DNA from: Vermamoeba vermiformis
Taxonomy: Eukaryota
Assembly (NCBI GenBank): GCA_045837725.1
Contig: JBEWZL010000132.1
Location: 248,001-306,436 of the forward strand
Length of the DNA: 58,436 nucleotides
Direction of reading: 5' to 3'
In this document: in pieces, positions 1-58,436 of the stretch
Numbering within the stretch: position 1 is the stretch's first letter
How the letters are laid out: the number at the start of each line of letters is the position of its first letter
Made by a program: the position numbers and the translations under genes
Notes under the pieces: generated by a model
Told to the model about the DNA's origin: nothing
Seen by the model: only the letters and a program-made list of their open reading frames with translations
The model's database searches: none

Positions 1-264
1 TACGTTACAAACACCAAGTCTAAAAATACCTGTGCGGTATACGTGCGTGTTGCCACAAAGACGCTCGCTCTGTTCTCGCTCTGTTGGGAAGATCCCGCTA
101 AAATGAAGTGCAATGAGGTCGTATAATGTTACTAATACCACGATCGCGCGTTATTGTAGGCGATTATCGTTAATGGGCGCTGTATTGTGCGGTACGATCA
201 ATAAGAGACCTCGGGGAAGGTTTTGGTGAACTATACAACAATAACTTTATTACACAATGATATA

Positions 265-688
265 TTATCCTTCTCGCCACTGATAATTGCATCCACTATC
301 AGCGCATTTATAGAATAATGTTGCCGGTTCGTCTGCTGACCGGATTTGCATCTCGAAATAGTAGGCCTTTAGCTTTCCGCACCGCGGGCAGCGAGCTGCA
401 AAAAAAATATTTTAGAATTATCGCCGATATACATATACATAAAATAGCCATATAATAATTTTAACTGATTATTATGAATTATTATTTGCTTCTCCTACCT
501 TGCGAATCTATATTCTCCCATGTACGTTGGGCTTGAACCTCGTCAGCCTTCTTTCTCTCCAAATAAGTTTTTTTACTCATGCGCTTTCTAATATCGAATG
601 TGTAGGGACATGTTGGGCAGTACCATCGCGATCCAACACCATCCGTTTCAACCATCAAAAGGTTTGAACAACGCGGACAAAACAGCAT
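265..688 (-). CDS. POLR3K: RNA polymerase III subunit RPC11/C11, 2 exons
   Basis: Exon 1 MLFCPRCSNLL...YCPTCPY zinc ribbon. Exon 2 (about 395-265) reads CPRCGKLKAYYFEMQIRSADEPATLFYKC...QWREG*, the TFIIS-like QIRSADEP motif. Confidence 0.92.
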
Positions 689-887
689 TATGAAGAGTAT
701 ATATTACAAGTACCGTGGTCGACTATATTTACATACCGGTAACAGCTGATTACGCTATTTTTCTCGGGACTAAACTAGAGCTTTTCCTCCCAGCAAAATA
801 TCGGGGAGGCAGGCGTGAAATTTTTTCAAAGTCAGTAAAACTGGTGATGTGGCTCTATTCTCTCTTGTAGTAACATTAATTAGCACG

Positions 888-3800
888 ATGGCCTTGAGAT
901 CTTTTGGACGCGGTTCTAACATTCACACTGCTTTCACGCCCTCTCAACAGGCCTCGCAAGTCATCCAAAACTTGCACACGCAGATTCAACAAAAGAAAGT
1001 TAAAATTGTATGTAATAATTTAGAATATCGCTGTATTATGCAGAATTAATATTTACAATAATTTAGCTTGAGTTAGAACGTGTGATCGAACAAAAAACAA
1101 GAGAGAAAGAAGGTTTTGCAGCAACACTTCGTGTCATTAAACGCGAATTAGATGAAATTAATCAGAAAAAATCTAAAATCGTGGAAGAGAAGAATGACTG
1201 GCAACAACAAGCTGATACATTGACGCAACAACGAGATCAGTTGGTAATAAAAAATTCCGTTTTATTTTTTAAATTTACAAAAAATCGAACTAAATATCAA
1301 CCAAATTTTTTTTATCGAGCACCACGTGCTGACTATGTTTATTAGAATGCCAAAGTTGAGGCTCAAAAAACGGATCAAGGCATCCAAGGCAGCGTTCAAG
1401 GTCGTTACGATTCTGTCGTCAAGAGACTCAAGTAAGTGCACGAAAACAACTATTTTCAGACACATTTGTATTAACTTAACAATGGTAAGGCAATTGGATG
1501 CAGATCTGTCAACCTCGCACAACAACCCCTCAAAGGAGCGCGATATTCAATTAGAAATCAAGAAATTGAATGCCACTAAAGTGCACCTTAAGTGAGTACC
1601 AATGAATCAGCTAGATTACGCGAGCATTTATCTGACTGAATTGACAGGGAGCTCGAAGAGTTGGTGCAACAAGTGCGCCGCATGAAGAGTGAGGGTGACA
1701 AGTTGCAAGACAAGATTGACGTAAGTGCACTATTGACATTATCTAGGGACCCAGTTCTCATTATTGCGTGAAAAGAAACTTGCCGAAGATATCAAGCAGC
1801 TGACCGACAAAGAGAAGAAGAAGCAAAATGAGGTCAAAGAACTCGAGACCAATATCAGCGCCATTGATCGCACTGATCTCGAGCCTCGTCAAAAAGAATT
1901 GGGTCTGTTGCAGCTCGAAGTCGAAAAACACCATCAAGACCTCGCGCAAAAGAAAGAAGAACTCGACACTGAAAAGCAGTCGTTCTATCAAAAACAACAA
2001 ACCAGCGTGGGTCGCGGTGTGTCGCACAAACCTGTCACCACGACTACGAGCGACAAGAAGCCCAGTGCACGAGACAGCAATGTGCTCAACTGGTATTTGA
2101 AGGGCTCTTCAAGTCCCACTACGACCTCTAGCGGCAAGGACAATTCAACTGAGAACTTGGTGGCGTACAAGAAGGAAGTGCCCAAGAAGGACGGTCCCAA
2201 GAATCAGAAGTCAAATGACAAGGCTACTGCCACACCTGTCGCTGCGACCCCTGCGCCAGCTGCTCAAACGCAAGTTGCCAAGCCATTCAGCGAGGAGATC
2301 GCTGCGTGCGAGAAGATGATCAAGTACCTCAATAAGTTCAACAAGCCCACCAAGAAGTCGAAGAAACCTGCTAAGACAGCTGAATCAGCTGAGGGCGAGA
2401 CTAACGAACAAGCCCCTGTCGAGGGCGAGCAACAACCCGCTGAAGAGGCTAAGGTTGTTGATGTGGCTATCAGCCATAACTTCGATATGCTCGTCTTGTT
2501 CGAGCGACTTTCACTCGTTGTGCCGACTTCTGGCGCTCAAGTTGAATCTACAGTGCAAGCTGCTCAAGCTCGTCTTGTAAGTTAAATGTTTTTCACCCCG
2601 AAACACGAAGACTAATTCTCGCAGGACTATTTCCGCAAGTTGTCTGCCAAGCGCAGTCCTGCTAGCGAGACCAAAGAAGAGAATGGTCACACTGAGCAGA
2701 GCAACGGGGAAGAACATGAAGCCGAAGACAAGCAACAAGAAAAAGACCAAGCAGCTGAGCAAAAGAAACAAGAGGAGGCTGAGAGACAACGCCAAGAAGC
2801 CGAGGCAGCTGAGAAGCAACGTCAAGAAGAAGAGAGACAAAAGCAAGAAGAGGAGCGCAAGCGCCAAGAAGAGGCTGAACAAAAGAGGTTAGCCGAAGAA
2901 CAACGCAAACAAGAAGAAGAGCGCAAACGTCAAGAGGAAGAAGCTGCTGAAAAACAACGCCAAGAAGCCGAGGCAGCTGAGAAGCAACGTCAAGAAGAAG
3001 AGCGCAAGAAACACGAAGAGGAAGAGAGACAAAAACAAGAGGCTGAAAAGAAGAGACAAGACGAAGAAGCTGCTGAAAGACAACGCCAAGAAGAAGAGCG
3101 AAAGAAGCAAGAAGAAGAGGCTGAGAAACAAAGACAAGAGGCTGAGCAAAAGAGATTAGAACAAGAAGCTGAAGAGAAGCGAAAACGAGAGGAAGAAGAA
3201 GAAAAACAACGTCAAGAAGACGAGCGAAAGAAGCGCGAAGAAGAGGAGCGTCAAGCTGCTGAAAAGAAAAAACAAGAAGAAGAGGCCGAGAGACAACGTC
3301 AAGAAGCTGAAGCCGCTGAAAAGAAGAAGCAAGAGGAAGAGGCTGAGAGACAACGTCAAGAAGCCGAGGCTGCTGAGAAGCAACGTCAGGAAGAAGAGCG
3401 CAAAAAACACGAAGAAGAAGAGAGACAAAAACAAGAGGCTGAAAAGAAGAGACAAGAAGAAGAGGCTGCTGAAAGACAACGCCAAGAAGAAGAGCGAAAG
3501 AAACAAGAAGAAGAGGCTGAAAAACAGCGTCAAGAAGCTGAAGCTGCTGAAAAGAAACGCCAAGAAGAGGCTGAGCAAAAGAAACAACAAGAAGAGGCTG
3601 CTGAGAAGCAGCGCCAGGAAGAAGAGGCTCGTGCTCAAAAAGAAAAAGAAGAAGCTGAGCACAAGCGACAAGAAGAAGAGAAGCAACAAGAGGCTCAGAA
3701 ACAAGCTGAAACTAAAAAACAAGAAGAGACTAAGAAGTCTTCAGAAGTTGTTGCTAATGCCCCTAAATTTAGTTTCTTGTTTGGTAAGTATTGCAGTTAG

Positions 3801-4754
3801 CAAGGTGAGTAGACGTGATACTAATCATCGAAACAGAAACGCACTACCGAAACAGTTTGTTGGCTAGAAGTCCCGCACCTGCCAACAAAGTTGAAGCAGA
3901 AGAGAAGAAGCCTGCTCAACCCAAGCAAAAGCAAGAGAAGAAAGCTAAGGCTGAACAAAAGAGCGAGAACAAGACCGAACACAACAAGAGGCAAGAGAAC
4001 TCCAGCGCTGCTCCTTCGTTCAGTTTCCTCTTTGGTATGTTTGAATATTACTTGCCTAAGCCGGTGTTAACTTATTACAGAATACCACTACCGAAACCGA
4101 TTGATGCAGCAACCTGCAGCTAATCCTGACGCTAGCAATACCAACACTAAGAAGTCAAAGAAGAACAAGTCTGAAGAAAAGGCTGCTCCTCAAGAGGTTG
4201 CCGAGAAGGTCGAGGAGAAGGCTGTTCCCGAAACAGTTGTAGCCCCGTAAGTATTTATAGCACGCACTCTAACTGTCAGGCACTAACGACCATTCAGTGA
4301 ACCAACCACTGCTCCTCAAGAGGAAACAAAGCCCGCTGCCGCTGCTGATGATGACTTTGACGTGTTTGGTGAGATGACTGAAGAAGAGGCTGCCAAGAAG
4401 GCTGAGAACGAGAAGAAGGCCGCTGAAGAGAAGGCCAAGAAGGACGCTAGCAAGAAGGCTCCTGTTATCGGCAGATCTACCGTCATTCTTGACGTCAAGC
4501 CTTGGGAGGCCGATGAAGAAGGCTCCACCAAGATTATGGATGAGATTGATGCCGCCTGCAGATCCATCCAACAAGAGGGTCTTGAATGGAAGGCCAAAGA
4601 GATTATCAAGATCGGCTTCGGTATCACTAAGCTGCGTATCATGGCCAACATTGTTGATGACCTCGTCTCTGTTGACGGTATTATTGAACAAATTCAAGAC
4701 AAGTTCGACGAGCTCGTCCAATCTGTTGATATCTTTGCCTTCAACAAGCTGTAA
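888..4754 (+). CDS. Large multi-exon protein: Bfr1/PPI-like coiled coil + E/Q/K/R-rich helical repeat + C-terminal eEF1B beta/delta exchange domain
   Basis: The C-terminus DDDFDVFG...RSTVILDVKPW...IGFGITKLRI...VQSVDIFAFNKL is the EF1B GEF domain. GT-AG introns 2577-2624, 3784-3836, 4035-4080 and 4247-4297 keep the upstream ORFs in frame. Confidence 0.75.
2740..3730 (+). repeat. Coding degenerate tandem repeat (EAEAAEKQRQEEERKK-type; likely single alpha-helix/coiled coil)
   Basis: ORF 2640-3800 is almost entirely E/Q/K/R/A with recurring blocks. Confidence 0.9.
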
Positions 4755-4961
4755 TGTTAGGCAGCAATTGCTCTGCGCTAGTTTGAAACAATAAAAACCT
4801 TCATGCGAACAAACTTCCTATAAATTAACTCCCCCATTCAGTTAGCGTAGTGGTTTTATTTATAAGCACGTGCGCCAATAAACAACTCAGAACGGTTTCA
4901 AAAATTTAAAACCGATGAATTGAAATGGCGGGAATAATTGTTAGTTTGTTAGTAGTAAGCC

Positions 4962-5595
4962 ATGACTGACGAAAGCTACGAACTTCCTCGTGCGGTTATT
5001 AATCGCATTGTTAAGCAATCGGTATACATTAAAAACAAGCTTCGGCTTGAAGCAAATCTGATCGAACTAATACTTTGTTGTGATAGCTTCCAGAGGGCGT
5101 GCAACTCGCTAAAGATACAAAATTAGCACTGACTAAAGCTGCTAAAGTATTTATATTATATGTTACTGCTTGGTAAGTCACTAATTAATATTCTCATAAT
5201 CGCCGACGCGATTTCTTAATAATATGCTGGCATTAATGGCAGTAATATTCACGTAATAATACAAATTTAAGTGCCAATGATTTTTGCAAGAGCTGCAACA
5301 GAACCACCATCGGTGTCAACCACGTACACGGTGCGATCGAAGAGCTCGAATTTAAAGGATTCAACGAAAAATTGAAGCAGTTCTTCGACGGTAACGTGAA
5401 CATAATATGGCCAGCTTGCGTACTAATCACACTGCAGAATACAAACAAGAGCAAACGAGCAAGAAGGCTGCTAAGAAAAAGAGCGGCAAAGAGGACAAGG
5501 AAGAAGGAGGTGACGAGGATAAAGAAGACAAAGAGGAGAAGGACGAGAAGGAAGAGAAAGATGAAAAGGAGGAAGAGGAGAATGAAGACGAATAA
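4962..5595 (+). CDS. POLE3: Histone-fold protein POLE3/CHRAC17/DPB4-like, 4 exons, acidic tail
   Basis: Spliced product [53 protein letters not shown]...IEELEF. Confidence 0.8.
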
Positions 5596-5658
5596 GATCC
5601 GACTCACATTCAGCTGTAAATAATGACACAATACTTGTTGATAAATTGGTTTATTAAT

Positions 5659-7439
5659 TTATAGCCGGTGGATCAGTGCGCGGTTATCAGTGCCACCAGT
5701 GACAATGTATTGCGGGCTATCTTTGGCTTTGAATGCAGTCATGCTCAACACCTTGTGCGGCGGTGTCTTGACCGCTGTGTTGGTGTTCGTAGTGTTGTTG
5801 TTGGGCAGGCCTTTGTTGTGTGCGCGAGACAAGGACACGAGAGGCACTGAAGCACGCAAGTCCCACACTTTGATGGTGCCATTGTAGTCTGCTGAAGCGA
5901 GCATAGGGAGTGCTGAGTCACCGCTTTCACTCTGTTCATTGACGAGCAGTGAGCCAGACAACCAGCTCAGTGCTGCAGGCATGGCACGGTGAGCAGTGAG
6001 TGAGCGGACTGAATCAGGGGCACGCGAGTCCCAAAGTCGAATAGCGTAGTCCGAGTGACCTGAGGCCACAACGGGAGCAGGACGAGTCATGCCGAGCACA
6101 GGGGACGAGGTCTTGGCCTGTGACAGTGTGAGGGCTGATTCGACGTCCCACAATCTGATTCCACCGTCCCAACTGCCTGTCACCATGCGCGAGCCTTTTT
6201 CACTGAAGTAAATGGCATTGATAACTCCTTTGTGGCCTGTGTAGGTGCGAATCGATTTCTGAAATGTCAACCAATCAGTTCGAGTGTCATTAATAATGAT
6301 AGCAATAATACACTTACTCGTTCAATCTGTGTGCTAGTGCTCTTGTTCTTTTTCTGTTTCTTTTTCTTAGGTCCGTCCTCGGGTACCTCTTCATTATCTG
6401 CATTGTAGTCCGTGGCTTCATCACGCAAGTCCCAAATTTTCACAGTGTGGTCCCATGAACCAGTGCACATGAGCAACGATGTGGGATCAACGTCCAAGTC
6501 CTCAACACCACCTTCGTGACCGACCAATCGCATGGCTTGCACACCACTGCAGCCCTCTTGAGGTGAGCTCTTGTCGTGTTTGCCGCTCAATGCTCGCTTT
6601 GTAATTTGAACGCGCCACATAATGATCGAACGATCGAGACTGCCGCTGACGACACCGAGTGACAGTGACGCGGTGTCAGTAGCATTGGGGTCTGCGAATG
6701 AAGCAATAGCCTTGATGGGCTGCGTGTGTCCCGTGAGCTCCAAGCTTGCATTGTCAGGCATGACTGTCGTGTTGTGTCCTGTGAGCCACAATCGCACTGC
6801 TCCGTCGTAGCAGCCGCTGAAGAGTGGCAGTTGAGCGTGATCTGTCAGCGTGCTAGTGAACTTGTCGAGTGCACCAACCCAGTCTGGATGCAGCAGTTGT
6901 GAGTTCTGTTCTAATTCTCCAAGTGCGCGCATGTACCAGATTGTAATTGTTTCTTCCTATTAACGTTCCATGGTCAGATCGCGAAGAGAATAAGAACAGA
7001 TCCACGCGTTACCTCTGTTTTGTTGTTTCTTCGCAGCCATACTTCCAATGACGTTCTCAAAAATTCATTTTCAATAATAAAATCGAAGGGGATAGGATTT
7101 TTTTCTGAATGGTAAAAGAGATTCGTTAGCAAATCCAATCTTGGATCGGCGATCTGAAAATAATTAACGTGTAATAAATTAAGTCTGAGGCTGCACAATA
7201 AAATTAAAATTATTTCCTATAATTTCCTGCGAGTTGAAGCTCTGATCAGGCAGGAAACTAATAATTAAATTCATGATGGATGTACCTCTGTCAAGCAAGT
7301 GATTGATGACTTGTGATAGACCTAATCGTGTTAATCGTTCTGGTACTGCAAAGGGCTTCTCAGTGACGGCATATTCAGCCTCCTTCGTTTTGAAACTGAC
7401 CAAGATGGTCTTCTCGTCTGCTCCCTCAAAGGCTGACAT
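5659..7439 (-). CDS. WDR12: Ribosome biogenesis WD40 protein YTM1/WDR12
   Basis: N-terminal NLE domain (LSQVINHLL, FDFIIENEFLRTSL), HPDWV motif, multiple WD40 repeats. Confidence 0.9.
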
Positions 7440-7591
7440 TATGATATAGATGTGTTATTCTATTATACAATAGTGATTTTTATGTTGGGCAACCGGAGGA
7501 TTTTGGACACGCGATCCAGAGCCACGTGCACGACCAACCCTGGTAACAGCAAACGAAATTTTCAAAACTAATAAACCAGCCAGAGCAACAC

Positions 7592-10500
7592 ATGGCTTTG
7601 TAAATATGAATACAATATTAAGGCAGTTAATAGCAAGCCCTCATCCTGATGCAGTAAAGTCTTCAGTCGGATCCACTGTCATCGATAAAATTTCGAAGCA
7701 ACAGATCGAGTCAGAATGCAGCTCATTACTTGCTACTTGCCAAGAATGGATTTTAGTACGTATGATTTAGCAGTATTTCTACTATCCGATAAATTGACAA
7801 ATAATTTGTAATAAAACAAAGAATTCTTCATTTTTAATGGACTCTAACATTGCGCTTATAGGACGATAAGAGTATTATATGCAATCAATTAGCAGTGCAA
7901 TTATTAAACAAAATTGCGGAAAATTTACCTGCGCAAGTTGACCAGCATTTCTCAGCCGAGAGTTTGATTGGCTTTTTTGCGCAACGTGATGTAAGGATAA
8001 TATTAATTATATTATTTATGACTAATGTTGATGAAGTTCGATCGTCTTCCGCGTGCTTTTGAAGCTGTCAAGCAGATCTTGTTAGCAAAGAAGAAAAATG
8101 ATTTATCAATTCAATACGAAGCTGATTTATTGTCCCGATACATCGATCTCATCGTCAATAATGCTCGTATCACACCTAAGCTTCAAGTACGCGTAGTGAC
8201 GGTGCTGTGTTTGATGCAGATCTGATACATGTCTTAGGTTGCCATTGCTTCGCTCGCTGCAGCAGTGCCCGAGTGTGGAACAAATGCCCTAGTCACTGTA
8301 AGTATACTGGATGTTAATATGTGAATATGAACTGACACTGAACAGAGTGCTGTGCGGTGGCTGTCACGTGTCACAGTTGAAAGTCACTCGCACGCAGCAT
8401 TCGATGAATTTGTGCAAACAACGGTGCAAATGATCGATCACGTGATCACATTGCACGCTTATTGGGGCCGCGCGATGCTACAGACCCTCATTGAAGTCTT
8501 GCATCGCTGTGAGAGTGAACTCGTGAGTGACAGTCTGTCCGCACTGCTCGCACTGTCCAGTGTGCGCAATGCAGCAGCCAACGACTGGAAGTTGATGAGC
8601 AGCGATGATTCGAATGATGCAATATTGGGCGAGATGCGATTGATGATTTTGTTGTCACGTTGGCCCCTCACCAATGACACGTGTCAATGGCCGATGTTGA
8701 TCTATCGACGACTCATTATGCGACACAAATTCGAGTGCTTTTTGTTGCTGGCTCATCGCATTCCATTCTTAGTGCCTCATCGTAGGTTCATGTCGCGTGA
8801 TTAATACGATGATTACTGATCTCGGTGCAGTGGTGCAACAGATGTACATACCCGCACTGCGTGAAGGAGCGCTGACAGTGTTGGAGCACTATTTGCTGGG
8901 CTATCAACACAGTGCCTATGCATTCCACACCAATCTGAATCACATCACCAACTTGTTGATGCATTTGATCAAAGAGAAGCAAGCAAACGACAAGGAAGTA
9001 CCTCCGAGCGACAGTACCACGACACCAATGGAAGTTGACAACAATAACAATCAAGAGCTATTCACGCTGAACTATCACTCGTTGAAGTTACTGCACGAGA
9101 TCTATTCAGATGTCGTTAAAGAGCCAGCTGTGATTGAGTACTCGTCAAAAGAAGAAGTTGCGAGTAAATTAGATCCGGTGTTGAATAGATTCATCGAGCT
9201 CATTTACGTGCTGATTGAGCGACACACAGGACACCCTGAATTATATCAGCCAGTGCTGGAGCTCATACACGACTATGTAAGTCTGTTGCTGCTCTCTCGT
9301 TCATGAATTAACACTGTTACAGCCACGACCCTCGGCACTCACTGTCAAACGCAAACTCGATGAAGCAGCGTGGACCAATGCCAGTGAACTGCAGATGATT
9401 GCACGCGAGAGTGTTGAGGACATGGAGATGATGTCCCTGTCAGACTCGAGCAGCAGAGCCAGTCTGTTCCCTGAGCGAGGTGACAAAGAGTTGATTGGAC
9501 TGAACAACATGGGCAACACGTGTTACATGAATAGTTTCTTGCAAGTGTTGAACATGACCGATCAGCTGAGGCTCGAGCTGTTTGATCTGGACTTCCAGCA
9601 CATCAAGGGCAACAAGGGCTACAAGTTCGGACCAGCAGATTCAATTAATATTTACAGAAATTTGCAGCTGTTGATGGGCAGTCTGTTGTTGTCCAAGAGA
9701 CGAGCCATAACACCAGCTTCATTTTTAAAGTCGTTGCCTGATTGGTGGCGCACTGGCCGTCAACAAGACTCTGGCGAGTTTGGTCGATTTCTGTTCGACC
9801 AATTAGACAACGCTGTCAAAGTACCCGTCCCTCCCAAAGACGGCAAATCAGTGGAGCTCACGAGTGCAGTCAACGATGTATTTGGAGGCACGACAAAGAC
9901 ACTGATCACGTGCTCAAAGTGCAACACGGTGTCAGCACGCAAAGAGTCCATCATTGACCTGTCAATTGCATTTCCACCGTCCAGTGAAACACCTGATGGC
10001 ACACTCGAGGACCTGATTCAGTACAACTACGACAGTGCAGGTGAAGTGTTGGAAGGTGACAACAGCTATTCGTGCGAGACCTGTCGAGAGCACACGCGAG
10101 CGATGAAGAAGACAGTGCTGTATGTAGCTCCCGAAGAACAAGCGCCCAAGCATCTGTTGATCACACTCAATCGATTTTCATATGACTACAAGACCTCTAC
10201 GAGATCTAAATTGATGACACAGGCATGTAATGATCGTGTTTGAGTGCTGAAGCTAACGCATGACAGGTGTCATACCCCGAGTTCCTCCAAGTGCCCGTGT
10301 ACTACGACGCATCGGAGTCCAAGTTAGACAAGAAGCACGTGGTCTATGTGCTGTACGGTGTGGTCATGCACGCAGGTCAATCAGCCGAGTACGGTCACTA
10401 CTACAGCTATGCCCGTCACTCGTACAGCACTGTATTGCAGTGTTTTGAGTCACCACTCGTAGTCGGTGATGAACCTCGTCTATCATCCACGTGGTACAGA

Positions 10501-10851
10501 TTCAACGATGAAGTGGTCGATCGCTCTGACTTGGCCTCGTTCACTCAAATCTCAAAACACTTTTCCAACGACGTGCCGTACATGTTGTTCTACATTCGTG
10601 CCGATCACGTGCCAGATCAAGTTTCACTGAACAAGCTCCTCAGTCCTGAATTGCCACACTGGCTCGTGGAAGAAGTGGACAAAGACAACGAGAAGTTCGC
10701 GAAAGAACGCACCAACACGACACGTGCAGTGAATCCTTGGGCCAACAAGAAATATGATTGGTGGCAAGACCCTGACAAGGACAACGACAACACGCCTTGG
10801 AGACCTGGTGGTGGTGGATTTGGTGGAGGATTCAATCACGCTGTATTTTAA
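7592..10851 (+). CDS. Ubiquitin-specific protease, USP35/USP38-like
   Basis: Cys box GLNNMGNTCYMNSFLQ, QQDSGEF, His box HAGQSAEYGHYYSY, WYRFND. The N-terminus MNTILRQLIASPHPDAVK resembles the USP35/38 start. Confidence 0.85.
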
Positions 10852-11098
10852 TGTAAGCCATGTCTGATGTAAATATTCGCGAAACAAACAATCTGCAAAC
10901 TACAGTGGGGCGCTCTCTATTTATTCGGCTCTAAGTGGCCAACAAATACCTAGTATCTACGTTTCAAGGAATAGGATAATGAATTCTGAGATTTGGTCTA
11001 CCAGGGCTTGACATTTCCCGATTTAGAAAAATTGGTTGATTAAATTGTCCGCGTTCAGTTTTCATTTTTAAATCGAACTTTGCACATTAATACAACAC

Positions 11099-12923
11099 AT
11101 GGGTGCTATTAATCACCAAGAAGACCTTAGCTTGTTCGCATTCGACGACTTGGGTCCTGTATTGACCGATAACGAGTCGCCAGTCTTCAAACGCAAATCT
11201 ATCGAATTATTGCGCGAGCAACACTTTAAGCCCTCTCAAAAGACAGTTGTATTGAACAAGGTGCATTTAGATGACTTTAGTGTGCTCAAATTGGTCGGAC
11301 AAGGCGGTTATGGCAAGGTAAAGCTTCGTTTTTTCGGTTATTTTCCTTATTCCCGATCCAATTTCAACATTAAATAATTCCAAATCGATAAGACTAATTA
11401 TGATAAATATAGGTCTATCAAGTTGAAAAGAAAGCAAATAAGCGAATTTACGCGTTGAAAGTCATGAGAAAAGACTTCCTGATCAAATCAAAAGTAGTTT
11501 CGCACACGATCGCAGAGAAGGAGATTTTAAGAAAGATTAAGCACCCATTTTTAATAGGATTGCACTATGCTTTCCAAACTGAAGGTACGTAATCGAATCA
11601 GCGTGACACGATCGACAAATTGGCGCCCTTTCGTGCATCTGATCTGATAGTTTGTCGATAGGCAAGCTTTGCCTAGTAATGGACTTTGCTAATGGTGGGC
11701 AGCTCTTCACGCACTTGGTAAGCGAAATCAAGCCACAAATCTGATCGCTTTCAAACTTTGTGACCGTTAACAAAATAATATCTAATACGCTTCTTAATAT
11801 TGTCATAATAGCAGTTTAACTGTCATATTATTGCCCTAATCGTATATACAGCGTAAGGAAGCCACGCTGTTGGAGGATCAAGTGCGCGTCTATCTTGCGG
11901 AGCTCGTGTTGGCTTTGGAACACTTGCACAATTCCAATATCATTCACCGGTACGCTGCTATATATTGTATATACGCACATCATGCTAATAAGCAGATGAT
12001 ATTGTCAGAGACCTCAAGCCAGAGAATATCTTGTTGGATGGATCGGGTCACATCTTGTTGACCGATTTTGGCTTGGCGAAGGAGAACGTTGATGAGAACA
12101 ATAGAGCAATGTCATTGTGCGGCACTCTAGGTCAGTACTATTCAAATTGCACTCCACTGTGCGCGTAGATCTGACCAGCCCCTCGCAGAGTACATGTCCC
12201 CCGAAATGATCAAGGGCGAGCCCTACGGCAAGTCCACCGATCTCTGGTCCCTCGGCATTCTGTTGTACGACATTCTCACGGGCAAACCACCCTTCCAGAG
12301 CAAGGGCCGCAATGCTTTGCAAAAGAAAATTTTGACCGAGAAGATCAAGTACCCGACTTACTTAACTTCCAATTGCGTCAATTTATTGAAGGGCGTAAGT
12401 ACACGAATAGCATATAGTAATCAGTAGCCAGCGAAGGCACACTGATTTTTCGGTTATGAATTACGCCTCGAACATTCGAAGGAGAATTAGACAGCAGTTT
12501 GTGTCACGTGTCAAACATTCCACTGACTTTTCTTGACAGCTGATTGAACGCAACGTCGAGAAGAGATTGACACTCGAAGCGGTCAAGAAACACCCGTTCT
12601 TCAAGGCCATGGACTGGGACAAGGTCCTCTCGCGTGATTACGATCCACCAATCCGTCCTCAAGTCTCAGAGGGTCTGCGCGATGTCTCTAACTTCGACGA
12701 AGAGCTCACTTCGCAAGATCCAATGTTGAGTCCTGGTGCCAGTCTGTCTGCCAGTCAAGAAGTGCACTTCAAAAACTTCACTTGGGTGCGCTCAAGCGAG
12801 TGGCCTCTGAATATGTCGCACTCAGGCGAGCTCGATCACATTCCCGAACACGAACACGAGCACGTTGAGCACCACGATGTGCCAGGGGAAGAGAAGTGTC
12901 TCGCACAGTTGAGTTTGGATTGA
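11099..12923 (+). CDS. AGC kinase, p70 S6 kinase-like
   Basis: [16 protein letters not shown] (split by an intron), DFGLAKE, CGTLEYMSPE, AGC tail with hydrophobic motif FKNFTW. Confidence 0.88.
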
Positions 12924-13229
12924 CTGACCGGCCAGATCCGCCGTCAGTCCTCCACAACATTTGTACAGTGTCCATTATATATTCCTTACTTATGTAGCTC
13001 GATAGCAGAACCGCGGGTCGCGAATAGAAGAATAAAAATTGGTTTACCAAAACACCCACTTTCATTATCTAACAATTCACAAAGATGACAAGAAGTCTGT
13101 TTAGCCCAATGTGTAAACTTTACCTTCTTCCCATGGCGCAAGAATGTATCCATATTTATCAACTGTCCAGGCGAATTGTTAGTTTCGTCTGTAAGAAGTT
13201 CGTCGATTGCAGATGAATAGACATTTAAT

Positions 13230-16065
13230 TTACAATCGTTTTTTCAAGATTTGTTGCGCCATTTGTTCGAGATCAATCTTCCGCTTCTTGTTCGAGACAG
13301 GTGGTGCTTCTTCGCTGTCACTCTCCTCACTCGATGAAGCTTGACCTCTCTTTCGCTTCTTGTTGCTGCCCTTCGTGAACTGTGGCTCATCACTCTCGGA
13401 CTGGTCTTCATCGTCCATGTCGCCCTCATCATCGTCATCGTCATATTCATTCTCGTCGCTATTATCGTCGTATTGATTGTCTTCATCGTCCTCTTGATCG
13501 CTGTATTCGAACACTTCACCTTCACTCGGCGGCACTAGCACTGCACCGCCCATCGCATTCTTTTGGCGATGTTCTTCACGGCGCTCCTCTTTCTCGCGCA
13601 ATCTCTTCTCACGTTTTTTCTCTCGCTTCAAGTGACGTTCTCGGACCTTGTCAACCACGTCTTCGTTCTCCACATTGGAGACAATGCGTTGAATGTACGG
13701 TGACTTCACGTTGTCTTCTTCAAGCGGTGCTACGCCAGCAATGCGTTTGTCAACGCGTGCTCGTCGGCGCTCTTGCACAGGGTCATAGCCTGGTTCATGC
13801 ACTTCAGTGTGCTGGTCATCACCACGCTTCAACGTCAACACGTCATCGCTGTCCTCGTCGCTGTTGGCTTGATCTTCGTCCTCATCCACCAACTTTGCGC
13901 GGTGTTCGTACTCCATGTTCTTTTGTTTCAACAGCTTTTCAATCTTGCCCACTTCTTTTTTCGGCTTTTTAACGACAATCATGTCAACTTCCTCGTCTTG
14001 GCCGTCAGGGGCTTGTTTCTTGTACAGTCTGTCCATGTCTTTCATCTTCTGGTCCAAAATAGCTTGACTCTTGTCAACTTTCTTGCCCTTCAAGAACTTG
14101 ATCTTGGGCACACCGACCAGACCGTACGAGCCTGCAAACTCTTCGTGCGGCAGTTTGGCCACGTCAAAGACTTCTTTGTTGGACATTAAAAACACTGAGC
14201 GCAAGTACGAGCGCAGAGCTTTTTGGGCCAAAAACTTCATGTCAGGCTCTTTGGAGAGAATGGACTCGAGCGATGACGTGATTGAGATTGTTTTGGCAGG
14301 ATTGACTAACAATGCGTTAGGATGAATACTAAATACTACTGTAGGATGTACCTTTGATTTCTTCAATGGGAATCTTTTTGTTCTTCAATAATTCGACCAT
14401 TTTCATCTCCGAGGGCACAAGGAACAACAATGCACGGCCGTTGGATTCGTAACGCGCAGTACGACCGACACGGTGAATGTAAGTCTCCACGTCTTCAGGA
14501 CAGTCCATTTGCAACACCCAGTCAATGCCTTTGAAGTCGAGACCTCGTGCTGCCACGTCAGTAGCGAACATAAATGCTGCGAATCAAGGGTCAGTCACGA
14601 GTGGATGCAAATGACACGTGTCAGAGTGTCACTAGTACGTACCAGCATCGAGTCCGCTGAACTCAAAGTAAGTCTCCATGCGCTTCTGTTGACTCATCTT
14701 GCCGTGCAGGTGCATCAAGGGCACACCAGGTCTGAGTCGTCTGAAGGCCTCGTAAATGAATCTGACTTGTTTCTGACTCGAGAAGAAGACGAGCGCTTTC
14801 TTCTTCAAGTGGCCCTTGATGAACGACCACAACAGATTGGTCTTCTCGTGCAACTCGCACTCAATGTAGTTCTGTTCGAGCTGCTGTGGCGTGACCCACT
14901 GTGCCATGGCGTGCACTGAAATGTACTCGGGCTCGTGCAGTGACAGGCGGGCCAGGGACTTGATCGACGTCGTCTGTGTCGCGCTGAACAGCAGTGTTTG
15001 ACGTGTGGTGGGCAAGTGTTCGAGAATGCCGTTCAAATCTTTTTCAAAGCCCATATCGAGAATTCGATCGGCTTCATCGAGCACTATGGGTATTTCCATA
15101 TTAGGAAAGTGCAAATATTGAGCAGAAAATAACAATTCAAATTCATACCTAACATTTGCAAGTTTTGTACGTTGAAGTCAGGAGTCTGATCCAAATGTTG
15201 CAACAATCGACCAGGGGTAGCTATAATAATATTCATATTCGCAATGTGTTTCTGCTCTTCGCTGAAATGTTTGCCACCAATGACAAGACCAGCTGACAGC
15301 GAGTGGTGTCTGCATCCAACCTTGCGCAATACTTCGAAGGTCTGCAGCGCAAGTTCTCTCGTCGGGGAGATGACAATAGCACCTAGTCCGTCATATGAAG
15401 ACCATTTGGATCTGTACAGCTTCTCGATCAGCTGTTACAAGAGAATTAAATGTTAGCTCATATTCTATTGGATAGTTACCGTTTAAATTATTCGGGCAAT
15501 ATTGCTAATTTATCAGTAATTTCATATAAGCTAGTATTAAGGACTTACGGGAACAATAAAAGCAAGTGTCTTGCCAGATCCAGTTTTGGCGGCACCCAAA
15601 ACGTCTCGTCCGCACAAAATATGAGGAATAGAAGCACGTTGAATATCAGTCATCTTAGTAAAGCCGTGTTGTTCGAGACCTAAGCGAGTTCTTTGTGACA
15701 ACGGCAGATCTTTGAACTCCTTGGCTGCTGGATAATAGACTTGATATTCGGTTGATTTCTCGTCTTTGCCGTCTTGTTGGTTTAAATCCTCGGCTAAGGG
15801 ATTTGTCTAAATAATTAAATTATTAATTTTGAGTTTCGGGATTTGGATCGGATCGCCAAAAATTAAAAAAATTGGTTACAAATAATTCCCTAACGCCAAC
15901 AATAACATTAGACATATTATGAAATATTTTTCTACGCATTTTTAATTGAGATCTTACTCCTGGAGGTGGTGCATCTTCTGCGATCTGTTTCTCCAAGCGC
16001 TGAATTTCATCGTCTTCAGTGACTCGTCGCTCTAAGCGCACCTTACGTCGTTCAGACTTCTTCAT
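13230..16065 (-). CDS. DDX10: DEAD-box RNA helicase DBP4/DDX10
   Basis: [57 protein letters not shown], long acidic/basic tail. Confidence 0.92.
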
Positions 16066-16262
16066 ATTGGTTAGGTGTGCGTATTCGACAAATTTAATCA
16101 AAAATGACCACCCTCAAGAAAAAGATCTGAAATGTCGAGCTCGTCCCAACTGCCAGGTCGTGAAATAGCATTTTTTATCGCGTTAATAGCATGACTAACA
16201 TCCAAAAGACATTTATTTTACTAGTTTGACAAATGAAGCAACGAGTCAATCGAGCTTGCGAT

Positions 16263-16923
16263 CTAGTGGTTGCTAGGTTCAAATCCCATGAGCTCGACGT
16301 CGAAGATCAAACGAGCATTGGCGGGAATGGTAGGAGGATAGCCGCGCTCACCGTAGGCCAAGTGAGGAGGGATCTTCAAGCGACGCTTCTCACCGACGCA
16401 CATGCCCAAGAGACCTTGATCCCAGCCCTTGATTACGGCGCCAGATCCGAGAGTGAAAGTGAATGGAGTGCCGCGCTTGAGACTAGTATCGAACTCAGTA
16501 CCGTCTTCGAGCTTGCCCTGTTGAGACATACAATCAGAAAAGTTGTTACGTAAACAGATTACAACCGAATTTGAATAATTAGTAAAATTGCACTAAAAAA
16601 TCGTAATATGCTAAAATACTGATGTTCAATCAATCGAGTATCTGAGTAATGCTTGATCGACGTTACTGGAACAGAAAAATATTTTTTGAATTTTTTTAGA
16701 TTGAAAGATACTTTGTAATGCATTGAGACGGTGTCTCCCTTTTGAGACTTGCGTTCGCAAGTATCAGGGCGTTTCTATGGAATTGTTAGTAAGTTTGATT
16801 GCTGTAGCTCGCTGTACGTGTCCGTACCAAAACTCCAATCTGCAACTTATCAGCAGCAGAGGCATAAGCAGAGAAGCAAATCAGCACGAGGCCAAAGGCA
16901 GCGAGCAATGTACCGCGAGACAT
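16263..16923 (-). CDS. FKBP2: Secretory-pathway FKBP-type PPIase (FKBP2/FKBP13-like), 3 exons
   Basis: Signal peptide [23 protein letters not shown], then [52 protein letters not shown]. Confidence 0.9.
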
Positions 16924-17116
16924 TTGTGGTGTTATGACGAATAAAATTTGTAATTGATGGCGAATTTGTTTGCCTGATTTTCAAAACACAAAATGAACGC
17001 AAGAACAAGGAGTGTGTGCAAAGCTGGAAGAGTTTAAAAAAGTTCGTTTATAAAACAAAAATCTATATCTGAGACTACCCAGAATAATACAGTCTAACAG
17101 GATCAAGCAACAGATC

Positions 17117-19689
17117 TTATTTGCCGAGCAACTTGGCAGCAGCTTCAGCAACACGTTCGGGGTTGAAACCGAACTTCTTGTGCAATTCCTTCAAAGGAGC
17201 GCTAGCACCGAATGAGCTCATGCCGATGGAGACACCCTTGAGGCCAACGAAGCGTTCCCAGCCGAGAGTTGAACCCTTCTCAACGCTGACACGAGCAGTG
17301 ACGTTGGGAGGCAAGACAGAGTCCTTGTACTCTTGGGATTGCTTCTCGTAGAGCTCCCAAGAGGGCAAACTGACAACGCGGGCCTTGATGCCCTTGGCCT
17401 TCAACAAGTCAAAGGCGTCAGTGCACAAGTGGACCTCACTGCCGGTACCAATCAAAATGACTTCGGGTTGGTGATCCTCGCAGTCAATCAACACGTAGCC
17501 ACCCTTGGCCAAACCGCTGGCAGGGGCGTACTTGGTTCTGTCGAGGGTGGGCAAGTCTTGACGAGTGAGCACGATAACGCTGGGCTCGTGGTGGTGTTGC
17601 AACATAACTGAAGAGGAACATTAGTTTCAAGTAATACGTAGTACTACGTAAGGCATTCGAAACTTACCCTTCCAGGCCTCAACGACTTCATTGGCATCGC
17701 AAGGACGCAAAGTGACGAGGTTGGGGATGGAGCGCAACGACAACAATTGTTCGACAGGTTGATGGGTGGGACCGTCCTCTCCGACGTCAATGGAGTCGTG
17801 AGTGAAGACGTGAATGACGGGGATTTCCATGATGGCAGCCAAACGAATACCAGCCTTGGCGTAGTCGCTGAAGATCAAGAAACCAGAGCCAAAGGGGCGG
17901 ACCTTGCAGAGGGCCATACCGTTCATGACGGAGGCCATAGCGTGCTCACGAACACCAAAGTGGAAGTTGCGGCCAGCAAAGTTCTTGGCACTGAAGTCAC
18001 CAGCACCTTCAAAGGTGAGACGAGTCTTGGTCGAGGGAGCCAAGTCAGCAGAGCCACCAATGAGCCAAGGGATGTTCTTGGCAAAGGCGTTCAAGACGGT
18101 ACCAGAGGAGACACGGGAAGCAATAGCCTTGCCAGCAGGGAATTCAGGCAAGTCCTTGTCCCAACCCTCAGGTAACTTGCGCTTTTGAATGGCAACCATC
18201 TCGGCGGCAAGTTCGGGGTATTGTTTCTTGTATTCCTCGAACAACTTGTTCCAAGACTCAACAGCGGAAGCACCACGCTTGCCGAGACCGTTGGCGAAGT
18301 GTTGAGGGACCTCAGGGGGCACCAAGAACTTGGCGTCCTCGGGCCAGCCGTAGAACTTCTTGGCGGCCTTGATTTCAGCTTCACCGAGAGGTTCACCGTG
18401 AGCGGCGTGAGAGTCTTGTTTGTTGGGAGCACCGTAGCCGATGTGGCTGTCAACGATGATCAAAGTGGGGCGATCAGTGGTGGCTTGGAAGGTCTTCAAA
18501 GCACGCTCCAAGAACTCGGTGTCGTTGGCATCAGCAACACGAGTCACGTTCCAGCCGTAGCCGACGAAGCGAGTAGCAACGTCTTCGCTGAAAGCCAAGT
18601 CAGTGTGACCTTCAATGGTGATGCGGTTGTTGTCGTAGAGCCAGCACAAGTTGTTCAGCTTCAAGTGAGCAGCAAGAGAAGCAGCTTCGCTGGAGACACC
18701 TTCCATCATGCAACCGTCACCGCACAAAGCGTAGACATTGAAATTGAACATGTCAAAGCCAGGCTTGTTGTAGCGAGTGGCCAACCACTTGGAGGAGATG
18801 GCCATACCAACAGAGTTGGCGAGACCTTGGCCGAGAGGACCGGTAGTGGTCTCAATGCCTGAGGTCCAGCGGTACTCGGGGTGACCAGGGCAGCGACTGT
18901 CGATTTGACGGAATCGCTTAATGTCTTCAAGAGGCACTGACAATTGACCCTGCGGATGTTACACGCTCGTTAAAAAAAAATTCGATCGTGTAATTACGCA
19001 TTGTAAAATACTTACCAAAACTTCGTATTGAGGGTTAACAGCCTTGACTTGAGCCAAGTGCAAAAGCGAGTAGATCAACATAGAAGCGTGACCGATCGAG
19101 AGCACGAAACGATCTCTGTTGGGCCAGATAGGGTGCTCGGGATCATAGCGCAAAAACTTTTGCCAGATAGTGAAGGCAACAGGAGCCATGGCCATAGGAG
19201 TACCTGCACAATTGGACGTTACAATTTGTGGCAAGAAATTCGTAATTTCATTTTTGCGATTGATCTCCAACTCTAATAAAAGTTCGAGATAACGACAAAA
19301 TATAAAGAAAATAATGCAGTGTTAATTTTATGGATTAATTAGGAAAATATTTCGACGACGATCTGAAAACTCACCAGGATGACCAGAGTTGGCAGCCTAT
19401 TGAAAAGGTTCATTAGTAAGGTGATTAGGGTATTAAAATTATGGGTAGTAATTTTAAAGTCTATTTTCAGCCAATAGAAAAGATTCCACGCTTGATTTTT
19501 ATGGAAAGTTCTAGACGGATACTAGAACGAACCGTTGCAGACATGCTAGCAAGTAAGCACATCTCAAATTATGATCTACGTATATTTTACGAGTCATACC
19601 TGCACGGCGTCCATGGCCAAGGTGCGGATGGTGTTGATAGTCAATTGATCGAGCTTCTTTTGCTCTTCAGCAGCGTGTTTATCAGCCAT
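17117..19689 (-). CDS. tkt: Transketolase (bacterial-type sequence), multi-exon including a 22-nt micro-exon (AANSGHP)
   Basis: [58 protein letters not shown]. Confidence 0.95.
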
Positions 19690-20502
19690 TTCTACGCAAA
19701 CACAGCCGATTAGTTCTGTTAATGAGATAACAATTAAGTCTTGCTTACTTGTTGTTGACAGTGCCTTTGAAAGATGAAAATATTCTGACAAAAAATTGTT
19801 TTTATTTTTAGATCGACGGCCCAACAGAAGCCTTGCATTTCTTCTAGAAGCGGCAAAGTACACCCACACCCCTACCTTTTTTTTCTTCACGCTGAATAAC
19901 ACTCGCCTCAATAATCTACGACAGGTCATACAACATTACGGATTTGTTAGATCATAAAGGGCCTTAATTATGGCGCAACCGAATAGCTATCAATAGATGG
20001 GAACGAGTTTGCACGTATAACATTGACAGGTAAAAATCCGATGAATTCTATAAAGTTCCGGTTGATGAGCCTTTGGATAGTCCGCGAATCCATGTCGCAG
20101 GATAAAATTGCTCACCGTCAGGTAGTAGCAAATTCTTTGTTGCTCGCATAAACACGATGGCGCAACTCGTTTGACGGAGGCTTTTGGAGAATAAGACTCT
20201 GAGATGACTTTAAGAGGGATCCAATCCGTTGAAGTGGCCCTAGAGACAACTGTCCGTCTACTAACGCTAGATTTTGCAGCTCTGTAGTTTCATCAGGCAA
20301 AGTTACAGAGTTGCCGTTGGAGATTGACAGTTGTCCAGACCCTAAGTTGCAATTGCCTATTTTAACGTTACTCGTGTAATATACAACATTTATTTGGTTA
20401 GAACCAACGCAGGTTCTCTTCGCTTTCTATACAAAATCACTAGAAGAGTAAATCCCTTTAAACAATGAAGAGCCTTGATCGGGTTCTTCCAGTACGCGCA
20501 GA

Positions 20503-21868
20503 TCAGCTCGACGATTCTTCGCTGGAACTGTCTTGCGATACACTCTTCTTTTCTAAGGCATGATCGTGCGACTTTTCCAGATGTTCTCCATCTTTTTTAG
20601 GTTTCTTATCGCCCTTTTTAACTTTCTTTGGACGCAGATGTGATGCCAGCCATTCAAAACCGTTTTCAAGACCCTCGTCCATTTTTTCTAAATAGCATTT
20701 GTTAGTATATTGACACGATCGTAATAAATCATTGGCTATTTTAAAAATATTGTCGAAGTTAGTGGTGCGATCCAGATTAGCTTAAGGCGACGAGTTATGC
20801 GTCAAATAATGAACAATAGCGTTAGTATCAATATATACACGTACCTGATGTCGCACAAGTGCATTCAAAATGCCATTCGTGTTTATCTGGAATACTCCTC
20901 AGATCCAAGGCCTCTATCAGCTGTAATAATGCGATTATGAGTATTACAATATAAAATAATACGATACATATATGTAATTATTAGTATAAATGAAGCATCG
21001 CCAAGTAAAGGTTCAAATATCAGATCCGCAAAACACGTAAATAATAAATATCGTGGCGCATTAGAAATTCATCGATGTAATGAATATGTTACTATTATGA
21101 TTGACTAGGACATAAATAGTACTATTATTAATACCTTTTCTTTTGATAAAGCGTGCGGTAGATCAATTTTGTTGGCGAGGATCAGCAGTTTAATATTCTT
21201 CATTTCTTTCTCTGTTAATATTCTAAATAATTCGTGTCTTGCTTCGTCTATTCGGTCCCTATTAATTATCAATATTAATATTGCCATCCAAGCCGATCAG
21301 AGCCCAAATATTAATTTGCAAGAAATGTTGACGTAAATATCAGAGTATTAAGCGTACTTATCAGCCGCATCGACTACAAATATGATTCCTTCGGTGCCTG
21401 AATAATAATGGCGCCATAGACCTCGAATCTTGTCCTGACCACCGACATCCTGCATAATTTATCGATTGTTAGCATTATTTAAGAGGGAAGTCGGTGGGAA
21501 TAGTTCGTATTGCTTACCCATAGACTAAACTGAATATTTCCAAATTTGACTGTGCGCCGCAAACAAAAATAAAGTTAGATCGGGATCTGAATACAAATAT
21601 TTACAAGTACCTTCTTCAGAATTAAAGCCAATTGTTGGGACTGTAACGATCGGCTTGCCTAGGGAGAATTTATATAGAAGAGCTATATTAGAATGAAGGA
21701 CTACAACAGTCAAATACGAGTATAAATCTGAAACTAAAAAAATATTTTAAAATGCAATCGCTGATCGATGGAGTATAGGATACAAGTCTTTCCAGCCCCG
21801 TCGAGGCCCACCATAAGTACGCGTACTTCTTTGTTGGATTTGACGAGCTTGGACCAGTTCTTCCCCAT
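20503..21868 (-). CDS. ADP-ribosylation factor family GTPase (ARF6-like) with charged C-terminal extension
   Basis: MGKNWSK (Gly2), [44 protein letters not shown]. Confidence 0.88.
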
Positions 21869-22080
21869 CTTGAATGTTTAATGAATAATAATTACTTAAA
21901 TATGGAACTACTTGTGGACGCGTAGTTCGTTAATGTTATTGTCAACGGATCTACAGTAAAAATAAAATTGCTGACGCTGCCTGTCGGAACACGAAAATTT
22001 GGATTCGATTTCCGACATTTCCTGAACACATCCACGTCTACGACAACAAATCCGATTTATCAACCTTTACATAATTAATC

Positions 22081-22534
22081 ATGGCTGACAAGGCAAAGTT
22101 ATTTGAAGTAAGTCAGTCCGAGGAATCTTAATTTGACATTACCACCTTTTACAAGCGAATAAAATAATTGATATCCCTCAATATTAATTCTATTATTGTA
22201 TTTCGCAACTCGCTTGTGCATTGCTTTTTTGATTCTCCAAATAGATTTTTTGTTGGATCCAAATTCAAACTCGCAGTAATTAACCAATTCTTGCAGCAAA
22301 AAATCAAAGAAGCCAATCCCGAGCCACCTAAAATATCCAAGCCCGCTAAGCAGCGCACTTGGACTCCTAACGCCGTTGAACAAGGAGGCAGCTTGGATTC
22401 TGGTCATTACGTCAAGTAAGCACACTTTAACCTTATAAATTATTTACTAATGAATTACTAGACAAACTGTTGCGAAGAAAGGTTACGCTGAAGGACAACT
22501 TCCGCCCAAAAAATCAATCGCAGATCTGCCTTAA
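22081..22534 (+). CDS. Small (about 72 aa) uncharacterised protein, 3 exons
   Basis: GT-AG splicing gives MADKAKLFEQKIKEANPEPPKISKPAKQRTWTPNAVEQGGSLDSGHYVKQTVAKKGYAEGQLPPKKSIADLP*. Confidence 0.65.
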
Positions 22535-22609
22535 AATATCTTCACAGATTCTCTACTTGTATCATATATTCCAATACACCGCTTTAATTACATCTATATA
22601 CAACCGGTC

Positions 22610-25600
22610 CTATTCACTCTTTTCGTCAGTCTCGTGCTCATTTTCATCTTCAACCACGAGTCTCATCGTTACTTTCACGAGTGAGTCCTCGCCAATGCCG
22701 ATGTCCACAAGTTTGACCTGAGTGAATTCAGGCACCACGTCCAACACGCGCGCATATCTGCCCGAGCCTATGCGCAGCTCTACAGCCCACGCAGACGACA
22801 AGACAATGCCGAGCTCGTCCAACAAATCGCCGATGCGTGCGTTGATCTTAATGTACACTGTGTGCATGTGAAATTTCTTCTCGAACTCTTGCACGTGAAT
22901 CACTTTGAACTGCATCAATCCTTTGCACGCTGAAGCGACAATGCCGTGCGGTTTCAATCGTCCTTCTGATATGTCTGACAGCACGTTGTCGGGATTGTTT
23001 TCATTGCGTTGTGCGATGAAGATATTAATGTCCATTCGTTTCACATCGGCCGGTAGTTTCTGCGACAAAAGTCAGATCTTTGCTGGGAGAGCGAGTTAAG
23101 TAATTCGTTACATACTGTGAAATATTTGCCCAAGTAGTATCCAATCGCACTCAGAATAGCACCGAGCGAGGCCTTGGAGGTCATTTGACCACCAGCACTG
23201 GCCAACAAGGGGAAGTTGAACACGAGTACTTTGTCGTCGCCCTTCGTGATGACAGCGTCAGCGTAGTCCTTGAATCCTTCTTTCAAGAACGCTTTAGCGG
23301 CCTTGAACACATTGCCGGGACTGCCAGCTCCTGAGGCCTCTTGTCCACACACGAGCCACAGTTTGAATCGGTCATTGATCATGTCAAAGGCCTTGCAACC
23401 TCCGTACTTGGGCACAGCTTCACCCTGCTTGCCTGACAATCGATCTAATTCACCCAACTTCTTCACGGCATATCTCAATAGTGTTACTAGTGTTTGCGTG
23501 CCGTAGACTTCGGTCAGGGTGTATAGATCATCACCGACTTTAGTCAATCCAATTGACGAGGCAACTGTTAAACTAATTGTTAGGACACCAAATAATAGTT
23601 ATTCAGAAAGAGACTCACCGTGTCCTCGAATAGCAAGTGGGTCCATAAACTCGTTCCTTATAATTAGTCTTCCGAAGTCTTCTAAGGGGATTGTAATTTT
23701 GTTGAACGGTGAGAAGTTGTGTCCGTTCAAAATATTACTCGTACGCTGAGGCAGGCCAGATGTCGGTGTTTCATTCGTGTTTGAAGGCAGAATGTAGTTC
23801 AGTTGAGGTACTGGTGCCACCCAACCCATTGCCGCTATTTCCCTAGAATAACATTAGAGCTTCGTCCTTTGTAAATCACAAGGCACTTACTTTAATGTCT
23901 TTTGCAGCAGTTCTACGCGCTTAGGGAACGGCAAGGTAGGGTCGAAGTTGATCGTGTGAATGTTGTAGTTGATCTGCAAGTGCTGCACACGTGTTGGAGC
24001 GACTTCATCAGGTGTGAGCCAAAAGTGCGGTCCAATGCCACCACCGAGACCTTCAGACACTTCATCGAGAATGCCCAACAAGTCACGATCTCTGAGTGAT
24101 GTGCCGATGAAGAAGAAGCTGTACTCCGATGAAAGCTGTCGCAGCAATTCATTCAGTGAAATATCTTTGACCATGATAGCACGATAATCCGCGTGACTCA
24201 ACACGAGTTCCTTCTTCCCACGTGGTGTGAAATCTCCGTGAAGTTTGAGTAACATTGGTGGTCTGCGCATTGACTTCAATTCAGCGTAGAACAAGTGCAC
24301 GTCCTCTCTAAATCTGACTGGGAGATGAGTGCCTTCACGCTTGGCCATGCGATTGGACTTGGAGTATGCAGGACTGGCGTAGGCCTGTTCGAGCATGGTG
24401 TCCCAGTTCGTGGTCAATACAGCGGGCCACGGACCAGTGACGAGAGGTTGAAGTTCAGCCAAGACACGCTGCATCACTGAGCGGTGATTGGCTTCAACTC
24501 TATCAATGGCACTCTTCTCGGTCTCTATGAACTTCTTTTCAATGCAGCTCCACATGTTCTTGCCTTGTTGCTTCAACTTTGCAGCACCAAACTGTGCCAA
24601 CACCGTCAAGTCCTCGCTGTTGCGCGCCTTGTCGTACTCGTCTAACTTGCCTGCTTCTTCCCACAACAACTTGACAACGCCTTCCCATCCTCCGTAGCTA
24701 ATATTAAGAGTTATTAAGTATATGTTACAATTAGTAACGTGACCTACATGCTCCAAGTGACACCAGCGCCGACCCAAGGAATGACACGTCGTTTAGCGAG
24801 TCGATTGATGAGTGCTTCGCGAATGCTGGAAGAAGCAAGTGACTGGTCCAGACCACTCTCACCGTCGCCGAGAATAGATCTGTATTTGAGCTGCGGTGGT
24901 GACGGTGTGGAGCGAGGAGGTTTTGGACTGTCTGGTACGATCGGCGGCAAAAATTTGTTGGGCACAGGCGTTGGTCTCGTTGTAGAAGGCAAGCCCGAGG
25001 ACGGAATGAATATCACCCCGTCGTCTGATGCGCTCATCTTGCTCGGCAAAGTCTTTGATGGCGCTACAAAAATAAGAACGTTAACCACCAATTTAATTTT
25101 TGCTACAAGATCAGCTCAAAAAAAATTAAATCGCCGATTGAGTCATAAGCTGGTCATATCAACGTGAGCCGAAAGATTAGCAGTCTTAGGCTTTAGTTGA
25201 TTATGCGCAGTACATCGAAGTGTGCTACCGTTACACCACAGGACCGTAGGCCCTGCCAGGAGTCGAACCTGGACCTCTCGAGTGAGAGTCGAGAGATGTA
25301 CGCGCAGAGAACCAGCTCGTGCAGACATGAGAGCGGCGCAAGGTGGTCGTGCGCGTTTAAGGAGGTCGTTTAAAAGTTAGATCGCAGCTGCGATCGGCCG
25401 AAGACCCAAAATTTAATATAATAATACTTCGTCAAGATACAATAGCTATTGTACCATTATTTTGAGCTGTCGGTTCGAAACAATTTACAGCAATAAAAAT
25501 TCAAATTTACCTTTCAACAGCGATTTGGCTTTTGGCAAGCTTCCCTAAATAAATACAATATTTAAGGATTTGTTGTATATAAAGAGGCAGTTCAATTTAC

Positions 25601-25747
25601 CCATGAAACTTTCAAGACTTTTTGTGGATTCGATTTCAGTTCGCGTCTTGATTTTGATGCATCACCACTCGGGCGATTAAAGAACACTACTACTATAGCA
25701 ATAATAAAGCTCGCTAAAAATAATACGAGCACAACGTCAACTATCAT
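22610..25747 (-). CDS. N-terminally membrane-anchored SIR2_2-type sirtuin domain protein with macro-like and ubiquitin-like C-terminal segments
   Basis: Exon 1 25747-25601 (MIVDVVLVLFLASFIIAIVVVFFN), exon 2 25544-25511 and exon 3 from 25063 are in frame. SIR2_2 motifs: VIPWVGAGVT, VLTTNWDTMLEQAY, LLKLHGD, LVLSHADY, FFFIGTSLRDRDL. Confidence 0.8.
25118..25338 (-). ncRNA. Putative structured intronic ncRNA enclosing the permuted tRNA (nested end-pairing helices, 3' hairpin, oligo-U end)
   Basis: Helices CGCCG/CGGCG, GAGCTGGTT/GACCAGCTT and TGCGC-GTACATC/GATGTAC-T-GCGCA; hairpin 25201-25158; T8 at 25125-25118. Boundaries are approximate. Confidence 0.5.
25221..25293 (-). tRNA. Circularly permuted tRNA (anticodon CUC, nominally Glu), or a permuted tRNA-like module
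   Basis: 3' part 25293-25248: CTCGA-CTCTCAC-TCGAG AGGT CCAGG-TTCGACT-CCTGG CAGGGCC T. Spacer AC. 5' part 25245-25221: GGTCCTG TG GTGT-AACGGTA-GCAC A. Rejoined, these give a 71-nt cloverleaf with all stems paired. Confidence 0.8.
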
Positions 25748-25947
25748 TGGTGCTGATTAAATGAAATACATAATATCAATATAATAATATTAAATACAAT
25801 GCTCTTTCGTCACACTTGATTAGTGTTCGGTGGAGTCGTTCAGTTACAAAAATGGATCGCACAAACCATTCCAAGTTTATTCTGCCTCGGCTTATTTTCA
25901 TTCAACACAAACACAAAATCATTGATAGTCGTAAACAAGGATTATTA

Positions 25948-27101
25948 ATGATGAATCAAACATCTCTAAGGCGAATACAAATCATTACGGAGCAGTTGGT
26001 GCCAACTGGACCATCAGATTCTGCCCAAGGCTTGGAGAGGCTAGATACGCATTGCAAATGCGATGCTAAGCAGACTTATTACGAGTGCCCTCAAGAGTAA
26101 GAGTTAATATTGTAGGTAAGCTTGTAGGTCCCACTAACGCGCTGATCAGGTATGAATGCAACGAGCACCAGCTCAGTTTATTTTTGGGAGGCGGAGTAAC
26201 GGGGTAAGGAAATATATAGCCAACCTATTAAGGAATTTGCCTTTCGAGCCTTAATTTTTCAAATATCGAAATTACGCACGGTGCGGAAATGTAATATTCG
26301 CTTGATCCGGCTCGCCATTAAGAAAAAAACAATGATATTATTGATGTGTATTATATACGATTTATTGCGTTAATTTTCGGCTCTTCGGTCAATCTCATAT
26401 TAACAATCTTAAATTTGTCAGCTGTCCTAACTGGCAAGCGGAAGTGACCGAAAAACTCAAAGTGAAATGTCCGCGATTAATTGTACTCAATCCTAAACGC
26501 GCTAATTTTGATGTCAACGACCACTCATTGCACGATGAACAAATTGGCTGGGAATTTAGACACCTGCGATTAGCCAGTGCCATTATGTTCTGTACGTAGG
26601 AATCATTATTGTATAATTTAATAATAACGTAGGTCATAATGTAACGTTATTAGTTTCGCGGACAGTTCCACATTTAAAATAATTTTTAAGTTAATTTCAT
26701 TTATTGGTGGCACTCTTTCTAAATGAATTAATATTGTAATAGGGTTCCCATGCGAGACACTGTGTCCTATTACATTGTACGAGCTCGGCACGTGGAGTAT
26801 ATTGTCACAGCAAACGGGTGCAAAGTTATTCGTTGGTTGTCACCCCGAGTACAAACGAAAGGTACCTTTATTAGTGACGAATCGTTAACATATAGTGAAA
26901 ATTTAATATGGATGTTCATATAATACTCAAATTAGCTTATTAATCGTATTTACGGCGTGGAAACTAATTGTTATTGTCATTCTCTAGGCTGATGTTGAGA
27001 CCCAAACCAAGCTCGTGCGACCAGATGTGCGCGTAGTGTCGAGCATTGATGCTATTGTGCAGCAAATAACGGACTGGTACATCAACTTGAACGATCATTG
27101 A
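25948..27101 (+). CDS. Nucleoside 2-deoxyribosyltransferase-like protein (Nuc_deoxyri_tr2-type) with PTS2-like N-terminus
   Basis: Spliced motifs LFLGGGVTGCPNWQAEV, VLNPKRANFD, QIGWEFRHLRLA, WFPCETLCPITLYELG, VGCHPEYKRKADV. Confidence 0.8.
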
Positions 27102-27340
27102 GTAATAAATTAGATCAACCAACTGGAGAACCAACTCTAACTCCGGCGAATGATTATGTAAATAAATAAAGTATTGTTATATTATATAAATGAATTCTTA
27201 ATACATTTACCGCATAATTAGTAATTAGCTCGTAAATTCTCGCGAAAGAAATTCGGCAGAACAATTACGTGAACAGAAAATTCGAACAAATTAAAAGACT
27301 TTCAATAACATTATCACCACACCTCTGTATATATATTACC

Positions 27341-29558
27341 ATGTCTGATAATAACAACAGTGCAAAGATTGAGTCCACCATAACGGTGCTCTCGATCAAC
27401 GATGTTTATGAGCTCGTGCCATCCAAGGAAGGCAAAGGCGGTTTGGCACAATTTAAGACCCTCTTAGATAGGGAGAAAGCTTCCGCACAGAATCCGATTA
27501 CCACACTCAACGTAAGCAAATCCGTAACTTGGGAAATTCTAATTTCGCCATCCGAAGCCGAAAAATATTACAATTAATAATCGTACATCATTCACGTACT
27601 ATAATACCATTTAAATTAAAATTCCATGTTTTATACAAACCGCTCCGAATTTTTAACGAATTTTCTAACTAGGGAGACTTCCTCAGCGCATCATATTTGG
27701 CGCAATTATACAAAGGAAAACATATGATCGATATTTTAAATTTAATTGGCAGTAAGTAATCACACAATCGTTCTTTATCTTAAATCTTATTTAACGAACC
27801 GTTTTTCTCAGTTGATTACGTCGTGCCCGGCAATCAGTAAGTATTAAAATAAAATAATACTAATAATATTCATTAAAATTTCGTTTCTAGCGAATTCGAT
27901 TTCGGAGCGGCAGTAACCATGGAACGGATCGCGGAGTCGAAATTTGACTGGCTTTGCAGCAACATTAATCTCACTGATAGCGACAAGATTATGACGGGAT
28001 TGGTTGATACTAAGGTAATTATGATTATACCGGTGTATTGATTTGTATACACAATCTATTTAGTTCATGAATGGATTTGCGATATCGCGTCTAACACAAA
28101 ATTAACATTAAAAACAACGGCAGGTCGTAGATATGAACGGCATTCGTGTCGGATTGTTTGGACTGTGCACGCACGAGACACTATTCTTGTCCTCGCCGGG
28201 CAATCTCATCACCTTCACTCCGTTCTTGACCGCTGCACAAGCCGCGATGGACAAATTGCATCAACGTACGTCAATTCAGTGAATATTTTTACAATATAAG
28301 TCTAATGCATCATATAGAGGATGTCGATGTCATTATTGCCTTGACACATTTATCATTTTCAGAAGATAAAGGTAGGCTGACTATTCAGCTGCAAATGCGT
28401 GTCTAACACAGGTGCAAAACAGAACTGGCCACGCACTTCCCGTCAATTTCACTCATCCTCGGAGGTCACGATCACTCGCCAGTCACTGAAGTACAAGGCG
28501 AGACACTGATTCACAAGTCCGGCCACGACGCACATTACATGGTCCGTGTCGAGTTACACGTTGAAAAAACACTCAGTCGCAATGCCAATCAAGAAGTGAC
28601 CAAGACTGTCAAAGTCGTGCCTGAATGGCGCATGATTCTCAACAAAGGTACGGCGGAACAATTGTTGTTAATGACACCTTAGACTAGATATTAATTCCTT
28701 CACACTAGGTCTCGAAGCCAATCCAGCAGTGCACGACAAGATCATCTCGTACACCAAGGAAATTCCAGCGGAATTTAACAGCACTGTTGCGGTCACTGAG
28801 ACTGAACTCGACAGCCGCACTGATGCGTGTCGGAGTCACGAGACTACGATGGTAAGCCCTGCCTATTATAATATGAATAAGGGTACTAATGTTATATTTA
28901 GGGTAATCTTGTGGCCGATGCAATGCTCGACTCGTTTGAAGCAGATGTAGCGATCTGTAATGCCGGCACTATCAGAGGTGACTCGTTGTACCCTGCTCGC
29001 ACGTTGTTGGCCCAAGCTGATCTCGTGCGCGAATTTCCATTCCCTAACGGCGTCATTGTGATTAAAATCAAAGGAAAGACTTTGTTGGAAGCACTGGAAC
29101 AAGTAAGTTTAGCGCTGGATCTGGCTTGTATTATTTATTCTGATTATATGTCTTTAGGGTCTTTCTAAAGCTGAAAAGAAATTAGGAGCATTTCCACAGT
29201 TGTCTCGCGGCTGCAAGCTTGTTTATTCATCGCATCTGCGTCCAGGCAACAGAATTGAGTCATTTACCTTGAATGGCGTGCCTATTGATCCTGAAGCTGA
29301 CTATAAAGTCTGCTTAACCGGTAAGTCAAATATAACTCATAAAAGTAGTTTGGCGAGCATTTACTAATAGTGCATCCAGAGTATATCCAACGAGGTGGTG
29401 ATGGCTATTCAGTACTTAAGGGCTCAGAGCTCTTGCCGCACCCGAAACAATCGAGATTTGTCTTGGGCATTGTTATGGACTATATGTTGGCTAAAGAGCA
29501 CGTGGCACCCAAACTTGAAGGTCGCATTGTGGATTCAGGTCATAATGAAGCGTTGTAA
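27341..29558 (+). CDS. 5'-nucleotidase (calcineurin-like metallophosphoesterase + 5'-NT C domain), no signal peptide
   Basis: SINDVYEL, GDFLS, VPGNHEFDFG, ALTHL, ILGGHDH, GNLVADAM, NAGTIRGD, FPFPN, YIQRGGDGY. Confidence 0.9.
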
Positions 29559-29851
29559 GCGATATGCATACCCTGATCATATGACTATACCACCTGTTGC
29601 TTAGAATCAACGAGGATGAGGTCAGATCCAGTCCAGTACGCGCACTACACTAGCAGTTCAAATTTCAATTTTCAATCGGAGCATTAACAGCAATTACTAC
29701 TTGTAACTCCTCGTAATATCAGTTAAAGTAATAAAAGACCTTTGAGAGCACGTTGTGTTAGAGGATCTGATTGCGTCACGTGACTTTCAAAATTGAATTG
29801 TTCTTGCGAAATTGCTCAAATGAACAATTTAGAGCGGATCAAGCACCACAA

Positions 29852-32058
29852 ATGCTCGGACGAATATCATTAAAACGAGGACTGACGCACATTGCGCGTA
29901 GTCGGTCTTTGCAAGCTCGGACATTTGTCGGTTTGCAAAGTCAAACCAGATCCGCAACCAATCCTCAAGTTAATGGCTCAAAAAATTCTAGTTTATTCAA
30001 AACTAATACCAAAATGATTGTAACCAATGGCTGGTATAATAACAGTCAAAGAAGAAATTATGGAGTCGAATTGGAAGGAGATGTCTTGGCAAAACCTGTT
30101 CCAGTTGAGCCACAGGCCCCGCCAGCCCCTACTGAAGAAGGTAATAATTATTTAATATTATTTTACGTGGTATATTAGTCTACAGCACGTGTTCATAAAA
30201 TTAGCAAAATTTCCCGTGTGGATCTTGAAATTGAATTTAAATTTAGGTCTGCATTAATTATGCGCTATTAATTATACTAATTTTTCGTATTATTAATACA
30301 GAGAATAATGATTCTCGCGAATTATCACCTCCGGAAATTGTTTCCGTTTTGAACCAACACATTGTCGGCCAAGACGAAGCTAAAAAAGCAGTAGCCATAG
30401 CTATGCGTAAGTAATATAGTATATTTAAATATTTTATTTGAGAATTGGTTTTAATTTCGCGTGACTTTTGTTTTAATTTTCTAAATTAGGAAATCGCTGG
30501 CGCAGGAAGCAGCTGCCCAAAGATATGCGCGATGAAATAATACCAAAAAATATATTAATGATTGGTCCTACTGGCGTGGGCAAAACTGAAGTCGCGCGAC
30601 GACTGGCCAAATTAATTCAAGCTCCGTTCATTAAAGTGCGTATCATATGTTAATTATAGGCTTAATATTAATACTGTATGTTAGGTCGAAGCTACTAAAT
30701 ATACAGAGGTCGGATTTAGAGGCAAAGACGTTGATTCAATTATTCAAGATCTGGTTGAAGTTGGTTTGATCCAAATGAAAGAGTTTGAAGTGCAGCGAAT
30801 TAAGCCTAAAGTCAAGCCATTAGTAGAAGAGAGACTATTAGACCTATTGACCGGCACTGACCCTGCCAATTCTTCAACGTGAGTAGATCCAAGCTAATTT
30901 TTGACACTCTATATTGACGCCTATGACAGTAAGGCCAGAGATCACTTCAGAACGATGCTGCGTGCTGGTCATTTAGAGAGTGTCAATGTCGACATCAGTG
31001 TGCCCGGGGATTCAGTCAATCACGTGGTCACGATGAAATTCAACCCCGCGACAGGTGACTTTGAAGAGACCAGTAAGTCACACTGCAAATTATAATTTAT
31101 AATAAAAAACTAATATTTTGCATTAGAAACACCGCCACAACTTGTGCGCCAAGTGACAGGTGTCATGGAAGCAAAAGTGCGCAAGTCCGTGCCCGTGAAA
31201 GAAGCGCGCAAGATCATTGAGGACGAAGAGATTGAAAAGAAATTGAAGAGCGAGGACATGGTCAAAAAGACATTGAGGGCTGTGGAACAAGACGGCGTGG
31301 TGTTCATTGATGAAATTGACAAGGTACGTGCCTTGGTGTCACTTTGACTTGCCTTATTTGGACATGCCTAACAATGACACCAGATCTGTGGCAATAGCTA
31401 TGCTAAGCACCATGCTGAGGCCTCGACAGTCGGAGTGCAAAGAGATTTGTTGCCGCTGATTGAAGGCACGACTGTCACAACTAAGCGCGGCAATGTTGAC
31501 ACGTCCAAGATATTGTTCATCGCTAGCGGTGCTTTTCATTACTCAAAACCGGCCGATCTCTTGGCTGAATTGCAGGTATGAGATACTATCATACTCTAGA
31601 CTGTCATTGTCAGTATATTTATATGAGTTTATACTATAGGGTCGATTGCCTATTCGTGTCACATTGAGCGCATTGACGCAACACGATTTGTACAGAATTT
31701 TAACTGAACCTCAATTCAACTTGCTCAAACAACAAGTAGCACTCATGAAGACTGAAGGCATTGAATTAACGTACGTATATTCTTATCCTATTATATTATA
31801 TGCACCTTACTTACTATGAGTTGTAGTTTCACTGAAGACAGCATTCAAGAAATCGCACGCATTGCGTATGAAGTGAATCAAACGGTTGAAAATATTGGCG
31901 CGAGAAGACTGCACACTGTGATTGAAAAGATCATGGAGGACTTCAGCTACGATATTAACAAGTTTAAGGGCAAGAATGTAGTTGTGGATGTGGAGCACGT
32001 CAAGAACAAACTTTCTGGTCTGTTAGCGAAGGCCAACTTGCGCCAATCCGTCTTGTAA
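29852..32058 (+). CDS. hslU: Mitochondrial HslU/ClpY AAA+ ATPase
   Basis: R/S-rich presequence, [67 protein letters not shown]. Confidence 0.93.
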
Positions 32059-32111
32059 ATATTCATGTTGATTAGTAAACCTTTTTTTGTGCAGTTGGCG
32101 CGATGCGGGAC

Positions 32112-32146
32112 ACTTGGCCGCTACAGCTGGGGACTTGGCCGCTACA
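32112..32146. repeat. 14-bp direct repeat ACTTGGCCGCTACA x2 upstream of the AFK-like gene
   Basis: Copies at 32112-32125 and 32133-32146. Confidence 0.7.
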
Positions 32147-32277
32147 AAAAATTCTTTGAATTTCTCCTAAATTTCCTTCAAATTTGTGTGAACGATCGTG
32201 ACACTCGTTGCCTTACCGATTCGAAACGCAATGCATTAAACAATAGCAACATTAAATTACAACAACACAATAGAATA

Positions 32278-33764
32278 ATGTCAGCAACAGTGCACGAGAC
32301 GAAGGATCCACAAGCTCAAATGCAAGCGTCAACCAATGTACCACCACCTCCACCAATTGAAGGTAATAATTTAACGAAAAAATATCGTTGTTTAATCAAT
32401 AAATTAGACAGTGACAAGGTGGTAAAGATTCCAACAGAGTTAGAGAAAATTGAAAATAATCCTACTGCCGAAGAAATTAGGAAAGAGTTTGAATATGGTA
32501 CGAAAGAATAATCAATGGTCAATATTTGTATTAATTAAATCAAAACATAGCAAAGGGCAATATTCATTTTCCGCCGAGTGCTTGGACCGAGATTACAGAC
32601 ATCACATCCAGTGCAGACGGTGCTGGCGGCGTGTTCTTCGTTAATGTGCCCCAATCAGGAGGTACTGTTGTAGTGAAGGGCTCTCCTGACATCGTAAAGG
32701 TAACGCCATACAAGTGCTAACAATTTGACACGTGTCACTTACTGGTTTCCGTATTAGGAAGTATTCGCCAGCAGACTCGCATCAATGGTTGGAGTAATAG
32801 CTCCAGATGTACGAGTATTAGACTATAGAAATCCGACGAATGAGTGGAAGATCATGAAGACGCAAATCAAAGAATTCGCAACAAAAGAGAACCGCGATGC
32901 AGACTTGACTAAAGCTCAAAAAGTATTGAAAAGAGCGTTCTTAATAGTGATGGAGGTGTTTCTGGGCACCGATCTTGAGAAAGTCAGAAGACAGACTGCC
33001 GTTGATTTGTTCATAATGGACGATACAAAGACCGAACAAAAGCGCAAAAACACTCGAAGATTGTTGCGCCAAGTAAGCTGCAAGATGGTTAATAGGCGAT
33101 AACTAACTATAAGCCTTGTAGCTTGGTCATTTAGTGGCTTTTGACATGCTGTGTAACAACTGGGACAGACTGCCAGTGATCTGGGACAACGAAGGAAATC
33201 TCCGAAACATTCGAATTGAACACATTGGTGTTAGTGAGCCAAATATTATAGCCTTAGATAATACCATCACTTGTATTATACCCGAGAACTTCAACACGTA
33301 CGAAGAGAAATTGCGCGATTGTTTGACAGCACTGACGACAGATGTTAACTCCGAGTACAAAGGGTACAAAACAGTGCGTGAAGTTCTGTCTTTCACATCT
33401 TCTGTAGAATTCACTGAAAGAGAAACACGAGAGGCACGTATTAATAATTCTAATAGGTTCCGGCGTTGTACTAATAGTAGTACTTTAGATGCAAATTGGT
33501 ACATTAGAAGGTATCATTGAGATCGCAAAGTTGACACCTGACTCACTTTCCAAACTAAAAGAAGGTACGTTTCCAGCGTTATTTTGCATTATCACACGTG
33601 CTAATTGATAAATTATAGAGTTCAGCCATATGGTCGTGCAAGATTGGGAAAATGTTTGGGCCAGTGGCGTTGAGTCGATTAACATTGATTTCTTAACGTC
33701 AGTGATTAATATCATGAAAGAATACGTACCGAGTGCACAAAAGGCACTTGAGCAATGTAAATAA
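32278..33764 (+). CDS. Actin-fragmin kinase-like atypical kinase
   Basis: GAGGVFFV, VVVKGS, EVFASRLA..VGVIAP, AFDMLCNNWDRLPVIWDNEGNLRNI, IALDN. Confidence 0.8.
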
Positions 33765-33846
33765 AGTTGAATTATTCTGTGAAGCTTTCGGCAAAAAACA
33801 TTATTTACATTATTTACAATCCGTTGTCAAAATAAGTTGCGCCGCA

Positions 33847-36800
33847 TTAACGGTCGGTCATATCACCAATATTCAAATCTAAACACGTCAATTAGAACCA
33901 GCCAATCACAATCAAACACAACCGAACGTACCTTTGTCAATGTCTTTCTTTTTCGGTGAAATTGGTGTTTGCGGCACTGGTTCAGCACCTGATTCAGGCT
34001 CTACAGGAGCTATAAAACAACGATTAGTACCTAAACCGATTAACATATCATGTTCCAGCGCGTACCAGGCATGCTAGTCTTGGGCTCCATCTCGATGTTC
34101 TGATTGAAAAATTGTTGTCTGCGTCGCGCTCGTCGTCTTCGGAGTACAATGACAGTCAAAGCAATCGTGCCCGCGACACAGCCAGCCAACATGACCATGA
34201 ACAGCACGAACAAAATAATTGAAATGAAGCCAAATGTCTCGAAGAATCCACCCTCCTGGTCGTCACTACTGGGCGGGTTATATGACCAGCCAGGCGGATA
34301 CGTCGGTAGAACGGGCACGCAAGCCACGGAGGGCGGTACAGTGGGCGTGTAGTTGTCGGTGCAGAAACAATTCGGACCACAGCCAGAACCACCGTCACAG
34401 ACCTCAAAGTTGAGATCGAGGTACAAGTCTCCACAGCCTGTTTGACTCCATGTTAGCTCACGCAAAAGAATCAGCTGATGGCCTTGTGAACTTACTTGAC
34501 GGGACGCATTTGCCGTTAATAGCAACAGTTCCATATTTACACGTGCAATTCGTGTCACAGCTCGAGTCATTGAGGTAATCGCACAGCTCACCAGCCACGA
34601 CAAAGCCATCGCCGCAGGCTTTTAAAAACATGTTAAGCACAGGGACGAACACTGCTTAATATTATTGTCGTGAGGCTTACTTGGTGTACAAGAAGCTAAC
34701 GGTGTCGGCGAGTACGGTGAGTAGCCAGCATAGCACGTGCAATTGTTGCAGTACAGTCCTCCGTCACACTCTTCGCCTGTCACTGCAATGCCGTCACCAC
34801 ATTCTAGCATTGACACGTGTCAGTCAAGTTCACTGAAAAGGTTGTGTGACTTACGTGACACGCAGCCAGTTGACACGGGATTGGTGGGATAAAATCCATT
34901 CTCGCACGTGCAGAACGCACTGCAATGAGGACCGCCGTCACAGTCTTTTGAAGGCTCAGCAATGCCATTACCGCACGTGGTGAATGTGCTGTACACGAGA
35001 TTGGCACTGCCTGGGACTTGCCTTTTTTGGGAACTCTCAGCCCACGTGACCAAAAATCTTTTACGAGACAACGGCAACGCTGAATCGGCTGAACAAAAGG
35101 TCAGCTTGAAAACTTTGAAAACTTTTAAGTTATAGATTACTTACGCTGAATATTTAGTCCCGTGGCTATGCTCTGTGTGGCACTAGTGCTGCCCAGCAAT
35201 CGCGTCGTGAGCTCTGAGCCATTGTTGCTCGAGTACACCGCGAGAGAGGTGTTGTCGTCCAAGTTTGTGACAATCAAGTGATTGGCCCCTGCGACACTAT
35301 CACTGGTCACATTGAGCAGTTGAACACCGCTCAACATGATCTTCAAAATTGAAATGTCGCCGTTAGATTGCACCACACTGATTGTTGCCTGGCCGTTCGT
35401 GTTGCGCGTGAGTGTTAATTGCACCGTGTCGCTGTTCGAGGACAAATTGAACAGCCGCACTGGCGCATTGACCACGCTGTCTGACACGAGCACTGTTCGC
35501 CGCCACAGCACATTGTCTTTGACGTACACTTGCAGCAACACCTCACTGGACAAGAGCAGTGCTGGCGGACTCGTCGAGCTGAAATCAGTGGTCCAGCTCG
35601 TGGTGATTCGTTCAACGCCTTCAGGGTCCGTCAAAATACAATCGGTTGTGTACTGGCCCATCACGTGACTGACACATATGGCAAAATTGTCGTCGACTCC
35701 ATTGGGCAGGATCATGCCGGAAATTCCAATGACAGCTGGCCACAGAGAGTCAGATAAAATTGACAAAATAATAATAGGTGTACTTACAGCTGTTGAATGT
35801 GGCTACAGTGAACATTGTGCTGTCTCCATTTTCAATGCCAATGCTCGTGTAAACAATCTCCGTGTCACCGTTCACTGAATTGATGCGCAACATGGCGAAT
35901 CCTTCAGTCGTTGCTGTGGCGTCCAAGAACGTGCTGTTCATAGCAATGGCGCGTGTCATTACGTCTGTATCGTTATCGCTGTCAACAATTTGAGCTGTCA
36001 GCTCGTTGGTCGTCGTGTTGAAGAAAAATGTCACGTGACTGTCACCATCGTCAGTCGGCAGAGTGCGATAGACGTCATCGCGTGGAAATTCCGACAACCC
36101 AATACTTTCTGTCGTAGCTATGATAGGCCCGGGACCTATTATAAGAAGTTACTATAGTCGAGTACTTTACAGCCTTTGTTGACGTGTGACTTACATGAGC
36201 AGTTGCCCTCTAAGGAGGATGTACAACCAGCAGGGCAGTGACAATTAGCGTCACAATAGGGAGTGCCATCACATTGCTCGACTAGTGGCAGCAGTACTCC
36301 GTCACCGCAGTCTGGTGCATGAAATAAATCATAAGTAATGGGAGTCGAATTTACGATTACCGAAAAAGGAAAATTGAAGCGTTAATTTAAAGTTTATCGG
36401 CAATTAGAATTATATTAGAATTCGTAGTCTTTAAGGCAAGTACTTACATGCTATCTCGATTGACCAACGAAACAAAACTCCATCGTCGACAGCTTCCGAA
36501 TCTACGAAAAGTAATCGCCAAGAGCCCAACGGTGATCGTCCTATTAGTCTGCGCATCTTATTTTGTTGATAGAAGCCTAATGCCGGATACACTCCGTCGC
36601 TCGGCAAAAAGACGCCAGTAACAGACGCTTGTTTGGATCCTTTAAACTCGCCAACCTCGGCACCACTCCAAATAGGGTCAACAGCCGATGTAAACCAAAA
36701 CATCTCGTTGGCAGTGACGTTGCCGAGATATTTAAGCGAACTGGATCCGGCCATGTTTACGTGTCGGAGCAAAGTGATTGAAGTGCTTAACGGAGAAAAA

Positions 36801-37265
36801 GTAAGCAGATCCGATGCAGTGTCGTTATATGAACCGTTTATCGGACCTCTCCACTCACTCCATGGCGGTAATAAATGGACTATAATCCAACAATCGTTAA
36901 TTAATGACAACAGATCCGAAGGTTGAGAAATTCCGAATTTCAGTTCTTTACCTTCAAAACTAATTCGAGTTTATATTTATAAAAATCATAAACCAAATAT
37001 TCAAATATAAATTTGTCCGATTATTAAAGCTGGAAATTAAATTTCAGTATATACCTTCCAAATCTTGCGGCCACGCGTGTGCTGCCATTATACCAACTCT
37101 TATTGCTTGAATAGGTTGATCAGCATCAATATATATACTATCTGCCAATGTAAATGCCAAATCATCGAGATGTAGGCCTTGAGATGCGGTAAAAGTTCTG
37201 ATCGCGTGACTAGTTACAAGCCACTGCCCCAGAACCAATACTAGCAATAGCCTCAGCGATATCAT
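33847..37265 (-). CDS. Type I membrane surface protein: signal peptide, proprotein-convertase P-domain-like region, cysteine-rich CGDG..E.CD repeats, TM helix, basic stop-transfer
   Basis: MISLRLLLVLVLG; AAHAWPQDL...GSWRLLFVDSEAVDDGVLFRWSIEI; repeats such as CGDGIAVTGEECDGG; TM followed by RRRRARRR. Confidence 0.7.
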
Positions 37266-37413
37266 TTGCTTATCGCCTACGACTTGTTGTGTCGTATTCT
37301 TTGTAAAGATGAAAGACCGTTTCGGAAACTGTTCTTTTTTATCCAGGGCGCGATCCCAGACCAAAAAAATTGTCGCAATCATTAGCGATTCATTCTGCAT
37401 TAATTTCCCAACC

Positions 37414-38586
37414 ATGGAACACGTTGAAAAGTACATACAGTTGGCATCTGATTATTTGCCACCTGGTTGGGGCACCAAGTGGTCGTACGGCGTACCCACA
37501 ACTTGGCGAGATCCAGCAGCTGATTGGTGGCTTAGAGATTCGCTCACTGAAATATTCTCGCAGCCTATTGTTGGCATACTTAGCTTGATCCATTTATTGG
37601 CTGTAGTATGCAAATACAAACCCCTTGTTCAAAATCAAGTAAGCTTCAATTTGAATTACCGCCAATTCTAATTTATTTCAAAAAATATCTAATAATTTTA
37701 AATATAGTTCTGGTTCGTTCAAATTCTTATTTGCACGATCGGGGCACGTTCTGGAGAGACCTTGAGAGGTAACAAATTAAAATAATAATTTTTTCATGAA
37801 CTTCGTATTAATTACTTCGAATAGCCATCGTGTTAGGTGTTCGTCCTCGATGGATCGACTCAAATGAGATTATTCCTATGGTTGCTCTTGTGTGGTACGA
37901 AAATATCTCGCGATGGAGCAACGAGCAATTGTTCTAATTATTTTCTGATTATTCAGGTACTCTATGACTTATTTCCCGTTCGATTTATTGTACAAACTTG
38001 TTAGCAACACATTTGTATTGGTAAGATCATTAGTAGACTATACAATAGCCAGATCTAACTCCGCCTCGATCCACAGAAATTGTTGAACGCGTTGGACTCA
38101 GGCAGCTTTGTTGTCAGCGTGTTTGGTGGCATTGATCTCGCCATTAAGCTCTATCCAGGCTCGTATGTCGCGCCAGTGCTCATTGGTTACATTTCGGGCA
38201 TTGCTGGCGCATTAGTGTTTGACACTACGACCAAGTTGATTCTCGGATTTAACGCCAAGAGCAGCGAATTGACAGTGCCCACATGGTCTACTCGCGCTGC
38301 ATTCATCGTGACTGGATTTTACCTCGTTGCTGTCGATCCGCTCGGCAAGTTCTTCGCTGTGCCTTTGGTGACACGTGAACTCGCTATTTTGATCACGTAC
38401 CTCTTCTTGTTCACGCGCACCATGCTCACACTGCCCTTTGGTGACTCGTTCAATCCATTCCCGTTCAATGTGATCGAGTACTTGTTCTACGCCATCACGC
38501 GAATTCGTGTCCAAGCACCTGTCACCACTGCACCTGCTGCGAGCAAGAAAGAATTGAACTACATTATCAAGCCCAAGAAAGAATAA
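37414..38586 (+). CDS. TRIC/TMEM38-like trimeric intracellular cation channel
   Basis: VWYSMTYFPFDLLYKLV, GGIDLAIKLYPGSYVAPVLIGYISGIAG, SELTVPTW; multi-TM. Confidence 0.72.
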
Positions 38587-38754
38587 GATACTAAGAACAG
38601 TCAAACTATTTAATGACATAATAATCGCCAAATAAAGGCAGAAATTTCAATCAACAGTGTGGATCTGATCCACGTAACAATCCAGGAGTTTGCCGGTATA
38701 ATCTGTCTGCTCCATGAATCGCATTAGCTTACTTAAGGGCCGTCAAGTACCGCA

Positions 38755-39794
38755 CTAAATGTTCTTTGCTTTGTTTTTGTGACGCTTTTCGTCTTCATTA
38801 TCGTACTGTTTATGTTCATATTCGTACTGCGAGTACTCAGAGCCCATGAAGCCTTGAGAATAGAGAGACGTGTCGGACATTATACCCATCGGGTTAGCCA
38901 TACTAAGACTGCCAATAGCTTCCTGTTGAATATACCCGGGCCTACACAAGCATTGTTAGTTCATGGATTCGGAGTTGGATCCAACTTGTACGTACAGCAC
39001 AGTAGAGGTCAAGAACTGTGAGTCCACGAATATGAAGACCAATAATAGCATGCCTGCAATGAGAGGGAACAAGCACAAGAATGCTAAGCCTGATGTAAAG
39101 TCCTCTTCACCAAAGAAATTCCACTCGAAGCGCACTTTGATTGAAGGTTCGACGCCTTCTGCAGCTTCAACGTCTATAATATTATTAATATACGATGGCG
39201 CAGGTGATATTAACACTTACAAGTTACTTTGGATTTAAATTGCTTGATCTCGCCTTCTTCCGAGTACCAAAACGAGATCTTGACTTCACTAACGACAATG
39301 ATTATTAGCAATGTTTGCCACGTTGATAATGAATATTTCTTACGATATTCTCTTGTTGCCATCACTAAGTGTTATCCAGGGAGTGATGTATTGACCTCGA
39401 TCGAAAGAAAATTGTCTAAAAATTATATTAGACTCGTAAAAAAACGACGCATGACTGTCCATAATAGCATTTACGATTGCGTGTCAAGAAAAAAATATTG
39501 GCGCTTACAATTTGAAGTCAGAACGAAGTTCTTCATTTGTCAAATCTGCTGTGCTAAGCAGGATGACTCTATCAATCAAAAATCGAGGTCTATGTTGCAC
39601 AATTGAATCACTCCACTCAGTAGTAGCCTATTGGACGATTAGTGATTTCAGATTTGGCTTTCAGCAGGTAAACATACCGAGCCGGCTTTACTGCGCTTAG
39701 CAAATGATACAATCTCGCCTCTATTATAGCAGTCGATGCTATTGATAACGAATGCAAGCAAGGCGCAACTTATTACGAGATTGTGGTGCCTCAT
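38755..39794 (-). CDS. Uncharacterised signal-peptide + single-TM protein
   Basis: MRHHNLVISCALLAFVINSIDCYNRGEIV..., TM LAFLCLFPLIAGMLLLVFIFV; exons join by GT-AG. Confidence 0.6.
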
Positions 39795-39928
39795 TACTGT
39801 TTGATAAATAATACAAGTCAAAAACTCCAGCTTCTCCAAGGCTAATCAATTTGAAGGGCAAGTTTATTGTACATGGTAATGAAAAGGTAATTTCACAATA
39901 TTTACAAGAGGTTGAAATAAGACTGACT

Positions 39929-42132
39929 TCAATCAGCACTCGCTTTCTTCGCGTCTTTTGGCGCAACAAATCCCCAGCACTCAAACACCGTGCATTTGAA
40001 GTCATCGCCACTCGCCAAGCACTCGTTCATGAATGTCTCGCTATAGCCGCTGCTGCCCATGTAAAACTCCGAGTCTAGCCACAGGGCGAATTTTCCGCTG
40101 CAGATCGAGTTAGAAAAATTAATTATAAATTATTTCTACGTACGATCCACCACCCATAGCTATCTGCTCTTCGTTGCTGTACATGACGTAGTTATTGAGA
40201 CCAGTCCAAGTGTAGGCATTGAACTCAGGATACAATGTAAACACGAAGCTCTCTCCGCTGCCATAGAATCCTTTACGCGGCTCCCAATGTTCAGAAACAA
40301 ATGCTCCGAACACGCAATTCTTCGAATCTTCAATAAGAATGATATTGGGGCCCTTATTAAAGACTTTGGCGTAAAAAGTATTCAAACTGATCCCGTGTCT
40401 CATGGTGCTGTATAACAAGGTCCAGTCGTGCATTTGATATCTCAATGGCAGCGCGTCTTTTATCTATTAGATGCAAATGATATTAGTAACGATAAGATTC
40501 ACACTAAGATAATAAATATAAGTCATTACCCTCTTGATATCAATTGATTTCAAAATGACGGACTGGCCGAAGAGTTTAGGCAAAATTTCTTCAGCAGAAT
40601 CCTCTTCATCTTCGCGCAATATCTTCACGAATCCACTCTCGTTTAATGTCTCGCGCTTAATGTCCAGCACTTCGAAGTCATTCTCCATTCGACCGAGCTC
40701 TTGTAGCACACGCGAGTTCTGCTTGATATTGCGCCAATTCTGCAACGTCTTGAACAGCGTTTCAATGCTACACAGCGTGATGAATAATAAGTCAAATATG
40801 AGCGGTGAATATGGCTATTAACGTACCTAACTGAGCTGATATAGAAGATGACACGTTGCTTTTTGAACGTGATTACTAAAAATGGTGAATTCGCTGTGAT
40901 GCCCGATGATGACGGCAAGTCTTGAATGGCATTGATAGCATTTGTATTTGTTGGTGAGCCACTGAGGTGCGATGTGACTGGATCCACGATCTCAACATCC
41001 AAGATCTGATCCATATCACCAGTGAATTGACACTCTAACAGTCCCAGCTTTGCCACCACAGGGTCGTACTAGTTGCAAGATGATTAATAAAATACGAAAA
41101 TATTCTGCGCTCTAGCAAAGCACTACAAGATCCGAGATCTGGTACTTACCAATTCAGGCTCAAAGATAAGACGGCTAGGAGTTACAGTAAGAACACCAAG
41201 AACCTATTAGAGATCGATGTTAGGTCTTTATATACAGATATATATACGGAATAATAAGGACTAAACTTATTGATACTACAGCGTATAAATATAATTGCTT
41301 AGATCTGCTAAGTTTGAATGAACGTACCGTAGTATTATCAACGAGAAATCGTGCAGTTTCTCGATAAACTTCGCGTTGGTCCTCGCGTAGTTGCAATGCA
41401 ATCTTATTGAAGTCTTTGCTCTTGCGTTGGGATTGCGGTGATTTGGCAATATTGTCGTGCGATCCACTCAATTTCGCCTCTTCAGCATCGCCAGCGTAGT
41501 AATAATGGTGCTGTCGTTTGCGCCTTAATAATACTACTAAGGGCAATGAGCTCTTTTTCTTTTCTAATTCGAGCGTGGTGTTGCTCAACGATCGTTCTGC
41601 TTTGTGAGGTGGAGATTTGGAAAGTGGTTCCTTTTTGGGCGACATCGGTGCTTTTGTATTATCTGTTGCTTTTCTATCGAAGGTTGGGCTCGTTGACGCC
41701 TCGGCGGGTTGTGAATCAATATAAACCAGAAGTTTCTAATAAATATTCGATGAGCTCAATGGTGTCCTCAAAATATTTGTAAAAATCGTTTAAAATAATC
41801 TACAATCGTAATTTATATTGTACGTTCAAAATTACCTGTCCTGGATATAAGCTGTTCGCATCTGTCAATCTGTTCAATTTTTTCAATTCAGACATAGTCA
41901 TGCCGTATTTCAATGCTATGCCTGCCAGTGTATCATTTTTTGCTACCTCATAAGTGCCAGTTTTTCTCTCCACTATTTAAATAAAAAGATTCTTAGTAAG
42001 AAAATTGATCTAGCGTTGTTTTACTCGGTGAGATCCGATCGAATTTAATATGCTGATATTTTAATTTTTATAGCAGCACGTTCTACATTTGAATTTACCT
42101 TTTGGCGATTGAATTGTAATCGGATCAGACAT
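39929..42132 (-). CDS. OXR1/NCOA7-like protein (LysM + central GRAM-like + TLDc)
   Basis: LysM YEVAKNDTLAGIALKYGMTMSELKKLNRL; TLDc WTLLYSTMRHGISLNTFY...FYGSGESFVF...AMGGG..FALWLD. Confidence 0.88.
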
Positions 42133-43482
42133 AGTTTTTTCATGAACTATCCACCGTTACGTAAAGCTTTTACTTATCGTGCTGCAGGCGTATTGTTTTT
42201 CTGTATAGAACAAATAAACTGAACGAATTTGCACGCGCAGCACTTTTTTTTGCCTGGCAGCCAAATTAACACCGAAGTTGTCGCCGAAGTGTCAAAGAAG
42301 CGTTATTGCTAATGATAATAACAACTACATGCATCTTTAGTCTTTATACGTAAAGGAGTTGGCTTGTGGCTTTCCAGAATGTATGTGACCAGATCAGGGT
42401 CCGGTTACTAACGACTATCGACTGACCGCTCTAATTTAGGATAATTAAGTGCGTGATTTTTACAGTATTACTATTTCATATCTCTTCAATAGATACCAAC
42501 TTGATGTAACGAAAATCAGAGTAGTATAAAAAATATTTAGTTGTTAATATATAATATTTAGGTGCTTTTCGCCATAGAGAAGCTCGGCAGAGAGGAGAAT
42601 TTTAAAGAAGATAAGAAAAATGAGCAGAATGAATGAGGGAGGGATTAGAACGAGCAAAGAGAAAAAAAAAGGAGAAAGGGGGACACTCCTCTCCCTGATT
42701 TTTATGCACAAAGAATATAGCTTATTATATAGAAGAGCGGCTATGTTCTCCGCAGAGCCACAAAATAAGAACTAAGGAGCTCCCGAAAATAACGCGACGC
42801 CAAACGGCCGTAACAAATCCACTAGCAAAAAAAAACAAAGCTACTATTTTCTCCCCCTCAATTTTCAGCATTTTACAGGCACCGATTACAATCCAACGCC
42901 ATCAATCACCTCGAAAGGAAAACAGATTGCGCTTTTGACGCCATGCGGGGAATCCAGCCGCAAATTCACAGCTAGCCCACGGACATCGCTTTCCCGAGTG
43001 CATGGACAAGACGGATAATGACGAAAATGTAGAAAGGGAAAATGTCGCATAGAAAGAAACGAAATGAATAAAGAAAAACGAAAAGAATTGATGGACGGCA
43101 ACCACGGCCTGGCTACTCATCAGAGATAGAAAATGCTGACCACGATTTTGACAAAAAATCCCTCAGGCGCTGTTCAAAGCTGTTCACTCCTGCAAGTCTT
43201 GCCACACGATTTCGATGGGCCACGTCCGAGCAGACAAGTTCTCTGACTCCCAAGCACAATTGCTGCAATTGCTCACCGATCCGAGCACCGTGGATGAAGG
43301 GAGTGGGTGTGATGGCACTAATAGGAAGTTAAGAAAAATAACACTATCCTCAACAACACTTTCGCTCTCGTCCTTAATACATCACTTATTTGATTAATTT
43401 TATATTGGAAAAAACTGGAACCACGAGTGCCCTCATTAAAAACAAAACAGCACGAAGAGAAGTGCCATATAGACTGCGCACT

Positions 43483-43944
43483 CAGTTCTTGCATTCGAAC
43501 GGCATCGTGCATCGCGACATCAAGCCGCATAATATCCTCGTCTTCTCGTTGGAGCCCAAGTCAGCAGTGCACATCAAACTGACAGACTTTGGCACCGCCA
43601 GATTTGTTCCGGAAAGTGCCACAAATGTCACGAGAAACATTGGCACGGCTGCGTACATGCCTCCAGAGTCTATGGGCAAGCAGCCAAGAATTGCCAAGAG
43701 TGCCGATATCTACAGCTTTGCAATTTTGATGTGGGAAGTGATGTTCGAGCAACAGCCCTTCGAAGACTTGCAATGGCAATCAGACATTGAAGTACACGTG
43801 TTGTCCGGGAAACGACTGCCCATTCCCTCGTCAAGCCACGTCCAACCAGAGCTCGTGCAACTGATTGAAGAGTGTTGGCAACAAGACCCCTCAAAACGAC
43901 CGACAATCACTTCTGTTGCTCAGCGACTAGCTGCTGTGATGTAG
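43483..43944 (+). pseudogene. 5'-truncated TKL-type protein kinase fragment (subdomains VIa-XI only)
   Basis: FLHSNGIVHRDIKPHN, DFG, GTAAYMPPE, DIYSF, CWQQDPSKRPT. No N-lobe (GxGxxG/VAVK) recognisable upstream. Confidence 0.6.
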
Positions 43945-44113
43945 GTTAGTGCTCGTAAAGAAAGTGGTCAAGTGATCTTTGTAAATAAATGCTAGGCTAA
44001 ATAGAACGTGACACGTGTCATTTAAATAGACGTTATTCCTCTCAAAGAAGATGTTTATTTGTGGTTGTCACAATCTTTAAAAAAAAAAGGGACCCCCGGG
44101 GGGGGGGACGTTA

Positions 44114-44257
44114 TCGGGACGTGTTAAAGCGCTCCGATTTCGTTTTCTAGCTCAGCGGAGAAATTGTTGTACTTTACATAAGTAATGGAATCGGGACGCG
44201 TTACCGCGCTCCGATTTCAGTTTTCAGACGCGTAAAGCGTTCCGATTTCAGATTTTT
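44114..44257. repeat. Three copies of a hairpin-forming GACG(T/C)G..GCG(C/T)TCCGATTTC motif next to A and G homopolymer runs
   Basis: Copies begin near 44114, 44190 and 44228. Confidence 0.7.
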
Positions 44258-44305
44258 TGAAGAAATGGGTTTAATTAGTATTAATTTTTAATGTTCGAAA
44301 TATAT

Positions 44306-49565
<5,260 letters not shown>

Positions 49566-49835
49566 CTATATACAAGTTATGTTAGTGGGATCCCATCTCG
49601 TTATAAAATAAAAATCGCGCTACGAACCATTTTTCCACGAGCATTTTTTTCCTTATTTGGAAATGCCCTACCGGCCGGGGTTAGCGTTAAATAATTCATT
49701 TCGCTGGAATAGAAATGAGGTTAGTTTGTAATAAATATGTTTATATTCTTTCGTACAAACTACAAATGAATTTTTTTTTGTACAAAAAGAAGTATTATAA
49801 ATAAAATAATAAACGGCATTATTTATCACCCGCGC

Positions 49836-51327
49836 TTATTTCTTTTCCTCATCGAACAGGGCAATGACTCTTTTGCCTTCTTCTGTTTGCGCGTATCGCA
49901 AGAACTTGTCAGTATACATAAGAATAAAAATTTTGTTATGCGCCTCGTTGAAAGACCATTGATTAATGCCCTTAGGATAGTTAAAATCGTCCGTAAATAT
50001 CTTTTGAATCTTCTCCTTCACATCCGCAGCCAAATTGACCGATTTGTCGCTCTTGTCATCAATAAAAGATTTGTAAATTGCCTCCGCATCTCGGATCAAA
50101 TTCTTCGTTTGTACTTCGACATCTTTAAAACGATATTAGGACCATATATAATACATATACGATACCGTACCAGAATTGTAAGTCTTGCGGAACTCTTCTA
50201 CAGCCTCCCAGAACTCCAAGTTTTCATGAGAAAATTCAGCTTGAAGAAAAGCTTTGAATGACGCGCGAGCTGAATAGCATTGTTAGTCCTATTATCGTAT
50301 AACTATAGTACTGTATGTTACCTTTCAAGTCCGCTAACAACTTCCTGAACACTGCTGTCTTTTGGCCTTGAATATCTTCTTTAGCATCGAATTTTTGCTT
50401 AGCGCTTTGCAAATTGCGCATTTCTTTCTTATAATTCTCGGGGACTTTTTGATTAGCAATATACATCTGTAAAGACGCGTTAATTAATGCCAAATAAAGA
50501 GCAAATCCGCGTACCATAACCGAATCTAGATCGGCGAGTTCTAGGAGCTCTTGGGGCAGTGGATTATCGTGGATGGTAAGTTCTTTTAATGTACCAATCG
50601 TGCCAATATCATTAGGGATGTACCGCAAGGTATTTGTATCCAGACGGAGAACCTGCGAAACGGCGATCAATCAAAAAAACCGACGGAAAAATAAAATCTA
50701 GGCTGCTTTTCATTCTTTAACCGATCTCCTACCTTCAACTTTTTCATATTTCCCATATTAGCAGGTAACTTGATGAGCAAATTGTGATCCAAAGTCAACT
50801 TCTCCAGCACAAACAAGGCTGAGAAACCAGATGGCAGTTTTATCAGCTTATTGTGGTCCAGACGCAGTTTCTTGAGGTTTACTAATAGACATATTGCTTT
50901 CGGTAGCTCGGTTAATTTGCTAAATAAGTAAATTAGCCCTCCGCAAATCTAAGATGAGTTGAGCAAGCTTTTGGATTTGATTGAGGAAAATATGTGCATG
51001 TAAAAATTAGATTACTAGAGTGCGTGCATATTGTATATCTTGCGATTTAGATCAAGATTGCAGTGTTGCAAAATGGATACAATCTACTTCTTTTTTTTAA
51101 ATAACTTACTTGTGGCTTAATTCAAGGCTTTGTAAATTATCACAAAATTTCGGCGTGTCTTGTATTTGTTTTGATACTGACGGTGGAATTACTGTGATTG
51201 AATTATGGTTCAATAGAATCGTTTTCAGCTGTAAAAAATCTTGTAATTGCTTATTTGACGGGATCTCATTCAAGCTCTTGTTGTTCAGAGAAATCTCTGT
51301 AGATAGGGGCGTGACTTTATTACCCAT
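49836..51327 (-). CDS. Leucine-rich repeat + RGS domain protein, Gly2 (possibly myristoylated)
   Basis: LxxLxLxxNxLxxLP repeats; RGS motifs FKAFLQAEFSHENLEFWEAVEEF, AEAIYKSFI..SVNL, DKFLRY. Confidence 0.82.
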
Positions 51328-51726
51328 ATTTGTTTGTGACCTAATAAGTGAAATTAATAAGATGAGCAAAGAAAAAAACGGATGCACAGTTCCACTGATG
51401 GGACCATTAGTAATTGTGCGCCCGGATAGATATAAATATACTTTCAATCAATTATTTAATATTGGCATATACAAGATTACGGAGGTGCTCCTGAGGGAAA
51501 TTTTTCAATTAGCCGTTGGATGTGGATTTACCTTTTTTTATGGGCGATAAATTCAGCGCCGTTATTCAGTAGTGGGACGTACAAATACAAAAAATTGGAT
51601 AACAACACTCCGCGGGACAGAAAAATTAACTGCGTCCACCGCCACGTGATTAAACTTGAAATTTCATAGTCGGGTCAAAATTTGTGTAACCTTCTGGAAC
51701 GGGATCTGTCAACCACAACTCCGCGA

Positions 51727-54700
51727 ATGAAGTATGTACTAGAATGTTCTGCGGCAAATGACGGTCCAATTAATCCGCATGCAGGTTTTACATAGATGGG
51801 CTGCTCGTGTACTTTCCATACTCGTTTATCTATCCAGAACAATATGATTATATGGTGAAGCTAAAGCAGACTCTAGACGCAAGGGTACGCTATTAATTGA
51901 AGCTAATAGATCATTTCTAGGAATTTATTACATATTTTATTCAATATTTTTCAGTAATTTTTCTGTCGCTAATTATAAACGAAGGGTTCTTGCGCTTTAG
52001 AAATGCCTACTGGTACTGGCAAAACTGTATCGCTATTATCCTTAATTATATCGTATCAAACGCAATACGAACAAACTGGCAAGTTGATCTATTGTTGCAG
52101 AACTGTTAGCGAAGTCGAAAAAACAGTGGAAGAGCTGCGTAGAGTCCTAGCAGTACGTCGTAGCAAATAATACCATATTAATATTATAATCAGTATGCTT
52201 ACAACCGATTTGTCATTAGTATCGCGATTCTGAGATGGGCGTCGCGGCCCCAAAAACATTTGCCGTAGCGCTCAGTGCGAGGAAAAATTTGTGCGTAAAT
52301 GCTAAAGTAAGGATAAGTGATAATATATAGGTCTGCTTGAGCAAGTATTAATATTTTTGTAAGGTTGTTGATGAACGACGTAGAACGGGAGTGGATGCGC
52401 GATGTCAAGACATGACAGCGACTTGGCGACGAGAGCAGCATGCTATTAACCCTGAAATAGAGCTATGCGAATATTATGAGGTACGCTAGACCTGATCCAC
52501 AAGATCCGCTTTGGATTCGAAATTAATTTTTGATTGTAGGGCTTTCAAGAACGAGGATTAGAACTTAAATTGAATGGAGTATATTCATTGGATGATTTGA
52601 AGGATTTTGGCCGAAAGAACCAGATCTGTCCTTATTTTTATGCTCGTCACAGCATCAACTTCGCCAACGTGGTTATTTATAGTTATCAATACATGCTCAA
52701 CCCTAGAATCTCTGATTTAGTATCAGCACAATTCAAAAAAGATTGCATCGTCGTGTTTGACGAAGCTCATAACATTGGTACGGTCTCGCGATCCACATCC
52801 GAAAATTGATCTCGTTACTAATAGTTTGTTTTGATAGATAACGTGTGCATAGATGCGCTTAGTGTAAATATTGATAAGCAAATCCTCGAGACTGGTTCCA
52901 GGAATTTGAGTGCATTAGGCAATAATGTTAGCCGCTTAAAAACAGTGGATGCACAGCGATTGCAGGAAGAATATCAACGATTAGTATCAGGTGTGTTAAT
53001 AATAACCTATTATACTTTATATTAATAGATTTATAGGCTTAGCACAGAATCCCTTAGTTAGAATGACAGATACAATTCGACCGGATCCAGGTACGAGAGA
53101 CATATACAACCAATTACACAAATTTATATTAATGAAATTTCATAGTTTTGCCTGAGGATGTTGCGCGAGAGGCCGTGCCAGAGAATATCCACAAAGCAGA
53201 GGAGTTTTTACGCGTGCTGAGAAATTTGCTGGAGTTCTTAAGGGGACGACTGCGCATGCGACAAGTGACTTCTGAGACACCGGCACAAATGCTCAAATCA
53301 CTCACAGAGGCCACTCAAATCGATGCTAAGACACTAAGGTACCGAACTTAGCCTTATAATTATTTCTAGCTGTATTAATCACGTGCCTTAGATTTTGCAC
53401 GTCACGTCTGAACTCGTTGATGAAGACACTGCAGCTCACAGAAATGGATAAATATACGTCGATTGGTATTATATGCGACTTCTTCACCATGCTGGGCACG
53501 TACAACGATGGATTTGTGTTGATTATGGAGCCTTATGACGAACGAAATCCAACCGTGCACGACCCTGTCTTGCAGTTCAGGTACCTCACATCAATATACT
53601 TATAATAGTACGGACATATTAACACTATGATCTAGTTGCCTCGACGCGTCACTAGCATGGAAGCCTGTGATTACAAAGTACGGCAGAGTCGTGATCACAT
53701 CGGGTACATTGAGTCCGTTGGACATGTTGCCGAGAATCTTGGGATATCAAGCCTCATTGACCGCGAGACTGCCCATCTCACTTATTAGGTACGCGATATG
53801 TCTATTCATATGATATTAATAATTGACACGTCTTACTAGACCTTGTATTTGCCCCATGGTCGTGACACGAGGCAGTGACCAAACTATTTTGTCGACAAAG
53901 TTCGAGTCGAGAGACAATCCAGATATCATTCGTAATTACGGCCAGTTGCTCTTACAGTAAGTTATTATTGCTCCATTATCACGTCCAAACAAAATTCACC
54001 TTCACGTCTCGCCTTCAGAACTGCGCAAGTTGTACCTGATGGCATTGTAGCTTTCTTCACATCTTATACTTATATGGAAGGTAAGTCAGAAGTATATCAA
54101 TATAAATGATTAATTATATGAATAGCAACGGTATCGATGTGGAATGAAATGGGCATTCTGAATCAGTTGTTGAAGTACAAATTACTCTTCGTCGAGACAT
54201 CAGACTTTGCCGAGACTAGTTTAGCATTGGACAACTATAGAAAGGCTTGCGATAGTGGTCGCGGTACGTAATTACACTTTCCTTATTAGGCAAATGCTTA
54301 GTATCAAACGCAGGTGCAATTTTCTTATCTGTGGCTCGTGGCAAGGTCTCTGAAGGAATTGACTTTGACAATCACTATGGCCGCTGCGTATTATTGTTTG
54401 GCATTCCTTTCGTGTACACTGAGAGCAAGATTCTCAAGGTAAGTTACACTCACTTTGACACGTGTCAACTAGCCACCTGTAATCTATACGTATTCTTCTT
54501 TGCTTTAATATTCACGGCGGCGACAATATTAATTGACACGTGTCACTTGTATTGACACTTGAACAATAGGCTCGCTTGGAGTACTTGCGAAACAAGTTCC
54601 AAATCAAAGAAAACGAGTTCTTGACATTCGATGCGATGCGCAACGCAGGTCAGTGCGTCGGTCGTGTCATTCGTGGCAAGACAGACTACGGCATTATGAT

Positions 54701-55243
54701 CTTTGCGGACAAACGATACGGTCGTGTTGACAAGCGCTCGAAATTGCCGCAATGGATCTCGCAGTTCTTGAACGAAGGCAATTTAGATTTGTCCATTGAC
54801 GCTGCTATTAGTGTCAGCAGATCGTTTTTGAAAGAAATGGCCCAGCCGATCGATAAGGTACGACAAAACATTTTCATGAATATGACGAGTTCGGTTTTGC
54901 ATAATAAGGCTATTTTTAGGATGCGCAAGTCGGTGTGTCGCTGTGGAGCAAAGACCACATTGAACAACAGCCAGCGAGCAGACCGACCAATGCCAATAAC
55001 AGCGCTGTCGGTGCAGTCGTGAACAGTCAACTGCCAAAATTGCCACCAACTGTCGTGTTTTCATACGTGCCACCTGCAAATGAAAATGTGCAAAGTAACG
55101 GATCTGCCACGAACGGAAGTAGTTCCGCTCCGCCAGCAGGAGTTAAAGAAGCGGATAAAATGGACGAAGAGGATGATACACCTGGTCCTAATATCGTATT
55201 TAAGCCTATTGTTAATGATAATAATTATATTCCGGTTCTATAA
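51727..55243 (+). CDS. ERCC2: TFIIH helicase XPD/ERCC2/RAD3
   Basis: [70 protein letters not shown]. The true stop may be at 55373. Confidence 0.95.
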
Positions 55244-55400
55244 TTATATACCCGGTAGTACTACCGGCGGTAACAGTAATTATAATAACAACAATAGCAA
55301 CACTAATACGAGATCCAATAACAATAATAATAATGATTACGAACAAATGGAACTTATCGACGATGATGAGTAATAAATAAGAGCGAGAATATAGTGATGT

Positions 55401-56610
55401 TTAATAGACAAAAGGAATCAAAGCTTTTCTGTTCTTGGGGTATTTTGAGCCAAATTTCTTCTGGTAAAAATGGTGCGTGGCAATAGCGCGGGGACTGAGG
55501 TCAAAAACGGTGCTCACGAAGAACGACAAAGCACCCGGTGATTGTGACATTAATGCAAATCCACCCCACTCGGCCATCTCAGCAATCAGGTTAGGAGCTA
55601 AGATAATAATATTAATTATGAGCGTTGAAAAGTTGGTGCGGATCTGGTACCTGACACGTATTCAAAAGCACCGCCATGAGGAATCTGGTAGCCTTTGCCT
55701 TGTTTCTTCAATGCAATCAAAGCGTAGTCGGACTTGATATTGACGTACATGCCTGCAAAGTACAACGCCATGCCGAGGAAGAAAGACAAGCCAAATCCAG
55801 AGTGGTGTTCAAGATCAGCGAAGTAACCGAGCCAGCGGCCTTGCAAATAGCCGTTGATAAGTTGATATACAAATGCGGCAATAACTACGCGCACGTGCAT
55901 CGGTTTGCCGTGCTCCAGCTTGAACGGAAAAATAACTGAGCGGTGGATGTAGTGGATGTTGAACAAGATGTAAAGAGCCCACATAAAAGGACTATAAATA
56001 ACATACTTAGTATAGTACATGAACAGCAGCCAATTTGACTGTGTTATTATTCAGAAATTTAGTGAGCGCGTGACCTCGGATGTCTTTAAAGAAATGCAAT
56101 TATATTTTGTAAGAACGGTAACTGTAATAAATATGAAAATAATATATTTAATGATTGGATAATATTATTCGTAAACAGGAGATATTTGAACAACAGATCC
56201 GTTTTTAAAAAGATAAAGAAACATCAACGCAAATAATTTATTATTTTTTGAGGACATATATAATAAATAAACAATGTAATGGCGTTATTAAAGCTAAATT
56301 TGATAGCAATCGAACTGTAAAAATAAATAGTCCGATCCGACAAATTAATCGACATTTACCTGCTTAAATGAGCGGAGTCGCCCATAAATAAGAAGAAGTA
56401 AGCTGTTATATATAACGCAGGTGTCTCCATAATAAACCAACCCCATTTAGCGCTCATCTCGAATCCTTTGTAACCTTCGGGATGGTGCTTGCCGTACGGC
56501 AAAGGGAAGCGGAGCAATGGTACAAAAGCAGTACCAAAGGCAAGTCCACCGCATATTACGTTAAATATAAAGCTCTCGGGGTATCCGAAAATGAATTTTT
56601 GTTGATCCAT
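55401..56610 (-). CDS. 3-oxo-5-alpha-steroid 4-dehydrogenase (SRD5A1/DET2-like)
   Basis: PYGKH, WGWFIMETP, HYIHRS, YQIPHGGAFEYVS.PNL..E..EW.GFAL, YPKNRKALIPF. Confidence 0.9.
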
Positions 56611-56765
56611 CCGACTTTCTTCTCGATACAAACGAAACCTAAGCACAAAATAAATATAAGACTAGTGTGCTATTATAAAGAATAATGAATTATTGCAATT
56701 AGCCAACGGATATTTTTTTGACGCGTCGCCACGTGACTTTTCATCTGAACGATTTTTTATTGTTA

Positions 56766-58228
56766 TTACAAGCAATTGGATAATACTATAGGTACTGATA
56801 ATACTAACAATACTCTGCTGAATTCTAGTCTGATATCTGCTAGTCGTTTGTTTCTTAGGTTGCCAAGTAGACTCAACCAGAAAAATTCAACGTAGAACAA
56901 AAAGCAGAAAAACAGGGTTTGAATTGGCCCATAGTAGAGTAGGGTCAAACATAATGTGCCCAGTAGCCAACGGAACACTTTCTCGTTTAATCGATTCAGT
57001 TTGGCCTTGTGGAAGACAAATCCGCTGAAAATCATTGCTCCTACCACTCCAAGGGGTTTGACCAAGTCTCTGATGCTAAATGATGATAAATAGACCACAA
57101 CATTGAGTGCCATTCTAATCATTATGGCAGATGAGGCCATATAATTTGATTCGATGACGCTAGGCAGCAGATTCAGAAGTATTCGCAGGTCAGCCGAAAA
57201 AGGCCCAGGTGATGCGTTCCATAATAGTGACCGAAATTCTAAGAAAGATTTTGCGCCGAATAAAGTGCTGAATGAGCCAAGGACGTTGCCCTGATAGAGA
57301 AAAGTGTCTATAAACGGCAAGTACGATAGCAAGAACTGACCACAATAAACAAATCCATTAGTATAATATTATATATATATATAATTATATAATTATATAT
57401 TAATATGAATTGCTTACCGAGAGCCAGCTAAAAACTCCAGAGATCCTTCGTGCGTTAACGTCATCCATCATAAGACCATTATTATTCTTCTTTTTAGCCA
57501 TTACTATCGCAAATATCCATTTCGGGCATATTAATATCGTCTTAATCAATCGCCAAAGTGATTCAGTCGGTCTGAAAAAGTCGTGATCCAACCAAGGTAC
57601 GTAAAGGTTTTGGTTTCTATAAGCCACTAACTCCGGATTAATAGCCACTCTCTCTCTGTATCTTAAATTGCGTGGATCTGAGCGTTTTGTTATGAAGAAA
57701 TAAGCCAGTTTTGGCGAGAAAACTTTGTCAGCGCCAAGTAAATCCGTTTCGTACTTTTGATGCCAAGCTGGATCTCGGTGAAAATCGGTGTGGAAATTAT
57801 TCGGAGGTATATTATCATGATAGCGCTGCAACAGTTCTTTGAGCCAATAAGGACTGTTGGAAATTCGATTGTAAAATTGCTTGCATATCAGCGACACCTC
57901 AAGCAGCTCTTTCTCCGTTGACGATGTCATAATAAGAGCCATAATTTCATTTTGTATATCTTGAGGCAGCGCCAGCAAACTTGGATCGCCAGATCTGATT
58001 TTAACAATTAAAAATAATTTGCTTTAATTTTTAACGGTTGAAAATACCTATAAGTATCTTTCTAATGATGAAATCGATCACAGTATATAATAATTACCTT
58101 GTATTTATTTGTTTAAGCCGATAAGCGTTCTTGATTTTTCTTGCAGCAAATCTGACCAAAGTGTAACTTCCAACGAGGACCCACGCACTCATAGTGAGCG
58201 GCAATCTATTCCACAATGTACCGAACAT
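56766..58228 (-). CDS. F-box protein with C-terminal multi-pass hydrophobic region
   Basis: F-box-like LLALPQDIQNEIMALI..KELLEVSLICKQFY..W. Exon 1 (MFGTLWNRL...) splices in frame; the last exon has several hydrophobic helices. Confidence 0.6.
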
Positions 58229-58436
58229 TATTTTAGCGATAAACTTGGTTGTAGTGCAGAGACAATTAGAGCAAAGGATCTGATACTGTACGCTCTTCTT
58301 ATTTATCTACGGTAGTAAAATATTATATACTTGTTATTGTTCATTTATAGCCCAGGAAAATAACCTGTCCGAATATTTCGCGCTTTAGAACCCACTGGCT
58401 TGAAATTTCACGTGATTTGCCAAAAATAGTATGGAA

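Follow-up and report, generated by a model that had tools for sequence, protein, structure and literature searches.

The window analyzed here is a stretch of 58,436 nucleotides from a contig of Vermamoeba vermiformis, the minus strand of which carries a gene for a SIR2_2-domain protein, with relatives at 92-98% identity, and, within a putative intron of this gene, a glutamate tRNA that is written back part first (Table 1). The 447-nt intron around the tRNA is a plausible feature of the gene: a model with exons reaching 25601, spanning 25544-25511 and resuming at 25063 keeps one open frame through all junctions, and the putative intron is about nine times as long as the 46-53-nt introns measured in the window. 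No read shows the 447-nt splice because both available RNA runs, X21 and X23, have zero depth over 24887-25583, the permuted element included; these runs, with 20 and 26 placed reads, respectively, of which 43 of the 46 are only 90-95% alike, are ordinary cDNA libraries from a diverged strain and are uninformative either way on small RNA. The window is rich in perfect palindromes of at least 14 nt (17, compared to 1-6 in 20 shuffles), and two palindromes of 16 nt lie inside the same putative intron as the element.

Table 1. Features of the permuted tRNA locus and of its host gene (positions in the window)
Feature	Position	Strand	Remarks
SIR2_2-domain gene body	23887..25063	-	Pfam PF13289, E 4e-22
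Verified 50-nt intron	24747-24698	-	joint 24697>24748: 1 read in X21, 4 reads in X23
Putative GT..AG intron of the SIR2-like gene, 447 nt	25064..25510	-	element in sense orientation; single open frame
Block common to other copies in run X1	25105..25397, approximate	-	from contig depth and contig departures
Leader strand of clamp helix, TGCGCGTACATC	25295..25306	-	ends 1 nt before tRNA position 27
tRNA positions 27-73	25248..25293	-	anticodon arm, 4-nt variable loop, T arm, 3' acceptor strand, discriminator T
Anticodon CTC	25286-25284	-	inside the part encoding tRNA positions 27-73
B-box-like GGTTCGACTCC	T arm, within 25248..25293	-	
Intervening AC	25246..25247	-	2 nt separating 3' and 5' acceptor ends
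tRNA positions 1-26	25221..25245	-	5' acceptor strand, T8 G9, D arm, A26
Trailer	25204..25220	-	CT, then TCGA, then clamp strand GATGTAC-T-GCGCA (25216-25204)
Trailer hairpin	25155..25205	-	same in variant contig over 25157-25202
T8 run	25118..25125	-	95 nt after 5' part; possible RNA polymerase III stop

When the halves of the tRNA were swapped by script, all three possible break points yielded the identical 71-nt sequence, in which ARAGORN recognized a tRNA-Glu(ctc) with stems of 7, 4, 5 and 5 base pairs and zero mismatches. All 21 pairs are standard, and each of the 11 invariant bases checked by script (T8, A14, G18, G19, T33, G53, T54, T55, C56, A58 and C61) is present. The circular permutation proposed in an earlier note on this DNA thus survives the swap in silico; the coordinates given there are all correct, and so is the placement of the break at 26/27 to 28/29, which is ambiguous because the CT of the trailer repeats positions 27-28 (the adjoining TCGA duplicates positions 28-31). 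The T11-A24 and T13-G22 pairs and the absence of residue 47 are what we take to be Glu-type traits, and the discriminator T73 is presumably unusual for a eukaryotic tRNA-Glu. The CCA end is not encoded, and in the predicted fold the intervening AC together with T73 makes up a 3-nt loop that closes the acceptor hairpin.

In the unswapped window, the sole ARAGORN call is a 66-nt 'tRNA-Glu' at 25248-25313 that consists of the true 3' part and a poor 5' part, and the same stretch scores 27.0 bits in Rfam, compared to the tRNA gathering score of 29; at the gathering level, Rfam gave no match for the element. No other tRNA was found by ARAGORN in the 58-kb window, and a scan of both window strands for a T arm followed by an acceptor strand, a short gap, the complementary strand and a D arm produced a single match, namely, the element itself. 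A vestige of lost outer halves was not found in the flanks, and the unit is exactly one tRNA long, which matches the expectation for a selected gene. No sign of a tandem duplication was seen either: the resemblance of the upstream flank to the 5' part is no better than that in 1981 of 2000 shuffles, and the resemblance of the downstream flank to the 3' part is matched by 331 of 2000, so there is no proof that the GGTTCTC picked out by ARAGORN and Infernal for a collinear call was once an acceptor strand that has since decayed.

The leader and the trailer pair with each other to form a 12-bp clamp helix that abuts the break on both sides. RNAfold, applied to 25312-25198, predicts four arms closed by exactly this helix, with an energy of -44.7 kcal/mol (z -3.4) that was matched by none of 200 shuffles. 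The flank duplex alone amounts to -21.2 kcal/mol, a value attained in none of 5000 shuffles and in 21 of 16,660 pairs of actual 25-mers taken from the window at the same spacing, so that the clamp helix is rare by both controls. The trailer hairpin further downstream folds at -14.1 kcal/mol (z -3.9), and none of 200 shuffles was as good. The minimum-energy fold and the duplex statistics bear out the flank pairing described in the earlier note, and its failure to fit a canonical bulge-helix-bulge (BHB) motif at the break extends to relaxed forms of this motif: across the three break choices, none of 768 relaxed geometries reaches the required 4 central pairs, the maximum being 2. Given that no BHB can form, the known maturation route does not fit, and we do not class the element with the algal and archaeal permuted tRNA genes but only as something that would work similarly. 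Neither back-splice GT/AG signals nor an Ire1-type loop motif were seen by eye at the break.

The same permuted order is present in a 181-nt contig that was assembled independently by Logan from the public run X1 and spans 25157-25341, so the assembly chimera that the earlier note had named as a potential refutation is not borne out. This contig carries a second version of the tRNA, which is described here by the difference table of this one contig and could represent an allele or a paralogue. The two versions differ by 7 letters in the 71-nt tRNA, namely, one each at positions 16 and 59, four at positions 35-38, and A67>G (with a T-G pair kept). In the second version, the 21 pairs and the 11 invariant bases are retained without exception, and ARAGORN still draws the full cloverleaf. 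Among 200,000 random sets of 7 substitutions, 0.15% spare the pairs and the invariant bases; for sets of 4 substitutions, which apply if the patch in the loop is one event, the fraction is 2.3%. In the second version, the anticodon loop reads CCU, followed by G37, in a Glu-type body, and thus 4 of the 7 letters of the anticodon loop differ between the versions; both have a 7-nt loop with T33 and a purine at 37. Outside of the tRNA proper, the variant contig has TC instead of AC as the intervening bases and lacks the TCGA of the trailer, and the leader strand of the clamp is unchanged. The flanks differ by 1 substitution in 94 bases, compared to 7 in 71 in the tRNA. In ordinary tRNA gene families, the tRNA is more alike than the flanks, the reverse of the pattern seen here.

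The tRNA sits in a block of ~290 bases that is present in several copies in the organism of run X1: the summed contig depth is 644-1954 over 25133-25378 versus 370-440 in the flanks, that is, up to ~5 times the baseline, and contigs of this run depart from the window sequence at 25121, 25126, 25384 and 25389. The block has blurred ends because the similarity declines gradually, with no sharp limit; the foreign flanks around the other copies are similar to one another and, in part, also to the flanks in the window, and the block is better conserved than the remainder of the putative intron. Within the 58 kb, there is no second copy of the element. None of the X1 contigs placed here has the exact tRNA version of the window, and 25215-25296 is covered by the variant alone; because Logan contigs omit minority variants and the filter removes some records, the missing window version proves nothing. 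Metagenome run X5 covers 24600-24648 and 24873-25209 only and ends short of the tRNA. Both the multi-copy nature of the block and the second version of the anticodon loop were missed in the earlier note.

With respect to transcription signals, the B box precedes the A box at this locus, and no TATA-like tract is found within 50 bp upstream; a TTTTAAA lies ~76-82 nt upstream, and the promoter rules of the host may differ. The TATA-like tract at 25412-25425, previously offered as a potential promoter, gains no support: it is ~120 nt upstream, beyond the shared block, and is variable in the second haplotype. Between 25371 and 25118 on the minus strand, the T8 run is the only run of at least 4 T, and a run of 5 to 10 T is found in all four sequences compared (the window, two X1 contigs and one X5 contig).

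Exact-pattern searches for relatives were negative: the permuted junction pattern, which fits both versions, has no match in metagenome contigs, the 3'-part pattern, specific for the window version, has none in metagenome or viral contigs, and the pattern combining the T arm with the acceptor strand has none in prokaryote genome contigs or viral contigs. A protein-guided search of genome contigs with P0253 produced 102 pattern matches, of which 0 were confirmed. As for taxonomic affinity, the named DDX10 matches, at 52-65% identity, are spread among assemblies of fish and nematodes, Acanthamoeba and green algae, and a transketolase search yielded mainly metagenome proteins without a name, the few named matches being divided between bacteria and dinoflagellates. 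For the region 25100-25420, Rfam reported three weak matches only, with no ribozyme and no snoRNA; the YrlA-type tRNA mimic (RF02553; 24.4 bits versus the gathering score of 69) and mascRNA/menRNA (RF01684; 18.5 versus 42.5 bits) both fall well short of their thresholds.

Permuted tRNA genes, which are rare, are explained by the action of one enzyme system, the tRNA splicing endonuclease that acts on a BHB motif. In the parts of the literature drawn upon here, 34 such genes were counted in six algae and one archaeon; the BHB, described as the dominant recognition element, is present in a strict or relaxed form at every known junction, the junctions are of the types 15/16, 20/21, 37/38, 50/51 and 59/60, and the intervening sequences span 1-74 nt, with a eukaryotic minimum of 5 (PMC3978253, Table 1 therein for the lengths). 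As far as these sources go, unicellular algae remain the only eukaryotes with published cases (PMC3978253; 2026 review), in agreement with the earlier note. The element resembles the genes of Cyanidioschyzon merolae, Ostreococcus, Micromonas and the Bigelowiella natans nucleomorph, as covered in the consulted parts of PMC3978253, in that the 3' part comes before the 5' part on one strand, the intervening sequence between the acceptor ends is short, CCA is not encoded, the leader and the trailer pair beside the break, a T run is located downstream, and the swap yields an ordinary cloverleaf of the eukaryotic type. Unlike these algal genes, the element has no BHB of any form, is broken at the boundary between the D stem and the anticodon stem rather than at one of the published junctions, has an intervening sequence of 2 nt, below the eukaryotic minimum, lacks a TATA-like tract within 50 bp, belongs to a multi-copy block and, putatively, is nested in a protein-coding gene, in an apparently non-algal host. 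The tRNA-iMet and tRNA-Tyr genes of Thermofilum pendens are likewise permuted, with very short intervening sequences of 1 and 7 nt, but, according to the same parts of PMC3978253, encode CCA, have their break and a BHB-type motif at 59/60, and are each indispensable and present in a single copy, whereas none of these features is seen for the element. Permuted tmRNA and permuted rRNAs are also named among permuted genes (PMC3978253, section 10).

Like YrlA and mascRNA/menRNA, the element looks like a module of tRNA shape that forms part of a longer RNA, and it shares with YrlA, in the Rfam alignment, the succession from T arm through closed acceptor hairpin to D arm; unlike the element, YrlA is bacterial or phage-encoded and has no anticodon arm, and mascRNA is collinear. 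The two-piece permuted tmRNA and the permuted rRNAs differ in being of bacterial or organellar origin and in not being tRNAs; as in these molecules, the product could work as base-paired pieces without ligation, which is the fallback if positions 26 and 27 stay unjoined. We know of no two-piece cytoplasmic tRNA of such kind.

Tentatively, we read the element as a maintained, circularly permuted, working gene for tRNA-Glu(CUC), a possibility that we rate at less than an even chance. Under this scenario, one transcript would run through the leader, positions 27-73, AC, positions 1-26 and the trailer, and would be either the intron of the host gene or a polymerase III unit that begins past the TTTT at 25375-25372 and ends at the T8 run. 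The RNA would fold into a complete tRNA body, with the acceptor end closed by the 3-nt loop and the 26/27 break held shut by the clamp helix; RNase P and tRNase Z would open the acceptor end and remove AC, CCA would then be added, and 26/27 would be joined by a non-BHB route or else left unjoined and clamped. The features that speak for a working gene are the mismatch-free cloverleaf with the universal tRNA bases and the apparent Glu-type traits; the predicted clamp helix next to the break; the changes in the second version that spare the fold; the absence of an encoded CCA along with an intervening sequence within the published range of lengths; a candidate unit free of runs of at least 4 T up to the T8 run, which is kept in all four sequences; and the lack of an outer-half vestige. 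Against this reading stand the inability to form a BHB, a break that is absent from the published junction types, the apparently unfavorable promoter arrangement, with the boxes reversed and no TATA-like tract in the usual place, the combination of CCU and G37 in a Glu-type body, which is odd for decoding and better suits a constraint on the fold only, the flanks that are more alike than the tRNA, the discriminator T73, and the dependence of the second version on one contig. A bolder reading, in which a heterotrophic protist obtains a functional tRNA from such a reversed gene by a route other than BHB splicing, seems to us quite improbable. Were it correct, a nuclease and ligase pair yet to be named might act at the clamp helix, or there might be no joining, with the pieces held by the acceptor stem and the 12-bp clamp after cleavage by RNase P and tRNase Z; in its position, the projecting clamp would come close to the long variable arm seen in class II tRNAs, and the CCU-anticodon copy would be a sister gene with a changed codon.

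Alternatively, although we consider this rather unlikely, the element might be a non-decoding tRNA-shaped RNA module that is kept for its fold and not for its anticodon. The leader-trailer stem would then tie the tRNA-like body, with its closed acceptor end, into a longer RNA, the joining of 26 to 27 would be unnecessary, and the module could serve as a cutting signal for RNase P or tRNase Z, or as a protein-binding mimic like the bacterial YrlA or mascRNA. Such a module would fit well with the retention of the fold despite the changes in the anticodon loop, with the lack of a BHB, owing to which no known joining route applies, with the second conserved hairpin that comes next in the trailer, and with the fact that the entire ~290-base block, beyond the tRNA alone, is common to the copies; the YrlA model of Rfam aligns the same order, albeit with the low score given above. 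However, both versions hold the 7-nt loop, T33, a purine at 37 and all invariants related to decoding, which a mimic need not do, a eukaryotic family of such design is absent from Rfam, which gave no gathering-level match, and we cannot name a partner protein or a function.

The element could also be a dead relic, a slightly over-unit copy of a tRNA-Glu that landed in a palindrome already present in the intron and was duplicated with the gene without having any function, and this, too, we regard as doubtful. The source could have been a tandem dimer or reverse transcription around a circularised tRNA, and reverse transcription of circular pre-tRNA is indeed an origin proposed for permuted genes in the consulted parts of PMC3978253. 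The repetition of positions 27-31 by the CT-TCGA of the trailer is the terminal redundancy expected of an over-unit copy; a palindromic landing site is credible, given that palindromes are enriched in the window and two of them lie in the same putative intron; and the missing BHB, the missing promoter in the usual place and the odd anticodon of the second version are compatible with a loss of function. A relic, however, would not be expected to accumulate 7 changes that spare all pairs and invariant bases, which is infrequent by chance even when counted as 4 events, or to lie in a block with higher conservation than the intron around it; furthermore, the intervening AC is not CCA, and hence the template was not a mature tRNA.

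A mobile element of the SINE/MITE type, with a tRNA-derived core that spread to several sites including the putative intron, would account for the unusual length of this intron, the multiple copies with contigs departing at both ends of the block, and the terminal T run, but we find it most unlikely. The flanks of the copies are alike, as in paralogous or allelic introns, the inverted repeat is internal, at ~90 nt from each block end, there is no second copy in the 58 kb, and target-site duplications could not be defined; to our knowledge, a B box ahead of the A box cannot serve as a SINE promoter, and a tRNA-derived SINE was rejected on the strength of the box order, the similar flanks and the lack of definable target-site duplications. 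Finally, an assembly or sequencing artefact, in favor of which one could cite the lack of the exact window version among the placed X1 contigs, is hardly credible considering that the whole ~75-nt unit is shorter than a read and that the independently assembled contig has the same order.

What is new here is the second permuted version, the multi-copy block and the break that lacks a BHB. If the element is a relic with terminal redundancy, it would be a rare fossil of the 'reverse-transcribed circular tRNA' model of origin, as outlined in the consulted parts of PMC3978253. If it is a module that is kept for its fold only, it would be a eukaryotic counterpart of the bacterial tRNA mimics. If, however, this is a maintained, non-algal permuted tRNA gene with a new break and without a BHB, the known distribution of such genes would widen, and there would have to be a second route of maturation or else a two-piece cytoplasmic tRNA.

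Re-reading of the minus strand over 24900-25700 showed that every coordinate assigned in the earlier note to a permuted tRNA-Glu(CUC) is exact. In minus-strand reading, the part that comes first comprises the anticodon arm CTCGA/CTCTCAC/TCGAG, the T arm CCAGG/TTCGACT/CCTGG and the 3' acceptor strand CAGGGCC, and the D arm of the second part is GTGT/AACGGTA/GCAC. As had been proposed, CT on both sides makes the exact break ambiguous among 26/27, 27/28 and 28/29; swapping the halves by script at each of the three positions yields one identical 71-nt sequence, which ARAGORN identifies as tRNA-Glu(ctc) with zero mismatches and in which 21 of 21 pairs are standard and all 11 invariant bases checked by script are present. 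In the unswapped window, the sole ARAGORN call is a 66-nt 'tRNA-Glu' at 25248-25313 with a poor 5' strand taken from the leader; this segment scores 27.0 bits in Rfam, short of the 29 bits set as the tRNA gathering score; across the 58 kb, no Rfam match reaches gathering level. A custom scan of both strands for the permuted layout returned the element as the single match in the window, and blastn found no second copy there.

Features of the permuted tRNA element and its surroundings
Feature	Position	Strand	Description
SIR2_2 domain ORF	23887-24792	minus	E 4e-22
tRNA back part	25293-25248	minus	anticodon arm, 4-nt variable loop, T arm, 3' acceptor strand, discriminator T
Spacer	between 25248 and 25245	minus	AC, 2 bases; separates tRNA halves
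tRNA front part	25245-25221	minus	GGTCCTG, TG, D arm, A26
Palindromes (examples)	25380-25395, 25438-25453, 17635-17650, 55252-55267		perfect, at least 14 nt

The leader strand TGCGCGTACATC (25306-25295) pairs with the trailer GATGTAC-T-GCGCA (25216-25204), and this clamp, anticipated in the earlier note, reappears as a 7 + 5 bp helix in the predicted RNA fold of 25312-25198 (-44.7 kcal/mol, z -3.4; none of 200 shuffles did as well), in which it closes a loop bearing the anticodon arm, the T arm, the acceptor hairpin (closed, 7 bp with a 3-nt loop) and the D arm. The flank duplex (-21.2 kcal/mol) was matched by none of 5000 shuffles and equalled in 21 of 16,660 pairs of real window 25-mers at the same spacing. 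When a 276-nt context is folded, the acceptor hairpin and T arm are still predicted, and the anticodon arm grows into a 9-bp stem that draws in bases of the leader. Neither the D arm nor the clamp forms there, since other pairings compete with the clamp.

The portions of Soma 2014 (PMC3978253) that bear on this case count 34 permuted tRNA genes, spread over six algae and a single archaeon, with junctions at 15/16, 20/21, 37/38, 50/51 and 59/60, intervening sequences of 1-74 nt, a strict or relaxed BHB at the junction, a TATA-like tract at most 50 bp upstream, a T stretch downstream, and maturation via a circular intermediate. The eukaryotic exceptions cited in the relevant part of a 2026 review are unicellular algae only, and, judged by title, none of the 6 papers listed by a full-text literature search concerned an amoebozoan case. 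Like the algal and archaeal genes, the element has a permuted layout, a short spacer, paired ends and no encoded CCA, and a T run follows it downstream (T8; 5-10 T long in all 4 sequences available), whereas its junction position is new. A BHB consists of a 4-bp central helix with a 3-nt bulge 3' of the helix on each strand and is cut after the second bulge base; among 768 strict and relaxed arrangements of this geometry over the three break choices, none had four central pairs, the best having two, so the failure to fit a canonical BHB, already noted from the sequence, extends to relaxed forms. No AT-rich tract lies within 50 bp upstream of the element. Given the missing BHB, the new junction position and the missing tract, we do not file the element as a member of the known family.

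The public DNA run X1, which holds 0.91 of the sampled words, provides a comparison. Unique parts have a summed contig depth of 370-440, as against 644-1954 over 25133-25378, and four contigs diverge from the window sequence at 25121, 25126, 25384 and 25389, their foreign flanks being mutually alike and more loosely similar to the window's own. Because of this depth rise and these departures, a block of about 25105-25397 is present in several copies, which could be paralogous introns, allelic introns or dispersed copies. A stable trailer hairpin, 25155-25205 (minus strand; z -3.9), is unchanged in the variant contig described below and matched no Rfam family; the highest depth, 1954, falls on its region (25133-25173). 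Separately, a version diverged by 3-6% appears at about one third of the depth over 24741-24804 (179/485) and 25364-25498 (124/367); a close paralogue would fit, as would a diverged haplotype in 2:1 dosage.

One X1 contig of 181 nt, covering 25157-25341 with 6 substitutions and 3 indels, has the identical permuted order; the element is thus no assembly chimera, and an artefact is a most improbable explanation. The variant, rebuilt from the difference table of this contig, is changed in the tRNA at position 16, at 35-38 (TCAC to CTGA), at position 59 and at A67, where G leaves a T-G pair; its spacer is TC, four bases (TCGA) are deleted from its trailer, and 46 + 48 outer flank bases are identical to the window. 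When swapped, it is again a full cloverleaf, named Arg(cct) by ARAGORN. Seven random substitutions leave the cloverleaf and the invariant bases whole in 0.15% of 200,000 trials, and four do so in 2.3%. This fold-sparing divergence, seen in a single variant contig, is the best evidence of past constraint on the fold. The window's exact tRNA version is absent among the placed X1 contigs, which drop minority variants and some records.

In the earlier note, the element was placed in a 447-nt intron (25510-25064) of the SIR2-like gene. With exons ending at 25601 and at 25544-25511, that model gives a single open frame through all junctions and a hydrophobic N-terminus, and the intron is plausible, judging from sequence. 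It would be a length outlier: comparison with a 95%-identical DDX10 relative gives introns of 46 and 53 nt, and 5 RNA reads bear out a GT..AG intron of 50 nt at 24747-24698. Most of the excess would be explained by the shared block. Should the model be wrong, an ATG at 25037 would follow the element at a distance of about 185 nt. Although the two RNA runs are labelled as the same species, 43 of their 46 reads are only 90-95% alike, a divergence suggestive of a gene family or a species complex. Reads fall on 24600-24886, with a few on 25584-25747 and, in these two runs of mostly 90-95% alike reads, zero depth over 24887-25583. The SIR2_2 protein (gene 23887-25756, minus strand) may have an N-terminal membrane helix and clusters with proteins of 92-98% identity on several public contigs. 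Spliceosomal introns and DDX10, UCH and WD40 genes of eukaryotic type mark the window as eukaryotic; close DDX10 relatives are 79-95% identical, and among the named matches (52-65%) are Acanthamoeba, green algae and assemblies from fish and nematodes. A long, uninterrupted transketolase ORF (17627-18958, minus strand, reaching about 19228) has best matches at about 70% identity, mostly metagenome proteins, many fused with other sugar-metabolism domains, and a few named ones from bacteria (Rokubacteria, Rhizobium) and dinoflagellates; amid intron-bearing eukaryotic genes, it may be a bacterial-origin gene in a protist.

A tRNA-like module conserved solely for its fold, which we consider unlikely, would explain why the anticodon loop is free to vary and why no BHB is present, and the Rfam YrlA model aligns the T arm, the closed acceptor hairpin and the D arm in the same order; however, it scores 24.4 bits against a gathering score of 69, and neither a function nor a precedent in eukaryotes can be named. 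A dead relic, similarly doubtful, would account for the missing signals and for the terminal redundancy: the trailer repeats positions 27-31 as CT-TCGA, implying a unit slightly longer than one tRNA, as expected if the copy had been made round a circle or taken from a tandem dimer, models listed in Soma 2014 (PMC3978253). It leaves unexplained why all stems and invariant bases are spared. No vestige of lost outer tRNA halves was found. The clamp could be an old palindrome split by insertion, a neutral origin, given that perfect palindromes of at least 14 nt are enriched in the window (17 versus 1-6 in 20 shuffles), two of them inside the putative intron; many are centred on GTAC, GATC or CACGTG. 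One of them, at 54455-54468 (TTGACACGTGTCAA), is similar to the foreign flank that X1 shows beside other copies of the tRNA block. A mobile element is very unlikely.

Against a working permuted tRNA gene, we count the missing BHB, the reversed order of the promoter boxes, the odd CCU/G37 loop of the variant in a Glu-type body, and flanks better conserved than the tRNA. In its favor, the swapped cloverleaf is flawless, the clamp is present, the divergence spares the fold, and the transcription unit is plausible. We hold this reading tentatively, as the most probable of the explanations weighed though less likely than not; the element could work in a manner similar to the known permuted genes.

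What the first reader, a model, noticed from the sequence alone, without database searches (positions are those of the whole stretch)
22610..25747. Membrane-anchored SIR2_2 / macro-like / ubiquitin-like protein, a defence-type NADase architecture in a protist
Seen: two unannotated 5' exons add a hydrophobic signal anchor and basic linker, followed by a Pro/Ser-rich spacer and the GAG, TTNWD, KLHG and FIGxSLxD motifs, with no classical sirtuin Zn-finger cysteines. Established: this SIR2_2 clade includes the NAD+-depleting effectors of Thoeris ThsA, DSR and short-Argonaute systems, and animal FAM118. Inference: VFNFPLLASAGGQMTSKASLGAILSAIGYYL...MDINIFI resembles the macrodomain C-terminal signature (xxFPxxgtGxxG...). 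The last roughly 90 aa (ARIGDLLDELG...KLVDIGIGEDSLVKV) resemble a beta-grasp fold. A sensor plus NADase on a membrane suggests a role in amoebal cell-autonomous immunity.
Basis: partly seen in the sequence, partly recalled or inferred. Interest (0 to 1): 0.75.

Follow-up and report, generated by a model that had tools for sequence, protein, structure and literature searches.

The report
Membrane-anchored SIR2–macro–ubiquitin-like protist enzyme
A real, spliced protist gene encodes a membrane-tethered NAD+-splitting enzyme of the bacterial anti-phage type, fused to a likely ADP-ribose-binding domain and a ubiquitin-like domain; part of this design is already known in eukaryotes, and its immune role is plausible but unproven.

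Summary
Seven minus-strand exons (25747–22610) give an 808-aa protein. All 6 introns appear as joints in RNA-type data, and intron-free 804-aa orthologues keep the N-terminal hydrophobic helix. The domains are SIR2_2 (ThsA catalytic Asn/His kept, no zinc cysteines), a macrodomain (structure Z 16–17) and a β-grasp domain (Z about 9, no di-Gly). The three-domain core is a rare family shared with compact bacterial proteins (two Myxococcota genomes; one metagenome copy beside BREX-2) and scattered eukaryotes. The helix was seen only in two of this lineage's three paralogue types.

The SIRim preprint already reports eukaryotic SIR2+Macro fusions (clade C). The ubiquitin-like domain and anchor were not found in print, so this is a new variant. 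My best reading is a ligand-gated, membrane-bound NADase used in cell-autonomous defence (0.45). No activity was tested, the macro pocket is divergent, no TIR_2 partner was found, and only 1 of 3 bacterial loci is in a defence island.

Side finding: intron 2 holds a structured ~210-nt element with a tRNA in permuted order. It has one other nuclear copy, with a different anticodon, and is unexplained.

The parts
25601..25747 (-). Exon 1: start codon, 23-residue hydrophobic signal anchor (25747-25679), start of basic linker
25511..25544 (-). Exon 2: 34-nt basic micro-exon
   Evidence: joints on both sides; peptide present in P0163
25064..25510 (-). Intron 2 (447 nt), holds the tRNA-like element
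   Evidence: skip of 447 in X11 reads and X1/X3 contigs
25125..25385 (-). ~265-nt element shared (93%) with an apparently intronic copy on G000:C3; the ~210-nt core folds as one structure and is followed by a T run
25221..25293 (-). tRNA in permuted order: 3' half (anticodon CTC arm, T arm, acceptor 3' strand, 25293-25248), 2-nt spacer, 5' half (acceptor 5' strand, D arm, 25245-25221)
24748..25063 (-). Exon 3: Pro/Ser spacer and start of SIR2 domain (GAG motif)
23891..24697 (-). Exon 4: SIR2_2 core with Asn263 and His319 (ThsA N112/H152 equivalents)
23619..23842 (-). Exon 5: end of SIR2, low-confidence linker, first macro strands
23116..23564 (-). Exon 6: macrodomain core with Gly-rich loop (FPLLASAGG at 627)
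22610..23059 (-). Exon 7: end of macrodomain, beta-grasp domain (aa 706-794, 22921-22655), acidic tail, stop

Best explanation
A signal-anchored, cytosol-facing SIR2_2 (SIRim) NAD+ hydrolase of bacterial origin, controlled by its own macrodomain. SHOWN: the gene, the four-part architecture, the catalytic Asn/His, the folds and the family. INFERRED, step by step: (1) the helix followed by basic residues inserts N-out/C-in, holding the enzyme on the cytosolic face of an endomembrane; (2) the macrodomain binds an ADP-ribose derivative or ADP-ribosylated target rather than hydrolysing it; (3) binding, helped by membrane crowding, assembles the SIR2 domains and switches on NAD+ cleavage, as in SIR2-SLOG ThsA; (4) the beta-grasp domain is a fixed interaction or turnover module and is not conjugated (no di-Gly); (5) the output, NAD+ loss or an ADPR signal, serves cell-autonomous defence. 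In design it joins the type I Thoeris effector domain to the type II Thoeris sensor fold in one chain.
For: Pfam SIR2_2 79.7 bits. The family profile's best solved relatives are anti-phage NADases, including ThsA, KomC and DSR2 (ThsA 6lhx E 1e-15), far ahead of SIRT2 (E about 0.6). TTNWD/KLHG align to ThsA N112/H152, whose mutants lose NAD+ cleavage (PMC7272460, passages). His-Gly is kept in all 30 core-family rows (includes near-duplicates). Macro fold: Z 17.0, rmsd 2.9, 179 aligned to PARP14; EcThsA macro is among the Foldseek hits. pTM 0.72 for the 541-aa model suggests packed domains. The anchor is kept in the orthologue and in a second paralogue's transcript P0187. Homologue L029 lies beside BREX-2 pglY/pglZ/brxD/brxHI and an McrB-like gene. 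ThsA macro domains oligomerise on ADPR binding (PMC11204291, passages).
Against: No activity, ligand binding or induction data. Only 1 of 3 bacterial loci is next to a recognised defence system. No TIR_2 match in this genome. Window neighbours are housekeeping: transketolase, Arf-family GTPase, 5'-nucleotidase. SIR2, macro and beta-grasp domains are 93/88/90% identical to the orthologue while the helix is 42%, which is conservation rather than arms-race divergence. The macro domain has no conserved acidic residue where (from recall) the adenine-binding Asp lies, so it may not bind ADPR. The third paralogue shows no anchor in my reading of its 5' frames, and none of the bacterial-type rows has one.
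Confidence: 0.45

Rival explanations
1. A domesticated, non-immune NAD+/ADPR turnover or signalling enzyme at a membrane, with weak constitutive activity.
For: Housekeeping neighbourhood. Few copies: 4 SIR2_2 matches, of 3 types. High conservation. Transcripts in runs found without selecting for infection. Human FAM118 proteins are individually very weak NADases (PMC12700824, passages).
Against: It belongs to the SIR2 subfamily whose bacterial members are 12-fold enriched near anti-phage systems (10.1101/2024.09.18.613514, passage). Patchy distribution; one homologue in a BREX island.
Confidence: 0.3
2. A SirTM-like writer/reader unit: the SIR2 domain ADP-ribosylates a protein, the macrodomain reads or removes the mark, and the beta-grasp domain docks it on p97 or proteasome-type machinery at the ER.
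For: Sirtuin-macro pairs that write and erase ADP-ribosylation are known (PMC9503650 and PMC12700824, passages). Top beta-grasp matches include OTU1 UBXL, Ddi2 and USP UBL domains.
Against: The domain is SIR2_2 and Zn-less, closest to NADases. The beta-grasp domain is already present in bacterial members. The UBL hits are tied at Z 8-9 and name no partner.
Confidence: 0.15
3. The macro-fold domain no longer binds nucleotides. It and the beta-grasp domain form an autoinhibitory lid or a protein (pathogen) sensor, as the C-terminal domains of DSR-type proteins do.
For: Divergent pocket: no Pfam Macro hit in the window's exons, and only sub-threshold hits in 2 of 30 relatives. No TIR_2 signal generator found in the genome or among the 8 L029 ORFs scanned.
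Against: The Gly-rich phosphate loop is among the best conserved parts: P628 22 of 25, L629 23 of 25, G at 633 22 of 25, G531 23 of 25.
Confidence: 0.1

Closest known systems
Eukaryotic SIRim clade C (SIRim+Macro; bioRxiv 10.1101/2024.09.18.613514)
   Same: SIR2_2 domain without the Zn tetrad fused to a macrodomain in a eukaryote; branches with ThsA-like bacterial proteins; proposed immune role.
   Different: The text never mentions ubiquitin-like or transmembrane parts (0 hits each). Clade C has 83 species, whereas only 1 of 30 proteins looked up here carried a EukProt label. Whether this family lies inside clade C could not be checked (figures and Table S4 not seen).
Thoeris type I ThsA (SIR2-SLOG)
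   Same: ThsA structures are among the closest solved SIR2 domains; Asn and His kept; effector-then-sensor layout.
   Different: The sensor is a macro fold, not SLOG; extra beta-grasp domain and anchor; no TIR partner found.
Thoeris type II ThsA (TM-Macro)
   Same: N-terminal membrane helix plus macrodomain; EcThsA among the fold matches.
   Different: Type II ThsA has no SIR2 domain and acts by membrane disruption. Here there is a single helix and an enzyme between helix and macro.
FAM118A/B (SIRal)
   Same: Eukaryotic SIR2_2, Zn-less, catalytic His.
   Different: Only a weak match (E 0.0016); no macro, Ubl or anchor domain reported in the passages read.
Permuted tRNA genes (algae, Thermofilum) and bacterial YrlA Y RNA - for the intron-2 element only
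   Same: 3' half before 5' half, acceptor stem closed by a short loop, flanking stem, downstream T run; Rfam YrlA 24.4 bits, below its gathering score of 69.
   Different: The break lies at about 26/27-28/29, none of the five listed junction types, with no BHB by inspection. Unlike YrlA it keeps an anticodon loop. No Ro60-type TROVE gene was found, only a TEP1-like one.

Membership tests
SIR2_2 / SIRim subfamily | Pfam SIR2_2 above cut-off | tested here: met
   79.7 bits vs 24.5
SIR2_2 / SIRim subfamily | Zn-binding Cys tetrad absent | tested here: met
   One Cys in the SIR2 domain, no CxxC; criterion from the preprint's Fig S2 legend
SIR2_2 / SIRim subfamily | Catalytic Asn and His | tested here: met
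   N263/H319 motifs align to ThsA N112/H152 through the family profile
SIR2_2 / SIRim subfamily | NAD+ hydrolysis | not testable with these tools
   Needs an enzyme assay
SIRim clade C | SIRim fused to Macro | tested here: met
   definition
SIRim clade C | Phylogenetic placement in clade C | not testable with these tools
   Member table is in closed bioRxiv supplements; my trees held no clade C reference
Thoeris type I ThsA | C-terminal SLOG domain | tested here: not met
   The C-terminal domains model as macro (Z 16-17) and beta-grasp; PADLOC ThsA matches cover only the SIR2 part
Thoeris (any type) | Cognate TIR (ThsB) gene | tested here: inconclusive
   0 TIR_2 matches in G000 (one model, possibly incomplete genome); none among 8 L029 ORFs; two other loci are cut by contig ends
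Macrodomain superfamily | Macro fold | tested here: met
   Top 50 VIA rows are macro folds, Z 13.4-17.0, model 215-435 = window aa 481-701 (model of a 91% identical orthologue)
Macrodomain superfamily | Intact ADPR pocket | tested here: inconclusive
   Gly-rich loop aligns with macroH2A and is conserved; adenine-binding Asp and NAAN Asn positions (recalled motifs) are not conserved
Ubiquitin-like (beta-grasp) domain | Beta-grasp fold | tested here: met
   Own exon-7 model, pLDDT 84; Z 9.0, rmsd 2.5, 77 aligned to Ddi2 UBL; listed rows almost all ubiquitin-fold
Conjugatable Ubl modifier | C-terminal di-glycine | tested here: not met
   Ends in a 14-aa acidic tail
Permuted tRNA gene (intron-2 element) | Halves rejoin to a full cloverleaf | tested here: met
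   ARAGORN accepts both copies; 0 other places among 194,748 half-swapped windows
Permuted tRNA gene (intron-2 element) | BHB motif at the junction | tested here: not met
   By inspection of the three possible junctions in both copies (alignments); a relaxed motif is not excluded
Permuted tRNA gene (intron-2 element) | Processed to mature tRNA through a circular intermediate | not testable with these tools
   Zero depth over 25221-25474 in the 4 runs laid, none on record as a small-RNA library

The most novel reading that the evidence does not exclude
A one-gene hybrid of the two main Thoeris effectors (type I SIR2 NADase plus type II macro sensor), with a beta-grasp module. It was taken from Myxococcota-type bacteria by early protists and given a membrane anchor. 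It would detect invader-made ADP-ribose species at an endomembrane, without a TIR partner, and kill or arrest the infected cell by NAD+ depletion: an abortive-infection system in a free-living protist, with an undescribed bacterial counterpart. (Separately, intron 2 may encode an unrecorded eukaryotic tRNA-mimic RNA of YrlA-like topology; about 0.3.)
Probability: 0.2. Interest if true: 0.82.

Novelty: new variant of a known kind. Interest (0 to 1): 0.56.

Why it matters
Free-living protists host giant viruses and intracellular bacteria, yet few of their cell-autonomous defences are known. This family gives a testable candidate. The ~570-aa intron-free bacterial versions can be put straight into laboratory phage assays and NADase assays, and they would define a candidate single-gene SIR2-macro-Ubl system that PADLOC and NCBIfam do not model. 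Finding the macro ligand would show what ADPR signal a TIR-less SIR2 effector reads. The intron-2 element, if expressed, would extend permuted tRNA-like RNAs to a new eukaryotic lineage.

Tried and rejected
Exons on separate transcripts: rejected. A start at Met71 only: not needed, since exons 1-2 are spliced in; a shorter isoform is not excluded.

Pfam, PADLOC and NCBIfam give no above-threshold family for the C-terminal half. phmmer of P0163 against PDB found nothing significant. Word-based searches with the macro-Ubl part returned 1 protein each. ESM Atlas: first hit 0.96, an 86-member bacterial SIR2_2 cluster of 604 aa; a Macro/SIR2 cluster at 0.85 is a lead only. No viral relatives. No plasmid record covers 80% of the query; 25 SIR2-only matches. 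1 of 401 genomes of the G001 phylum matched, and that was the seed itself. The homodimer prediction gave no verdict.

A single eukaryotic origin is not settled. The SIR2 tree groups 19 eukaryote-type rows at 99/93, but the macro+Ubl tree puts this lineage among bacterial-type rows at 84/76.

Intron-2 element: as gap-filler for a missing anticodon, rejected, because ordinary tRNA-Glu(CTC) and tRNA-Arg(CCT) genes exist. As a mitochondrial tRNA fragment, no BLAST match to the C309 loci held. As Y RNA with Ro60, the only TROVE locus is TEP1-like. One search's pattern missed the two known copies and is uninformative; it was redone. No viral copy. Earlier-findings look-ups gave nothing on this gene and two unrelated tRNA notes.

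Full report
OBSERVATION. The minus strand of 22610-25747 holds seven exons separated by six GT..AG introns (56, 447, 50, 48, 54, 56 nt), giving an open frame of 808 aa. Four runs were laid: two raw RNA runs of a diverged relative (171 and 165 reads, mostly under 90% alike) and two contig sets guessed to be RNA. They show joints at 6 of 6 introns with CT..AC ends, and one 559-nt contig links exon 1 to exon 3. Independently, intron-free proteins P0163 and P0166 (804 aa, on 2.9 and 2.6 kb contigs) contain the hydrophobic start, the exon-2 peptide and all later domains. P0001 is 91% identical over aa 267-808 with one gap.

ANATOMY. Residues 1-23 are a strongly hydrophobic helix (KD 3.37) with no basic residue before it and a basic linker after it. 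By the positive-inside rule (recalled) this suggests an N-out, C-cytosolic anchor. Residues ~136-442 are SIR2_2 (79.7 bits). A profile of eight compact relatives finds anti-phage NADases first, among them ThsA, KomC and DSR2; FAM118B scores E 0.0016 and SIRT2 only E about 0.6. The alignment puts TTNWD and KLHG on ThsA N112 and H152, both needed for NAD+ cleavage (PMC7272460, passages). There is no zinc tetrad. An AlphaFold model of P0001 (pLDDT 74.8, pTM 0.72, 29 sequences) matches macrodomains over window aa 481-701. All listed Foldseek rows are macro domains or macro fusions or designs, including EcThsA; VIA gives Z 17.0, rmsd 2.9, 179 aligned. A model of the window's own exon 7 (pLDDT 84.2) matches ubiquitin-fold domains over aa 706-794 (Z 9.0, rmsd 2.5, 77 aligned; Foldseek E 3e-4 to OTU1 UBXL). 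Z 9 is modest, but nearly the whole list is one fold. There is no di-Gly. The macro Gly-rich loop is conserved (P628 22 of 25, L629 23 of 25, G531 23 of 25), but I see no conserved acidic residue at the adenine position or Asn at the NAAN position (motifs recalled). It looks like a divergent reader, not a hydrolase.

FAMILY. A profile search of 1.84 billion representatives gave 707 hits, 31 at E up to 1e-30. Of 172 proteins held plus the model, 34 had both SIR2 and macro matches, most also the Ubl (includes near-duplicates and the sequences the profiles were built from). Compact 520-610-aa members are bacterial in type. Two come from named Myxococcota genomes. One, L029, sits in an operonic 62% GC contig beside BREX-2 pglY, pglZ, brxD, brxHI, an McrB-like gene and a Nudix gene. 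The other two loci show an AAA ATPase (L028, cut by the contig end) or, for G001, what I read as housekeeping genes upstream and an SMI1/KNR4 and an NYN gene downstream. So 1 of 3 loci is in a recognised defence island. The family is rare: 1 of 401 genomes of that phylum. Of 30 proteins looked up, three carried eukaryote names: Entosiphon sulcatum, Sycon ciliatum and Sphaeroforma arctica; the latter two records end before or early in the macro domain.

ORIGIN AND COPIES. In a SIR2 tree of 59 rows, the family (34 rows, 100/96) contains a 19-row group (99/93) of this lineage, the Sycon and Sphaeroforma proteins and long insertion-rich proteins I take to be eukaryotic; Entosiphon is unresolved. 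A macro+Ubl tree of 27 rows does not recover that group. Bacterial origin is likely; the number of transfers is open. This genome has 4 SIR2_2 matches of three types, all with the macro part. The C126-type paralogue has its own hydrophobic first exon, confirmed in transcript P0187. I found none in the 5' frames of the third type. No bacterial-type row exceeds KD 1.3 in its first 120 residues. The anchor is therefore a lineage-specific addition.

MECHANISM. Shown: the parts. Inferred: a cytosol-facing NADase whose macro domain binds an ADPR species and triggers assembly. The analogies are 3'cADPR-gated SIR2-SLOG ThsA and ADPR-induced oligomers of TM-macro ThsA (PMC11204291, passages; 10.64898/2025.12.03.692087, passages). 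I put the defence reading at 0.45. Against it: no TIR_2 match in the genome, housekeeping neighbours, 88-93% identity of the three domains to the orthologue, the divergent pocket, and no activity data. Rivals: housekeeping NAD+/ADPR signalling (0.3), a SirTM-like ADP-ribosyl writer/reader (0.15), and a non-binding macro lid or protein sensor (0.1).

KNOWN WORK. The SIRim preprint (10.1101/2024.09.18.613514; passages and section 8; figures and supplements not seen) states that clade C sirims, from 83 species, are typically SIRim fused to Macro. A eukaryotic SIR2+macro protein is therefore not new. Its text has no 'ubiquitin' or 'transmembrane'. Six searches on the protein, a Thoeris search and passages of PMC12700824, PMC9503650 and PMC8195603 showed no SIR2-macro-Ubl protein or anchored form. 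Subscription papers, including the journal version of the preprint, are outside the library, and Table S4 could list this family. Verdict: member of SIR2_2/SIRim; works like ThsA; not a ThsA; clade C membership untested.

SIDE FINDING. ARAGORN calls a poor tRNA-Glu in intron 2. The real arrangement is permuted: anticodon arm, T arm and acceptor 3' strand (25293-25248), a 2-nt spacer, then acceptor 5' strand and D arm (25245-25221). Swapped, the halves give a full cloverleaf; among 194,748 swapped windows only this element and its copy pass. The 216-nt stretch folds with z -4.72, 0 of 200 shuffles as good, and is followed by a T run. A second copy lies on C3, apparently also in an intron and in sense. 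It is 93% identical over 266 nt, but 8 differences fall in the 73-nt tRNA core, four of them in the anticodon loop (CTC versus CCT) and none breaking a stem. A genome-wide box pattern found 16 matches: these two, and 14 on C309, which I read as tandem organellar tRNAs. Rfam gives tRNA 27 bits and YrlA 24.4 bits, both under threshold. Known permuted genes come from algae and one archaeon, break at 15/16, 20/21, 37/38, 50/51 or 59/60, and carry a BHB (PMC3978253, section 4 part 1 and passages). Here the break is near 27 with no BHB. YrlA has the same closed acceptor stem but no anticodon loop (10.1101/312249, passages), and no Ro60-type gene was found. Ordinary Glu(CTC) and Arg(CCT) genes exist, and no reads covered the element. 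A search for permuted tRNAs in amoebae showed none in its six listings. It may be a tRNA-mimic RNA or a small mobile or decayed unit; it is unexplained.

VERDICT. Real gene and correct anatomy. New variant of a known kind; interest 0.56.

Noticed in passing
window 25125-25385 (-), and L015:4455-4722 (-) = G000:C3: Structured ~265-nt intronic element with a permuted-order tRNA core, in two nuclear copies with different anticodons (CTC, CCT) and near-identical flanks; no BHB, no Ro60, no expression seen. Unexplained.
   Followed up: partly
window ~22079-22580 (+): Small spliced gene converging on the SIR2 gene (46-nt intron seen in RNA); no Pfam match for the frame tested.
   Followed up: no
window 25898-26100 and beyond: RNA-type contigs cover the stretch just upstream of exon 1 with no long ORF; possible 5' UTR exon, neighbour or non-coding transcript.
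   Followed up: no
G000:C126:443876-444220 and G000:C115:43026-43370: Two paralogue copies with identical scores; recent duplication or assembly haplotig.
   Followed up: no
L082:2478-9149 (-) = G000:C304: TEP1-like gene (TROVE plus WD40, 2224-aa open frame), the only TROVE locus found; suggests a vault system.
   Followed up: partly
G000:C309: Contig with tandem tRNA clusters repeated in inverted orientation; read as an organellar genome, possibly assembled twice.
   Followed up: no
P0118, P0099, P0123, P0126, P0130, P0136: Sister clade (100/100) of bacterial-type SIR2-macro(-Ubl) proteins; P0118 has Gln in place of the catalytic His.
   Followed up: partly
P0024, P0028, P0030: Eukaryote-type members with an extra ~200-aa C-terminal domain and no Pfam match; fold not tested.
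   Followed up: no
P0017 (RefSeq Sycon ciliatum): A sponge record carries this family's SIR2 domain; it could be a true animal member or a symbiont or contaminant.
   Followed up: no
L015:~4380-4770: A 14-nt motif flanks the C3 copy of the element on both sides; not present around the window copy.
   Followed up: no
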